Below are positions 1 to 55,598 of a stretch of 55,598 nucleotides of DNA, in pieces. Source of the DNA: a virus. Lineage: Duplodnaviria > Caudoviricetes. The notes below the pieces were generated by a model. It had not been told where the DNA came from. It saw nothing but the letters and a program-made list of their open reading frames with translations, and made no database searches. The translations under genes and the position numbers were made by a program. Positions within the stretch are counted from its first letter, which is position 1. Each line of letters starts with the position of its first letter. The stretch lies in the IMG/VR virus record IMGVR_UViG_3300005805_000113, positions 1 to 55,598 of that record, one strand, 5' to 3'.

Positions 1-2720
1 GCGGCCAACGACAACCCCCCTGCGCCTTCCGCATTCAGCACAGCCCCACTTTGGACATTCACCCCAGACGTTGTAAACCCTTGAGACAACGCCCCGAATA
101 AAACAGAACTTGTGCCTGCTGTGACATACACACGCGCAAAGTTTCCTGTGCCGCTTGTGGTATTCGTTACTTCAAGGCTCTGCCCGCCCGTCCCTCCCGC
201 ACTAAACGAGTGCGTCCCGAAGCCGGAGACGGTGAGGAGGGAGCCGACAAGTAGTGATCCATTCGCCACAAACCCTGACCCGGAATACCCGAAGTAATTT
301 GTTCCAGAGGCCCCAAAGTTAATGTAGCCCGTGGTGGTTCCAGCCGAACGATAGATACGAACGTCCTCGGCGAATGTGTTGTTGTTGGTGAACACATTCG
401 CCGCATTCAACAGCGCCACATTGCTGCTGCTGGAGATGGCGGACCCGCCGCCCCATGCGAGGGTGCCCGGAAGGGTGGTCGCCCCGCTCGCCCCCGCAAA
501 TGTCCATGTGTTTGTTGCGCTTCCCCCAGACTGTGGCACCACGAATGTCAGCGTGCCCGCATCGCTATTAACACCCGCTTCCGTTAGCCGAATGAAGGCG
601 TTTTCCTGTCGCACGCTGTTGGTAAACGACAACTGCATTGCCACGGAGGTGGCGACCCCGGCGTTGTTGTTGGAGTTGATCAGTGCGAGGTTTGTGTTGT
701 CGGTGCCGCTGATGGTTACTGCTGGGGCAGCACTGAAGGTCCACGCCCCCGTCACCGTCTCATTGTCGGCCAGCACCGCGACATGATCGGATGATGTGAT
801 GGCCGAGCCGCCGCCCCACGCGATAGTACCCGTGAACGTCGCCGCTTGGCTGGCGCCAAGGGTGAGGGCGAGGGCGTTGCGAGAGTAGATGCGGACGTCG
901 CCGGAGCCGCTGCTTGCTGCAATCGACAACCCACCCGCGCCATTGGTCACAATGACCCCACCGTCTTGCGGGTCGAACGACACGGGGGTATAGGTGGACG
1001 ATGTCGCGTATGCCGCCAGTCGTGTGGCCGACGAATCGTTGCCCAGATTGAGTGCCGCGTAGTTCCCGGTGCCCGCCGTCGTGTTGCGGATGTTGAGCTG
1101 ATTTGCCCCTGTCCCGCCCGCACTGAAGCTGTGCGTCCCGAAACCTGACACGGTAAGGACTCCACTGGTTAGCTTGCTTTCCACGTCACCGCTGTAGAGC
1201 GACAACACATTCGCGCTGGACTCGGTGATGTACGTATCCCCACCGCCATCCAAGTACACTTTTGATGTCGCGGGTACTACCAGTGCGGTGGTGTTCGCAA
1301 TCGTCCCACCAATCGTCAAGGACGTTGACGTCAACGTCGCGGTGTTAGTACTGTTCGCCACCGACACCGACGTGGCCGTATGACTCACATTCGCCGTACT
1401 ATTCCCCACGAACACCGTGGTCACATTCGCGACGACATTCGCGCCCAACGCTAATGAGGTCACCCCGGTATACGCACCCGATAATCGACCATCGGGTAAT
1501 GTGCCCGTGGACAACGCCGACGCATTCACCCCCGTGGTTGATCGCGTATCAATGACGGTGCCGTAGTTGGTGCCGTCATTGGTGACTTCCCACACATCAC
1601 CCATTTCATTCCATCGCAGGTATGTGTTCGCTGATGATCCGCGATTAACTTCGATCCCGGCGTTTTCGGTTGGGGCATTTCCTGACGGCAGATCCGCATT
1701 TAAGGCGATAATATTATCGCCAATCTGTAAATTGGTGGTATTGATATACGTCGTCGTGCCGCTGATCGTTAAGTTTCCAGTAACGACCACATCTTGCCCA
1801 AACGTCGCGTTGCCCGACACGCCCAGTAAGCCGAGAGCATTCAACGTGCCACCGATACCCAGTGTTGATAATGTATTCGCCGCACCGGTAATGCTCACGG
1901 TATTACTAAATGACGCTGCATTCTGGAATGTCTTGTCTCCCGCAAATGTTTGTGTGGTGGTATCCACCGCGCCATTAGCAGTGGTGTTGGCAGAACTGAG
2001 CCGTGCCAATGGCACCGTGCCCGTGGACAAAGCCGATGCATTGATGCCCGTGGTACTCGTCGTTAGTAAAACGTTCGCATCCAACTGACCCAGTGGTACG
2101 GTACCAATAGATAACGCCGATGCGTTAATGCCAGTTGTGGTAGTCGTCAGAATGACATTCGCATCCAACCGATCCAGCGACATCGTACCCGTCGACAACG
2201 CCGACGCATTGATGCCTGTCGTGCTGGTGGTCAAAATGACGTTCGCGTCTAACCGTGCAATGGCTAATGTACCCGTGCTCAAGTTGCTGGCGTTGGTGTA
2301 GTATGATCCTGGCTCGCTGTTCAGATTCGTGGCGTTTGTGGCCTGCGTCGCACTATTAACATTCAGTGCCCCTTCGCTCTTCCCGAAGGCATAGGTGCTA
2401 TTGTTGGCCGTAATGAGCGTATAGGTGCCGGAGAGTCGAGCATCCGGTACCGTCCCCGTCGCAAGCGCACTCGCATTTAGCGTGGTGAGCGAGACACCAT
2501 TGCCCGAAAACACATTCGCGGTGATGGTGCCATTCGCGGTCACCGTCGCAATGGTCATCGTGCCGTTGATCGACACATTCCCCGTCGTCGTATCGGGGGT
2601 GGCGTTCTGCGACACCAACACAAACACACTGGTATTGCTAATGGTGCTAATTAGGTTGTTGGTCGTGGCCAACCACTGACGGAATGTGTTGCTGGTGGCG
2701 AGAAAGTCAAGTAACGGCAT
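1..2720 (-). CDS. Long tail fibre / adhesin-like virion protein, 3' end outside window
   Basis: ATG at 2720 (MPLLDFLATSNTFRQWLATTNNL...); frame read open to the window edge. Thr/Ser/Gly/Asn-rich, six NASxLxxGT repeats and a twice-repeated LTVSGFGTHSFSAGGTG block. Absent from the ORF track because there is no stop in the window. Confidence 0.85.
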   Translation of the reverse strand, partial: MPLLDFLATSNTFRQWLATTNNLISTISNTSVFVLVSQNATPDTTTGNVSINGTMTIATVTANGTITANVFSGNGVSLTTLNASALATGTVPDARLSGTYTLITANNSTYAFGKSEGALNVNSATQATNATNLNSEPGSYYTNASNLSTGTLAIARLDANVILTTSTTGINASALSTGTMSLDRLDANVILTTTTTGINASALSIGTVPLGQLDANVLLTTSTTGINASALSTGTVPLARLSSANTTANGAVDTTTQTFAGDKTFQNAASFSNTVSITGAANTLSTLGIGGTLNALGLLGVSGNATFGQDVVVTGNLTISGTTTYINTTNLQIGDNIIALNADLPSGNAPTENAGIEVNRGSSANTYLRWNEMGDVWEVTNDGTNYGTVIDTRSTTGVNASALSTGTLPDGRLSGAYTGVTSLALGANVVANVTTVFVGNSTANVSHTATSVSVANSTNTATLTSTSLTIGGTIANTTALVVPATSKVYLDGGGDTYITESSANVLSLYSGDVESKLTSGVLTVSGFGTHSFSAGGTGANQLNIRNTTAGTGNYAALNLGNDSSATRLAAYATSSTYTPVSFDPQDGGVIVTNGAGGLSIAASSGSGDVRIYSRNALALTLGASQAATFTGTIAWGGGSAITSSDHVAVLADNETVTGAWTFSAAPAVTISGTDNTNLALINSNNNAGVATSVAMQLSFTNSVRQENAFIRLTEAGVNSDAGTLTFVVPQSGGSATNTWTFAGASGATTLPGTLAWGGGSAISSSSNVALLNAANVFTNNNTFAEDVRIYRSAGTTTGYINFGASGTNYFGYSGSGFVANGSLLVGSLLTVSGFGTHSFSAGGTGGQSLEVTNTTSGTGNFARVYVTAGTSSVLFGALSQGFTTSGVNVQSGAVLNAEGAGGLSLA

Positions 2721-2746
2721 ATAAGATATTTAGTCGTATGGGAATA

Positions 2747-3571
2747 TTAGATTGCCCATAGGTTTTTGAGATAGGTTTCTGCGGCGACCAGTTCTGATAC
2801 CGTGAGCGTTCGCGTCCAGACCAATAGTTGTCCAATATCCCCAATCCAGAAGTTTGTTTGGTTGGACGCCCCGGTGCCAGTCGCACCCCCATGAAAATAT
2901 TTGGCTGTACTGGAAGTCGCCGTGCCCACGGTGCCCGTAAAGGTCAACGTCGCGGGGGCTCCATCGAGCCGCACTTTGAGCCGATTCGCATTCCCCGTTT
3001 GACTGCCATCATACAGTAACGTGACATAATGAAAGTTCGTATCGGCGACTACGGTATCGACAGTGAACGTCGCGCCCGCAAACCCTCCGATCCACGTTGT
3101 GTTGGACTGCCCCCACTCAAACCCGTGGACATCCGTCGAGCAGCAATAGCGAATTCCCGACGCGGTGGATAACGACCGAAACACAATAATTTGTGTGGCG
3201 CCCGCCAGCGACTGTAAATACGCGACAGGGTTAATGGTAAGACATTCGTCGGTGTCCGCATCTTCACCCGTCGGCGTGCCGGACGTGGTGTTGTTGAACC
3301 GCACCACACCCAACCCGTTTTTGATGTTACTATACCATTCGGGGCGTTTGCCACCTTGACTATTCCAATCGTGCGAACTCAACCCACCCCCATTATGCCA
3401 CGCAGTCACTTCGGTACCGCTGGTAATCACGCCGCTATTGAACGTGTTCGCATCGATGGTGCCCGCCGCGTAATTGACTTCAAGGTTCGGCAATTGGCTC
3501 ACATTACTAATCACTAAGGGCCGACTTCCTTCAAAAAATGAGCGGGTCACGCTGGAGGCAACGAGTGGCAT
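2747..3571 (-). CDS. Virion protein with LamG/concanavalin-A-like beta-sandwich
   Basis: 274 aa; HYVTLLYDG...LKVRLDG...WIGDIGQLLVWTRTLTVSEL...ETYLKNLW pattern typical of LamG-like phage domains. Confidence 0.7.
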   Translation of the reverse strand: MPLVASSVTRSFFEGSRPLVISNVSQLPNLEVNYAAGTIDANTFNSGVITSGTEVTAWHNGGGLSSHDWNSQGGKRPEWYSNIKNGLGVVRFNNTTSGTPTGEDADTDECLTINPVAYLQSLAGATQIIVFRSLSTASGIRYCCSTDVHGFEWGQSNTTWIGGFAGATFTVDTVVADTNFHYVTLLYDGSQTGNANRLKVRLDGAPATLTFTGTVGTATSSTAKYFHGGATGTGASNQTNFWIGDIGQLLVWTRTLTVSELVAAETYLKNLWAI

Positions 3572-3575
3572 ATTA

Positions 3576-4292
3576 TTAGAACGACACGAGTTGACCCATC
3601 ACCAGATAGGTACTTGCGCCCGTTTGAAGGACACTGAACGCAAACACATCTTTCTTGTTCGCATTCGGTGTGGGTTGTGTACTGGACAGCCAGTTGAGCG
3701 TGACGGCGGTGCTTTCAATCTGCACCGCTGTCGGAAGATAAGCCGTGCTGCCCTGATTCACAATCAGCGTCACGGACGTGGCATAACTATTGCTCAACCC
3801 CAGATTTGTAAAGTTCGCCGTCCAGTTACTCGAAAGAGTGCCGGTCACATTCCAGAGATTGCCGGTAGTGCAATCAAAGGTGACCGTCGGCGATCCCGAA
3901 ATAGTGCTGGCATAGGTCTGAAAGTTTTCGATAATGCGACCCACCGTCGCCGTATTGGACACGGTGATCGCGGTCACCCCCGTATACGAACCACTGATGC
4001 GGCCATTCGGTACGGTGCCGGTCGAGAGTGCCGATGCATTAATACCGGTCGTGCTGGTCGTGAGAATAACGTTCGCATCTAATCGTGCTACTGCGAGCGT
4101 GCCGGTAGACAGTGCCGACGCATTAATACCTGTTGTGGCTTTGGTGATATAGGTGGGGGTCGTACTCAATAGGTCGTTTTCGACTGCCGTAATTTCATCC
4201 TGTATCGCGTTGATATGGGACGCATCGACGGTATCGACCGTGTTGGTTTTTGACGTAAACGACTTGACGGTGGTCGGATAGGATGCTGCCAT
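3576..4292 (-). CDS. Short tail-fibre-like virion protein
   Basis: 238 aa; HINAIQDEITAVE N-terminal motif, two GINASALSTGT repeats shared with the long fibre, C-terminal beta-rich domain. Confidence 0.7.
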   Translation of the reverse strand: MAASYPTTVKSFTSKTNTVDTVDASHINAIQDEITAVENDLLSTTPTYITKATTGINASALSTGTLAVARLDANVILTTSTTGINASALSTGTVPNGRISGSYTGVTAITVSNTATVGRIIENFQTYASTISGSPTVTFDCTTGNLWNVTGTLSSNWTANFTNLGLSNSYATSVTLIVNQGSTAYLPTAVQIESTAVTLNWLSSTQPTPNANKKDVFAFSVLQTGASTYLVMGQLVSF

Positions 4293-4305
4293 ACCAATAT
4301 TTAGG

Positions 4306-4344
4306 AAAAGAAAAAACGCGCCGCCAGAGAACCTGGCGGCGCGT
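4306..4344 (-). terminator. Rho-independent terminator
   Basis: 12-bp stem ACGCGCCGCCAG/CTGGCGGCGCGT followed on the minus strand by a T-run, just downstream of the 4371-4838 gene. Confidence 0.85.
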
Positions 4345-4370
4345 GGGTCTTACAGGTAGGAAGGAACGAA

Positions 4371-4838
4371 CTACGCGAGCTTGAGGACGCCACCGTTGGC
4401 ATCCGACGCCCACTGAATCGTGATGTCACCACCGTTGGTCGGGGTGTCCACGACGTCGTAGAACGCAATGACCGGCGACGCGTTGTTATCTGCACCCTGC
4501 TTGAACAACACGCAACCACCGACCGTGTTGCCCGTGCCGAGTGTCGAGAACGTCACGTTGGCCGCGGTGAAGAACGCGAAACCGTTCGAGGTGCCGGCGT
4601 CGTCGGTCTCCGAGACCGTCTTCGATGCGAGCGCGACGCGGGCATAGTTGGACACTGTGCCAGTCGTCAATTCGAACGACGCAATCTCGTGGACCGTGTT
4701 GGCATCCGCGAGGTTGGCGATCGTGTTCGATGCCTCGTAACCCGGGGTCACCAGTAACAATGCAACGTTATCGGTGAGCAGGTTGAGGCTGCCGTTTGCT
4801 AAGAGGAACTTACCCTGATTGAATACGAAATTAGCCAT
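4371..4838 (-). CDS. Virion structural (tail-associated) protein
   Basis: 155 aa, AGGAG RBS, C-terminal TPTNGGDITIQW motif seen in phage tail proteins. Confidence 0.65.
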   Translation of the reverse strand: MANFVFNQGKFLLANGSLNLLTDNVALLLVTPGYEASNTIANLADANTVHEIASFELTTGTVSNYARVALASKTVSETDDAGTSNGFAFFTAANVTFSTLGTGNTVGGCVLFKQGADNNASPVIAFYDVVDTPTNGGDITIQWASDANGGVLKLA

Positions 4839-4970
4839 TTCTTTTTTCTCCTAAAAATAACGTGCATTAGTGCAGTTACTGGTTCGTACGCCACCCGCGC
4901 ACGGAGGGTGCCGATGTGCCGGCGATTACTATATTAGTATATAGGAAACCTCGGCACTTCATATTTAGGG

Positions 4971-4999
4971 TTGTCAAACCGCGCGGCGTATCGTATACT
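4971..4999 (+). promoter_or_regulatory. sigma70-type promoter (leaderless transcript)
   Basis: TTGTCA-17 nt-TATACT; ATG 7 nt downstream at 5007. Confidence 0.7.
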
Positions 5000-5006
5000 A
5001 TCTCCC

Positions 5007-5462
5007 ATGCGACGGTGTACGACATGTCACGAACCCATTGCCGCCCCTCGATTGGTCGCCCTTCCGGCCACACGAGTTTGTGCGACCTGTTCGACCGAAC
5101 AGCCCGTCAAGGGATACATGACATGGGAACATAAAACGGCTCCTGTCTTTCAGGTGGTCACCCCACGGCAGCATCAGTGGTTGCGGTCCCGCGACCGCAA
5201 AGGCATGCGTTCAGGGTTGCCTATGTCCTCACGCGGGTCGTCGGCAATGTCGTCCACCGTCGCGCCTGTATCATCTGGCCATACACCAAGTCGCACTCCG
5301 ATTATGGCAACGGCATCTAATCCGCTGTCTTTGGTGCCAAATGCTACGACGTGCGCACACAAGGATCGTCCGCAGGTATCGTCGGCGGGCAAATGCCTAG
5401 ACTGCGCACTTACCTATTATCGCAACCGTTTGTTGTGGGCACAGCTGCCTGCAAATAGATAG
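5007..5462 (+). CDS. DksA/TraR-type C4 zinc-finger protein
   Basis: MRRCTTCHEPIAAPRLVALPATRVCATC matches the CxxC-EPI-RL-ALP-CxxC DksA/TraR finger; start moved to ATG 5007. Confidence 0.7.
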   Translation: MRRCTTCHEPIAAPRLVALPATRVCATCSTEQPVKGYMTWEHKTAPVFQVVTPRQHQWLRSRDRKGMRSGLPMSSRGSSAMSSTVAPVSSGHTPSRTPIMATASNPLSLVPNATTCAHKDRPQVSSAGKCLDCALTYYRNRLLWAQLPANR

Positions 5463-5490
5463 TTGACTTTCCGACAGGATGTGCTATACT
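5463..5490 (+). promoter_or_regulatory. sigma70-type promoter with extended -10
   Basis: TTGACT-16 nt-TATACT preceded by TG. Confidence 0.7.
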
Positions 5491-5560
5491 TATTCCTGTC
5501 AGTCGTTGATGCGTCGTTGTCGCCCGACGCAGCAACTCACAACCAAGGCGAAAGGATAGA

Positions 5561-5839
5561 ATGAATACTATGGCTACTCGTAAGTCTCAGAAGGATCGTC
5601 TCGTTACCGCGTTCAACAGCGGCTATGATTTCACCACGAACCAGATCGCATCGCGTCTCAACGTGAGCGATTCACGGGCGCGATTCCTCATCACGGAGCT
5701 TCGTCAGGATGGCTATGCCATCTATAAGAACACCAAGACCATCAACGGCATGTCCACGCCGGTCTACCGTCTCGGCACGCCGAGCCGTGAGATGGTCGCT
5801 GCGGCGTTCGCGTCGCAGGGCGCGTCGATCTTCGCGTAA
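5561..5839 (+). CDS. Small winged helix-turn-helix DNA-binding protein
   Basis: 92 aa basic protein, FTTNQIASRLNV...ARFLITELRQDGYAIY...YRLGTPSR; AAGGA RBS. Confidence 0.7.
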   Translation: MNTMATRKSQKDRLVTAFNSGYDFTTNQIASRLNVSDSRARFLITELRQDGYAIYKNTKTINGMSTPVYRLGTPSREMVAAAFASQGASIFA

Positions 5840-5846
5840 TCCCACG

Positions 5847-5872
5847 ACGGGGGAGGCCGAGGCCTCCCCCGT
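5847..5872 (+). terminator. GC-rich hairpin (terminator or processing stem)
   Basis: Perfect inverted repeat ACGGGGGAGGCC/GGCCTCCCCCGT after the stop codon, but no U-tract. Confidence 0.45.
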
Positions 5873-6092
5873 ACTCATTCGTAATGGCTGGCCAATCTGA
5901 CATACGATGAGGTACATAATGATTGGTCGTGAACTGCCTAGCGGGAAGCTCACCTTCCACCCGTAAGCGTGAATAAATAGGGCAGAGACGGGTATTTCAT
6001 GCGTAGATTAGCACCCCTATTCCACGCATACTCGGCACCGTAAAGGGACGAGAATCGTCGGGTAAGCCTTCGGGAACCCCTGACAGCCGAGA

Positions 6093-6163
6093 ACTCGACT
6101 GGGCGAGTATAAACAGGATTTAGGCCCAGTGCGGCATATCGGTGTTACGCCGATATGCGTATC
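6093..6163 (+). ncRNA. Pistol self-cleaving ribozyme
   Basis: P1 ACTCG/CGAGT; loop ACTGGG pairs with CCCAGT (pseudoknot); ATAAACAG linker; P2 GAT/ATC; GCG; P3 GCATATCGG/CCGATATGC; G-U cleavage dinucleotide at 6159-6160. Confidence 0.9.
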
Positions 6164-6326
6164 GTTGAAACGTCGGAGTAGACTCTCCGGGGGCCACGAA
6201 CGGTTCTTGCAGTCTCCAAGAATCGGCGGAGGCGTATCGAACGCCAAGCCGTGGTGATTATAATCACAGACCTCACCAGAGGAAACTTGACCGTAGAAGG
6301 TCTGGTGTGATATTAGAAACGGTCAT

Positions 6327-6363
6327 CCGCCGTAGGAATCGCGAATTCCTGCGGCGGTTTTTT
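6327..6363 (+). terminator. Rho-independent terminator
   Basis: CCGCCGTAGGAAT/ATTCCTGCGGCGG stem followed by TTTTTT. Confidence 0.9.
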
Positions 6364-6383
6364 ATTTGTGCTATACTAGACGC

Positions 6384-6923
6384 ATGTTTCAAACCTACGA
6401 CGGGATTCTTTCCAAACCCTTCTGCGAACATTTGATTCGGCGTTTTGATACGGCGGCACAGAAAGACCACACCCACTCGATGTTCGACCAATTGGAGATG
6501 ACTCCACCGGCGGAGTGGACGCAGGAAACGGCGACTATTATGGATGTGGTCAAACGCGCGTCGGCCGACTATGCGCATTACTATGACCCCCATAAGATGA
6601 TGCCCATACAGCGGCTTGTCGAAACCTGTCGCATCAAACGGTACGAACCTAACCGACATCGATTTCCTCTTCACGCGGATGCGGCCAATTATCGAAGCTG
6701 CACCCGCTATCTGGCGTTTTTGTTTTACCTCAACGATAACGAAGCCGGCACGCGGTTCTATGGTGCACGGGATAGTGAAGGCTGGCGCATTGACGCCACG
6801 CAAGGCACCCTCCTCATCTTTCCCCCTATGTGGATGTTTCCGCATGAAGGGCTCATGCCGACCACCCATTCCAAATATATTCTCAGCACCTATTTCCATT
6901 TTGCCCCACCGACCACCGCATGA
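6384..6923 (+). CDS. 2OG-Fe(II) oxygenase
   Basis: HAD...RYLAFLFYLND..GT.F...GTLLIFPP.WMFPHEG...KYILSTY; ATG 6 nt after TGCTATACT. Confidence 0.85.
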   Translation: MFQTYDGILSKPFCEHLIRRFDTAAQKDHTHSMFDQLEMTPPAEWTQETATIMDVVKRASADYAHYYDPHKMMPIQRLVETCRIKRYEPNRHRFPLHADAANYRSCTRYLAFLFYLNDNEAGTRFYGARDSEGWRIDATQGTLLIFPPMWMFPHEGLMPTTHSKYILSTYFHFAPPTTA

Positions 6924-7186
6924 CGATGATGAACTCGATATACGCTCGTTCCGCCAAACTGTTTGTCTTGCAGTTTTGCATGTATTTTATTGTGACACTG
7001 AATATTCGCGCGGTCGCCCATTTAGATTATGTGATGGTGTTTATCACCGACGTGCTCATCGCGACTATTGGATTTACAACGATCAAAGAAGTCATCAAGG
7101 CCGAGACACGGACTGAGCAAATCTGTTATGTGCTGGGCGGGGCTGCGGGTGCGCAAGTCGCACTCGTGGCGTCATTTTTTCTCTAA
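6920..7186 (+). CDS. Small membrane protein
   Basis: 88 aa with three hydrophobic segments; ATGA overlap with upstream gene. Confidence 0.65.
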   Translation: MTMMNSIYARSAKLFVLQFCMYFIVTLNIRAVAHLDYVMVFITDVLIATIGFTTIKEVIKAETRTEQICYVLGGAAGAQVALVASFFL

Positions 7187-7197
7187 CGGCGTGCGCA

Positions 7198-7205
7198 TAT
7201 AAATA
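7198..7205 (+). promoter_or_regulatory. T4-type late promoter
   Basis: TATAAATA upstream of RBS AGGAG and ATG 7219. Confidence 0.75.
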
Positions 7206-7218
7206 ATACAGGAGCCCT

Positions 7219-7797
7219 ATGCCAATTCAATCATTTACGGCCCATCTTGACGAACACGCGGACTGGCAACAACTGGACGAAGCCGGACTCTCTCGTATTC
7301 TGACGCACATTCAGACGCGTAATATGGGATTTATCACCGCCTTTCGCGGCGGGAGTGCGACCCCGCTCGCGCAGAATCGCGCATTGAATCGGCAACTCCA
7401 AACCGAGATTCGTCAGGCCGGCTTTGGCTACCTGCGCGTCGTAGGGTCGTGGCCGGAAAACGAAGGCACACCCGAAGAGCGACAGGTCGTGGAAGAATCC
7501 TTTCTCGTCATCGGCAGCGATGGGGACGACAGCGGCAACCTGCGCGGATTTCTCAAAAAGGCGGGCGCGAAGTATCATCAGGATGCCGTCATCTATAAGC
7601 CGTGGAACACCACGACCGCGTATTTGATTTTCATGGGCAACCCCAACAAGTTGGAACCCATCGGCACGTTCTCGCTCAGTCCTCAAAATATCGGCAAAAT
7701 GTATAGCAAGTTCAAGGGACACAAGTTTGTGTTCCATAGCATGTCAGAACAACGGGGATTTTTTGGTCGCCTCGCACACCATAAAGCCTACAAATAA
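7219..7797 (+). CDS. Conserved phage protein, possibly head-packaged
   Basis: 192 aa; GLSRI...GFITAFRG...EESFLV...KYHQDAVIY motif; N-terminal LDE/LDEA sites. Confidence 0.7.
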   Translation: MPIQSFTAHLDEHADWQQLDEAGLSRILTHIQTRNMGFITAFRGGSATPLAQNRALNRQLQTEIRQAGFGYLRVVGSWPENEGTPEERQVVEESFLVIGSDGDDSGNLRGFLKKAGAKYHQDAVIYKPWNTTTAYLIFMGNPNKLEPIGTFSLSPQNIGKMYSKFKGHKFVFHSMSEQRGFFGRLAHHKAYK

Positions 7798-7825
7798 ATT
7801 CTCGTCATTAGAATGAGGTTGTCCC

Positions 7826-8488
7826 GTGGATAGAGATTATTCAAAAATCGTGGCGGTGCCCCCCGCCAAAATCAATCACAGTATTATGCATGATGTGGTC
7901 ATTTTGATGACCCCCAACGAACAGGAGGCCCTCAAGCAGATGATTGCGGCCGCCCCCGATGATGCGGTGTTTGTGGAATATGGGTGCGGTGGATCCACCT
8001 GTCTCTTTGCCGCTCATATGCGAGCCTCGCAAAAGCTGTACAGCATCGAACATCAAAAAGAGTGGTTTGAGCGTATACGCATGGTGCTCGGGGATATGCA
8101 GCGTGGGGGTGAAGTATTTCTCTTTTGGAAGCCCGCGGCGGGCGGACGCAAGATGGGGTTTCAACTGGGTGAGGATGTGCACATCATCGAAGAGCACGAA
8201 TTTCGTCGTTACGGCACACCCACCGAGGAACTTCCGCACGGGCTGGAGGACTACATCAATGCTACCGGCATCGATATCGATTGGTCGAAGGTGCATTGTG
8301 TCCTCGTCGATGGTGTGGCGCGTGGGGCCGTGTTGGCGATGATTCGGCATAAACTGTCGCCGGACGCGATGGTGATTGTGCTTGACGCCGCACAGCGCAA
8401 TATTTGGTATACGTGGGCGGTGCAGCCATTGTATGACGTGCACGGATTTGTAGACAGTATGTTGTGGTTGACGGTGCCCAAAAAATAA
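7826..8488 (+). CDS. Class I SAM-dependent methyltransferase
   Basis: FVEYGCGGST, SIEH..EW, VLVDG..R, LDAAQR motifs. Confidence 0.75.
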   Translation: MDRDYSKIVAVPPAKINHSIMHDVVILMTPNEQEALKQMIAAAPDDAVFVEYGCGGSTCLFAAHMRASQKLYSIEHQKEWFERIRMVLGDMQRGGEVFLFWKPAAGGRKMGFQLGEDVHIIEEHEFRRYGTPTEELPHGLEDYINATGIDIDWSKVHCVLVDGVARGAVLAMIRHKLSPDAMVIVLDAAQRNIWYTWAVQPLYDVHGFVDSMLWLTVPKK

Positions 8489-8559
8489 CCGTTTACGTTC
8501 GTCGGTGAATACTATATACTATTAGTGTTTGACTTTATTATTTTTCCCGTGGAGTGATT

Positions 8560-9639
8560 ATGAATCTTGAAGTGCCGGTCAGTGAACTACAGAAGAAATC
8601 CCTATTCGTTGCGACCCCGATGTATGGCGGTCAGTGTTTCGGCTCCTATACCAAAAGTATTCTTGATCTCTCCCGCGTGTGCCAGGCGTACGGCGTTCAG
8701 GTGCAGTTCTCGTTTATCTTCAACGAGTCACTGATTACGCGGGCCCGTAACTATATGGTCGATGAGTTTTTGCGTAGTGCCCATACGCACATGATGTTTA
8801 TTGACTCGGATATTGACTTCAATCCGATGGATGTCATTGCCTTGCTGGCGATGGACAAGCCGATTGCGGGGGGTCCGTATCCAAAGAAGTGCCTCGCATG
8901 GGAGAACATCTACGATGCGGTGAAGTATGGGCTGGTGCCCAATGACGACCGTGGGAAGTTGGCCGATTTTGCGGGCGACTTCGTGTTCAATGCGGCTCCC
9001 GGCACGACCGAAATCAAGTTGGACGACCCCGTTGAGGTGCTGGAACTCGGTACGGGCTTCATGATGATCGAACGGAGCGTCTTTACGAAGTTCGCCGACG
9101 CGTATCCACAGTATTGGTATAACCCCGACCATAACCGTTCGGCCGCGTTCGATGGCACCCGTAAGATTTATCAGTATTTTCAAGCCGAGATCGAACCCGT
9201 CCACGGACGCTATCTGAGTGAGGACTATTGGTTCTGCCAGAAGGCGCGTGAAGCGGGTCTCGGTGTGTGGTTGGCGCCGTGGATGGTCATCAAGCATCAC
9301 GGCACCTACATTTACAGTGGCAGTATTCCCGCGATGGCGACCGTGTCTAACGAGCGCATTCATCGCAACGATCCGGTGCCGTCCGTCGTGCGTATGGATG
9401 GCACGGGCGGCAACCCCGCAGCGAACGCCCCGCCTGCACCGGCATCTGGACCCGCGACGGTCAAGCAGTTCAGTTCCCTCTCCGCGTCAAAGCGCAAGGA
9501 ACTCCTGACGATTGCGGCGGAGAAGATCGGAGTGGCGGCCGATGTGCTTCAGCAGCACTATAAGAATAATCGCGACGCCTGGCTCGCAGAAAATCCTGAC
9601 AGCTCTATTGAAGAAAAACTCAGACTCGTACAGCAGTAA
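8560..9639 (+). CDS. GT-A-fold glycosyltransferase-like protein
   Basis: LFVATPMYGG, ESLITRARN, MFIDSDIDF (DxD), GTGFMMI, YLSEDYWFC; Pro/Ala linker and C-terminal extension. Confidence 0.75.
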   Translation: MNLEVPVSELQKKSLFVATPMYGGQCFGSYTKSILDLSRVCQAYGVQVQFSFIFNESLITRARNYMVDEFLRSAHTHMMFIDSDIDFNPMDVIALLAMDKPIAGGPYPKKCLAWENIYDAVKYGLVPNDDRGKLADFAGDFVFNAAPGTTEIKLDDPVEVLELGTGFMMIERSVFTKFADAYPQYWYNPDHNRSAAFDGTRKIYQYFQAEIEPVHGRYLSEDYWFCQKAREAGLGVWLAPWMVIKHHGTYIYSGSIPAMATVSNERIHRNDPVPSVVRMDGTGGNPAANAPPAPASGPATVKQFSSLSASKRKELLTIAAEKIGVAADVLQQHYKNNRDAWLAENPDSSIEEKLRLVQQ

Positions 9640-9655
9640 CGCATAGGAGTAGAGT

Positions 9656-10324
9656 ATGATTATTGGATTGAGTGGATTTGCCGGCACTGGCAAGTCTACC
9701 ATCGCTGAGTATTTGGTGCGTGAGCATGGATTTGTGCGGTTGAGTTTCGCCTCGGCGGTGAAGGATATCGCCGGTGCCGCATTTGGATGGGATCGACAAC
9801 GACTGGAAGGCGCGACGCCACAAGATAGACTCTGGCGCGAAGAACCCGACGCGTTCTGGTCGCAGCGGATGATGAAACCCTTCTCGCCGCGGTATGCGCT
9901 TCAGTTTCTCGGCACGGACATTTTTCGCCAGCATGTCCTCCCAACCATCTGGTGCGATAATGTCATTGCCAAAATTCGCAATCTCGGCCTCGACGCGAAT
10001 GTCGTGATTGACGATGTGCGGTTCGTCAATGAACGGAACGCGCTCCGTGCTGAAGGTGCTCAATTTTTATTGGTGCGCAAATCCGAGTTTCCGAGTGCTC
10101 TTCACGCAGAGTTATGGAACGCCGCCCGCGCACGATTTCGCGTGCGAGACATCATTCACGATGATCGGACGCATCTCCATCTCTCGGAATGGGATTGGCT
10201 ACAGGATGCCACGGTAGCCGACGACCCAGTAATTGTGAATAGTGGCAGTTATGATGACTTGTATGCAGCGGTCGATGCGTGGTATACTCCACACACGGCT
10301 GGTGCACTACTAACAACTAAGTGA
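9656..10324 (+). CDS. Deoxynucleoside monophosphate kinase (gp1-like)
   Basis: IIGLSGFAGTGKST P-loop, SFA..VKD, PRYALQFLGTD, VIDDVRF.NE. Confidence 0.9.
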   Translation: MIIGLSGFAGTGKSTIAEYLVREHGFVRLSFASAVKDIAGAAFGWDRQRLEGATPQDRLWREEPDAFWSQRMMKPFSPRYALQFLGTDIFRQHVLPTIWCDNVIAKIRNLGLDANVVIDDVRFVNERNALRAEGAQFLLVRKSEFPSALHAELWNAARARFRVRDIIHDDRTHLHLSEWDWLQDATVADDPVIVNSGSYDDLYAAVDAWYTPHTAGALLTTK

Positions 10325-10332
10325 GGATAAGT

Positions 10333-11070
10333 ATGGCTTCGTATGTATTGAATGATTCAACAGTAGAAATTCTCAAGAACTTTGCGAGTATCAACAATCA
10401 GGTCGTGTTCAAGGCGGGCAGCGCCCAGCGGGCGTGTAACGACACCCGCAACTTTATCGCGGATGTGGAACTCAATGAGCCACTGCCGCAGGAGTGTGCG
10501 CTGTATGAACTGAACCGTCTGCTCGGCATTATCGACACCTGCAAGACCGATAAGCTGCCGACCATTGCGTTTGGCTCGTCATCGCTCGTCGTGGAGCATG
10601 ACTACGGCAAGGTCACGATTCCGTATGCCCATGCGGATGTGGTCGCGGCGCCGCCTGGCGTGCAGTTCCATCTGAAGAAACCGATTGCGACGTTCGATCT
10701 GCCGTCGGCCCTGTGGACGAAGATCAAGCGGACGGCCGCCGTGCTTCAGACGACGTCGTTGCACATCATCGTCAACACGGACGGGGAACTGGTGCTGAAG
10801 CTCGTCAACGAGAAGGATAAGGGTGGCGACGCCTCGGGGTCGGCGGCGTATAACATGCCCAACACCAACGTGCAGGAAGCGGTGGACAATACGTGGGCGG
10901 TGAAGTTCGATGCCCTCGAACTCATTCCCGGCGACTATACGGTCGAAGTCGGTGAAATCGGGAATAACACCAATAGCAACACGTTGTTCGGCATGTTCTT
11001 CAAGCTCAACGACCCGACCAAGAAGGTCACCTATCTCACGTCTGGTCATGTCGTGAAGACGCGCACCTAA
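10333..11070 (+). CDS. gp45: Sliding clamp
   Basis: TVEILKNFASIN, ALYELNRLLG, LELIPGDYTV; position upstream of clamp loader. Confidence 0.85.
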   Translation: MASYVLNDSTVEILKNFASINNQVVFKAGSAQRACNDTRNFIADVELNEPLPQECALYELNRLLGIIDTCKTDKLPTIAFGSSSLVVEHDYGKVTIPYAHADVVAAPPGVQFHLKKPIATFDLPSALWTKIKRTAAVLQTTSLHIIVNTDGELVLKLVNEKDKGGDASGSAAYNMPNTNVQEAVDNTWAVKFDALELIPGDYTVEVGEIGNNTNSNTLFGMFFKLNDPTKKVTYLTSGHVVKTRT

Positions 11071-11196
11071 CACGCCTACGGCGACGGCTGTGGGAAAGCG
11101 GAACGTTCGGCATTCGGGAGGACGACGGTCTATTGAACGAGATGTCGAAGTTGGAAGGTATAATCCGCGAGGGGGGCTTCTTCCAACGCCCTCACT

Positions 11197-11784
11197 TTAT
11201 GTGACTAACAGTTTAGGTATAGTGTCATACAAAGATAAAATTTCTTTAGCCCATTTTATTTTATCTTTTATTCGCTGACCGGGAGGATGGGACGATGACC
11301 ACAGCTCTAAATTTTCTATACGGTTATCATTTCGCACACCATTTATATGGTGAACGGTTTCATGCGGGGTGAGCTTTCTATTCAAAAATTTGGACATAAC
11401 TAATACATGTTCTAGTTCGTATGTACGGGAGGATGAGCGAACAAATTGTGTATTCGTTTCTGTGATGTATACCATTACATATCCATCGCGGTTAATCCAT
11501 CGACCACCGGACCAATTATGAGAGAGTTTTCCTTTTTGGCGTCTACGTTCATTACTAGCACAACCACAACTTTTGGTGTTTTTACGACGAAGATTGTTCG
11601 CCAATACTTCTGTGATTTTGCCGCATTGGCATTGACATACCCATTGTCTGGCGGCAGAACCAGACGGAAAATATTTCATGTTTCCCTTTGAAATAACCGT
11701 TAATTTACCGAATATTTTACCGGTTAAATCTTGTGAATTGGGTGCTGGTTTTCCTTTTTGCTGAGCCATGTTATACTCTCCCAT
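11197..11784 (-). CDS. Free-standing HNH homing endonuclease
   Basis: DLTGKIFGKLTV, WVCQCQCG, KSCGC, EHVLVM...ETVHHINGVRNDNRIENLELW; AT-rich, antisense, own TAAATA at 11789-11794. Confidence 0.9.
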   Translation of the reverse strand: MGEYNMAQQKGKPAPNSQDLTGKIFGKLTVISKGNMKYFPSGSAARQWVCQCQCGKITEVLANNLRRKNTKSCGCASNERRRQKGKLSHNWSGGRWINRDGYVMVYITETNTQFVRSSSRTYELEHVLVMSKFLNRKLTPHETVHHINGVRNDNRIENLELWSSSHPPGQRIKDKIKWAKEILSLYDTIPKLLVT

Positions 11785-11833
11785 TGACTATTTATTATTC
11801 CAATGATTTTCAAAACAAATATGGAGCATTATT

Positions 11834-12769
11834 ATGATTGAAGAATTTATCTGGGTAGAAAAATACAGACCTAGCAGAATTGATGAGTGCGTTTTACCAA
11901 ATGATATCAAAAATACGGCAAAATCATTTGTCGCTCAGGGCGATTTACCGCATATGTTACTTATGGGCTCACCCGGCACAGGAAAAACCACATTGGCCCT
12001 CGCGCTATGTCGTGAGCTTGATATCATTCCGTTAATAATCAACGGATCGGAAGAACGCGGAATTGATGTGTTGCGAACCAAGATCATAGATTTTGCCGCG
12101 GCCATGACTTTCGATGGTAAACGCCGTTGTATTATTATCGATGAAGCGGATTATCTTACACCAGAAGCACAAGCAGGACTACGTGGGGTAATGGAGGCTT
12201 ACGCGGTCAACTGCTCATTCATTCTCACCTGTAACTACAGCAACCGCATTATTCCCGCGCTCCACTCACGCTGCACCGGCATCTCGTTCGGCATTCCACC
12301 TGCGGAGAAGAAGCACCTGATGGTCCAGACGTTGGCTCGACTTCAGGACATGTTGGTCAAGGAACAGGTGACCGCCTCGGAAGATGTGCTGATACAAGTC
12401 ATCAAGCGGTGGTGGCCGGATCTGCGGCGCATGATTAATGAGATTCAGCGGGCGTGTGTGAATGGGGAACTCACGCCTGCCGTGTTGGGGCAGCAAGCGG
12501 ATGTGCAGTTCGATCCGCTCTGGAAAGCCCTCAAGACTCGCAACTATAAAGAGGCACGAGTGTGGATTGGTCAGTATGCGGACATCGACCCCCCGAAGTT
12601 TTATCGGTCGGTATTTGACTGGCTCCATGAGAATGCCGAGGATAGTCATATTCCGTCGCTGGTTGTGCTGACGGCGGACTATCAGTATAAGCATATGAAC
12701 GCGGTAGACCCGCACGTCCATCTGGCGGCGTTCTGTCTGGAACTCATGCACAATGGGCAGTATCGGTAG
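11834..12769 (+). CDS. gp44: Clamp loader large subunit (AAA+)
   Basis: WVEKYRP, GSPGTGKTT, IIIDEAD, LHSRC, PDLRRMIN. Confidence 0.95.
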   Translation: MIEEFIWVEKYRPSRIDECVLPNDIKNTAKSFVAQGDLPHMLLMGSPGTGKTTLALALCRELDIIPLIINGSEERGIDVLRTKIIDFAAAMTFDGKRRCIIIDEADYLTPEAQAGLRGVMEAYAVNCSFILTCNYSNRIIPALHSRCTGISFGIPPAEKKHLMVQTLARLQDMLVKEQVTASEDVLIQVIKRWWPDLRRMINEIQRACVNGELTPAVLGQQADVQFDPLWKALKTRNYKEARVWIGQYADIDPPKFYRSVFDWLHENAEDSHIPSLVVLTADYQYKHMNAVDPHVHLAAFCLELMHNGQYR

Positions 12770-12777
12770 GAGCGACG

Positions 12778-13236
12778 ATGGCCTCGACACGAAAACCGAT
12801 GATCGCCACAACAGGAAAACCGATAGACCCCACGGAGAAGAAGCCGACCATCTTCAACACGATTAACGCCCTCTCCGCCACGCGGCCACTGACCTATCAG
12901 GATTTGGTGGAACAGAATCTGCCCTACGAACCCTTTATGGTCAACCGTGCATTCTCGCTCTCCGAGGATGCCGTGCTGGCAGCGTCGATGATGAATCAGC
13001 GACCCCATCTGGACAAAGCCGACCAAGCGGCGTTCTATATTCATACGCTGCGTCCTCGTCGGCGATTTGAGAAGTGGCCGAAGTCCCTCGAAGACCCCGA
13101 TAGTGCGGTTATTGCGAAGTATTATGGAATGAGTCAACGCGAAGCCAAACTTTCCGCAAACCTACATACTAAAGAGGAAGTTACGGTGATGCGGAAGGTC
13201 TTAGAAGACGGGGCCTCTCCATCACGGTTTCGTTAA
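12778..13236 (+). CDS. gp62: Clamp loader small subunit
   Basis: YEPFMVNRAFS...MN...RPRRRFEKW...KYYGMS..EA; follows gp44. Confidence 0.85.
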   Translation: MASTRKPMIATTGKPIDPTEKKPTIFNTINALSATRPLTYQDLVEQNLPYEPFMVNRAFSLSEDAVLAASMMNQRPHLDKADQAAFYIHTLRPRRRFEKWPKSLEDPDSAVIAKYYGMSQREAKLSANLHTKEEVTVMRKVLEDGASPSRFR

Positions 13237-13257
13237 TATCGATGATGGAGATCTCGT

Positions 13258-13719
13258 ATGGCTGTTTACGATTACGAGGCGTCCTTTGTGGAGATTCGGT
13301 TTCCTGATGTGGAAGGGGCGTCCGGCAAAGAACCGGCGGATAACTTTCTCAAAGTCAAGGAGACGCTGACCCGCATCGGGGCGCCGGCTTATAGCAAAGA
13401 CCCGAATGAGCCGGGGAAAACCTTATGGCAGTCATGTCATATCTTATACAAGCGGCAACGCTACTACTTGGTGCATTTCAAGGAAATGTTCCTGTTGGAC
13501 GGCAAAGCATCGCGCACCGTCATTACCGAGGACGATCTGGCACGGCGCAACGCGATTGCGATGCTCCTCCAGCAATGGGGCTTGATTGTCGTCGTGCATC
13601 AGGATCGCATTCAAAACCCGCATCCGGCGCCGATTGATACCTTGAAGATTATTCCGTTCAAGGATAAAGGCAACTGGAATCTTCGTGCGAAGTATGAAAT
13701 AGGCAAAACACGAAAGTAA
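13258..13719 (+). CDS. regA: Translational repressor RegA
   Basis: DNFLKVKETLTRIG, LWQSCHIL.K..RYYLVHFKEMF.LDG, RRNAIA.LL..WGL. Confidence 0.95.
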   Translation: MAVYDYEASFVEIRFPDVEGASGKEPADNFLKVKETLTRIGAPAYSKDPNEPGKTLWQSCHILYKRQRYYLVHFKEMFLLDGKASRTVITEDDLARRNAIAMLLQQWGLIVVVHQDRIQNPHPAPIDTLKIIPFKDKGNWNLRAKYEIGKTRK

Positions 13720-13729
13720 CGGAGTGGTG

Positions 13730-14209
13730 ATGACAACGAGTGCTGTGGGCATCCAGTTAATCTGTGAGTTTGAAGGATTTCGGGCTGCGGCCTATCCAGA
13801 TGTCGTGGGGGTCTGGACGATTGGCTACGGCACCACTCGTGTCAATAATCAACCCGTGACGAAGGGTATGACGTGCACCGAAGCGCAAGCGAAAGAATGG
13901 GTGCATACGGACTTGAGACAGTTCGAGGCGGCCGTCACCGCCGCCTCGGCAAAACCCCTCACACAATTTCAATTTGACGCCTGCGTCTGTTTCGCATATA
14001 ATATCGGTGCGGGTGGGTTTGCAAGTTCGACCGTTGGTCGAAAACTTCGCACGGGGAATATTGCCCTCATCAATGAAAGCAACTTTGTGGCGTGGAATAA
14101 AGTAAGAAATAGTCACGGCGTCTTGGTCGAGTCGAGAGGACTGACGCGCCGGCGCAAGGCCGAATGGTATTTATTTTCGACGGGAATGATTAAAACGCAA
14201 TTCGAATGA
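13730..14209 (+). CDS. Lysozyme (GH24 muramidase)
   Basis: FEG...AYPD.VGVWTIGYG.T, QFDA...FAYNIG, GLTRRR.AE. Confidence 0.9.
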   Translation: MTTSAVGIQLICEFEGFRAAAYPDVVGVWTIGYGTTRVNNQPVTKGMTCTEAQAKEWVHTDLRQFEAAVTAASAKPLTQFQFDACVCFAYNIGAGGFASSTVGRKLRTGNIALINESNFVAWNKVRNSHGVLVESRGLTRRRKAEWYLFSTGMIKTQFE

Positions 14210-14219
14210 GGAGTAGAGT

Positions 14220-14543
14220 ATGGGCACAGTGAAGATTATCAAGTTTGTCAGTTCGCAGGAAGTCATCGCTCGGGTGATCGAGGAGTCCTCCACCGAAATT
14301 ATTGTCGAGTCCCCGTTGACAATTCAGCCGCTGCGTAGCGGGGAAACGTCGATGGCGATTGGGTTGATGCCGTTTACATGGGCGGGCGACAACAAAGACA
14401 CCGTGGCGCTCAACCGTGCGCATGTGCTCTGCGTGATGAACCCCGAGGACGAACTCAAGACGCAGTATCTGGCGGCGCTCGCGGGTCTCACGATTCCGAA
14501 TGGTGCGGCCACGCCAAAATTGACGTTGACTGAAGCGCGATAA
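14220..14543 (+). CDS. Conserved T4-like small beta-barrel (Sm-like) protein
   Basis: VKIIKFVSSQEVIA...IGLMPF...P.DEL..QY pattern; GAGGAG RBS. Confidence 0.65.
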   Translation: MGTVKIIKFVSSQEVIARVIEESSTEIIVESPLTIQPLRSGETSMAIGLMPFTWAGDNKDTVALNRAHVLCVMNPEDELKTQYLAALAGLTIPNGAATPKLTLTEAR

Positions 14544-14582
14544 CGTTCGCGTTTAGTCTCGGAATGAGGTATACTAATCCCC

Positions 14583-16256
14583 ATGACGGGAATGTATGAT
14601 ACGTACACCAGCGTGGTGGTGTTGAAAGATGACTTGGGCGTGCGATTGCGCGACCCCATCACCCGCCAAGGTTCCTTCTATAAAGTCCCCTATCAGCCGC
14701 GCACGTTCTATCCGTGTGGTATTAATGACGGGACGGAGAACTGGCGCACGCTTGATGGCACCGTGTTGAAGGAGCGACGCCATCGCAGCCTCTCACAGTA
14801 TCATCACTTCGTGGATCGCTCCAAAGAAGAGGGGCGCATCATCTACGGCACCATCGCCCCGATGTATCAGTTTTTCGCGGAAGAAGTCGGTCAGAAATGC
14901 GGCATGCCGTTCGAGTCATTGCGCACGGTCTTTCTCGATATCGAGGTCGCGTCGGATCAAGGCTTCGCGCCTCCAGAGAATCCGTATCAGCCCATCACGG
15001 CCATTACCGCCGAAGTGTGGGGGCACTACTATGTGTGGGGCTGTGGAGACTATGCGAATCTCCGCGACGATGTGACCTATACGCAGTGTCAGGATGAAGT
15101 CGCCCTCCTGATTGACTTTATTCGCTGGTGGACGGCCGACTATCCCGATATTATTACAGGCTGGAACACCCACACCTACGACATTCCCTATATTCTCAAT
15201 CGCATCGACCGATTGCGTGACGAAAAGAAACTGAAAATCAGTTCGTCGGTGCTGTCGCCGTGGCGCAAACTCACACATCGCAACGTGACGATGATGGGGC
15301 GCGACCAGAAGTTGCCAGACATTGTGGGCATTCCGATTCTGGACTATTTGGAACTCTATCGCAAGTTCTCGCTCACGCAGCAGGAGTCCTATCGACTCGA
15401 TGCGATTGCGGAAGTCGAACTCGGCAAGAAGAAAGTGTCCTATGATGAGTATGGGTCGCTGCAACGGCTGGCGGAAGAGAATTATCAGAAGTTTATTGAT
15501 TACAACATCGCCGATACTCAACTCGTCCGTGAACTGAACAACAAGCTCCATCATCTTGACCTGTGTGTGCAAATCGCCTATGGTGCGCGGGTGAACTTTC
15601 AGGACACGTTCAAACAGGTGCGTCTGTGGGATGCGATGATGTATTACGAATTGTATGACCGACAGATTGCGATTCCGTTGAAGCGCGAGACGCACAAGGG
15701 TGCGCAGTATGCCGGTGCGTATGTGAAAGACCCCATCACCGGTAAGCACGACTGGGTGGTGTCCTTTGACGTGAACTCGCTGTATCCGTCGATTATGCGA
15801 CAGTGGAATATCAGCCCCGACCGGCATTTGCCAATTGAGTGGTTGAAATCACGGTTGGAGGATATCGAATATTTGGCAGGGGCCGATGCGATACACACAC
15901 CACCTGCGCTATCGGAATGCACACCGCGTCAGTGGTTGCTAGATGTGCAACAACCCGATGTGCCGATAGTGGCGTGGGCGTTGCGGGAACTGATTGCGTA
16001 TTTGGAACGCACCGATATTGAGACCACGCTACGGGATTTGTCCACGCCGGATCCGTTTCCGTGGCTGCGCGTCCTGTCGGTCTGCATCACGCCGAACAAG
16101 CAAGCGTTCCGCGTGGATATGGTGGGGTTCCTGCCTGAAATCTTGGCGCGGTTATATGAAGAACGCACGTCCGCAAAAACGAAGGCTACCGACGCTGCCA
16201 AGGAATACGAACGAGTGAAGAAAGAGATGGAGCGGCGAGAAAAGATAAATAGATAG
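14583..16256 (+). CDS. gp43A: Family B DNA polymerase, N-terminal subunit (exonuclease + motif A)
   Basis: FLDIEV, TGWN...YDIPY, YNIAD, YAGAYV, FDVNSLYPSI; ends inside the fingers domain. Confidence 0.92.
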   Translation: MTGMYDTYTSVVVLKDDLGVRLRDPITRQGSFYKVPYQPRTFYPCGINDGTENWRTLDGTVLKERRHRSLSQYHHFVDRSKEEGRIIYGTIAPMYQFFAEEVGQKCGMPFESLRTVFLDIEVASDQGFAPPENPYQPITAITAEVWGHYYVWGCGDYANLRDDVTYTQCQDEVALLIDFIRWWTADYPDIITGWNTHTYDIPYILNRIDRLRDEKKLKISSSVLSPWRKLTHRNVTMMGRDQKLPDIVGIPILDYLELYRKFSLTQQESYRLDAIAEVELGKKKVSYDEYGSLQRLAEENYQKFIDYNIADTQLVRELNNKLHHLDLCVQIAYGARVNFQDTFKQVRLWDAMMYYELYDRQIAIPLKRETHKGAQYAGAYVKDPITGKHDWVVSFDVNSLYPSIMRQWNISPDRHLPIEWLKSRLEDIEYLAGADAIHTPPALSECTPRQWLLDVQQPDVPIVAWALRELIAYLERTDIETTLRDLSTPDPFPWLRVLSVCITPNKQAFRVDMVGFLPEILARLYEERTSAKTKATDAAKEYERVKKEMERREKINR

Positions 16257-16257
16257 T

Positions 16258-17187
16258 ATGGGTGCTATTCATATTGACTTTTCTACGGAAAACTTAACAA
16301 TTGATGAAATAGCGGCGCAATTAAATTGCTCGTATACTACCGCGTATAGATTATTGCGGAAGTATCAATTGCCATACAAGAGCAACAAGCGCGGTAAACA
16401 AGGTAAATATAAACTATCTGCGGAACAACAACAACTAGTATGCCAGATGTATGTTGACGGTAATTCTATTACTCAAATCGGTAGTATGTTTCAAGATGTG
16501 AATAGAATTACTATTTTTAATGTTTTACGAAGACATAATATTCCGACCCGATTACGTAATGGTTTAGACATTATCAATCCACCCAAAGTTAGTAAAGAAG
16601 AATTAGAATATTGGTACTGGAGCCAAAACCAATCCTTATGGGAAATAGCCGAACGCTTCGGATATTCTAATGGTATGGCAGTATTAAGAGATTTTAAGCA
16701 TTATGGTATTCTTACGCGAGATCATAGTGCTGCCGGAAAAGCAAAATATGCGAGTTCGCCTATTTATAAAGACAAAGTTTTGTCTGGGTTTGAACAATCT
16801 AGGAAACACTGGTGTGCCGGAAAGAAAACGTGGATTGAACAATGGTGTGCGGAGTGGTTAGACTCCAATCATATTATTTACGAATATCAATATCAATTAC
16901 CGATACAAATATCCAATCTTCGGCATTATTTTGATTTTTTCCTTCCAGAATTTGGTTTATTAATTGAGATGGATGGTGTATACTGGCATCAAGGGGATAA
17001 ACAAATACAGCGGGATAATTTTTTTGATGCCTCTGCGAGACATTCCGGGTTTATGGTTGTCAGAATTACCGACGACGAATGTAAAATGAAAGGAATGACA
17101 ATATTTAATGAAAAACTTGAAAAATATGTCGGACGCCGAACTAAAGGCGTATGCGGAACACCTCCAACGAGAGCACGTCAGGTATAA
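16258..17187 (+). CDS. Free-standing Vsr/DUF559-like (PD-(D/E)xK) homing endonuclease with HTH repeats
   Basis: YEYQY...YFDFFL...LIEMDGVYWH...RD...GFMVVRI; AT-rich; TAAATA at 16246-16251. Confidence 0.85.
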   Translation: MGAIHIDFSTENLTIDEIAAQLNCSYTTAYRLLRKYQLPYKSNKRGKQGKYKLSAEQQQLVCQMYVDGNSITQIGSMFQDVNRITIFNVLRRHNIPTRLRNGLDIINPPKVSKEELEYWYWSQNQSLWEIAERFGYSNGMAVLRDFKHYGILTRDHSAAGKAKYASSPIYKDKVLSGFEQSRKHWCAGKKTWIEQWCAEWLDSNHIIYEYQYQLPIQISNLRHYFDFFLPEFGLLIEMDGVYWHQGDKQIQRDNFFDASARHSGFMVVRITDDECKMKGMTIFNEKLEKYVGRRTKGVCGTPPTRARQV

Positions 17188-18184
17188 TCTCGAACAAAAT
17201 ACAAAAAAGGTGTCCCTCAATTCCTGCTATGGAGCCGTGGGTAATGAACATCATAGGTTCTTTGATGTGCGTCAGGCCGAAGCCGTCACGATGACTGGAC
17301 AGATGATTATTCGCTATGTCGCGGACGAGGTGAATGCCTTTCTCAACAGCGAGTTCGGCACCAAGACGGACTATGTGCTGGCGAGTGACACCGACTCTAT
17401 CTATGTGAAACTCGCCCCCGTGGTCGCGAATATGCCCACAGCGGAAGCGATTGATTATCTCAACACATATTGCGAGAAAGATTTGCAGCGAGTCATCGAC
17501 AAGGCGTTTCGCACCATCGGAGAGACGTTCAACACGCAAGAGAATGTGTTGGCGATGAAGCGCGAAGCGATTGCGGAGCACGGCGTGTGGACGGCCAAGA
17601 AACGCTATCTGCTCTGGGTACACGACAACGAAGGCGTGCGGTTTGACCCCCCGAAGCTCAAGACCGTCGGCATCGAAGCGGTGCGGTCGTCCACGCCGAA
17701 GTATGCGCGACAGGTGATTAAGAAGGCGCTGGAATATTTCATTCGCGGCGACCAAGAGGGGTTCTATGCCTTGTTGGACGAAGCCGAACAAGGCTATCTC
17801 GCCCGCCCATTTGAAGAGATTGCCTCGCCGCGGTCGTGTAACGGCATGAATGACTATCCGATTCTCCCGAGTGGGCAGTTTACCAGTGGCACCCCGATTC
17901 AAGTCAAGGGGTCGCTGGTGTATAATCGGCACCTGAAAGACACGAACTTGGATAAACGCTATCCGAAGATTCGTGACGGCGAGAAGATTCGGTTCTGCTA
18001 TTTGAAGCCGCAGAATCCACTGCGGTGTAATGTGATTGCGGCCCCGAATACGTTGCCGCCGGAGTGGAAGTTGGAGCAGTTTCTTGATAGGCAAGAACAG
18101 TTTGAAAAGACGTTAGCCTCCCCGTTGGAGGCGATTATTGCCTGCGTGAACTGGACGATTCGACCGACGGCGACGTTGTTTTAG
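17108..18184 (+). CDS. gp43B: Family B DNA polymerase, C-terminal subunit (motifs B, C, thumb)
   Basis: KKVSLNSCYGAVGN, ASDTDSIY, MKRE.I, AKKRY, GIEAVRSSTP, terminal ..TLF clamp-binding tail; start could be 17126. Confidence 0.92.
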   Translation: MKNLKNMSDAELKAYAEHLQREHVRYNLEQNTKKVSLNSCYGAVGNEHHRFFDVRQAEAVTMTGQMIIRYVADEVNAFLNSEFGTKTDYVLASDTDSIYVKLAPVVANMPTAEAIDYLNTYCEKDLQRVIDKAFRTIGETFNTQENVLAMKREAIAEHGVWTAKKRYLLWVHDNEGVRFDPPKLKTVGIEAVRSSTPKYARQVIKKALEYFIRGDQEGFYALLDEAEQGYLARPFEEIASPRSCNGMNDYPILPSGQFTSGTPIQVKGSLVYNRHLKDTNLDKRYPKIRDGEKIRFCYLKPQNPLRCNVIAAPNTLPPEWKLEQFLDRQEQFEKTLASPLEAIIACVNWTIRPTATLF

Positions 18185-18215
18185 GCAAAGCAACAACTTA
18201 CGGGGGATATATTTC

Positions 18216-18244
18216 TTGACATTAGGGGGTGTCTAGAGTAAAAT
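18216..18244 (+). promoter_or_regulatory. sigma70-type promoter
   Basis: TTGACA-17 nt-TAAAAT. Confidence 0.7.
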
Positions 18245-18306
18245 ATAGGTATTGGAGTGGGAATGGCCCCATTCGCTGATATTAAAGAAAAGCTTCACCA
18301 ATCTGT

Positions 18307-21300
18307 ATGCTCAAAGCTGATACGAAAACGGCACACCTGTTCGACTGCACCCGTGAGGGCTTCTCGGGCGTTCTAACACCCAACCAAGTGCTTTTTTACA
18401 TAGCCGACACGTCCGATGGACAGGGTAACGCGGTAGACCCCTATAAAGGCGGGCAGACGTATCGACCCGGCTTGACGTTGTCGGAAGCATTTGCCGAACG
18501 GTACTCTGACCATTCAAATCGGCATACGCCTATTACTGCCGCGGGCTTCTACGTGATAAACACCGACAAGGGTATCCCCCAGAGCGGTGCGAATCGTCAG
18601 GGGTTCGCTTATGACGAATACATTCGCACCGAGATTATCAAGGCCCATCGTGCCGGTCGTATACCCTTTAGCGCGGTCGTTCATGCGACTTCGGGAAACG
18701 GCAACTCTGAACGTTTGCTGAATTTCAATCCCGGCACAGATCTCGACATCCTTGCCGATATTGTCAAGCAAGCGCAAGGTCTTCTCAAACGGCGTGATGT
18801 GCGACCGTTTCGGGTGTGGCGCTTCGGGCAGGTAGATGTCATCGATGACGTGTATCGGATCTTACAGTCGGACGGACAGTGTTTAGTCGCCGTTTATACG
18901 GGGGGTGGTAAGACAGTAGTGGCGGTCGAAGCTGTTACGCGTGTGCTTGAACCGACAGGTGGGCTCGTGCTTGTGCTGACGCCGGTGAGCGACACGAAGA
19001 ACGGATTTCGTGACGCCATCGAAGGTCCGTATGCCGTCGGTCTCGACCGCGATGTGACGAAGACATTCATCGACGGAAAGCATCTCGACCGTTACGATAT
19101 CGCCGCGCTCCGCGCACGAGCAGACAAGGGTGAAGTCATTTTCATCGTGGCCAACGTGCAGGACGCCCGCTATGATGACGGGAACGGTACGCTGCGCGAC
19201 AAGTACCAGCCGCTTGTGGGTCTGGTGGATGTCATCATCAACGACGAACGTCACAAAGAGTTCAACGCGGCACTGACCGCCAGTCGTCTGGCGGAACTGA
19301 CGGCCCCCTACGTGCTGAACCTGACGGCGACCCCCTACAACGTCTACTCGCTCTTTACTCGCGAACAGGTCGTCGCCCGCACACTCGTGTGGGCGCTGAC
19401 GCATCGCGACAAGACCGGTCTGCCGCAACCGCACATCCACTGTCTCGACACGCCACTCTCGTCCGTCGATCCCATCTTCGCGGAAGCGTATACAGCCGAA
19501 GAAGGGTTCGATCCGCGCAAGTGGTTTGCCCGCGAGAATGGCCTCTTTCTCAATGCGAAGGCGCTGATGAAGTTCGCCACGGTCGCGTATGACCAGCTTG
19601 ACTCGACCCACAAGAACGGGTGCTCGTTGAACGGACGCTGTGGTCTGTGGAAGTGCCCTGATGGTCAGAACGGCGACAGTGCGGCGAACTACCTCCCCGC
19701 ACTCGCAGAACTGCTGAACTCGACGCCCCGCGACGTGTTTTTCATCGACAGCTTCACGCTGGAGTCGCTCGCGAAGTCGCAGAACATCGGCATCGGTGCG
19801 TGTGTTGAACGGCTCCTGAACGAGAAGGGCCGCGTGACGGTGCTGACGTGCGAAAAGTTCCTGACGGGTACGGACATCGTCCCGCTCGATCACATTGTGC
19901 TCTTGGACAAGATGCAGAGTATCGCCAACTTTGAGCAGTTGATGGGCCGTATCTGTCGCGTGTGCCCCGGCAAGGATCAGGTGTGGTTCTACTGCGTCCA
20001 GCCGAACACGACACTGAAAGTGCTCCTCGGTCAGTTGGCAAAAGCGCAGTCCGCCGTCTCGTCGGGGGTCACGGAACGCGAAGTGCTGGCGTGCATGCCG
20101 CTCACGTACTATCAGAACGGTTGGAAGACGTTCAGCATCGAAGGCATCCTGTCCAGCGTACAGGAACACTTCTTGTCGCGGTTGCGTGATCGCGTGCCGG
20201 TGATGAGCATTGCCAAGGATCTGCTGGACAGTATGCATCTGCTTCAGGAGGCACCGGAGGGAAACTTCAAGGGGGCATCTGTAAACATCGACGCACTCAC
20301 CGACGACACGGGTGCGAAGGTCGCGAAGTCGAACACGAAGCCGTCCAAGAAACTGTCTGGGCAGATTGCGAAGACCTTAGTCACCAAGTGGGTGGAGTGC
20401 TTCCAGACGTTCGCTCAGGAGATGCGGCCTGCGGCGTGGATGACGGACGTGTACGACCTCGACGCGCTGTTGCGGGACAAGATGCTGGCGGAAATTTTTA
20501 CGGCAAAAGACATGAAGTATATTCGCCGTGTCCTAACTACGAATGAGGGGCTGCGGCGCACGTTTCAGAGTATACTGAACGAGGTGCGTGAGTCGTTTGC
20601 GGGACTCTCAGTGGAGCAGGCGCTCGATAGTGGCGTGTTCCTGAACACGAAACAGAAAGTGAATAAGGGTCTGGTATTCACACTGCTGGAGTTGGCGCGG
20701 AAAATGGTCAAGCGCATCCGTGCCAAATCTCCGAAACGGGTGCTGGTGGTCAATGCGAACAACGGCGCGATCGCGTTTGCCGTACAGGAAAAATGGCCGA
20801 ACGCGGAGATCATCTGTGCAGAAACACATAGTTACTACATGCCATGGCTGAAACGGAATGGATTTACTGTGGTGAAATGGAGCGAAAAGATGGCAGGATC
20901 GTTTACACCGGATGCACCGGATGTCATTGTTGGCAATCCGCCGTATCAGGATAGTGCGCGTAAAGCGGGTTCGCGAGAGAAACTCTGGACCAAAATTCTC
21001 GCACAGTCGATTGACATGCTGAATCCCGGTGGGTATATGTCCTTTGTGACTCCTGATTCTTGGTTGGGTCCATCGAAGGAACACTCGCTCATTTTCGACC
21101 AGCGTCTTATTTTTGTGGACCTGACCGTCGCCAAGCATTTCCCGAGTGTGGGGAGTTCGTTCTCGGCATGGGTGCTCCAGAAGGCAGCTCCCGATAAGTC
21201 GTTCACGCTTAGAACGACTACTGGCGACATTCAGGTGCCCATAAAGTCTATGGATTTTCTACCGAACGATATCTCCGCAGAGACGTTGAGTCTCATGCAG

Positions 21301-21774
21301 AAGTTCTATTTCTGTGGAGGTCCGCAGTTCTCGTTCACACGCAACACCGAGAACCACACACAAAAAGCGAACATTCGGGAGACAAAGACGCAAGAGTATT
21401 GCTACAAGGTCTTTCACACCGACTTGTGCTGGAGCAATCATCGAAACAGCAATTACGACAAGCCGAAGGTCATCATGACACGCAACTATACGTTTGAACC
21501 ACGGGTGCTTGAAGTTGGCGGTACGTCGGAGAACGTGTTTTTTCTTCCTGTGGCATCGAACGCCGAAGGTAAGCGAGTTGTTAAGGTACTGACGAGTAAA
21601 CTATACCGCGTGATGCTTCGTCTGTGCGTCTACAATCACTTCCTGCTTCGTCCGATTATCGTCAAGTCGCTTCCCGCTGTAGACCGTTCGATTGATTGGA
21701 CCGACGAGATGCTCTATGAGCACTTCAAACTCACGAAGGATGAGATTGCGTATGTCGAACAGTATGCCAAATAA
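18307..21774 (+). CDS. SF2 helicase / Eco57I-like N6-adenine methyltransferase fusion (restriction-modification-like)
   Basis: VYTGGGKT, INDERH, NLTATPY, FLTGTDI, QLMGRICR; C-terminal DVIVGNPPYQ, FVTPDSW and TRD-like tail. Confidence 0.8.
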   Translation: MLKADTKTAHLFDCTREGFSGVLTPNQVLFYIADTSDGQGNAVDPYKGGQTYRPGLTLSEAFAERYSDHSNRHTPITAAGFYVINTDKGIPQSGANRQGFAYDEYIRTEIIKAHRAGRIPFSAVVHATSGNGNSERLLNFNPGTDLDILADIVKQAQGLLKRRDVRPFRVWRFGQVDVIDDVYRILQSDGQCLVAVYTGGGKTVVAVEAVTRVLEPTGGLVLVLTPVSDTKNGFRDAIEGPYAVGLDRDVTKTFIDGKHLDRYDIAALRARADKGEVIFIVANVQDARYDDGNGTLRDKYQPLVGLVDVIINDERHKEFNAALTASRLAELTAPYVLNLTATPYNVYSLFTREQVVARTLVWALTHRDKTGLPQPHIHCLDTPLSSVDPIFAEAYTAEEGFDPRKWFARENGLFLNAKALMKFATVAYDQLDSTHKNGCSLNGRCGLWKCPDGQNGDSAANYLPALAELLNSTPRDVFFIDSFTLESLAKSQNIGIGACVERLLNEKGRVTVLTCEKFLTGTDIVPLDHIVLLDKMQSIANFEQLMGRICRVCPGKDQVWFYCVQPNTTLKVLLGQLAKAQSAVSSGVTEREVLACMPLTYYQNGWKTFSIEGILSSVQEHFLSRLRDRVPVMSIAKDLLDSMHLLQEAPEGNFKGASVNIDALTDDTGAKVAKSNTKPSKKLSGQIAKTLVTKWVECFQTFAQEMRPAAWMTDVYDLDALLRDKMLAEIFTAKDMKYIRRVLTTNEGLRRTFQSILNEVRESFAGLSVEQALDSGVFLNTKQKVNKGLVFTLLELARKMVKRIRAKSPKRVLVVNANNGAIAFAVQEKWPNAEIICAETHSYYMPWLKRNGFTVVKWSEKMAGSFTPDAPDVIVGNPPYQDSARKAGSREKLWTKILAQSIDMLNPGGYMSFVTPDSWLGPSKEHSLIFDQRLIFVDLTVAKHFPSVGSSFSAWVLQKAAPDKSFTLRTTTGDIQVPIKSMDFLPNDISAETLSLMQKFYFCGGPQFSFTRNTENHTQKANIRETKTQEYCYKVFHTDLCWSNHRNSNYDKPKVIMTRNYTFEPRVLEVGGTSENVFFLPVASNAEGKRVVKVLTSKLYRVMLRLCVYNHFLLRPIIVKSLPAVDRSIDWTDEMLYEHFKLTKDEIAYVEQYAK

Positions 21775-22237
21775 CATTGAACGTTCCGACGAGCGCATCA
21801 AGCAAACCGGCGAAGTCTTTACGCCCGCACCGCTCGTGAATGAGCTGCTCGACCGTATTCCTCGTGAGGTGTGGTCGAATCCCGAGAAGACGTTTCTTGA
21901 TCCGTCCTGCGGTGATGGTAACTTCCTTGTCGAAGTTCTTCGCCGGAAGATCGCGCACGGGAGCACGCCGACGCAAGCCCTCCAGACGACCTACGGGGTC
22001 GAACTCATGTCGGACAACGCCGAGGCGTGTCGGTACCGACTGCTAGAGATTGCGGGAGACACGGAAGACCACCGGTGGATTGTTGAACACAATATTGCCT
22101 GTGCGGATGCACTGACATTTAATTATTGGGAACCCACGTTGTTTGGGGATAAGGAATCGGCTCCGGCACGGGCAAAGAAGTCCAAGAAGAAAAACGTAGT
22201 CACATCAAATACTACTCCTATTGATGCACTAGTGTGA
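21764..22237 (+). CDS. Short N6-adenine methyltransferase subunit (SAM-binding half only)
   Basis: GEVFTP, FLDPSCGDGNFL, YGVEL..DN, NI.CADAL; no NPPY. Confidence 0.8.
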   Translation: MPNNIERSDERIKQTGEVFTPAPLVNELLDRIPREVWSNPEKTFLDPSCGDGNFLVEVLRRKIAHGSTPTQALQTTYGVELMSDNAEACRYRLLEIAGDTEDHRWIVEHNIACADALTFNYWEPTLFGDKESAPARAKKSKKKNVVTSNTTPIDALV

Positions 22238-22239
22238 AT

Positions 22240-22830
22240 ATGGCGCATACCCAACACAATACCGGCAATCAAGAGTGGTATACTCCTGAATGGATTATCG
22301 AGGCGGCCCGGCGCACAATGGGGCGAATCGATCTTGACCCCGCCTCGAACCCTATCGCGAATCAATGGATTCGAGCTGACCGCTACTTTACTCACGAGCA
22401 GAACGGATTGCTTCACGAATGGTCGGGCTGCGTCTGGCTCAATCCACCGTATGCCAATAAACTGATGACTGCGTTTATCGACAAACTGGAACAGTCATTG
22501 CCGACAATGGAGTCGGCGTGTGTGCTCACCAATAATGCCACCGAAACGCACTGGGGTCAACAATTATTGCGAATCTCGTCGGCAATATGTTTTCTTTCGC
22601 GGCGAGTGAAGTTTCTCACACCAGATGTCACGGTTAAGCACACGGGGTTGCAAGGTCAGATGGTGAGCTACATCGGCCCAGATGCCTCGACATTTATCGC
22701 CAACTTTAATTCATGCCGGATGGTCTATGCGTGGTTTGTCTGGAATAAAACGGCGAGTTGTCAGCAGCCGGTAATTAAATGGATAGACAACCATGCCTAT
22801 GTATTGGGAAAACATGATTCCGACTCTTGA
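22240..22830 (+). CDS. Phage Dam-like N6-adenine methyltransferase
   Basis: EWYTP, IDLDPAS, VWLNPPY, LTNNATET.W, RVKF. Confidence 0.85.
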   Translation: MAHTQHNTGNQEWYTPEWIIEAARRTMGRIDLDPASNPIANQWIRADRYFTHEQNGLLHEWSGCVWLNPPYANKLMTAFIDKLEQSLPTMESACVLTNNATETHWGQQLLRISSAICFLSRRVKFLTPDVTVKHTGLQGQMVSYIGPDASTFIANFNSCRMVYAWFVWNKTASCQQPVIKWIDNHAYVLGKHDSDS

Positions 22831-22846
22831 TGTATAATAGCACACG

Positions 22847-23653
22847 ATGCCTCACACCATATACAATAATAATTGTTTGGAAATACTTCCAACCCTATCC
22901 AAACATTCCGTAGATATGGTATTAGTTGATTTGCCCTACGGCACCACGGCGTGCGCATGGGATTGTGTTATTCCGTTTGACACCATGTGGTCGCTAATTC
23001 ATGCGGTTGTGAAGCCGTCCGCGGCGTTGGTGTTTACCGCACAACAACCATTTACGTCTATGTTGGCGTCCTCAAACATCAAAGAACTTCGGTATGAGTG
23101 GATATGGGAGAAGCCACAGGGTACTAATCCATTAAATGCGAAAGTGATGCCTCTCAAGGCCCATGAAAACGTGTTGGTGTTTTATCAAGAACGCCCGACT
23201 TATAATCCTCAAACGTGGTATTCCACACCATATCAAGGATTCAAAACACGAAATAAGAAAACAGTTGGCGAAGTCTATGGGGCGAGTGCGCATTCTGTTC
23301 ATCGTGATAATCCCGAAGGGGCGCGGTATCCAAAAAGTGTATTACGATTTGCGAGAGAAACCGGGTTTCATCCAACACAAAAACCGGTGGCATTAATGGA
23401 ATATCTCATCAAGACGTATACGAATCCGAATGATACCGTGCTTGATTTTACGATGGGTTCGGGAACAACGGGTGTGGCCTGCGCAAAATTAAATCGTCAA
23501 TTTATCGGCATAGAGTTGGAATCCAAATATTTTGATATCGCGCATACGCGAATGGGCGACGTGTATAACAATGCCGCATTTGATGTTGCCACACAAGAAA
23601 TTAATTTAAATCCGAATATTCATGATATACTTTCTCCACAAGGAGCCTCATAA
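22847..23653 (+). CDS. Beta-class N4-C/N6-A DNA methyltransferase
   Basis: DLPYG, WIWEK, HPTQKPVAL, VLDFTMGSGTTG, FIGIE. Confidence 0.92.
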   Translation: MPHTIYNNNCLEILPTLSKHSVDMVLVDLPYGTTACAWDCVIPFDTMWSLIHAVVKPSAALVFTAQQPFTSMLASSNIKELRYEWIWEKPQGTNPLNAKVMPLKAHENVLVFYQERPTYNPQTWYSTPYQGFKTRNKKTVGEVYGASAHSVHRDNPEGARYPKSVLRFARETGFHPTQKPVALMEYLIKTYTNPNDTVLDFTMGSGTTGVACAKLNRQFIGIELESKYFDIAHTRMGDVYNNAAFDVATQEINLNPNIHDILSPQGAS

Positions 23654-24558
23654 TGTCATTTTTTCGTGCCCTAATTAAAGACCTCCCCGCGATGACGACA
23701 ATTGCTGCCGATGGATTGAGTTCCTCGGAGTTTGATGGTTATATCAATACGGGCAGCTATACGCTGAACGCCGCCCTCAGTGGATCGTTGTTTGGCGGGA
23801 TGCCTAATAACAAAATTACCGTGTTCGCCGGTGACCCCGCAACAGGAAAAACCTTCTTCGTCTTGGGCGTCATCAAACAGTGGTTGGAAGATAACCCTGA
23901 CGGTGGGGTGATTTACTTCGACACCGAAAGCGCCGTGACCAACCAGATGTTGTCGGAACGGGGCATTGACCTCACTCGTATTGTGAAGTCAGAACCCGAA
24001 ACGATTGAGCAGTTTCGACAGACCGCGTTGCAGATTCTTGACCGCTACGACGAAACCCCACAGAAGGGGCGTCAGCCGATGTTGATGGTGCTGGACTCGC
24101 TCGGCAATCTGTCGAGTGCGAAGGAAGTCGAGGACATTCGTGCGGAGAAGGACACCCGCGATATGACCAAGGCGGGTCTCATTCGCGGCACCTTCCGTGT
24201 GTTGCGTCTGCGTCTGTCCAAGTTGAACGTGCCGATGATTTGCACCAACCATGTGTATAATGTCATCGGATGCCTGTCAGATTCCGCACATGTCATTATG
24301 TCAGATGGGTCTGTTAAGAATATTACGGATATTGCCGTTGGTGATATGGTTCAAACACTCAACGGGCCACATCCAGTCACTGACCTGTATCAGTATGATG
24401 TGAATGAAACCTATGATATTGAATTTGAAGATGGTACGATCGTTCAAGCCACTCCAAATCACAAGTTTATGACGGCAGATGGTCAGTGGGTTCGGGCGGA
24501 TGAACTAAGCGTAACGGATGAAGTTCGGGTTGGTGTTATGGATGAGGTGCCAGCGTAA
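23653..24558 (+). CDS. uvsX: UvsX/RecA recombinase N-extein (aa 1-206) fused to split intein N-fragment
   Basis: AGDPATGKT, FDTESA, VLDSLG, DMTKA, TNHVYNVIG then CLSDS...ATPNHKF (intein blocks A and B) and a stop. Confidence 0.92.
   Translation: MSFFRALIKDLPAMTTIAADGLSSSEFDGYINTGSYTLNAALSGSLFGGMPNNKITVFAGDPATGKTFFVLGVIKQWLEDNPDGGVIYFDTESAVTNQMLSERGIDLTRIVKSEPETIEQFRQTALQILDRYDETPQKGRQPMLMVLDSLGNLSSAKEVEDIRAEKDTRDMTKAGLIRGTFRVLRLRLSKLNVPMICTNHVYNVIGCLSDSAHVIMSDGSVKNITDIAVGDMVQTLNGPHPVTDLYQYDVNETYDIEFEDGTIVQATPNHKFMTADGQWVRADELSVTDEVRVGVMDEVPA
24271..24555 (+). mobile_element. Split intein N-fragment (95 aa)
   Basis: Starts Cys1 (TGC 24271); TPNH block-B motif; GQWVRADEL. Confidence 0.9.
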
Positions 24559-25164
24559 TTTGTTGTAGGTGTATCCTGTTTGACGAGCCGCTTCTCGCAA
24601 CCCATGATACAGATGCCCCTCAACAATCACCGCACGGCGACGAGGATCCGATAATGATTTTTTCTGACGACATTCGGGGCTACGAACTGCGGCGTTCCAT
24701 GTCTCCGATGTTTTTCTCGCGATTGCCATTTTTTCGGCGAGACCATTTTTCATTCGTTCGCGATACTCATCGGCATGCTGTAGTGAAGCAATTGAAAGTC
24801 GTTGACGTAATTCGGGATTGTTTTTATATGCTTCACGTAACGACTCCGAGCGTTTCTTTTTGGTTTCGCTGCTATGCGTTTTTCCTCGCAAACTTTCAGA
24901 AATTTTTTGACGCCATGATTCACTGCGAACAGGGTCTCTCACAAATTTTTGAAATGCGGCAGTTGCAAGTGCGATACGCAACTTTTCGGCTTCGGTGGTT
25001 TTGCCTGACAGCATTAGCCAGGCGATTTTGTCTTGAATTTTTCCGTATTGCTCGTATAAGATGCGATGGGCATCCGCGTGTTCCGATACGGTCAGTTCTA
25101 CAAGGTTGGTCGGATCGTCTGTGCCACCCATGTGCCGTGGTATAATATGATGCTTATGCTTCAT
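24505..25164 (-). CDS. Free-standing HNH/NUMOD3 homing endonuclease between the intein halves
   Basis: MKHKHHIIPRHMGGTDDPTNLVELT..EH..AH; GKTHSSETKKK; start moved to ATG 25164. Confidence 0.88.
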   Translation of the reverse strand: MKHKHHIIPRHMGGTDDPTNLVELTVSEHADAHRILYEQYGKIQDKIAWLMLSGKTTEAEKLRIALATAAFQKFVRDPVRSESWRQKISESLRGKTHSSETKKKRSESLREAYKNNPELRQRLSIASLQHADEYRERMKNGLAEKMAIARKTSETWNAAVRSPECRQKKSLSDPRRRAVIVEGHLYHGLREAARQTGYTYNKLRWHLIHNTNPNFIRYA

Positions 25165-25224
25165 AAACGTTTTACCTATCTCTCTATATATATGATTTGT
25201 TAAGTTTTCACGAAAGGGTATGAG

Positions 25225-25776
25225 ATGAAGATTACTAAGATTACAAAGAATACTGAACCGACAACGGTCTATGATTTTACGGTTAAAGATGTACACCATT
25301 ATATGCTAGACAACGGAGTGGTGACACACAACTCGTACGTGCCGACCAAAGCGATGAGCGGTGGGTCGGGCCTCATCTATGTCAGCGACTCCATCGCGAT
25401 GCTCTCCAAGTCAAAGGATCGCGACAAGGAAAAGAATATCATCGGGAGCATCGTCACCGCGAAGATGTATAAGTCGCGGCTCTCGCGAGAAAATAGTCAG
25501 GTTGATGTGCGTATCTCTTATTCGGGTGGCTTGGATAAGTATTATGGGCTGCTCGATATGGCCGTCGAGGCGGGAATGGTGGAGCACAGCGGAGGCAAGT
25601 ATACGTTCCCCGGCGGCAAGCCGGTGTTCGCAGGCAAGATTCAGGAAGCCCCCGAGAAGTTCTTCACCGATGCGTTCTTGCAAGAACTCAACGACAAGTA
25701 TGTGCGCCCGAACTTCAGTTATGGCGCGGGTGTGAGTGTCGCTCCGACTTCGACCGACGCTCCGGAGGAAGAATGA
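25225..25776 (+). CDS. uvsX: Split intein C-fragment (36 aa) fused to UvsX C-extein
   Basis: MKITKI...VYDFTV...HHYMLDNGVVTHN|SYVPTKAMSGGSG...KSRLSREN...GLDKYYGLL. Confidence 0.92.
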   Translation: MKITKITKNTEPTTVYDFTVKDVHHYMLDNGVVTHNSYVPTKAMSGGSGLIYVSDSIAMLSKSKDRDKEKNIIGSIVTAKMYKSRLSRENSQVDVRISYSGGLDKYYGLLDMAVEAGMVEHSGGKYTFPGGKPVFAGKIQEAPEKFFTDAFLQELNDKYVRPNFSYGAGVSVAPTSTDAPEEE

Positions 25777-27254
25777 TCGAACCACTGATTCTGTCACACC
25801 TGATTCGTGATGAAGAATATACGCGACGGGTGTTGCCCTTCTTAAAGAAGGAGTATTTTACGTCGTCGCAGGGGCAAGTGCTCTATACGACCATCGAAGC
25901 GTTTATCACCGCCTATAAGGTGACCCCGACCGTCGATGCGATCAAACTCGCCCTCGAACGCGAGTCCCTGTCAGGGAATGCCTATACCGAAGCCACGACG
26001 CTGCTCACCGAAGTGGCCGCCGTCACCCGTATCGATTCAGGGCGGCGTCAGTGGCTCATCGATCAGACCGAGCAGTTCTGTAAGCAACGCGCCCTCTATC
26101 TCGCCATCTCCGAATCCATCACTCGTATCGACAAGGATTTTGAATCGGCGGCCAGTGTGCCGGGGTTGTTGAAGGATGCGTTGTCGGTCGGGTTTCGCAC
26201 ACATATCGGGCATGACTACTTCGAAGATATCGGCGCACGGTATGACCTGTATCATCAGGAGCAGACGCGCATTCCGTTTGACTTGGAGTTGATGAACAAG
26301 ATTACCGGCGGAGGCGTGACCCCCAAGACGCTCAATGTCATCGTCGCGGGCACCAACGTCGGTAAGTCGTTGTTCCTGTGCCATGTCGCGGCGTCCACCA
26401 TCGCGCAAGGCAAGAAGGTGTTGTATATTACGATGGAGATGGCCGAAGAACGCATCGCCCAACGTATCGACGCGAACCTGTTGGATGTCACAATGGATAC
26501 GCTTGAAAGTATGTCGCGGTCGATGTATGAACGCGCCTTTGAAGACCTTCAACAGCGACACGCATTCGGCAAACTCATCATCAAGGAATATCCGACGAGC
26601 GGCGGGCATGTCGGGCACTTCCGTGTGCTGTTGGATGAGTTGGCGTTGAAGAAGCAGTTCGTGCCGGATCTGCTCATCGTGGACTACATCAACATCTGTT
26701 CGTCCATTCGCTTCAAGGCGGGCGGTCAGACCAATTCGTATATGTATGTCAAGTCGATCGCCGAAGAACTCCGTGGTCTGGCGGTCGAATACAATGTGCC
26801 GTGCTTGACGGCCACCCAGTTCAACCGTGAGGGGTTTGACAATAGTGACCCGTCGCTCACGAACACCAGCGAGTCGTTTGGGTTGCCGCAGACAGCGGAC
26901 TTACAGATTGCGTTGGTCACCAGCGAAGAACTGGAACAGGATAGTTTATTGATGGTCAAGCAGTTGAAGAACCGCTATGCGGATACGTCAAAGTATCGCC
27001 GCTTTACCATCAAAGTGGACCGCAGTAAGATGCGCTTGTCCAATGACCCACAACAGCAATACCTCTCGGATCCGATGCCAGTCGCCAATCCTCGACAGGG
27101 TAAACCCCACAGTAAAACGGGAAAGCCTCGGCGGGAAGATGGGGACGACTCGGACACTTCGTATATGGGAGCCGCGTCCTTTATGCCGAAACCACCCGGC
27201 AAAAATCTGCGGCCGACAACGGGGTCACAGGGTAAATTTAAGATCACGTTCTAA
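25773..27254 (+). CDS. gp41: Replicative helicase (DnaB-like)
   Basis: AGTNVGKS, YITMEM, IKEYPT, VDYINIC, AEELRGLA, TATQ, SESFGLP, KQLKNRY. Confidence 0.95.
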   Translation: MIEPLILSHLIRDEEYTRRVLPFLKKEYFTSSQGQVLYTTIEAFITAYKVTPTVDAIKLALERESLSGNAYTEATTLLTEVAAVTRIDSGRRQWLIDQTEQFCKQRALYLAISESITRIDKDFESAASVPGLLKDALSVGFRTHIGHDYFEDIGARYDLYHQEQTRIPFDLELMNKITGGGVTPKTLNVIVAGTNVGKSLFLCHVAASTIAQGKKVLYITMEMAEERIAQRIDANLLDVTMDTLESMSRSMYERAFEDLQQRHAFGKLIIKEYPTSGGHVGHFRVLLDELALKKQFVPDLLIVDYINICSSIRFKAGGQTNSYMYVKSIAEELRGLAVEYNVPCLTATQFNREGFDNSDPSLTNTSESFGLPQTADLQIALVTSEELEQDSLLMVKQLKNRYADTSKYRRFTIKVDRSKMRLSNDPQQQYLSDPMPVANPRQGKPHSKTGKPRREDGDDSDTSYMGAASFMPKPPGKNLRPTTGSQGKFKITF

Positions 27255-27314
27255 ATAGACGTGAACCCTATAATCCGTTGGGTATGGGTTGTTTAATGAT
27301 AAGAGGAGAACCGT

Positions 27315-28127
27315 ATGAATCTTCGTATCTTAAATCAATCACTCACTCGAAATCTGGATGACCTGCGCCCTCGGGTTGAAAGTGTCTTTCGGCCGATTAT
27401 TAGTAGTGTGGCGCGCAGGCCCCACGCGGTGAATGTCGCGACGTTTCTTGCGTCGATGAAAGCGGCCCTGGCGGGCACGAAAGTCCGTGTCGTCAAGGAA
27501 GTGACCACCAAGTTTGGTGCGCCGAAAGATACGGACGGGCAATACTATCCGGCACTCGGGGGGTTCTGCTTTGAACCCAATCCCGGCCGCACCGCCCGCA
27601 TCGAAATTATTGTCTGTATTCATCCCCACACCAATCGCCTTCCATTGTCCGTGGAGTCGTGGGAGTATTTTCAGTATCGGTTTTTGAAGTGCCTGACACA
27701 CGAACTGGTGCATCGCGCACAGTTCGAAAACGGCCGTAAACAAGATAATGCTCTTATTTTTCGACCCCACGCATCGGCGAATGTCGATAAGGGTATGCAA
27801 GCGGAGCAACGCTATTTGGGGGACATGGATGAGGTGGAGGCGTATGCGCACGATTGTGTCGAAGAGTGGTATTACATCTATCCACAGACCCCGTTACACC
27901 TTCGTGGCATTAAACGCGAGTTTAGAAATAAAGGCGGACGATTGCCCGCGATACAATACTACTACGGCACCTTTTTAGGCGACGAGTCGCATCCCTCCGT
28001 GCAACGATTCTTTCGTAAAATTAAGGCATGGGACGAAATTATTCGACCGCTCTCGTTTGAGTTGCCGGACCCCCCTGCGTACGTCCAGCGACACGCGAAA
28101 GTGCAGCGGGACATCCGCTTAGGGTAG
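27315..28127 (+). CDS. HExxH metallopeptidase-like protein
   Basis: LTHELVHRAQ...DEVEAYA; TAAATA at 27252 and GAGGAG RBS. Confidence 0.6.
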   Translation: MNLRILNQSLTRNLDDLRPRVESVFRPIISSVARRPHAVNVATFLASMKAALAGTKVRVVKEVTTKFGAPKDTDGQYYPALGGFCFEPNPGRTARIEIIVCIHPHTNRLPLSVESWEYFQYRFLKCLTHELVHRAQFENGRKQDNALIFRPHASANVDKGMQAEQRYLGDMDEVEAYAHDCVEEWYYIYPQTPLHLRGIKREFRNKGGRLPAIQYYYGTFLGDESHPSVQRFFRKIKAWDEIIRPLSFELPDPPAYVQRHAKVQRDIRLG

Positions 28128-28199
28128 TCGAACGTTCGTTGCGTGGCGCGTCGCCAGTGGGGTTTGGCGTCAAATAGAAAGGGAACCTAAATACCGTAG

Positions 28200-28835
28200 A
28201 TGGTCACATTTAGCGCATACACGGCCGTAGCAAATTCTGACGCAATTCGTCTGGATGAAGCTCCTGCCACCTCACGGTCCCCCCAACTAGTTCCTCATGT
28301 ATTTTGTGATATGGATGGGGTGGTGGCCAATTTTTATGCGGGCATGGAACGGTACTTCAATGTGCGTCCCCACAACGTCAATAAATTCCTGTTACAGCAA
28401 GACGGGTGGAGCCGCGTGGCCCGACACGAGCCCCACTTGTTTGCGAAGCTTCCAGTTTTGCCGGATGCGCGAGGATTAATGAACGGACTGGCACAGCTCC
28501 GTGACCACAACCGTATTCGCTTGTCGATGCTCACCGCGATTCCTGACGAATGGTATGCGGACGCCGCGATGCGCCGCTCCGCCACGCTCGATAAAATAAC
28601 ATGGATGACTCGCCATTTTCAGCGCATTCCCTCAAAAAACGTGCTGGTCGTTCGGCGAAAAAATAAGGCGAGTTATGCTATCGCACAGGTCAAGGCGGGG
28701 CGTCCACGTCCTATCCTTATTGATGATTTCGCCAAGAACATTCGCGAATGGGAATCGGCGGGCGGCGTTGGTATTCAGCATACCAGTGCGACAGACTCGT
28801 TACGTCAATTAATAACGATGTTGCCGAGCGACTAA
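28200..28835 (+). CDS. HAD-family 5'(3')-deoxyribonucleotidase-like protein
   Basis: FCDMDGVVANF, MLTA, K..W, ILIDD..KNI.EW..AGG.GI.H. Confidence 0.85.
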   Translation: MVTFSAYTAVANSDAIRLDEAPATSRSPQLVPHVFCDMDGVVANFYAGMERYFNVRPHNVNKFLLQQDGWSRVARHEPHLFAKLPVLPDARGLMNGLAQLRDHNRIRLSMLTAIPDEWYADAAMRRSATLDKITWMTRHFQRIPSKNVLVVRRKNKASYAIAQVKAGRPRPILIDDFAKNIREWESAGGVGIQHTSATDSLRQLITMLPSD

Positions 28836-28843
28836 ATATTGGT

Positions 28844-29752
28844 ATGGCGGCCCCACTCTATCTCATCTTCGGTCGATTCAACCCACCCACGATTGGGCAT
28901 GAGGCGTTGTTTCATATCGCGATGAGCCACGCCCAGCAGCGTGGAGGAAAAGTAGTGGTCTTTGCGTCTCAGACCGAAGATCGAAAAAATCCCATTCCCT
29001 ATCGAGAGAAGGTTGCGGTCATCAAGAAGAGTGTCCCGTCGATACGAATTGGACCGTCGTCGGTGCGCACACCCACCGAGGCGCTGACATGGGCGTTCGA
29101 CCAAGGTTACCGCGACATTACCATACTCGTGGGCGAAGACCGCGAAGAAGGCTTCGAGAAGATGGTGGGGTCGTGGCAAAAGCCCGAAGACCCCAAGCAA
29201 CGGGCCGTGGTGCGCGTGGAAGCCCTTCCGCGTCAGGGACGTATGGATGCGTCCAAAGTCAGCGGCACGGTGGCGCGCCGGCTCGCCCAACAAGGCGACA
29301 CCAAAAACCTCAAGAAAATTCTCATCTCGGGGGCGCAAGACGCCACCACGATTCGTCGATTCGTAAACCTCATTCAAGCGCGTCTCGGTAAACTGAAGGA
29401 AATGATTATGCCCAAGAAAACTCGTACGCTACAGGAAGATACCGCCCTCAACGTGGAAACCATCGACCCGCAGGTCGCCCGTGTGGTCGAACGGCTCCTT
29501 GCGGATTCGTCGTGGTTGAGCGAAGACACACCCACCGACGTGCCCACCAGTGACCCCACGGTTGGCGGCAGCTTAGACCCCGAAGAGCGGGTGCCGGAAG
29601 ATACACCGAAGAATAAGTCGGTCGTTGTGATGTATCCCGACCGACGACTGAAATATGACACGATAAATAAAGCGAAGGAAGAACAGGGCGACGACACCCA
29701 ACCGCATCATATTAAGTTGCAGCGGGGTCCACAAGCGCGTCAACCCAAATAA
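28844..29752 (+). CDS. HIGH-family nucleotidyl(cytidylyl)transferase-like protein
   Basis: FGRFNPPTIGH, KNPI, LVGEDR, VSGT..R; start moved to ATG 28844 after TAAATA. Confidence 0.8.
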   Translation: MAAPLYLIFGRFNPPTIGHEALFHIAMSHAQQRGGKVVVFASQTEDRKNPIPYREKVAVIKKSVPSIRIGPSSVRTPTEALTWAFDQGYRDITILVGEDREEGFEKMVGSWQKPEDPKQRAVVRVEALPRQGRMDASKVSGTVARRLAQQGDTKNLKKILISGAQDATTIRRFVNLIQARLGKLKEMIMPKKTRTLQEDTALNVETIDPQVARVVERLLADSSWLSEDTPTDVPTSDPTVGGSLDPEERVPEDTPKNKSVVVMYPDRRLKYDTINKAKEEQGDDTQPHHIKLQRGPQARQPK

Positions 29753-29985
29753 TGAACGTCGTATATGGAGAAACAGCGATTATGATTACGGTTACACAAA
29801 TAGAAGAACAGAAGCGTGAATGGGACGACCTGCGGGGGAAACTTCAACACCAGGCAGAGTCGCTACAAAAGGAAATCGAGAAAATATACGGTCAACTGAG
29901 TCAGGTCAGCGGAGCAATTCAAGCGTGTGATGTGTTGATTGAACGTGCGTCTCAAGAAAATCAGTCCGAACCGTCGAATTCGTAG
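29752..29985 (+). CDS. Small coiled-coil protein
   Basis: Heptad-rich, GAIQACD motif; start may be 29782. Confidence 0.55.
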   Translation: MNVVYGETAIMITVTQIEEQKREWDDLRGKLQHQAESLQKEIEKIYGQLSQVSGAIQACDVLIERASQENQSEPSNS

Positions 29986-30018
29986 TTTATATAAATACCA
30001 ACAGACATGGGATGACAT

Positions 30019-30708
30019 ATGGCAGATAAAAAAATTACCGAACTCACACAGTTGACCACGTTAACGTCCGACGACTTGTTCGTGGTCGTTGATGATCCGA
30101 GTGGCACACCAATTACCAAAAAGATCGCCGCAGCGGATCTTTTTGGAAACGGCATCTCGTATGTGACCACCAGCACCTTTAAAGGCGCCACGACGCTGAA
30201 AAGTATACTGACCGCAAACGTGTCGGCGAATACTGGTTCGGCGAATACGTTAATTGCCGGTGAGTTTATCACCAACGCCACGGCAACCTCAACCGACAGT
30301 TACCACCAGTATGCGGTGCGAGCGACGAGTGCGTTGTCGGGTGCCACAGCAAACGTTACCAAAGAACACGCCACCGCCAAGTTTATTATGGATGTGAGCA
30401 ACGCGGGGTCGCTGATTGCGAACACCTACGTCGGGGTGTTTCAGGTGTCGAATACGGGCGTGCGGGTGGCCAACGTTCAGGCGTTCGTGGGGTTTGGTGA
30501 CGGTGCCAATAACACCACGGCACAGACCAAGTATCTGTTCGATATCGGTCTGGGTGGTGCTGCAACATATGTCAGTGCGAACTTGACCAGTGCGGCGAAT
30601 GCTACCACCTTGTTCTCCAGCTCCGCAGCAGGGGCAGCCACCCATAAGGTGCGCATTCGTGTTAATGGCACGGATTACTGGTTACTTGCAACGGATACAG
30701 CGTCGTAA
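30019..30708 (+). CDS. Virion fibre/structural protein
   Basis: MADKKITELT...DDLFVVVDDPSGTP.TKKI; Ala/Thr/Asn-rich; TATAAATA at 29990-29997. Confidence 0.75.
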   Translation: MADKKITELTQLTTLTSDDLFVVVDDPSGTPITKKIAAADLFGNGISYVTTSTFKGATTLKSILTANVSANTGSANTLIAGEFITNATATSTDSYHQYAVRATSALSGATANVTKEHATAKFIMDVSNAGSLIANTYVGVFQVSNTGVRVANVQAFVGFGDGANNTTAQTKYLFDIGLGGAATYVSANLTSAANATTLFSSSAAGAATHKVRIRVNGTDYWLLATDTAS

Positions 30709-30734
30709 ACGCGTTGTTTATCCATACTAAATAC

Positions 30735-30766
30735 AGGGAGAGACATAACCGTCTCTCCCTTTTTTT
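30735..30766 (+). terminator. Rho-independent terminator
   Basis: AGGGAGAGAC/GTCTCTCCCT stem followed by TTTTTT. Confidence 0.8.
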
Positions 30767-31168
30767 ATGCAGAACTTGACGAAGAAAAACTATTTCGCAT
30801 ACGCCATCAAGATGTATGATAACCCGAGTTGCTCGGGGATGGACGAATTTCAGCAAGACCTCCTTCGCATCAAATACATCAAACGCTTAGTGAACCGCTA
30901 CACGCGCACGGGTGAGGTAGCCCCACGACTACTCATCAACCACGTTATTGGGGTCTACAATGTGTTTCAAGCATCCGCCGTCGCGCGATTACTCTTTTTT
31001 CGCAGTAGCACGGACTCATGGAGTGCCCTCAAAACGGTGCTCGAATACGTAAATCTCATGCCCGAAGAAATTCTTCCCGTTGACGGCATTCTCATCCTAA
31101 ATAAAGATATACCTCGCGACAAGGTGTTGTGGGAGAAGCTGACTCGATTGGTTGAAGGGCATGACTAG
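30767..31168 (+). CDS. Conserved T4-like hypothetical protein
   Basis: YAIKMYDNP.C...EF..DL.RIKYIKRL...RLLINH...YNVF motif seen upstream of primase in T4-like phages. Confidence 0.75.
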   Translation: MQNLTKKNYFAYAIKMYDNPSCSGMDEFQQDLLRIKYIKRLVNRYTRTGEVAPRLLINHVIGVYNVFQASAVARLLFFRSSTDSWSALKTVLEYVNLMPEEILPVDGILILNKDIPRDKVLWEKLTRLVEGHD

Positions 31169-31574
31169 ATTTATCGACACGCTATTAGCGCAGATTCTAG
31201 ACAACTCGTCAGACACCGCGTCTGAAGATAAATATATGGTGGAGACGGACTCACTCGTCACACCGTCCGCGCAGTTTGCGGAACTTGGCAGTGGCCAACT
31301 CGACGAGGAACGGATCCACGAAGAAATACATCCCGAGCAGTTTGCGGGATGTCGAGTGTTTGAAGTAGACGCTGCTACCTTTACACGGTGCCGTCTCGGT
31401 AAACGCAAACACGCACGATATGAAGAGTACGTCGGGAATGATTCGGTGGGTGACGCGATTCGCGAATATGGAAGAAGTCGTCACGGAAAGAAAGGAATCA
31501 TTCTTATGAACAGCACGACCGGCGCCATGCTCTATCTTCGTCATCCAGGCAAATATCATCTTTCATCACACTAA
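31161..31574 (+). CDS. Conserved T4-like hypothetical protein
   Basis: FAGCRVFEV...GKRK..RY..YVG...IREY...IIL....TGAM.YLR. Confidence 0.65.
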   Translation: MTRFIDTLLAQILDNSSDTASEDKYMVETDSLVTPSAQFAELGSGQLDEERIHEEIHPEQFAGCRVFEVDAATFTRCRLGKRKHARYEEYVGNDSVGDAIREYGRSRHGKKGIILMNSTTGAMLYLRHPGKYHLSSH

Positions 31575-31576
31575 GT

Positions 31577-32092
31577 ATGCCAACAAAACGTCGTCGCGCC
31601 AGCCGAAATATTACTCGTCGTGTGGATAACTCGCTCGAAGTGTCCATTGCGATGTTACAGGCACAGCAGGAACAAACCTCTGAGCGGTTTGCCAGCTTGG
31701 GCGACAAGTTTGACCGCATTCTTAGCCGCGTCGAAGAACTCGCATTACACACAACCAGCTTGAACTCCCGTCACGATACGGAAATTCAAGTGTTACAGAA
31801 ACAAATCGCCTCGACCGAAACAATTCTTACACAAACACGAGAGGACATCAGCGCAATGACTTCAAAACTCACAGACCTTGTGGGCAAAGAACTATCTGAA
31901 GCCATTAATGAAATGTCTGAAGCCATCGATCAGCTTTCTGATAAGATGGAAAAACAACATGCCGGACTCGACGACCGCGTGCAGAGACTTGAACGCTGGC
32001 GCATGTTGCTCATCGGCGGCGGCCTCGTTGTGGGGTTCCTCCTGTCTCGTGCCGCGGACAACGTATTGCACACAATTTTTCCGATTCAATAA
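31577..32092 (+). CDS. Coiled-coil protein with C-terminal membrane anchor
   Basis: Long heptad region ending RVQRLERWRMLLIGGGLVVGFLL. Confidence 0.7.
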   Translation: MPTKRRRASRNITRRVDNSLEVSIAMLQAQQEQTSERFASLGDKFDRILSRVEELALHTTSLNSRHDTEIQVLQKQIASTETILTQTREDISAMTSKLTDLVGKELSEAINEMSEAIDQLSDKMEKQHAGLDDRVQRLERWRMLLIGGGLVVGFLLSRAADNVLHTIFPIQ

Positions 32093-32133
32093 CCTATATA
32101 CTCACGACGGCAGTATGATATACTGTCGGTCGC

Positions 32134-33147
32134 ATGTCTCAGTGGCTTGAAGAAAAATATATTGGGTTGGTGGGTACGCAATTAGAGTATTTCCATCGAC
32201 AGTCACGCACGACGTATGGCTTTCGCTGCCCATTTTGTGGCGACTCCAAACGTCGTGTCAACAAGACACGCGGCTATTTCTTTTTACATAAAGGGCAGTA
32301 TTTTTATAAATGCCATAACTGTAACGTCAGTATGTCGCTTCGGTCGTTCTTGCGGCAACAAGCACCCGAGTTGTTTCGGGAGTATCAACTGGATGTGCTT
32401 CGGCAAGAGCGACCCGTAACGCCTACGGTGCCGGCGCCATCGAGCGAGGTGCCTATGTTTGGATTCGGAAAAGCACCACTCAAGATGACGCTACCCACCA
32501 TCGCGTCATTACCCGAAGCCCATCTCGCCGCCCAGTATTGCCGTTCCCGTCAACTTCCCGAATCCGCTCTCTCACATCTCTACTTCACCGATGAATGGAC
32601 AACGTGGATCAAAGAGATGAAATGGTCGTATGCGTTGCCTGAAGATCACGCCCCACGACTCATTCTTCCGTGGTTCAACCGTCATCACGAGTTGCTTGGT
32701 GCTCAAGCGCGACGAATTGATGCCACTGGCGATGCCGCTCGATATGTGACCCTCAAACATGATAATTGCGAGGATAAGATTTATGGCTGGGATCGTGTGG
32801 AGATGCATAAGACCATCTATATGGTCGAAGGTCCACTAGATTCGTGGTTTCTTCCCAACACCGTCGCCTCAATGGATTCAGACCTGATGCGACTTTATAC
32901 AAAATATTTTATGGGAAAGCACGTTGTCTTTGTGTGGGACAATGAGCCTCGCAATGTCACCGTGGCCAATAGTCTGTATAAGGCGATCAAAGCGGGCATG
33001 TCCGTCGTTATTTGGCCGTCGTTTGTGCAAGAAAAAGATTTGAACGACATGGCGAAAGCAGGATATACTGTTCCCGAATTGGTGCAGCAACATACCGTGC
33101 GTGGGTTGCGAGCCGAGTTAGAATTTTTACGCTGGCGTCGGATGTAG
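32134..33147 (+). CDS. gp61: DNA primase
   Basis: FRCPFCGDS, YKCHNC zinc finger, VEGPLDS, WDNEPRN, KDLND. Confidence 0.95.
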   Translation: MSQWLEEKYIGLVGTQLEYFHRQSRTTYGFRCPFCGDSKRRVNKTRGYFFLHKGQYFYKCHNCNVSMSLRSFLRQQAPELFREYQLDVLRQERPVTPTVPAPSSEVPMFGFGKAPLKMTLPTIASLPEAHLAAQYCRSRQLPESALSHLYFTDEWTTWIKEMKWSYALPEDHAPRLILPWFNRHHELLGAQARRIDATGDAARYVTLKHDNCEDKIYGWDRVEMHKTIYMVEGPLDSWFLPNTVASMDSDLMRLYTKYFMGKHVVFVWDNEPRNVTVANSLYKAIKAGMSVVIWPSFVQEKDLNDMAKAGYTVPELVQQHTVRGLRAELEFLRWRRM

Positions 33148-33172
33148 TCGCTGCTATATACTAGAGAAGATT

Positions 33173-34015
33173 ATGGAACCTGTGGTAATACCAATTTTAG
33201 ATCATGGTCAAGTGGTTTTGCTCGATGTGTTCGGAAGTGATGCGCGCATCGCCGAATCGGCTCGCGTCTCCTACGGCAAAGGCACCAAGAAAACCAGCAA
33301 CGATAAAGCTCTCCTTCGCTATCTCATGCGGCACAAGCATACCTCGCCGTTTGAGATGTGTGAAGTATTATTTTATCTGAAGGTGCCCATCTTCGTGGCG
33401 CGACAACTTGTGCGGCATCGCACCGCGAACATCAACGAAGTCTCAGCGCGATACAGTGAACTCCCCGAGGATACCTATGTGCCTGAGCAAGTGCAGCTCG
33501 GCCCACAGTCCTCTATCAATAATCAAGGTCGGGCGGCCACGGAACCGTCGATTCGAACGCGGCGGGCGCAGTTCGAGATTGAACGACAGAACAACGATGC
33601 GTTTCAGTCATATGACCGACTGCTCACGGTGAATAATATTTCCAGAGAAATTTCTCGGGTGGTGTTGCCGCTTTCAACATACACAGAGATGTATTGGAAG
33701 TGTGATCTCCATAACTTCTTTCATTTCTGTAAGTTACGGATGGACAGTCACGCCCAGTATGAAATTCGAGTGATGGCGACCGCAATGTTTGACGCGGTGG
33801 CCCCGTTTTTTCCGCTCTCAACCGACGCATTTCAAAACTATATACTTTATACGAAAACACTATCCGCGATGGAGCAACGACTGCTTCGTGAGATGGTGGC
33901 GCAATCACCACTGCCCTCGGCGGAATCCGCCAAATTACTGGGTATGAGTGATCGTGAATATCAAGAATTTTCGGCGTGGATCACGGAGATTCAAGCCACA
34001 ACTACAGGTGAATAA
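33173..34015 (+). CDS. thyX: Flavin-dependent thymidylate synthase
   Basis: ARVSY, HTSPFE, RQLVRHRTANINEVSARY, HAQYEIR. Confidence 0.95.
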   Translation: MEPVVIPILDHGQVVLLDVFGSDARIAESARVSYGKGTKKTSNDKALLRYLMRHKHTSPFEMCEVLFYLKVPIFVARQLVRHRTANINEVSARYSELPEDTYVPEQVQLGPQSSINNQGRAATEPSIRTRRAQFEIERQNNDAFQSYDRLLTVNNISREISRVVLPLSTYTEMYWKCDLHNFFHFCKLRMDSHAQYEIRVMATAMFDAVAPFFPLSTDAFQNYILYTKTLSAMEQRLLREMVAQSPLPSAESAKLLGMSDREYQEFSAWITEIQATTTGE

Positions 34016-34017
34016 TC

Positions 34018-35949
34018 ATGTCCAAGCTCCCTGCATCACAGCCCTTCACAACCGATACCCCGTGGTCTACAGTGGGCTACCTTACCTATAAACGTACCTA
34101 CTCGCGACGTCTAGAAGAAGATAATCTGAATGGTCCCACCGAAGAATGGGTGGATACGGTGAACCGTGTGATCGCGGCGTCTAATAGTCAACTCGATTGC
34201 CGATTCACCGAGGACGAACAACAGCGACTTCGCTATTACATGCTCAAGCTGAAGGGCACCGTTGCTGGACGATTCTTGTGGCAGTTGGGCACACCGACGA
34301 TTGAACGATTGGGACTTCCGTCGTTACAAAATTGTGCGTTCGTGGCCGTTGATAACGCCGTGCGACCCTTTACGTGGGCGATGGATATGTTGATGCTCGG
34401 CAGCGGCGTCGGGTTTAGCATTCAAAAAGAACATGTGAACCAGATTCCGCCGGTCAAGAAACATTTTCATGGGCCGACGCGTCATGATCATGCGGATGCG
34501 GATTTTATTATTCCCGACACTCGCGAAGGCTGGGTGTCGTTGCTGGAACGCACGTTAGAGAGCGCCTTCTCTCGTCGCAAGTCGGATTCATTTCGGTATT
34601 CGACCCAGTTGATTCGTGGCGGCGGTGCTCCCATCAAAGGCTTCGGTGGTGTGGCGTCGGGGCCAGAAATTCTCTGTGACGGGATTGCGAAGATTTCGTC
34701 CATTCTGGAAAAACGCGCCGGGAAGAATCTCCGCCCGATTGACTGCTTGGACATCATGAACATCATCGGCAGTGTCGTGGTCGCCGGCAATGTGCGTCGG
34801 TCGGCCCAGTTAGCCATCGGGGATCCTGACGATATTGAGTATCTGTTGGCGAAGCGGTGGGACTTGGGGAACATTCCGCCCTGGCGCAGCATGAGCAACA
34901 ATAGCGTGGCGTGCGATGACATCTCGCAGCTTCACGAGTTCTTCTGGGATGGGTATGAAGGGCGAGGCGAGCCGTATGGTCTCATCAACCTCACCCTCTC
35001 CAAGCAGGTCGGTCGTCTTGGAGAAACAGAATATCCAGATCCCACCGTGGTCGGCTACAACCCCTGCGCAGAACAGTCCCTCGGTAACTTTGAAACGTGT
35101 TGCTTGGCTGAAATTTTCTTACCCAACATCGAAAATTATGAAGAGTTCGTGGATGTGCTCACGTTACTCTATCGCATCAACAAGCAGTCGCTCGCCCTCG
35201 GGTGCCATAACAAGGAAACCGAAAAGATCGTCAACGAGAATATGCGCATGGGTATTGGCGTGACGGGCTATCTTCAAGCAACCGACAAGCAAAAGAAGTG
35301 GTTGAAGCCGGCGTATGAACATCTGCGGGAGTTTGATACGCAGTATTCGAAGGAGCGGGAGTTCCCGACGAGTGTGAAGCTCACGACCTGTAAGCCGAGC
35401 GGCACCTTGTCGTTGCTGCCGGGCGTGACGCCTGGCTGTCACCCCGGTTATGCGCAATACATGATTCGTCGTATTTCGATGGCATCCAACCATCCGTTGG
35501 TAGAGGTGTGTCGCGCGCACGGCTATGACATTGAGTATCGCTTGAACTTTGACGGCAGCAATGACTACAGCACTGTCGTTGTGTCGTTCCCCTTCTCATT
35601 CCCCGACGGCACCGTGCTGGCGAAGGATATGACCGCACTTCAGCAACTCAAGGTGGTCAAGGAGCTTCAGCAGAACTGGAGCGATAATAGCGTGTCCTGT
35701 ACGGTCTATTATCGCAAGGAAGAACTGCCTGAAATCAAGAAGTATCTGGCCAAACATTTTGCGTCATCGCACAAGTCGCTCTCATTCTTGTTACACTCCG
35801 AGCATGGTTTCCTTCAGGCACCGTACGAAGATATCACCAAAGAGGCCTATGACGCCTTAGTGGCGAAGACGAAATTGATTACCTCCATTGCCGACGGTCA
35901 GATTGGCTTGGAGGACGATTGTGTCGGTGGGGTGTGCCCCGTCCGTTAG
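34018..35949 (+). CDS. nrdJ: Class II (B12-dependent) ribonucleotide reductase
   Basis: YKRTYSR, AGRFLW, LQNC, GNVRRSA, YNPCAEQ, CCLAE, KPSGTLS, terminal C.GG.CPVR. Confidence 0.92.
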   Translation: MSKLPASQPFTTDTPWSTVGYLTYKRTYSRRLEEDNLNGPTEEWVDTVNRVIAASNSQLDCRFTEDEQQRLRYYMLKLKGTVAGRFLWQLGTPTIERLGLPSLQNCAFVAVDNAVRPFTWAMDMLMLGSGVGFSIQKEHVNQIPPVKKHFHGPTRHDHADADFIIPDTREGWVSLLERTLESAFSRRKSDSFRYSTQLIRGGGAPIKGFGGVASGPEILCDGIAKISSILEKRAGKNLRPIDCLDIMNIIGSVVVAGNVRRSAQLAIGDPDDIEYLLAKRWDLGNIPPWRSMSNNSVACDDISQLHEFFWDGYEGRGEPYGLINLTLSKQVGRLGETEYPDPTVVGYNPCAEQSLGNFETCCLAEIFLPNIENYEEFVDVLTLLYRINKQSLALGCHNKETEKIVNENMRMGIGVTGYLQATDKQKKWLKPAYEHLREFDTQYSKEREFPTSVKLTTCKPSGTLSLLPGVTPGCHPGYAQYMIRRISMASNHPLVEVCRAHGYDIEYRLNFDGSNDYSTVVVSFPFSFPDGTVLAKDMTALQQLKVVKELQQNWSDNSVSCTVYYRKEELPEIKKYLAKHFASSHKSLSFLLHSEHGFLQAPYEDITKEAYDALVAKTKLITSIADGQIGLEDDCVGGVCPVR

Positions 35950-35996
35950 TACGTCGTAAGTCCCGTAAACTGTAAGTCAACAAAAAAGGAGTCCCT

Positions 35997-36251
35997 ATGG
36001 ATGTCGTATATCTCGTGTATAGTAATATCGTTCTACTCGTCATTGTGTTGCTCACCATCAAAGGCACGTCGGTCTATCATAAACGTCGGCAGCAGATTGA
36101 TGAGGAGTTTCGGCGGATTGATGAGATCATCAGTCACACTCACACACGCATCGATACTGTGGAAACGGACATCTACCGTCGCATCGATGAGGTACAGCAA
36201 GAACTCATTCGCGAGAATGCGTCCATTCTCAAGACCGTGAAGTCACGGTAA
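35997..36251 (+). CDS. Small membrane-anchored coiled-coil protein
   Basis: N-terminal hydrophobic helix; AAGGAG RBS. Confidence 0.6.
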   Translation: MDVVYLVYSNIVLLVIVLLTIKGTSVYHKRRQQIDEEFRRIDEIISHTHTRIDTVETDIYRRIDEVQQELIRENASILKTVKSR

Positions 36252-36293
36252 TCATACACACCCCACCGACACATACGTTTGAAGGAGTATAAT

Positions 36294-36566
36294 ATGCCAA
36301 CGATTGATGTTTTGTATTTTTCGGCGCCGTGGTGCGCCCCGTGTAAGCGTCTCGCGCCTGTGATGGACAAGTTAGCCCACGAGTTTCCCGCGATCACGTT
36401 CAAGAAAATCAACGTGGACGATGAACGCGAGGCCGTCGAGCAGCATCAAATTCGCGGCGTGCCGACGTTAGTGGTGCTTCGTGATGGGGCGAAGGTTGAC
36501 ACCATTGTGGGGCCCGAATCCGAATCAGAACTTCGTGCTACGTTCACTGCGTTCGTCGAGTCCTAA
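36294..36566 (+). CDS. trxA: Thioredoxin
   Basis: FSAPWCAPCK, INVD, IRGVPT; AAGGAG RBS. Confidence 0.92.
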   Translation: MPTIDVLYFSAPWCAPCKRLAPVMDKLAHEFPAITFKKINVDDEREAVEQHQIRGVPTLVVLRDGAKVDTIVGPESESELRATFTAFVES

Positions 36567-36575
36567 ATATGGAGT

Positions 36576-37127
36576 ATGAAACATGGGTGGCTCGGCATTG
36601 ATTATTCCGTAACCTGTCCCGCACTCTGTGTGACGGATGGCACCACGCATCGGTGGTGGGTCAATTACAAACTCCACGGGAAACCCTATAAGGAACTCCC
36701 GAACGTGGAGTGGTCGCCTTCAACAACCGACGGCGAACTCCCGCGTTTTCTGGAACTCGCGGAGTGGGTCTCGCGAGTCGTGCGTGAAACACACCCACAG
36801 CACATCATTCTAGAAGACTATGCGTTCAGTCGTGCGGGTCGGTTGACGCAATTGGGTGAAAACGGCGGCATTCTCAAAGCGGAACTCTATCGTCAGCATC
36901 CGACGATTCCCCTCCATGTGGTCGCCCCGACGTCCATGAAAAAGTTTGCGACCGGCAAAGGGATTGCGACCAAAGAGGATGTGTGGGCGGCGTTTATCAA
37001 ACACGAACCCCACGCAGAACCGTGGGCGAAAATCTGTCATCCAAAGTCCGAGAAGATTACCAGCCCCGTCGCAGATATCGCGGATTCATATTTTCTGGCG
37101 CAGTATGGCCGCGCTCAATGGAGTTAG
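36576..37127 (+). CDS. RuvC-like Holliday junction resolvase
   Basis: GIDYS..CP, ILEDYA, GEN.GILK, P..MKKFATGKG.A.K, DIADS. Confidence 0.8.
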   Translation: MKHGWLGIDYSVTCPALCVTDGTTHRWWVNYKLHGKPYKELPNVEWSPSTTDGELPRFLELAEWVSRVVRETHPQHIILEDYAFSRAGRLTQLGENGGILKAELYRQHPTIPLHVVAPTSMKKFATGKGIATKEDVWAAFIKHEPHAEPWAKICHPKSEKITSPVADIADSYFLAQYGRAQWS

Positions 37128-37130
37128 ATA

Positions 37131-37457
37131 ATGGCAAAAACAATTTGGCGTGAACCGACCCCCGACGATCCTCGTCGCCGTATTACTCGCACCGAAGAAG
37201 AAAAGCGGGTGTGTGTGATGTATTTCCGCGTGAGTCGCCGCGAACTGGACGATATGTTTCGCTACGCACGATCACGGAAAGCCACGATGTCCTATTTTAT
37301 TCGTGAAGCTCTGATCGAAAAGTATCCCGAGATTTTTGCGGATATGAATCGTCATATCAAGAAGCCGCGCAAGAAGCCGCTAGAGGTTGAAAAGCCGGCG
37401 CGGATTCTCAAGTCGCTTGCGGACGGCAACGTCAAAGTCGTCGATTCCGACACCTAG
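37131..37457 (+). CDS. Probable ribbon-helix-helix DNA-binding protein
   Basis: MYFRVSRRELDDMFRYA...TMSYFIREAL. Confidence 0.6.
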   Translation: MAKTIWREPTPDDPRRRITRTEEEKRVCVMYFRVSRRELDDMFRYARSRKATMSYFIREALIEKYPEIFADMNRHIKKPRKKPLEVEKPARILKSLADGNVKVVDSDT

Positions 37458-37464
37458 TTGTGTA

Positions 37465-38091
37465 TTATGTGCTTGATTTTATAGTAACACTGGGAGCCAG
37501 TATTCGTTTCATGCGCGAATGCAGCTTACGAGTTCTCACTCTCTTTGCAATAGTTTCAGAGGAAAATGTTTTGCCTTTCATTGCTGCGCTTATTTTGGCT
37601 CTCGCTTCTTCAGTAAGCGGTCTCCCGTATTGTGGATTTTTTTCACCAGATAAAGCTGCGCTCAACTTGGCTCGAAATTCGTCTGAAAATTTTTTGCCAT
37701 AATTAGGGGCCTTTTTTCCCGTCTTACCGTGCATTGGGTTATTCTCTCCCGACTTGGCCGCACGCAACTTCGCTCGTGTCTCTTCACTCGGCACCCATCC
37801 TCTCATGCCCTCTCCACCTTCCGTCATATTATAGCCATGTTCCAATGTCTTCAGTTCCGATATCCAATAGATTTCGCGGACATTCACATCCTCGACGGTC
37901 GTGTGTTCCAATATCTCGCGGGTAAAGGCATCGGGTCCGTATTTACGGATGGCACGACACAGGTATTGGGGGTTCCCACGTCGAGCATACCGGCAATGCC
38001 GTCTCCACCGCTCATCCAGCCCGACACTGGTTTGACCGACGTATTGTTTTCCGTTGATGGTGTTGGTGAGGAGATAAATAATAGCAGACAT
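37465..38091 (-). CDS. GIY-YIG homing endonuclease with NUMOD3 repeats
   Basis: IIYLLTN.INGKQYVGQT...RW..H, REIYWI, GYNMTEGGEG, repeated SEETRAKLS. Confidence 0.92.
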   Translation of the reverse strand: MSAIIYLLTNTINGKQYVGQTSVGLDERWRRHCRYARRGNPQYLCRAIRKYGPDAFTREILEHTTVEDVNVREIYWISELKTLEHGYNMTEGGEGMRGWVPSEETRAKLRAAKSGENNPMHGKTGKKAPNYGKKFSDEFRAKLSAALSGEKNPQYGRPLTEEARAKISAAMKGKTFSSETIAKRVRTRKLHSRMKRILAPSVTIKSST

Positions 38092-38170
38092 AACGGCCTC
38101 CTTACAAGGTTGTTAGCGTTTAGGGCAAGTATGGGCTGGTACCCGTGCTTGCCCGTTCTACTATTATTTA
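38091..38170. promoter_or_regulatory. Conserved two-hairpin element plus minus-strand late promoter upstream of GIY-YIG gene (copy 1)
   Basis: 9-bp and 13-bp hairpins joined by GCGTTTA; TAAATA on minus strand at 38165-38170; second copy at 50410-50490. Confidence 0.7.
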
Positions 38171-38213
38171 GTATTTTACGTCTCGCAAAAAACCTGATAT
38201 ACTATTGTCAATT

Positions 38214-38287
38214 TGGGATGTGGTGTAACGGTAGCACAGAAGCCTTTGAAGCTTTTTGTTGGGGTTCGAATCCCTGCGTCCCAGCCA
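38214..38287 (+). tRNA. tRNA-Gln(TTG)
   Basis: Cloverleaf, loop CTTTGAA, encoded CCA. Confidence 0.92.
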
Positions 38288-38292
38288 ATTTT

Positions 38293-38378
38293 GCCCGCGT
38301 GGTGGAATGGCATACACGGTGGACTCAAAATCCACTGACGGCAACGTCATACTGGTTCAAGTCCAGTCGCGGGCACCA
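38293..38378 (+). tRNA. tRNA-Leu(CAA)
   Basis: Cloverleaf with long V-arm, loop CTCAAAA, CCA. Confidence 0.95.
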
Positions 38379-38391
38379 CTAAATATTGAAT

Positions 38392-38649
38392 ATGAAACTG
38401 AGTATGAAGCACAATAATGTAATTGCAGAGGAACAGCCGGCGTGGTGCTGTGATCCGTGTGGAAAACAGTATGGTCGGTGGTGGATTGATGAGCGGTATC
38501 AGGGGCCCGAACCCCATACCGCGACGTATCATATCGGTGTGTGTGACGTTTGCTTGAGACCCGACACCGCAGTTACGGAACCGAGGGACTTCGGATATTT
38601 ACGGCGAGCATGGAATAAAAAAATTCGATATGCACTTGGACGTGTCTAA
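38392..38649 (+). CDS. Small Cys-rich (zinc-finger-like) protein
   Basis: CDPC...CDVC...VTEPRDFGYL; ATG 6 nt after TAAATA. Confidence 0.6.
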   Translation: MKLSMKHNNVIAEEQPAWCCDPCGKQYGRWWIDERYQGPEPHTATYHIGVCDVCLRPDTAVTEPRDFGYLRRAWNKKIRYALGRV

Positions 38650-38665
38650 CTACTAGGAGTTGCAT

Positions 38666-39001
38666 ATGCGAGTACATCTCAAGAAGGTGATGCAGTCGGC
38701 CGTCGAGCAAGGCGTCGTCGTCGGCTATCATCGCATCGATAAGCTCCCCAAAAATAAACGCGCGAATACGGATGTGATGGTTGACACCATGCTCATGAGT
38801 ATTTGGGAATCATTGGATGGCATCATTGATTTTACAGATGACGGCGAGGAGACCGAATCCCAGAAAAAAATGATCGGGTTTCAGGCGGACGCCGTTAGTA
38901 TGATTCCTGCCATTTCCGAGGACGAGGCCGAGGCCGACGATGACGAGGACGACGATATCGTCCCGTTAGATACCCTGTATCGGGTGCATCGCCGGAAATA
39001 A
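38666..39001 (+). CDS. Hypothetical protein with acidic C-terminus
   Basis: AGGAG RBS, coding-like composition. Confidence 0.6.
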   Translation: MRVHLKKVMQSAVEQGVVVGYHRIDKLPKNKRANTDVMVDTMLMSIWESLDGIIDFTDDGEETESQKKMIGFQADAVSMIPAISEDEAEADDDEDDDIVPLDTLYRVHRRK

Positions 39002-39003
39002 GT

Positions 39004-39804
39004 ATGGGTCGTCGAATCTGTATACTCCTATTCGTGTTCCTGTTCGGCGCATCGACGACCGTATTCGCGCAGAGCGGCGATCCCAGTTGGGGCGTGTATC
39101 AAGTCACGGAGAACACTACCACGCCGTTATTGATCAACCGACCGGAAAGAGTTCGTCCTATCGCGAGTATCACAAAGCTCATGACAGGGTGGATCACTCT
39201 GACGTCACAACCCAGCCTGTCACAACTCGTCACCATCACAACGCAAGACACCCGCGACGCTTCGACCACCGTTCTTCGCAGCCGCGACCGTGTGTCGATA
39301 GAAACCCTCATCTATTTGATGTTGGTGAGTTCCGATAATGTGGCCGCACGGGCGCTCGCGCGTACCGTCGAAGGCACGCGTGACGCATTTGTTGCTCGAA
39401 TGAATCGCACCGCCGAACAATTATACATGGTGGATACCCACTATGCCGATCCCGCCGGTCTTCTTGCGGGTAATGTATCGACTGTCACTGACATCATACG
39501 ATTACTCGGGGCCGTGACCTCGACACCGCTGCTGTCGGACGCGTTTCACACACAAACATATACCGCAACAATCCAGCGCAATACTCGAACACACCGACTG
39601 ACCGTTCGCAACACCAATCGATTACTCGATGATTCGATGCATATTTCTAAAACTGGGTTTACCAGTGCGGCGGGATATTGCTTGGTGCAGTGGATTACCG
39701 CTCCCGAGCGTTCGTACGTGACCGTTGTGCTTGGGGCCCCATCAAAAGATTATCGTCTTGGATTGATGCAGGCACTTATGCAATTCATTCAACCCCGATA
39801 CTAA
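39004..39804 (+). CDS. Secreted D-Ala-D-Ala peptidase, family S11 (PBP5/PBP7-like)
   Basis: Signal peptide; ASITKLMT (SxxK), SDN (SxN), KTGFT (KTG). Confidence 0.9.
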   Translation: MGRRICILLFVFLFGASTTVFAQSGDPSWGVYQVTENTTTPLLINRPERVRPIASITKLMTGWITLTSQPSLSQLVTITTQDTRDASTTVLRSRDRVSIETLIYLMLVSSDNVAARALARTVEGTRDAFVARMNRTAEQLYMVDTHYADPAGLLAGNVSTVTDIIRLLGAVTSTPLLSDAFHTQTYTATIQRNTRTHRLTVRNTNRLLDDSMHISKTGFTSAAGYCLVQWITAPERSYVTVVLGAPSKDYRLGLMQALMQFIQPRY

Positions 39805-39807
39805 CCT

Positions 39808-40440
39808 ATGCATACCACGATTCATCATGGTGCGATTGTCCATGCGGCGTTCGACACACACAAAGAACTGATTCTCACCCTCTGTCGTCCGGCGGAATTT
39901 TATGAGTGTGCCAGTACGCGACTCCGCAATCGAGCGTTCTCGTTCGAGCAGTTGGTCGATTACTACATGCACGACGATGCCACACTCGACTATTACTGGT
40001 CGGGGTTCAATATTCCAAGTGCGTCCTTAGAACGGTTCTTTACGATGTTTGACTTGACGCCACGAGAACAACAGCTACGACAAATCACACACCCGCTGTC
40101 CGCGCGCCCCTATTATCTGATTGCAACCCGCACACACGATCGCGCGACGCTTCGACATGAATTGGCCCACGCCCATTTCAGTTTAAACCCGACCTATCGC
40201 AAGCACGCCACCGCATTGGTGCGGACGCTTCCACCACGCATTCATCACGCGATTACCCGTGAATTGAAAGCCTGGGGCTATGCATCCTCGGTCATGACCG
40301 ACGAAGTGAATGCCTACATGGCCACGAGTGGCGTGCGATGGTTGCAGTCGCAGTTTAGTAGGCAAATTACTGCCACACGCGTCGCACCGTTTGTAACATT
40401 ATTCAAATCTATTTCCAATATAGATACCTCATACGTGTGA
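39808..40440 (+). CDS. HExxH-containing hypothetical protein
   Basis: EFYE, WSGFNIP, RHELAHA, GY....DEVNAY. Confidence 0.65.
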   Translation: MHTTIHHGAIVHAAFDTHKELILTLCRPAEFYECASTRLRNRAFSFEQLVDYYMHDDATLDYYWSGFNIPSASLERFFTMFDLTPREQQLRQITHPLSARPYYLIATRTHDRATLRHELAHAHFSLNPTYRKHATALVRTLPPRIHHAITRELKAWGYASSVMTDEVNAYMATSGVRWLQSQFSRQITATRVAPFVTLFKSISNIDTSYV

Positions 40441-40498
40441 TATAATACTTCACAGACTACGTTCTTTGCCAAACAAATATTATGCTGAATGGACGTGG

Positions 40499-40572
40499 CC
40501 GCACGTAGCTCAATGGTAGAGCAGCACGTTTACACCGTGCCTATGGGAGTTCAATTCTCTCCGTGCGGACCA
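40499..40572 (+). tRNA. tRNA-Val(TAC)
   Basis: CCGCACG/CGTGCGG acceptor, loop TTTACAC, CCA. Confidence 0.9.
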
Positions 40573-40577
40573 GTAAT

Positions 40578-40661
40578 GCCGGATTGGTGGAATGGCATAC
40601 ACACCTGTTTTAGAGGCAGGCGCCGCAAGGCATACAGGTTCAAGTCCTGTATCCGGCACCA
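40578..40661 (+). tRNA. tRNA-Leu(TAG)
   Basis: Long V-arm, loop TTTAGAG, CCA. Confidence 0.92.
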
Positions 40662-40669
40662 GAATAGTT

Positions 40670-40746
40670 GGGGTTGTAGTTCAGTTGGTTAGAACGCCTG
40701 CCTGTCACGCAGGAGGTCGCGAGTTCGAGTCTCGTCAATCCCGCCA
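40670..40746 (+). tRNA. tRNA-Asp(GTC)
   Basis: Canonical cloverleaf, loop CTGTCAC, CCA. Confidence 0.95.
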
Positions 40747-40751
40747 GTTAT

Positions 40752-40825
40752 TGGGAGGTCGTTCAACGGTAGGACAGCAGACTCTGACTCTGCTTATCGG
40801 GGTTCGAATCCCTGCCTCCCAGCCA
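40752..40825 (+). tRNA. tRNA-Gln(CTG)
   Basis: Loop CTCTGAC, U1-A72, CCA. Confidence 0.95.
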
Positions 40826-40831
40826 GTTTTT

Positions 40832-40916
40832 GCCGGGTTCGCATAGTGGCGATTGCACCGCTCTTGTAAGGCGGCGAGGAAACTCCACGTCGGTTCGAGT
40901 CCGACACCCGGCTCCA
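40832..40916 (+). tRNA. tRNA-Thr(TGT) with long variable arm
   Basis: CCGCT/GGCGG stem, loop CTTGTAA, 14-nt V region with GAG-GAAA-CTC hairpin. Confidence 0.85.
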
Positions 40917-40922
40917 TTTTAT

Positions 40923-40997
40923 GCCGCTTAGGCTTAGAGAGCGAAGCACGGCATTGGTAATGCCGAGAGCAGGGTGCATGTCCCTGAAGCGGCTCCA
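40923..40997 (+). tRNA. tRNA-Thr(GGT), atypical D and T loops
   Basis: All four stems pair; loop TTGGTAA; T-loop TGCATGT, D-loop lacks GG. Confidence 0.75.
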
Positions 40998-41035
40998 GTA
41001 TGGAAGTGAAGACGTGTGGAACACTAAATACTTGC

Positions 41036-41614
41036 ATGGAAAACGCAAAGTCTAAAGTCTCCACAGAGTATGACGGGCAACGTCGCATCCTATATGAAAA
41101 GCAGTGCGCCGTGTGTGGCAATGCATTCTGGGTTCCGAAACATCGATTAACGCAATCGACATGTTCCTCGGTATGCCGCGGAAAATCTCGAAGAAATCGT
41201 GCATTAGTCATATGCACCAATTGTGGACAAGAATTTGAGCGTCCGATAAACAAATTGTCCGGCGTCAAACACGGGCATCACTTTTGTAGCCGTGCGTGTA
41301 AGGATGCTGCGCAAAAATTGACAGGTTCATGTCCAGATATTCGTCCCGCGCATTACGGCACCGCCAAAATACCGGATTATAGAAGTCTCGTCGCCGTCGA
41401 AGAGTGTGAACTCTGTAAGATAAACGAAACGTATCTTCTCGTTGTTCACCACGTCGATGGCAACAGAGAAAACAATAAGCGGGAAAACTTAAAGGTGTTG
41501 TGCTTCAATTGCCATGCACGTCATCATCTAGTTGAAAAGGCTGGTGCATGGCGCTATAATAGCTCTACACTTACACCGATAGAAAAATTGCAATCATTTG
41601 GGGGCATCGTATAA
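41036..41614 (+). CDS. HNH endonuclease with zinc-ribbon repeats
   Basis: CxxC repeats, FCSRAC, LVVHHVDGNRENNKRENLKVLCFNCHARHH; ATG 5 nt after TAAATA. Confidence 0.85.
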   Translation: MENAKSKVSTEYDGQRRILYEKQCAVCGNAFWVPKHRLTQSTCSSVCRGKSRRNRALVICTNCGQEFERPINKLSGVKHGHHFCSRACKDAAQKLTGSCPDIRPAHYGTAKIPDYRSLVAVEECELCKINETYLLVVHHVDGNRENNKRENLKVLCFNCHARHHLVEKAGAWRYNSSTLTPIEKLQSFGGIV

Positions 41615-41674
41615 CGGGCATTACGTCGCGTTTGCACCGCGAAAATTTCAGTTCAATTCTGAATGTCTCCACCA
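41600..41674 (+). tRNA. tRNA-Ala(TGC)
   Basis: G3:U70 pair, loop TTTGCAC, CCA. Confidence 0.9.
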
Positions 41675-41681
41675 CCAGTTA

Positions 41682-41767
41682 GGCGAGGTAGCGAAGCGGT
41701 CAAACGCAGCAGACTGTAAATCTGTCGCCTTAGGGCTTCGGAGGTTCGAATCCTTCTCTCGCCACCA
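41682..41767 (+). tRNA. tRNA-Tyr(GTA)
   Basis: Long V-arm, loop CTGTAAA, CCA. Confidence 0.95.
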
Positions 41768-41773
41768 CATTGT

Positions 41774-41849
41774 TGGGATGTAGCCAAGTTGGTAAGGCAC
41801 CTGACTATTAATCAGGCTATCGTAGGTTCGACTCCTACCGTCCCAGCCA
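41774..41849 (+). tRNA. tRNA-Asn(ATT)
   Basis: CCTGA/TCAGG stem, loop CTATTAA, U1-A72, G73, CCA. Confidence 0.88.
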
Positions 41850-41857
41850 AAATTTAT

Positions 41858-41933
41858 GCGAATGTAGCTTAATTGGCAGAGCGCCGCCTTGCCAAGGCGG
41901 AGGTTGTCGGATCGTTGCCGATCATTCGCTCCA
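41858..41933 (+). tRNA. tRNA-Gly(GCC)
   Basis: Loop TTGCCAA, U73, atypical T-loop ATCGTTG. Confidence 0.88.
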
Positions 41934-41981
41934 TTTGTGCGTGGGGGTGAGGTAGAACCTCACCCTTCACTAAATAGATGT

Positions 41982-42509
41982 ATGTTCTATATCATCTATA
42001 AAATCACACACAACGCATCCGGAAAACAATATATTGGTAAACATCAAACCAAAGATGTGAATGATGGTTATATGGGGTCTGGTAAACTTTTACGACTTGC
42101 CATAGAAAAATACGGGCGAGATTCATTCAGTAAAGTAGTTCTTCACATATTTGACAATGAAAATGATATGAATGCCAAAGAGCGTGAATTGGTGACCGAA
42201 GAATTTTGCCAAAGAAAAGACACGTATAACTTATGTGAAGGTGGTAAAGGTGGATTTGGATATATCAATCAAAGTGGAATACCAAAATTCACAGGAAACC
42301 ACTCACAGCAAACAAGAGAAAAAATTAGTCAAGCAATGAGCGGAAAGGTGCGCCGCCCGTTATCCGAAGAGACTAAGAAAAAAATTAGCGAATACAAAAA
42401 AGGAAAATCAAATCCGTCAGCAAAACAACCGAAAACTGAAGAAGTAAAAGAAAAAATAAGAAATTCAGTAAAAGAGTATTGGATGAAACGCAAAGCGGGG
42501 TTAACTTAA
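41982..42509 (+). CDS. GIY-YIG (Seg-like) homing endonuclease with NUMOD3
   Basis: YIIYKITH..SGKQYIGKHQT...DGYMGSGK, YNLCEGGKGG; ATG 5 nt after TAAATA. Confidence 0.9.
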   Translation: MFYIIYKITHNASGKQYIGKHQTKDVNDGYMGSGKLLRLAIEKYGRDSFSKVVLHIFDNENDMNAKERELVTEEFCQRKDTYNLCEGGKGGFGYINQSGIPKFTGNHSQQTREKISQAMSGKVRRPLSEETKKKISEYKKGKSNPSAKQPKTEEVKEKIRNSVKEYWMKRKAGLT

Positions 42510-42568
42510 CGGTAAAGTGGCAGCCTTCCAAGCTGTAGATGCCGGTTCGATTCCGGTACCCCGCTCCA
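42495..42568 (+). tRNA. tRNA-Gly(TCC)
   Basis: Loop CTTCCAA, U73, CCA. Confidence 0.92.
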
Positions 42569-42573
42569 TATAT

Positions 42574-42647
42574 CGCGCATGGGCCGGACGGTTAGGCAGA
42601 TGCCTGCAAAGCATCCAAACGCAGTTCAACTCTGCGATGCGCGTCCA
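42574..42647 (+). tRNA. tRNA-Cys(GCA)
   Basis: Loop CTGCAAA, U73, CCA. Confidence 0.9.
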
Positions 42648-42655
42648 CCACATTT

Positions 42656-42732
42656 CGGGGCGTAGCGTAGCCTGGTAACGCACCTGCTTTGGGAGCAGGG
42701 GATCGCTGGTTCGAATCCAGCCGTCCCGACCA
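42656..42732 (+). tRNA. tRNA-Pro(TGG)
   Basis: C1-G72, loop TTTGGGA, CCA. Confidence 0.95.
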
Positions 42733-42772
42733 TTCTGCATAATATAAAATTTTCGTCATCATAAGTAGAATT

Positions 42773-43312
42773 ATGGAACGCACATTATTATTGAATGCCA
42801 CCTACGAACCAATGGATGTTGTCAACTGGCAACGCGCCATGACCCTCTGGTGTCAGGGGAAAGTCGAAATCATCGAGACGCATGATCGCGAAGTACATGC
42901 GGTGACGTTTTCATTCAAGTTACCAGCCGTCGTGCGGCTACTTCGTGTTGTGCGTTTGCGCCGGCGCAGGGACGTCCGATTTACGCGGGCGAACATCTAT
43001 ACCCGAGATAACTATACATGTCAATATTGCGGCACCTCTTTCGCCACACAAGACTTGACCTTTGATCACGTCATACCCATGTCACGCGGGGGTAAGCGGA
43101 GTTGGGAAAATATCGTGACGTGCTGTATGCGATGCAATCGACGCAAAGGATCACATACCCCCAATGAAGTCGGCATGTCGCTGTTACGAACACCCACAAA
43201 GCCCGCCTATACGCCGATCTTTCGTATTACTGTTGGCATACGAAAAACGCCAGAAAGTTGGCGAGACTATTTGTATTGGTCCGCCGAACTTGAAAACGAT
43301 AACGAGGCATGA
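42773..43312 (+). CDS. HNH endonuclease (bacterial McrA-like type)
   Basis: LLLNATYEP, LPAVVRL, RD.YTCQYCG, LTFDHVIP.SRGG..SWENIVTCC..CN. Confidence 0.9.
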   Translation: MERTLLLNATYEPMDVVNWQRAMTLWCQGKVEIIETHDREVHAVTFSFKLPAVVRLLRVVRLRRRRDVRFTRANIYTRDNYTCQYCGTSFATQDLTFDHVIPMSRGGKRSWENIVTCCMRCNRRKGSHTPNEVGMSLLRTPTKPAYTPIFRITVGIRKTPESWRDYLYWSAELENDNEA

Positions 43313-43343
43313 GATACGTGTTGCGTCCAGTCTAAATACCCAC

Positions 43344-44387
43344 ATGAAGTTGCTGCTCCTATCTTTATGCGGGCGAGACAACGAAGACGAAGATGTCTCC
43401 TACCTCAATCTGTATCTCGCCTCGCTTCGTCGTCATGTCATTCCACATTTCGATACCCGCGTCATTTTGTTCAGCACCTTTAATGCAACCACGAAAACAC
43501 AAGCTCGCGTGAACGCATTCGGGTTAGGTGAGCAGGTGCGTGTATATGGGTATAATGATATCGGTCTGCCAGCAGAAACCGCTGAGTTTTTGCGCAACAA
43601 AGTATCCTACTTTCCGAAAATTGGACTCAACATGAATTTGTTGTTTGACTATGCACAGCAACATAATTTTTTTGAGGCGGATTGGATTTTTCATACCGAT
43701 ACCGATATTGAATTTTTGGAAAACTTTGCGCCGCATATAACAGCATTGCAAGGCATGACTGCGGTAAACCCAAAAATTTTAGTATCGTGCGCCGGAGATA
43801 CCTACTTACATAATTTTCGATACAGAGAACAAGAATATATTTTCAATTATCCGCCGCGATGGAATGCGTATACCGAGCCCCCGCCAACACCGTTCGAACA
43901 GTTATTTCTCTTTGCCATAACCCGTCGGCCAGAACCACGGCAACATCCGTTCGATCAGGAACATCGTCTTGTGTTTAATGCGAAGAGTGTCAAGGTTCGC
44001 AATGATTTTGTCGGTCTGAGCCGCGCATTGGCGAATACGCAGGTATTAAATTGGGCGCATACGTATTCTCCACTGGCCACGCGTGGCGTTCCTGATAGCA
44101 GCCCCGATATGGCGGCACTCCAAGAGTTATGGAACGAACATCATCGTGGCAGTAATTTACCACTGGAACTCCAACTCAATGAAGACAAAGGGTCTTCTAT
44201 TTTATATTGGCTTAAACACGGAACACACGACGTAACATGGGTCCAACTACGCGGATACCGAGATATGGCCAATCATTATTCGGCTGGCTGGGGCGGAAAT
44301 AACAATTTTAGCCATCGAGCAATAGCAACCTTGCGACGAGAGTATAGCGATACGGAACATATTTGGGCGGCTGATTATCCAACATAG
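43344..44387 (+). CDS. Possible GT-A glycosyltransferase
   Basis: WIFHTDTDIEF DxD-like motif; ATG 5 nt after TAAATA. Confidence 0.5.
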   Translation: MKLLLLSLCGRDNEDEDVSYLNLYLASLRRHVIPHFDTRVILFSTFNATTKTQARVNAFGLGEQVRVYGYNDIGLPAETAEFLRNKVSYFPKIGLNMNLLFDYAQQHNFFEADWIFHTDTDIEFLENFAPHITALQGMTAVNPKILVSCAGDTYLHNFRYREQEYIFNYPPRWNAYTEPPPTPFEQLFLFAITRRPEPRQHPFDQEHRLVFNAKSVKVRNDFVGLSRALANTQVLNWAHTYSPLATRGVPDSSPDMAALQELWNEHHRGSNLPLELQLNEDKGSSILYWLKHGTHDVTWVQLRGYRDMANHYSAGWGGNNNFSHRAIATLRREYSDTEHIWAADYPT

Positions 44388-44407
44388 TGTGCTATACTCT
44401 TACTCAT

Positions 44408-44500
44408 GCACCCGTAGTGTAATGGTCAGCACCCGAGGCTTATAACCTCGCAGCTCTAGATTGGGGCGGAGTCTTGGTTCGAATCCAAGCGGGTGTACCA
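44408..44500 (+). tRNA. tRNA-Ile(TAT) with long variable arm
   Basis: CGAGG/CCTCG stem, loop CTTATAA, 22-nt V region, A73, CCA; own TGCTATACT -10 box upstream. Confidence 0.85.
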
Positions 44501-44521
44501 ATCTTTGTTCTAAATACTCAT

Positions 44522-45466
44522 ATGACCCCCCATGAGTATGACGTGATCTCCGTTAACGTCCGCATCCATCGCCCCGCGACTATCGCGAGTGGATTCTATG
44601 ACAGCGTGTCATCACGACTTATCGAAAAGTTGCCGGTGCGAACACTAACTTCCTACACCTATGGTTCTCCGATTCCCGACGAGCTACCCACAGAAATTGC
44701 CGACATCATTCGTCGTAGCACAGGATTTCAAGCACTCATCATTCGAAACCCTGACCAAAAATTTATTCTGATTGAATATACCGATGGCCCCAGCGGCACC
44801 ACCGGCGCAATTGATACACACGCTCCACATTTTCTCGGTGCGGTTGTGTGCCAATACGATGCGTTGAGTACCGCCTACAAATCGAGCCCATATCAGATTG
44901 TGCCGGGATACTTCTCTCGCAATATGGAAACGCCGTTACCCCCGTATACGGGGACTATTGATAAGCTAGTGTTTGTGGGTACCGTTCACCCCGACGTGCC
45001 AGAACGTCAAGCTCTGTTGAGGTTACGTGAGCATCCAGACCTGACCCTCGTGGAAGGCTATGTGCGCCGACCTGATGGGGCGAATATTCGGCCGGTTGAA
45101 TACTCACACGCTCTGTCGCAGTATGCGAGTCATCGTGCGGTGCTGGCACTTCGCGGCACATCATATTTTTGTTTTCGAGAGTTTGATATTCTTGCGGGGG
45201 GATATCCGTTAATTAGTCATGAACTCAACTACACGTCCCAAATGGAGCCGTTGGTGGATGACGAACATTACTTTGCCGTGCCGTTTGATCCGCACCCCGA
45301 GGTATTTGCTCGACGATTGATAGACAAGTTTAACGACGTGCGCGGAGATACCGCACGATTAGAACGAGTGCGCCGAAACGGTCAGTCATGGTTTTTTCGA
45401 AACGCTACGTGGCAGGGAATTACGGATCGTCTCTACGAGTGGACCCTCCGAATACTGTCCTGCTAA
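44522..45466 (+). CDS. Possible GT-B glycosyltransferase
   Basis: LVFVGT...ER, VLALRGT...CFREFDIL..G, LVDDEHY; ATG 5 nt after TAAATA. Confidence 0.55.
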   Translation: MTPHEYDVISVNVRIHRPATIASGFYDSVSSRLIEKLPVRTLTSYTYGSPIPDELPTEIADIIRRSTGFQALIIRNPDQKFILIEYTDGPSGTTGAIDTHAPHFLGAVVCQYDALSTAYKSSPYQIVPGYFSRNMETPLPPYTGTIDKLVFVGTVHPDVPERQALLRLREHPDLTLVEGYVRRPDGANIRPVEYSHALSQYASHRAVLALRGTSYFCFREFDILAGGYPLISHELNYTSQMEPLVDDEHYFAVPFDPHPEVFARRLIDKFNDVRGDTARLERVRRNGQSWFFRNATWQGITDRLYEWTLRILSC

Positions 45467-45496
45467 ATATTTTGACACAAAAGGAGAGCTATCGCT

Positions 45497-46456
45497 ATGA
45501 TATTGACGAGTATTCGAAAATTTATGTTGTCGCACTATACGTGGGTGACCCGAATTTTTGCCATCGCCGCGGTCTGTGTCGTGCTTGGGGTAATTATTTA
45601 CGGCGCCAAAAAACCGCCGCGCATCAGCCAACTTGACCCCATTACAACCGTCATCGAAGTGCCCGTGGAGAAGCTCACCACGAAAACTGTCACCGAGTAT
45701 GTTCGCGTCGAAGATCGAACCGCCGTGGACCGCTTGATGCGCGACAACGCCGCACTCAAGAGTACGGTCCAGCAACTCACGGTGTCATTGGCCGAAGCTA
45801 CGAGCCACGGCGCAGGAACGGTGGTGGTTACCACCCCCGATCCGACCACCAACGAGCCTACGATTATCAAAGTGCCAATGACGTTGCAGTTCAAAGACTG
45901 GCGCTTAGAGTTTCAGAGTGATGGAGTGACGGCGCATTACACGCTCTCGCAAAAATTTTCTATCCTGAATACGGTCGGGCGCACCGACACCAATACACCC
46001 GTCAATATTGTGCGCCTGTTTGAAATCGGCGCGAACGGGGAGCGGCTTCCCATTCCTACTGTCGAAACGACGATCATTAGTGCCCAACCAACGCGGGACC
46101 GTTTCTATATGAAGCCGACCCTTCAGGCAGGGGTAGGAATTTTGCCACGGTGGGACTCTACTGCGACGCCAACTACGACCGGTGGTCGGACGCGATATGA
46201 TACGTCACTCGCCGTGGCAGTGCCGTGGTGGAAACGAGGACGGACCACGGCGGTCGAAGATACTCGATACGCCTATTTGACACCTGTCGTAACAATCAAC
46301 GACACGGAATTGACAGGCGGACTCGCGCCGATCTCCGTGAACTTGGGCACACTACGATATTCCCCAGTGACCGACCTCTGGTTCTCTCCCTATGCGGGTC
46401 TGAGTTCTCGACACGGCAAGAAAAAGTTTGCCGTTGTGTTTACGACCACCTTTTAA
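45497..46456 (+). CDS. Membrane-anchored protein (TM + coiled coil + beta-rich C-terminus)
   Basis: N-terminal TM IFAIAAVCVVLGVIIY; C-terminal Phe. Confidence 0.65.
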   Translation: MILTSIRKFMLSHYTWVTRIFAIAAVCVVLGVIIYGAKKPPRISQLDPITTVIEVPVEKLTTKTVTEYVRVEDRTAVDRLMRDNAALKSTVQQLTVSLAEATSHGAGTVVVTTPDPTTNEPTIIKVPMTLQFKDWRLEFQSDGVTAHYTLSQKFSILNTVGRTDTNTPVNIVRLFEIGANGERLPIPTVETTIISAQPTRDRFYMKPTLQAGVGILPRWDSTATPTTTGGRTRYDTSLAVAVPWWKRGRTTAVEDTRYAYLTPVVTINDTELTGGLAPISVNLGTLRYSPVTDLWFSPYAGLSSRHGKKKFAVVFTTTF

Positions 46457-46485
46457 TTGACACGGACTGCAATATTCAGTATACT
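46457..46485 (+). promoter_or_regulatory. sigma70-type promoter
   Basis: TTGACA-17 nt-TATACT. Confidence 0.8.
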
Positions 46486-46532
46486 AACTCTCGGTGACAG
46501 ACACCCTTGTCTGCGCCCTATTGAGGATACGT

Positions 46533-46790
46533 ATGGAAAATACTGGGCATAAAATTACGCATACAAAAAATGGGCATGTCCTCACGGCCGTTCTTTACGG
46601 TGAGGTGACGCCCGAGAAAATTGATGCCGCCAAGAAAGCTCTTGCACATCGGGCCGAGCAGTTGTATTCCCCCGCGAAGACCCCAAGCGAGAACTGGAAT
46701 CGCAATGAGCGCACCATCTCCTATCGTTCGAAGAACGATGTGGATGCGTGGGACGAGTGGGGCGATGATGAGTTCGGTAACGATTTTTAA
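46533..46790 (+). CDS. Hypothetical protein
   Basis: GAGGA RBS, acidic aromatic tail. Confidence 0.6.
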   Translation: MENTGHKITHTKNGHVLTAVLYGEVTPEKIDAAKKALAHRAEQLYSPAKTPSENWNRNERTISYRSKNDVDAWDEWGDDEFGNDF

Positions 46791-46799
46791 TTAATCACC

Positions 46800-46885
46800 G
46801 CCCGCGTGGTGGAATGGTATACACGGAGGACTTAAAATCCTCTGGCGGCAACGCCATACTGGTTCGAGTCCAGTCGCGGGCACCA
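46800..46885 (+). tRNA. tRNA-Leu(TAA)
   Basis: Long V-arm, loop CTTAAAA, CCA. Confidence 0.95.
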
Positions 46886-46895
46886 CTTTTCGTAT

Positions 46896-46970
46896 GGCGG
46901 TATCGTCTATCGGCTAGGACACAGCCCTTTCAAGGCTGGAAGATGGGTTCGATTCCCATTACCGCTACCA
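46896..46970 (+). tRNA. tRNA-Glu(TTC)
   Basis: Loop CTTTCAA, CCA. Confidence 0.92.
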
Positions 46971-46985
46971 AACACTAGAGCTATT

Positions 46986-47324
46986 ATGACACGACCTAAC
47001 CTTGAACATGATCTTATTCGCAACATCAGTCTCTGTGAACGAGTGCAGACCGACCGCGAGTTTGCCAAGTCGCTCTATGCGGCACTGTGCAATACCGAGT
47101 TTCATCATGCTGCGTTGGACGAGCCGTGGGGCTGTTCGTGGCGGTATGCGGGAGGCATTCTCGCAAACATAGAAAATACCGGCGGGGACTATCTGGATTA
47201 TTATTGCAGCGGCAACGAAGGCCATGTTACCGACGAACTGCGCGCCATTTTTGCCGAGATGGGATGGGACGCACGTCCGTATCGCCGCATTAATGGTCCC
47301 TCGGGGCCGAAAGAAGTGTCCTAA
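46986..47324 (+). CDS. Conserved phage hypothetical protein
   Basis: LYAALCN.EF...WGCSWRYAGGI.A...GDYLDYYCSG.EG.V. Confidence 0.7.
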   Translation: MTRPNLEHDLIRNISLCERVQTDREFAKSLYAALCNTEFHHAALDEPWGCSWRYAGGILANIENTGGDYLDYYCSGNEGHVTDELRAIFAEMGWDARPYRRINGPSGPKEVS

Positions 47325-47327
47325 TAC

Positions 47328-47411
47328 GGAGAGGAGCCTAACGGTGGGAAGCTGTCTACTAAACAGTCGCCGGTAACTCGGTAGCAGGTTCGATTCCTGT
47401 CCTCTCCGCCA
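47328..47411 (+). tRNA. tRNA-Ser(ACT)
   Basis: GGAGAGG/CCTCTCC, G73, long V-arm, GCTGT/ACAGT stem with loop CTACTAA. Confidence 0.85.
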
Positions 47412-47417
47412 CTTATT

Positions 47418-47795
47418 ATGTCCAACACCGCCATTCAAAAATTCGCCTCGGGATTAGAATACGGGCTCGTGCCTAGCGCACCCGCGATCTCGCTTCCTGA
47501 CATTCAGAAGTGGCGCAGCCGCACACACCCTGAAGTCGCGCATCATTTTCTCGAACGCTATGAAGAACTACGGCGCGAATACGACGCGTTGTTGGAGCAG
47601 TATGCGTTGAACAAACTCGTCTACGATAGCGAGATTCGGTTTGAACCGGCAATTGGGCAAATATATTATCTCTACGAAAGATCTTCCGGTGGTCGGTTTC
47701 TCTCGCTCGTATCCCCACGACAGACCTTTTGGTCGGGATTTCTTCATGCGGTGCGTCTCACGACCGCCTATACATGGGAAGTCGTGAACATTTAA
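47418..47795 (+). CDS. DUF2452-like hypothetical protein
   Basis: AP.I, coiled coil, VY..E.RFEP.IGQ.YYLYE...FLSL.SP. Confidence 0.6.
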   Translation: MSNTAIQKFASGLEYGLVPSAPAISLPDIQKWRSRTHPEVAHHFLERYEELRREYDALLEQYALNKLVYDSEIRFEPAIGQIYYLYERSSGGRFLSLVSPRQTFWSGFLHAVRLTTAYTWEVVNI

Positions 47796-47885
47796 GATAT
47801 CGTTATTATGGACGCTATTCGGTTTTCGTCATTTGGTGGGAATCGTTGTGGGACTGACCGTCCATATTGTATACTAGAGGGGTAA

Positions 47886-47969
47886 GGTGAGGAGCCTAAT
47901 GGTGGGACGCAGCCTTGAAAGCTGTCGCCGGACAACCGGTAGCGGGTTCGATTCCTGTCCTCACCGCCA
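47886..47969 (+). tRNA. tRNA-Ser(TGA)
   Basis: Long V-arm, loop CTTGAAA, G73, CCA. Confidence 0.9.
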
Positions 47970-47989
47970 TTTTGTGAAAGAGAACTGAT

Positions 47990-48280
47990 ATGACGCCCGA
48001 AGATTTAGAAAATATCTTAGAGTTGGAATATGAAACGCGATACAACCCCAGAAAAATTCTTCGTGTGATTTTTGCGATAGTTTCCCTCAATTTGGGTGTT
48101 ATGTTGTTGACACGCGGCAGCGCCCCCACACACTCCTTGTTTGGCGCAGGAGCATTGACATTTTTTGTTTGGTTGGGATTTGGGTCGCCCGTCGATACCG
48201 TGTTGACGAAAGAATCTGTCGCGAAAGTGCGCGACTGGTTGCAGACGATTGATACCACCGATAATACTGACGATAAATAA
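47990..48280 (+). CDS. Small two-TM membrane protein
   Basis: Two hydrophobic helices. Confidence 0.6.
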   Translation: MTPEDLENILELEYETRYNPRKILRVIFAIVSLNLGVMLLTRGSAPTHSLFGAGALTFFVWLGFGSPVDTVLTKESVAKVRDWLQTIDTTDNTDDK

Positions 48281-48296
48281 TGACTGAGGTTAAACT

Positions 48297-48875
48297 ATGA
48301 GTTATCACTTGACACCCCCCCGCATGAAGTCCGTGTTTGCTCAATATAGCGGCGTTTTTTCGAACGTGGAAATTGCTACGCTTACAAAATATCTTTCCGA
48401 GCAACCTGTTACAGCGGGTCAACTCACCGCCGGAAAAATCGATCAAGAAATTCGTCGAAGCAAAGTATTTTTTATTCCCACGACTCCTGAGACGCGCTGG
48501 CTCTATGATAAAATGGCGCTATTCGTGGGGGAAGCGAATAAAAAATATTTTAACGTAGATATTGAGGCCATTCAAACCATTCAATATACGGAATACCACG
48601 CCGAAGAATCCGGCACCTATGATGACCATCTGGATTTGAGCCCCGGTGTCATTCGGGCGCGAAAATTAAGCGTCTCGGTTCAACTCACCGATGATACGGA
48701 ATACGCCGGCGGAGATCTTCAACTCAAAATGAACAGTCGCGCACCCGTCGTTGCGTCACGCGTCAAAGGTGACGCGCTCATCTTTCCGTCGTGGATATTG
48801 CACGGCGTCACTCCCGTGACCAAAGGGGTTCGAAAATCCTTAGTGGCCTGGGTTGAAGGTCCAGAGTGGCGGTAA
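48297..48875 (+). CDS. 2OG-Fe(II) oxygenase (PKHD-type)
   Basis: QYTEY, YDDHLD, RKLSVSVQL, Y.GGDL, FPSW.LHGV.PV..G.RKSLV.W..GP. Confidence 0.9.
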   Translation: MSYHLTPPRMKSVFAQYSGVFSNVEIATLTKYLSEQPVTAGQLTAGKIDQEIRRSKVFFIPTTPETRWLYDKMALFVGEANKKYFNVDIEAIQTIQYTEYHAEESGTYDDHLDLSPGVIRARKLSVSVQLTDDTEYAGGDLQLKMNSRAPVVASRVKGDALIFPSWILHGVTPVTKGVRKSLVAWVEGPEWR

Positions 48876-48877
48876 TC

Positions 48878-49327
48878 ATGGCACGCGGATTTACGTGCGG
48901 CGCGTTCGATCTGCTTCATCCGGGGCACCTTTATCTGTTCGAATTCGCCAAGCGGCACTGTGATTATCTCATCGTCGGGCTCCATACGAATCCCCAACGG
49001 GATCGCCGCGAGAAGAATATGCCCGTCCAAACCACGTTTGAACGCTGGAAGCAACTATCCGCCGTCAAATATATCGACGAAATTATTCCCTACGACACCG
49101 AAGACGATCTCAAGAATTTGTTTGCGACGGTTGATGTTCAGGTGCGGTTTTTGGGCACCGACTATGCGGGGCGTCAGTATTATACTGCCAAAGAATTGTG
49201 TCAGCAGTTGAACATGACGACCATCTATGTGCCGCGACATCACTCGTTTAGCTCCAGTAGTATTCGCACTCGTTTATTGGAGGCCGCCTCATGCACCGTG
49301 CCATCTTCTTCGACCGTGATGGAGTAA
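48878..49327 (+). CDS. HIGH-family cytidylyl/adenylyltransferase (TagD/HldC-like)
   Basis: GAFDLLHPGH, CDYLIVGL, ER, LGTDY, SSSSIR. Confidence 0.85.
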   Translation: MARGFTCGAFDLLHPGHLYLFEFAKRHCDYLIVGLHTNPQRDRREKNMPVQTTFERWKQLSAVKYIDEIIPYDTEDDLKNLFATVDVQVRFLGTDYAGRQYYTAKELCQQLNMTTIYVPRHHSFSSSSIRTRLLEAASCTVPSSSTVME

Positions 49328-49842
49328 TTAACCCACTGATTCCACGGGCGGACGGTCGCATGACCTCTCCGTGGTGCATCGACGAATTCGTGCTGCTTCC
49401 GCGTGTGCAAGACGCGTTTGCGCTTGTCGCGCCACACTACCAGTGCTTTGTCGTCACCAATCAACCCCATGTCGGCCATGAGATGACAGAGAACGATATG
49501 GACGTCATCAACGCTCAACTCCAACACTGGGTGCCGGAGATTCGTGAAATTGCCTACTGCTCCGTACAAGGCAGTTCCCACTACAAACCGAATCATGGCA
49601 TGATATTGGATTTAGTCGCGCGGCATCAACTCTCACGCGTGATGCGACAGCACTACATGATTGGCGACCGCTGGAAGGACATCGTATGCGGACGTAATGC
49701 GGGAACACGCACGATATTTGTGGGGTCTAAATATGTGTGTGGAGAATCTCCGTATCAGGATATTCTTCCCGATTATCAAGCCCTCGACATTTATGATGCG
49801 TGTGAACTCATTATGAAACAATCGTCGCGGGCGGAGCCATAA
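49291..49842 (+). CDS. gmhB: Heptose-1,7-bisphosphate phosphatase (HAD-IIIA)
   Basis: FFDRDGVIN, VVTNQP, KP..GM, MIGDRWKD. Confidence 0.85.
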   Translation: MHRAIFFDRDGVINPLIPRADGRMTSPWCIDEFVLLPRVQDAFALVAPHYQCFVVTNQPHVGHEMTENDMDVINAQLQHWVPEIREIAYCSVQGSSHYKPNHGMILDLVARHQLSRVMRQHYMIGDRWKDIVCGRNAGTRTIFVGSKYVCGESPYQDILPDYQALDIYDACELIMKQSSRAEP

Positions 49843-50410
49843 ACTTCTTCATGCGTCGGTGAAGTTTATAGGTGGCCGTGCGCTTTGCGATAGTCTCGGG
49901 TGAAAGTTTCTTGCCCATATTTGCTGCGCTCAACTTCGCTCGATGTTCGGCTGACTTTCTTCGACCTTTTTGCGCGATGCACATTCTCGCTCGGCTTTCA
50001 TCAGAGAATCTCTTGCCTATGTGTGCTGCGCTCATCCTCGACCGAGTTTCGTTAGAATATTTTTTGCCTGTCTTAGCCACCCGTTGTTTTGCCCGATATT
50101 CTTCACTCCGTATGATGCCGCGGGTGCCCTCTCCACCCTCCGTCATATTATAGCCGTGCTCCCGCGTATTCAGTTCCGCGATCCAATAGGTTTCACGAGC
50201 ATTCACATCCTCAATGGTCGTGTGTTCCAGTATCTCTCGGGTGAAGGCATCGGGTCCGTATTTCCGCATGGCATTGTGTAGGTGTAAGTTAGAACCATTT
50301 CTCACACTCCAACAGTGTTTCCACCATCGGTTTTTTAGACTATAGACAGTTTGCCCGACGTATTGTTTTCCGTTGATGGTATTGGTGAGAAGATAAATAA
50401 TAGCAGACAT
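49811..50410 (-). CDS. GIY-YIG homing endonuclease with NUMOD3 repeats (paralogue of 37465-38091)
   Basis: Identical N-terminus MSAIIYLLTNTINGKQYVGQT; YGPDAFTREILEHTT; GYNMTEGGEG. Confidence 0.92.
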   Translation of the reverse strand: MSAIIYLLTNTINGKQYVGQTVYSLKNRWWKHCWSVRNGSNLHLHNAMRKYGPDAFTREILEHTTIEDVNARETYWIAELNTREHGYNMTEGGEGTRGIIRSEEYRAKQRVAKTGKKYSNETRSRMSAAHIGKRFSDESRARMCIAQKGRRKSAEHRAKLSAANMGKKLSPETIAKRTATYKLHRRMKKFMAPPATIVS

Positions 50411-50490
50411 GACAGCCTCCGATCAGGTTGTTAGCGTTTAGGGTAGAGATGAGTTCCTGCTCATTTCTACCCGCTCTAAATACTATTTAG
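50410..50490. promoter_or_regulatory. Conserved two-hairpin element plus bidirectional late-promoter core (copy 2)
   Basis: Hairpins 50410-50433 and 50441-50472; CTAAATA-C-TATTTAG inverted repeat at 50476-50490. Confidence 0.7.
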
Positions 50491-50550
50491 TTGATTTGAT
50501 GCGGCAACATCGGATGATGTGCTATACTACTACGGAATGGAGATTTCATA

Positions 50551-51549
50551 ATGGCGCTACCACCTGTTTCTGAACTTCGCAATCAAAACCTTATCGGCAA
50601 AAACGAACTCAACAAAAACGCCAATGGCGGCACCGAGGTGACGACCAGAGAACTCTTTCACTATTTGTCACCTGAAGAACTCGACGGCGTGCAGATTATT
50701 ACGTCGCGAGTGCGCGAACTCGACCCCGACGCGATCAGGATATACCATCTTCACGATTTACCCGGCGACCCCGAAGCCGCACATCTGCGCGACCAAGCCT
50801 CGCGTGACCGTTTTGACCGCATCGTGTTTTCGTCAAACTGGCAATATCAGCAATTTATCACCACACTCAAACTGCCGTTTTCTGACCAGTGCCGCGTGAT
50901 TGAAACCGGTGTGGAGCCGATTCCGTTTGCGGAGAAGACCGACCCACGCACCAATCCGATTCGTCTCATCTACACGTCAACACCGCATCGCGGACTGGAA
51001 ATTTTGGTGCCCGTCTTTGAACGCTTGGCGGACCTCTTTCCGTTTATTGAATTGGATGTCTATTCATCCTTCAAGCTCTACGGGTGGGATGAACGCGACA
51101 AGCAGTATGAAAAGCTCTTCGAGCGGTGCAAATCACATCCTCAGATTCGCTATCACGGCACCGTCGATCGTGAGACCATCACCAAAGCCTATCAGGACGC
51201 CCATATTTTTGCCTATCCGTCGATTTGGCCGGAGACCTCCTGTCGCTGCTTGATTGAAGCGATGATGGCGGGATGTCTCTGTGTCCATCCCAACTATGCC
51301 GCCTTACCCGACACCAGCAGTGGGTTGACGGACTGGTATGATGGCGATGAGAACGCACAAGCCCATGCGACAAAGTTCGCCGAAGTGCTGGCGCAAATTA
51401 TCAATGTGCTGCGCACCACGGATGTGTGGGAGAGCACCGGTCTCACCAATCGTCGTAAGATCGCGCACACGGTCGCCACAACCCGTTTCGGATGGCCCAC
51501 AGTCATTCGCAAGTGGAAGAATCTGATCGCAGAAGTAAAGGCGGTCTAA
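50551..51549 (+). CDS. GT-B (GT4-like) glycosyltransferase
   Basis: GGTE, HD, LIYTSTPHRGL, FAYPSIWPETSC...IEAM.AG. Confidence 0.88.
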   Translation: MALPPVSELRNQNLIGKNELNKNANGGTEVTTRELFHYLSPEELDGVQIITSRVRELDPDAIRIYHLHDLPGDPEAAHLRDQASRDRFDRIVFSSNWQYQQFITTLKLPFSDQCRVIETGVEPIPFAEKTDPRTNPIRLIYTSTPHRGLEILVPVFERLADLFPFIELDVYSSFKLYGWDERDKQYEKLFERCKSHPQIRYHGTVDRETITKAYQDAHIFAYPSIWPETSCRCLIEAMMAGCLCVHPNYAALPDTSSGLTDWYDGDENAQAHATKFAEVLAQIINVLRTTDVWESTGLTNRRKIAHTVATTRFGWPTVIRKWKNLIAEVKAV

Positions 51550-51550
51550 C

Positions 51551-52549
51551 ATGATTCTTGTCAAGGCGCCGCTTCGCCTCAGTTTCTTCGGCGGAGGGTC
51601 GGATATTCCGTCCTACTTTGAGACCTACGGGGGAGCCACACTCTCGGCAACGTTTGATAAGTGGGTGTACGCAACCATTATCCATACTCCGCAGCCGCAC
51701 GTCAAAGTTGCCTACTCTACTACGGAGTATCATGATACTGCCGAGTCCGTGCGACATAACAGCGTGCGTTCCGCCCTTCGCTGGGCCAAGATTGCACAAC
51801 ACATTGAGATCAGTTCGTTTGCGGATATCCCGACCATTGGGACGGGACTTGGCGCCAGCAGCGCCTTCATTGTCGCATTATTGTCGGGACTGCAACGCTA
51901 TGTGTATAACACGCCATTTCCCCCCGACCCCTATTGGGCGGCCACGACCGCAGGGCATTTGGAAATTCATGACGTCGGTTCGCCTATTGGGTATCAAGAC
52001 CATATGGCCGCCGCGTATGGAGGCTCGCTGTTTGTGGAATATCATGCAAACCCGATGACGACCCCTCCCTTTACCTATCCCTTTACGGTGACGCGTCTGG
52101 CCCCCGCCCCCGAATTATTTGCGTGTTTGTTTCTCGTGAAAATGCCGAGCCGACAAATAAGTGCAAATCAAATACTACAACAGGGCATGTCTTCGACGCA
52201 CGTCGAACGACTGGTGAATATGGCGTATCAAGCCAAGCCGCTGTTCGAGCGCCAACATATTGCTGGTTTTGGGGAGCTGTTGCACGAAGGGTGGATGCAG
52301 AAGAAGCAAATGCACTCGGCCATTTCGACCCCCGACATCGACGAGGCCTACGACCGTGCGCGTCGGGCGGGGGTGCTTGGGGGAAAACTACTGGGGGCGG
52401 GGAATGGCGGCTATCTGCTACTCTGCGCGAAGTCTCCCGAGGAAAAACAGCACATTCAACGCACGGTGTTTGCCGACCATGTGTGGTATAATGTAAGTCC
52501 AACACACACAGGAGTGGAGATTGTCTATGATGACACGCGACATAATTGA
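51551..52549 (+). CDS. hddA: GHMP sugar kinase, D-glycero-alpha-D-manno-heptose-7-phosphate kinase-like
   Basis: APLRLSFFGGGSD, GTGLGASSA, IGYQD..AAAYGG, GGKLLGAGNGGY. Confidence 0.85.
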   Translation: MILVKAPLRLSFFGGGSDIPSYFETYGGATLSATFDKWVYATIIHTPQPHVKVAYSTTEYHDTAESVRHNSVRSALRWAKIAQHIEISSFADIPTIGTGLGASSAFIVALLSGLQRYVYNTPFPPDPYWAATTAGHLEIHDVGSPIGYQDHMAAAYGGSLFVEYHANPMTTPPFTYPFTVTRLAPAPELFACLFLVKMPSRQISANQILQQGMSSTHVERLVNMAYQAKPLFERQHIAGFGELLHEGWMQKKQMHSAISTPDIDEAYDRARRAGVLGGKLLGAGNGGYLLLCAKSPEEKQHIQRTVFADHVWYNVSPTHTGVEIVYDDTRHN

Positions 52550-53114
52550 GGCGCAATGGGAACAGCATAAGTCGGCGCTCATTCTCGGACTGCATCAAAT
52601 TACACCGCATGACCTTGAAGACGCGGCCCAGCTCTTACTGGATGCCGCCGAGGCTGGTGCCCCCGTGTTTGTCGCGGGAAATGGGGCGTCAGCGGCCCTC
52701 TCACAGCATTGGGCGTGCGACCACCTCAAGGGCGCGTCGGGAGAACTCATCTCCCATAATGTGATTAGTCTGTCGAGTAATATCGCGCTACTCACAGCGA
52801 TTGGCAATGATTTGGGATACGACCGTGTGTTTACCGATCAACTGAAGCACCAGACGCGCAAACACAGCGAAGGGGTGGTGGTGTTGATTAGCGCGAGTGG
52901 CAAATCCCCGAATGTGGTGCACACGGCCAATTTTGTAAAACATGAACGACCAAATATACGTCTTATTAGTTTGACCGGATTTTTAGGCGAACCGCTCCGC
53001 AGTTTGAGTGACGTCAACCTCCACGTCAATCTCACAGAATATGAAGCGGTTGAAGATGTGCATGGGGCGATTATGCACGCCCTGGCTAAACTATTACAAA
53101 CAAACAGGAGGTAG
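52527..53114 (+). CDS. gmhA: Phosphoheptose isomerase (SIS)
   Basis: AGNGASAA..QH, TAIGND.GYD.VF..Q, ISASGKSPNV, LTGF, VEDVH. Confidence 0.88.
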   Translation: MMTRDIIEAQWEQHKSALILGLHQITPHDLEDAAQLLLDAAEAGAPVFVAGNGASAALSQHWACDHLKGASGELISHNVISLSSNIALLTAIGNDLGYDRVFTDQLKHQTRKHSEGVVVLISASGKSPNVVHTANFVKHERPNIRLISLTGFLGEPLRSLSDVNLHVNLTEYEAVEDVHGAIMHALAKLLQTNRR

Positions 53115-53119
53115 GTAAG

Positions 53120-53746
53120 ATGAAGGTCGATATTGTTCCCGAGTTTGAATGCGACAGCGATAACTATGACGTATTAGTCACCGGTGTCGAAAAAGTGGCT
53201 GCTATTGAGGGGTTGACGTGTGAAATTGGACTACGTCGCGGGGGCGGCAGTTTTCATATTATGGAAACGCTCAGGAACACACAGCAAAATAAGACGCATA
53301 TCGCAATTGATCCGTATGGGCATATTGCATATCCCGAAGGTGATGCGGGTGAAGTATTACAATTAGATTACACCAATGATATGCGTAATATGTGCCTTAT
53401 CAACATGTATCTGTATTGTCGGATACAGAAAATGCCGTTTCTTTTCTTTAACTTAGAGGATACGGAATTTTTTACTCGGTTCGCGGATGGCGTGCCGGTA
53501 TACAACGAAGAAAAACAGCTTATCAATCAGTATGCGTTCGTGCATTTTGATGGGCCCCATACCGTTCGTCACGTTGAAACAGAAATTGATTTTTTCCATT
53601 CGCGATCTCCTCTTGGAGCCGTGTGGGTGTTTGATGACGTGGCATTATATAACCACTCGGAAATTGATGCGTATCTCCAAATACTTGGATGGTCATGCTA
53701 CCAGCAAACCACACGGAAGTGGGCCTATACCAAAACCCGAGCATAA
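53120..53746 (+). CDS. Class I SAM methyltransferase (TylF/Methyltransf_24-like)
   Basis: CEIGLRRGGGS, IDPYG, VHFDGPH, VFDD. Confidence 0.75.
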   Translation: MKVDIVPEFECDSDNYDVLVTGVEKVAAIEGLTCEIGLRRGGGSFHIMETLRNTQQNKTHIAIDPYGHIAYPEGDAGEVLQLDYTNDMRNMCLINMYLYCRIQKMPFLFFNLEDTEFFTRFADGVPVYNEEKQLINQYAFVHFDGPHTVRHVETEIDFFHSRSPLGAVWVFDDVALYNHSEIDAYLQILGWSCYQQTTRKWAYTKTRA

Positions 53747-53749
53747 TCT

Positions 53750-54001
53750 ATGCGGCACATCATTCATGTGAATCGACAGCACATTGCGATGAATGCAAAG
53801 GACGGAAAAAACCGACCCGTCTATACCATTAAAACGGGACGGAGCACTCGGTATGCGCGAGAAGTGCATATCAATGGACCGAGCCGTCTTGTGTATACTG
53901 GTCGTCAATTAAGCTGTGGAGCCCGCGCATGGATTGAAACCGACGGCCCAATCATGTTGATTGATGAAATGTCGTTTACGGAAGCGAGGAACATAAAGTG
54001 A
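53750..54001 (+). CDS. Conserved small phage protein
   Basis: IHVNRQHI..N...YTIK...V.I.GPS.LVY...LSCGAR.WIET. Confidence 0.7.
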   Translation: MRHIIHVNRQHIAMNAKDGKNRPVYTIKTGRSTRYAREVHINGPSRLVYTGRQLSCGARAWIETDGPIMLIDEMSFTEARNIK

Positions 54002-54237
54002 GGTTCAGTGATTTAGGGGAGATTGCCATTGCCTGGTATCGCGCCGCAAATCCAACCGTGGAACAACAAGAGATTGCACTGGAACGATTGACGGTATGCG
54101 ATACCTGCGAGTTCAAACAACCCTCCAAGCTATTTAATGGGTATAAGTGTGGGGCATGTGGATGCCCGCTACATAAAAAGATATTCAGTAGCGTCTCTGG
54201 TCCGCACGCGTGCCCCAAGGCTAAGTGGTCGCGGTAA
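53998..54237 (+). CDS. Small Cys-rich protein
   Basis: RL.VC..C...C..CGC.L..K...CP..KW. Confidence 0.65.
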   Translation: MRFSDLGEIAIAWYRAANPTVEQQEIALERLTVCDTCEFKQPSKLFNGYKCGACGCPLHKKIFSSVSGPHACPKAKWSR

Positions 54238-54307
54238 ACTCTTTCTAAACACTAAATAAGACATAGAATCGTCATCCCTGTCATGTGACAGGTCTCAAGG
54301 AGCTACT

Positions 54308-55598
54308 ATGTCTGAATTTCCGCTGTGGTCTGAACTTATTCGTCAGGAATCGCCGTCAAATTTACGGGAAGCGCACTACAGCCCGGGGTTTGGGAATGCG
54401 GATCGCCTCACTCCCCGTTCACCGATTCTGTCTAAGGGAACGCGTGTGCGCGTGCCGCATCGGGGTCGCATGGTGAGCGGAAAAGTCGTGCGGTTTGATA
54501 AGGGTGGGTATGTTCCAGGCGTGCGAACGGGTGGGTGGCCCTTCTATGTCATTGACACTGGCGAATATGAATCCGTCAAAGTTCCTGTGGATCGTGTACA
54601 CCCCGAGTCTCCGGTGGTCGAATCCGCCCTGATGGAAGCGCCCGAAACCTTTGCGGTGATGGCGATTGATGACCCCTCACCCGTGTGGAAACAAGGCTCC
54701 GGACATACCCCCGAACAAAAAGTGGTGTGGCAGATGTGGGGATTAGCCAAAAATGAAATTGGATTAGCTGCCAAAATGGCGCGTAAGGAACATCCGAAAG
54801 CGACCATCTCGGTTGAGAATCAGGGCGGAAGAATCGTGAAGGTGTTCAAGCCGGGCGCCGCCATCACCGAAGCCGAGATGACCGACGCGCAGATGAAGAA
54901 GCGCGAAGAAATTGTCATGTCGATGAAAGACAAAGAAGCAGACTTCAAGGATCGCTACGGCGACCGCTGGAAGGACGTCATGTATGCGACCGCGACCAAG
55001 CAAGCGATGGGTGAGGCTGTCGAGCGACCACTCAAGGTCGGAGATTATGTGCACGCTGGACTTGCCGTCAAGGGTGGTGCCGGATTCTCGGGTCGCGTGG
55101 ACAAGATTGACGGCAACTATGTGTATGTAAATGTCAATAAAGATAAGTCCGTGCGATTCAATAATGACCCGATCGCCAAGTGGGGTGACCGTATTATCAA
55201 AGCCCCCATCAAGAATGTCTCGCTCCAAGAAGCGGTCGATATCCCCAAAGCCGTGTTGGTGCGCGTCTACCGTCAAAACGAAGCCGAAAACGACCACACC
55301 GGCAATGCGCTGCTCCTCGCCCGTTTGTTCGGCACTCCACAGGAAATCGCCGTCGTTGAGAAGTTATATAAGATTCGCGAGAAGGAAGGTGGAATTAATG
55401 TCGGTAAATATAAGAGTCTCGTGAACGTGGTCGATCAGTTGCACCAGAAATACTATCGTCAACTGACCGCACTAAAAGAAGAAGACACCAAGTATCAGGA
55501 ATACTTCCGTGCGCAGTTGAAGAAGCACGGCTACGACTCCCCCGCTGATATTCCCGACGACAAGAAGGATGACTTCTTTAAGGCCGTCGATGCGGGCT
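54308..55598 (+). CDS. Modular probable internal head protein, 3' end outside window
   Basis: TAAATA at 54253, AAGGAG RBS, ATG 54308; frame read open to the window end (~430 codons); absent from ORF track. Confidence 0.85.
   Translation, partial: MSEFPLWSELIRQESPSNLREAHYSPGFGNADRLTPRSPILSKGTRVRVPHRGRMVSGKVVRFDKGGYVPGVRTGGWPFYVIDTGEYESVKVPVDRVHPESPVVESALMEAPETFAVMAIDDPSPVWKQGSGHTPEQKVVWQMWGLAKNEIGLAAKMARKEHPKATISVENQGGRIVKVFKPGAAITEAEMTDAQMKKREEIVMSMKDKEADFKDRYGDRWKDVMYATATKQAMGEAVERPLKVGDYVHAGLAVKGGAGFSGRVDKIDGNYVYVNVNKDKSVRFNNDPIAKWGDRIIKAPIKNVSLQEAVDIPKAVLVRVYRQNEAENDHTGNALLLARLFGTPQEIAVVEKLYKIREKEGGINVGKYKSLVNVVDQLHQKYYRQLTALKEEDTKYQEYFRAQLKKHGYDSPADIPDDKKDDFFKAVDAG

Follow-up and report, generated by a model that had tools for sequence, protein, structure and literature searches.

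ROOL and GOLLD are large structured phage-associated RNAs with families in Rfam. Type III antitoxin (ToxI) RNAs consist of a tandem array of short repeats with an endoribonuclease toxin gene adjacent to it. Self-cleavage of the pistol ribozyme depends on Mg2+, and ten of its nucleotides are highly conserved. Among the small self-cleaving ribozymes, pistol, hatchet and twister-sister were found by a strategy that looked at the gene neighbourhoods of ribozymes (PMC10085705, PMC4604425). The pistols described by Harris et al. 2015 (PMC4604425) come mainly from Firmicutes and their phages; their cut lies in a two-nucleotide junction between P3 and P2, in which the identity of the nucleotides varies and the length is fixed. 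Theta (HDV-like) ribozymes adjoin tRNAs in gut phages (PMC10879173). The role of self-cleaving ribozymes in bacteria and phages is still described as an open question (PMC6765202).

The RNA analysed here lies in a viral DNA record of 55,598 nt (the window, by which we mean that whole stretch), in a region that a preliminary description of this DNA had divided into modules lettered a to g. Module e is a pistol ribozyme which has the P1, P2 and P3 stems, the 6-bp pseudoknot and the two-nucleotide cut-site junction of Rfam family RF02679, and which is found, as most pistols are, in phage DNA (PMC4604425). It differs from the pistols of that account in belonging to a T4-like freshwater phage, and from the RF02679 family in being embedded, spacer-free, within a conserved RNA of several modules, about 480 nt long, and in having relatives here whose P3 loops carry inserts of 24 to about 70 nt. 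Among the papers listed by our literature searches, published motif lists not included, none reports a pistol from a T4-like phage or one set within a larger conserved RNA. As in ribozyme-rich intergenic regions, conserved structured RNAs stand beside a self-cleaving ribozyme near phage genes; the neighbours here, however, correspond to no known ribozyme, have no match in Rfam 15 and are absent at 118 other viral pistols as far as sequence profiles can tell (nhmmer profiles of a-c, f and g against those loci, 1.05 Mb in all, gave a best E value of 2.2; relatives alike in structure only could escape such profiles). With the theta ribozymes (PMC10879173) the locus shares a small phage ribozyme placed to release a structured RNA, but the ribozyme is of another class, and theirs releases a tRNA where this one would release unassigned folds. 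Like ROOL and GOLLD, the RNA is a long, multi-domain non-coding RNA rich in pseudoknots and loop-loop contacts, in a phage with a tRNA array elsewhere; unlike them it is smaller, contains a ribozyme, is limited to one small phage group and has no Rfam match as a whole.

The phage and the transcription unit

The 55.6-kb record has an estimated completeness of 31% and carries 18 tRNA genes at 38-48 kb, more than 30 kb from the RNA region, as well as replication and regulation genes of T4 type (clamp-loader subunits, a RegA-type translational regulator and a dNMP kinase). The clamp loader is only about 43% identical to that of the closest cultured phages, so the source is an uncultured, distant T4-like phage. 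Around the RNA are genes for a zinc-finger protein of DksA type, a winged-helix protein, a 2OG oxygenase and a member of the SAM-lyase family.

Positions 5840-6363 of the + strand are non-coding and sit between the winged-helix gene and an intrinsic terminator. The preliminary description had seen no credible open reading frame there, and the comparison with relatives agrees, as insertions and deletions between lineages, among them the 63-nt insert and the P3 inserts of differing length, break every reading frame across the region. That description had also placed the RNA downstream of a strong promoter; such a promoter exists, and it is the promoter of the winged-helix gene rather than one that precedes the RNA directly. 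All relatives retain it, and they likewise retain a leader hairpin and the ATG at 5570, the conserved start of the winged-helix reading frame (5561/5570-5839); the protein is 82-90% identical among relatives. The window's + strand contains four copies of the extended -10 word of this promoter, TGTGCTATACT, where 0.41 would be expected, and none of 100 shuffles reached four. At the other end the intrinsic terminator predicted to follow the modules is present, and it is the only terminator called for the unit. From the promoter at 5463-5490, this single terminator at 6327-6363 and the separate TGTGCTATACT copy that serves the oxygenase gene, we conclude that the RNA belongs to the winged-helix unit. 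Two further signals inside module g were considered and dismissed: a weak promoter-like site at 6287-6314, which has a strong terminator within about 15 nt, and a 7-codon micro-ORF (TTG at 6287), which is lost in the relative L043. Coordinates of all features are collected in Table 1.

Table 1. Features of the winged-helix/RNA unit, its surroundings and the matching RNA-library contigs (window coordinates)
Feature	Position	Strand	Elements and evidence
Promoter of the unit	5463..5490	+	TTGACT, 16 nt, TATACT; 10/12 matches, TG present
Extended -10 word TGTGCTATACT	5480-5490	+	part of the unit's promoter
Leader hairpin, 5' leader of winged-helix gene	5505..5536	+	alignment; pairing by eye, compensating changes in L003
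Winged helix-turn-helix gene, 89 aa	5570..5839	+	Pfam HTH_39, E 6e-6
GC-rich hairpin H0	5847..5872	+	z -5.31; 3 pairs changed on both sides
Module a, H-type pseudoknot	5874..5928	+	S1 5874-5884/5902-5911; S2 5891-5897/5921-5927
Module b, most conserved block	5929..5994	+	drawable pseudoknot 5934-5940/5978-5985 crossing 5959-5964/5988-5993
Module c, extended hairpin	5999..6029	+	z -5.86; 1 covarying pair; 96% of cells paired
Module d, multi-branch insert	6030..6092	+	closed by 6031-6036/6085-6090; z -2.2
Module e, pistol ribozyme	6093..6164	+	Rfam RF02679, 66.3 bits (cut-off 34.5), model positions 1-68 of 68
Pistol P1	6093-6096/6105-6108	+	
Pistol pseudoknot	6099-6104/6124-6129	+	
Pistol P2	6117-6119/6161-6163	+	
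Pistol P3	6134-6141/6151-6158	+	
Module f, three-way junction with kissing loop	6174..6254	+	12/29 pairs covary
Module f hairpin 1	6174-6178/6185-6189	+	
Module f closing stem	6194-6198/6250-6254	+	
Module f hairpin 2	6201-6209/6217-6225	+	
Module f hairpin 3	6231-6235/6241-6245	+	
Module f kissing loops	6180-6184 with 6211-6215	+	loop of hairpin 1 with loop of hairpin 2
Variable hairpin	6254..6267	+	palindrome; longer inserts in its place in relatives
Module g, H-type pseudoknot	6268..6324	+	S1 6274-6279/6302-6307; S2 6289-6294/6319-6324
Intrinsic terminator	6327..6363	+	13-bp stem (6327-6357), then TTTTTT; z -5.64; 5 covarying pairs
Second TGTGCTATACT copy, separate promoter of next gene	6367..6377	+	word search
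2OG-Fe(II) oxygenase gene	6384-6923	+	Pfam 2OG-FeII_Oxy_3
Contig X1	5861-6034		metatranscriptome contig; modules a-c
Contig X2	6179-6324		metatranscriptome contig; modules f-g
Contig X3	6179-6317		metatranscriptome contig; modules f-g; sequencing adapters on both sides

The pistol ribozyme and the modules on either side

The pistol named in the preliminary description (at 6093-6163) is matched by RF02679 over the full length of the model and well above the family's cut-off, and nearly all upper-case consensus positions of the model alignment are identical. Besides tRNAs it is the only family that reaches threshold in an Rfam 15 scan of the whole window; between 5700 and 6500, even at E<=10, the scan returned the pistol plus one chance match of 13.7 bits and no other family. 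The region as a whole is thus not one known Rfam family, nor do the remaining modules match any, as the preliminary description had judged for a, c, d, f and g; the relatives likewise show no ribozyme other than pistol. In the relatives the pistol scores 63 bits (L002), 55.8 bits (L043), 34.1 bits (L003) and 23.3 bits (L004), the last two falling below the Rfam cut-off because of long inserts in the P3 loop (about 70 nt in L003 and about 24 nt in L004). Of its 21 pairs eight covary, against 3.6±1.3 in shuffles: P1 (4 pairs) is 100% paired with 2 covarying, P2 (3 pairs) is 79% paired with 2 covarying and has a U-C mismatch in L003, P3 (8 pairs) is 95% paired with 4 covarying, and the 6 pairs of the pseudoknot are invariant. 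The two-nucleotide junction falls at 6159-6160 and reads GU in the window, L003 and L004 and GA in L002 and L043, so the predicted cut is between G6159 and U6160.

Upstream of the pistol, hairpin H0 directly follows the winged-helix stop codon and has no U-tract after it. Both stems of the pseudoknot claimed for module a are present and both covary (three pairs in S1 and one in S2, with 94-100% of the cells paired across five sequences). Module b is the best conserved block, with 87-89% identity where third codon positions of the adjacent gene have 66-73%, but its nested fold is no better than that of shuffled sequences (z -0.05); each of its proposed pairs is invariant in all five sequences and none covaries, so that the fold drawn for it is neither supported nor refuted by covariation. 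It has no Rfam match at E<=10. Hairpin c, which stood up both in its folding energy and by a covarying pair, adjoins the next module with zero spacer. The multiloop d of the preliminary description (6031-6091) was reproduced by the minimum free energy fold, and its occurrence is limited: the 63 nt of module d are present in the window and L002 and absent from L003, L004 and L043, in which hairpin c directly adjoins P1 of the pistol. The motif ACTCG at its start (6030-6034) recurs at the start of the pistol (6093-6097), and d therefore reads as an insertion with a short duplication; from these alignments it looks like a late, lineage-specific one.

Downstream of the pistol, the kissing-loop three-way junction proposed for module f is borne out by its 12 covarying pairs (6.3±1.6 in shuffles), which include two pairs of the kissing loop itself, where L003 and L004 have GGAG/CUCC instead of the AGAC/GUCU of the window and L043. 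The proposed pseudoknot of module g, which ends 2 nt before the terminator, is confirmed by S1 (100% paired, three covarying) and S2 (87% paired, one covarying). Modules a, c, f and g are compact motifs that are absent from Rfam and backed by covariation; module b is without such backing.

These counts come from five distinct sequences of four lineages (the window, L002, L003, L004 and L043); the helices of the preliminary description were refined by eye and written onto MAFFT alignments, and the pairs were counted. The homologues do covary: in total 37 of 138 proposed pairs have changed on both sides, several of which may stem from single events because there are just four lineages. H0 and modules a to c together have 63 pairs (96.5% of cells paired), 8 of them covarying against 2.5±1.2 in shuffles (0 of 500 reaching 8) and 1-3 in slid controls; module g and the terminator have 25 pairs, 9 covarying against 5.4±1.6, with 17 of 500 shuffles reaching 9. 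In none of the four alignments did any of 500 shuffles attain the observed covariation score; this control is inflated by the relatedness among the sequences. Slid controls gave 0-5 covarying pairs where 8-12 were observed. As judged from these alignments, the covariation support for the folds is real but shallow. Folded as a whole, the region has a z score of -5.31 on the + strand, with none of 100 shuffles as good, and -4.24 on the - strand. Folds, covariation and the promoter and terminator that bound the unit all agree with the modular, highly structured RNA first proposed.

Relatives and RNA-library contigs

Viral, metagenome and genome contigs were searched by protein-anchored and pattern scans, and the RNA region was found only in syntenic relatives of one phage group, which provide the five distinct sequences and four lineages above. 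L002 is 98.7% identical to the window, L004 is the same as L058, and L043 is the same as L054, with L056 99.8% identical. The gene order is zinc-finger gene (DksA-type), winged-helix gene, RNA, SAM-lyase-family gene; the oxygenase gene is found only in the window and L002, and the SAM-lyase-family gene directly follows the RNA in L004 and L043. A module-b pattern matched 11 stretches in viral contigs (four family members, including L043, and seven chance matches), 14 in metagenome contigs (four copies of lineages found already and ten without similarity) and four in genome contigs, all of them chance; a module-g pattern matched only the same four viral contigs. The matches outside the phage group are chance stretches in coding DNA. 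Protein-anchored searches with the winged-helix and SAM-lyase-family proteins added no further lineage (one extra contig, L192, begins about 108 nt before the gene and is too short for the RNA region). Among cultured phages there was neither a DNA match to the region nor a protein match to the winged-helix protein, and elsewhere in the window there are no paralogues of any module. The RNA family is thus confined to four lineages of uncultured phages.

Three of four metatranscriptome runs, all three riverine, each contained one short contig with 0-1 differences to the window (X1, X2 and X3 in Table 1), so pieces of both halves of the RNA occur in environmental RNA libraries; the fourth run (X4) gave no match to the stretch. 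From such contigs neither transcription itself nor the ends, strand or abundance of an RNA can be established, and the libraries may contain carried-over DNA. None of them runs over the flanking genes, module d, the pistol with its cut site or the terminator, and missing cover is not to be read as absence. Both ends of X1 fall on strain-variable sites where L002 departs from the window, one at 5859-5860 and the other where module d begins; they are therefore probably assembly breaks rather than RNA ends. X2 and X3 have a common end at 6179, in the loop of hairpin 1 of module f and 19 nt downstream of the predicted cut, an end for which the pistol cut does not account. Overall the contig pattern fits stable pieces of structured RNA.

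Possible roles of the RNA

We think it probable that this region forms the structured 3' portion of an early-type phage transcript, which the pistol splits into an mRNA-linked piece and an RNA of about 200 nt. The unit would then be read in the order promoter, winged-helix gene, H0, modules a-c (plus d in this lineage), pistol, f-g, terminator, and the pistol would cut it at G6159/U6160 during or after transcription. The upstream product, whether the mRNA or a trimmed piece of it, should end in the folds of a-c and the pistol with a 2',3'-cyclic phosphate; the downstream product should be a free RNA of about 200 nt, from 6160 to about 6363, with a 5'-hydroxyl, made up of the kissing-loop three-way junction, the pseudoknot and the terminator hairpin. 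Pseudoknots, unusual ends and the terminator could make these products long-lived, and their action would depend on their folds: neither coding nor simple antisense pairing is expected, and the likeliest mode in trans is to bind a protein or one another. The pistol match, the covarying folds, the limits of the unit and the occurrence of both halves in RNA libraries are direct observations, and they place the pistol where two conserved RNA halves, each folding independently, meet within one promoter-to-terminator unit. The preliminary description had envisaged a precursor cut into discrete RNAs, and this is supported in part: the one established cutting element would give one cut and two RNAs. 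Release of a terminator-ended RNA is not a general rule for pistols, since among 90 others a terminator-like site lies within 600 nt downstream in 17 and within the same distance upstream in 17 as well.

The same unit could instead be seen as a cis-acting 3' UTR that tunes the lifetime or translation of the winged-helix mRNA, with the pistol removing the terminator hairpin; a variant, in which the neighbouring folds sense and switch the pistol, would make it an allosteric ribozyme. In every one of the four lineages the RNA accompanies the winged-helix gene, with a varying gene downstream, and the abutment of hairpin c on P1 noted above would suit such control, as would the proposal that bacterial self-cleaving ribozymes process transcripts to alter their stability (PMC6765202). 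The linkage may, however, be mere synteny of close relatives; no conserved alternative pairing that masks P1 or the pseudoknot of the pistol was seen, the Rfam scans of window and relatives gave no known aptamer, and modules f and g lie beyond the cut, where they would be useless for this role, yet their folds are kept by compensating changes. We therefore regard control in cis, in either form, as rather improbable. A riboswitch, in which pseudoknot g and the terminator would sense a ligand and control read-through into the downstream gene, might be suggested by the 2-nt spacing between them and by a likeness read by eye: the 5' arm of the terminator (CCGTAG) is found again in the loop of g in both the window and L043, so that competing pairings could form. 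This likeness is absent in L003 and L004, and no Rfam riboswitch matches the window or its relatives. The downstream gene is not the same in every lineage and is preceded by its own promoter word, so we do not take the element for a riboswitch and consider that reading barely credible.

Processing could also go further than a single cut if at least one of the unassigned modules cleaves itself and the transcript is diced into several RNAs, and self-cleaving ribozymes do tend to cluster (PMC10085705, PMC4604425). The leading candidate for a second ribozyme would be module b, the most conserved block, and the next would be module f, because its hairpin-1 loop contains the common end of contigs X2 and X3. 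The preliminary description had called the stretch 5928-6001 a twister-like fold. A drawing of this kind can indeed be made by eye over 5931-5993, with a P2-like stem (5934-5938/5981-5985), a P4-like stem (5950-5953/5969-5972), a double pseudoknot T1/T2 from loop pairings 5960-5963/5989-5992 and 5941-5942/5967-5968, an A-rich linker and G-A-A ahead of the first stem, all of its pairs being invariant; it matches the twister topology of a review (PMC6154101), in which P2 and P4 stems, a terminal loop paired to two internal loops and an N-A cut site are described. But twister-P1, -P3 and -P5 (RF03160, RF03154 and RF02684) gave no match at E<=10 anywhere in the window, the all-family scans of window and relatives contained no twister and no ribozyme but the pistol, and module b does not covary. 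Stem P1 of twister could not form there, with at most two pairs, because S2 of module a takes up the 5' flank (5921-5927) as its covarying 3' strand; P1 is described as dispensable for cleavage (PMC6154101). Contig X1, moreover, passes uninterrupted over the would-be cut at 5931/5932. Since the models fail, the P1 site is occupied and X1 is unbroken, we do not file module b as a twister: the conserved block is real, the label is not retained, and a cluster of ribozymes seems to us unlikely. Even less credit, in our opinion, is due to a defence decoy like the type III antitoxins, in which the pseudoknots would sequester a host or phage endoribonuclease and which we hold to be very unlikely. The locus resembles ToxI in being a compact pseudoknotted RNA in a phage-host setting, with several pseudoknots in an early-type transcription unit, and the preliminary description had drawn that analogy; the modules, however, all differ from one another, 5840-6363 contains no tandem repeats (only one direct pair of 11 nt), and none of the adjacent genes (zinc-finger, winged-helix, oxygenase, SAM-lyase-family) is toxin-like. 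Lacking both repeats and toxin gene, the RNA is not type III antitoxin-like, and the analogy is abandoned. The decoy, sponge and aptamer functions that the preliminary description had also suggested are speculative.

The unassigned modules might do more than stabilise passively and amount to a new class of functional RNA in phages, and in the boldest version module b would be a divergent, P1-less twister-like ribozyme or a new one; we put forward this idea as a long shot. If it were true, cuts near 5931/5932 and at 6159/6160 would excise an RNA of about 228 nt with a 5'-hydroxyl and a 2',3'-cyclic phosphate, ends that are joined by cellular RNA ligases; a separate f-g RNA would form a kissing-loop particle, and the pistol ribozyme would gain a defined natural job. 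Quite apart from this, the locus offers a clean test bed for the role of pistols in phages, for which a transcript of 520 nt suffices. The f-g part also varies in architecture among the relatives: in L043, hairpin 2 of module f is duplicated.

Genes and promoter copies flanking the RNA

Only the window and its 98.7% twin, contig L002, have the 2OG-Fe(II) oxygenase gene downstream of the structured RNA. In the related contigs L004 and L043 the RNA is followed directly by a SAM-lyase-family gene, making at least the oxygenase gene a variable insert ("moron"). The same stretch of the window holds an 88-amino-acid ORF without a family match, which has a counterpart in the related contig L003 (53% over 70 amino acids).

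The extended -10 word TGTGCTATACT occurs in four identical copies on the + strand of the window, against 0.41 expected. The copy at 6367 ends 6 nt before the oxygenase ATG, and this spacing suggests that the oxygenase mRNA is leaderless or has a very short leader; another lies 10 nt upstream of a tRNA-Ile gene (44408). The conserved hairpin in the leader of the winged-helix gene, upstream of the RNA, may serve in autoregulation or in processing.

Repeated elements and a common contig end within the RNA

Hairpin 2 of module f, one partner in its kissing contact, has been copied in two relatives. In L003 a hairpin-2-like element sits within the pistol ribozyme P3 loop; in L043 module f is followed by a second copy whose loop is identical. 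These copies are putative additional acceptor loops for the kissing contact. An 11-nt direct repeat with one mismatch is shared by an arm of the lineage-specific module d and module f, and module d may be derived from a partial duplication.

Two RNA-library contigs from different runs, one of which is flanked by adapters, have a common end at window positions 6179–6180. This end falls in the loop of module f hairpin 1, 19–20 nt 3' of the predicted pistol cut.

Other features of the window and of other viral contigs

The tRNA array of the window comprises 18 genes, including tRNA-Asn (anticodon ATT) and tRNA-Ile (TAT), as called by ARAGORN. In some other viral contigs, two or three pistol cores lie within 1–4 kb of one another, and a permuted tmRNA (Rfam RF04321, 77.9 bits) is found at the end of L029, an unrelated viral contig retrieved via the oxygenase search.

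Coordinates of features in the window and in other contigs
Feature	Contig	Position	Remark
TGTGCTATACT copies	window	5480, 6367, 44388, 50518	+ strand
Leader hairpin	window	5505-5536	12 bp; compensating changes in L003
Direct repeat	window	6051-6061, 6219-6229	modules d, f
Oxygenase gene	window	within 6384-7186	
88-aa ORF	window	6920-7186	
RegA-type regulator	window	13258-13716	
tRNA array	window	38214-47969	
Hairpin 2 copy	L003	3508-3585	
Hairpin 2 copy	L043	2383-2411	
Two or three pistol cores	L141	689-4283	
Two or three pistol cores	L078	12528-13762	
Two or three pistol cores	L131	3099-4334	
Permuted tmRNA	L029	4573-4761
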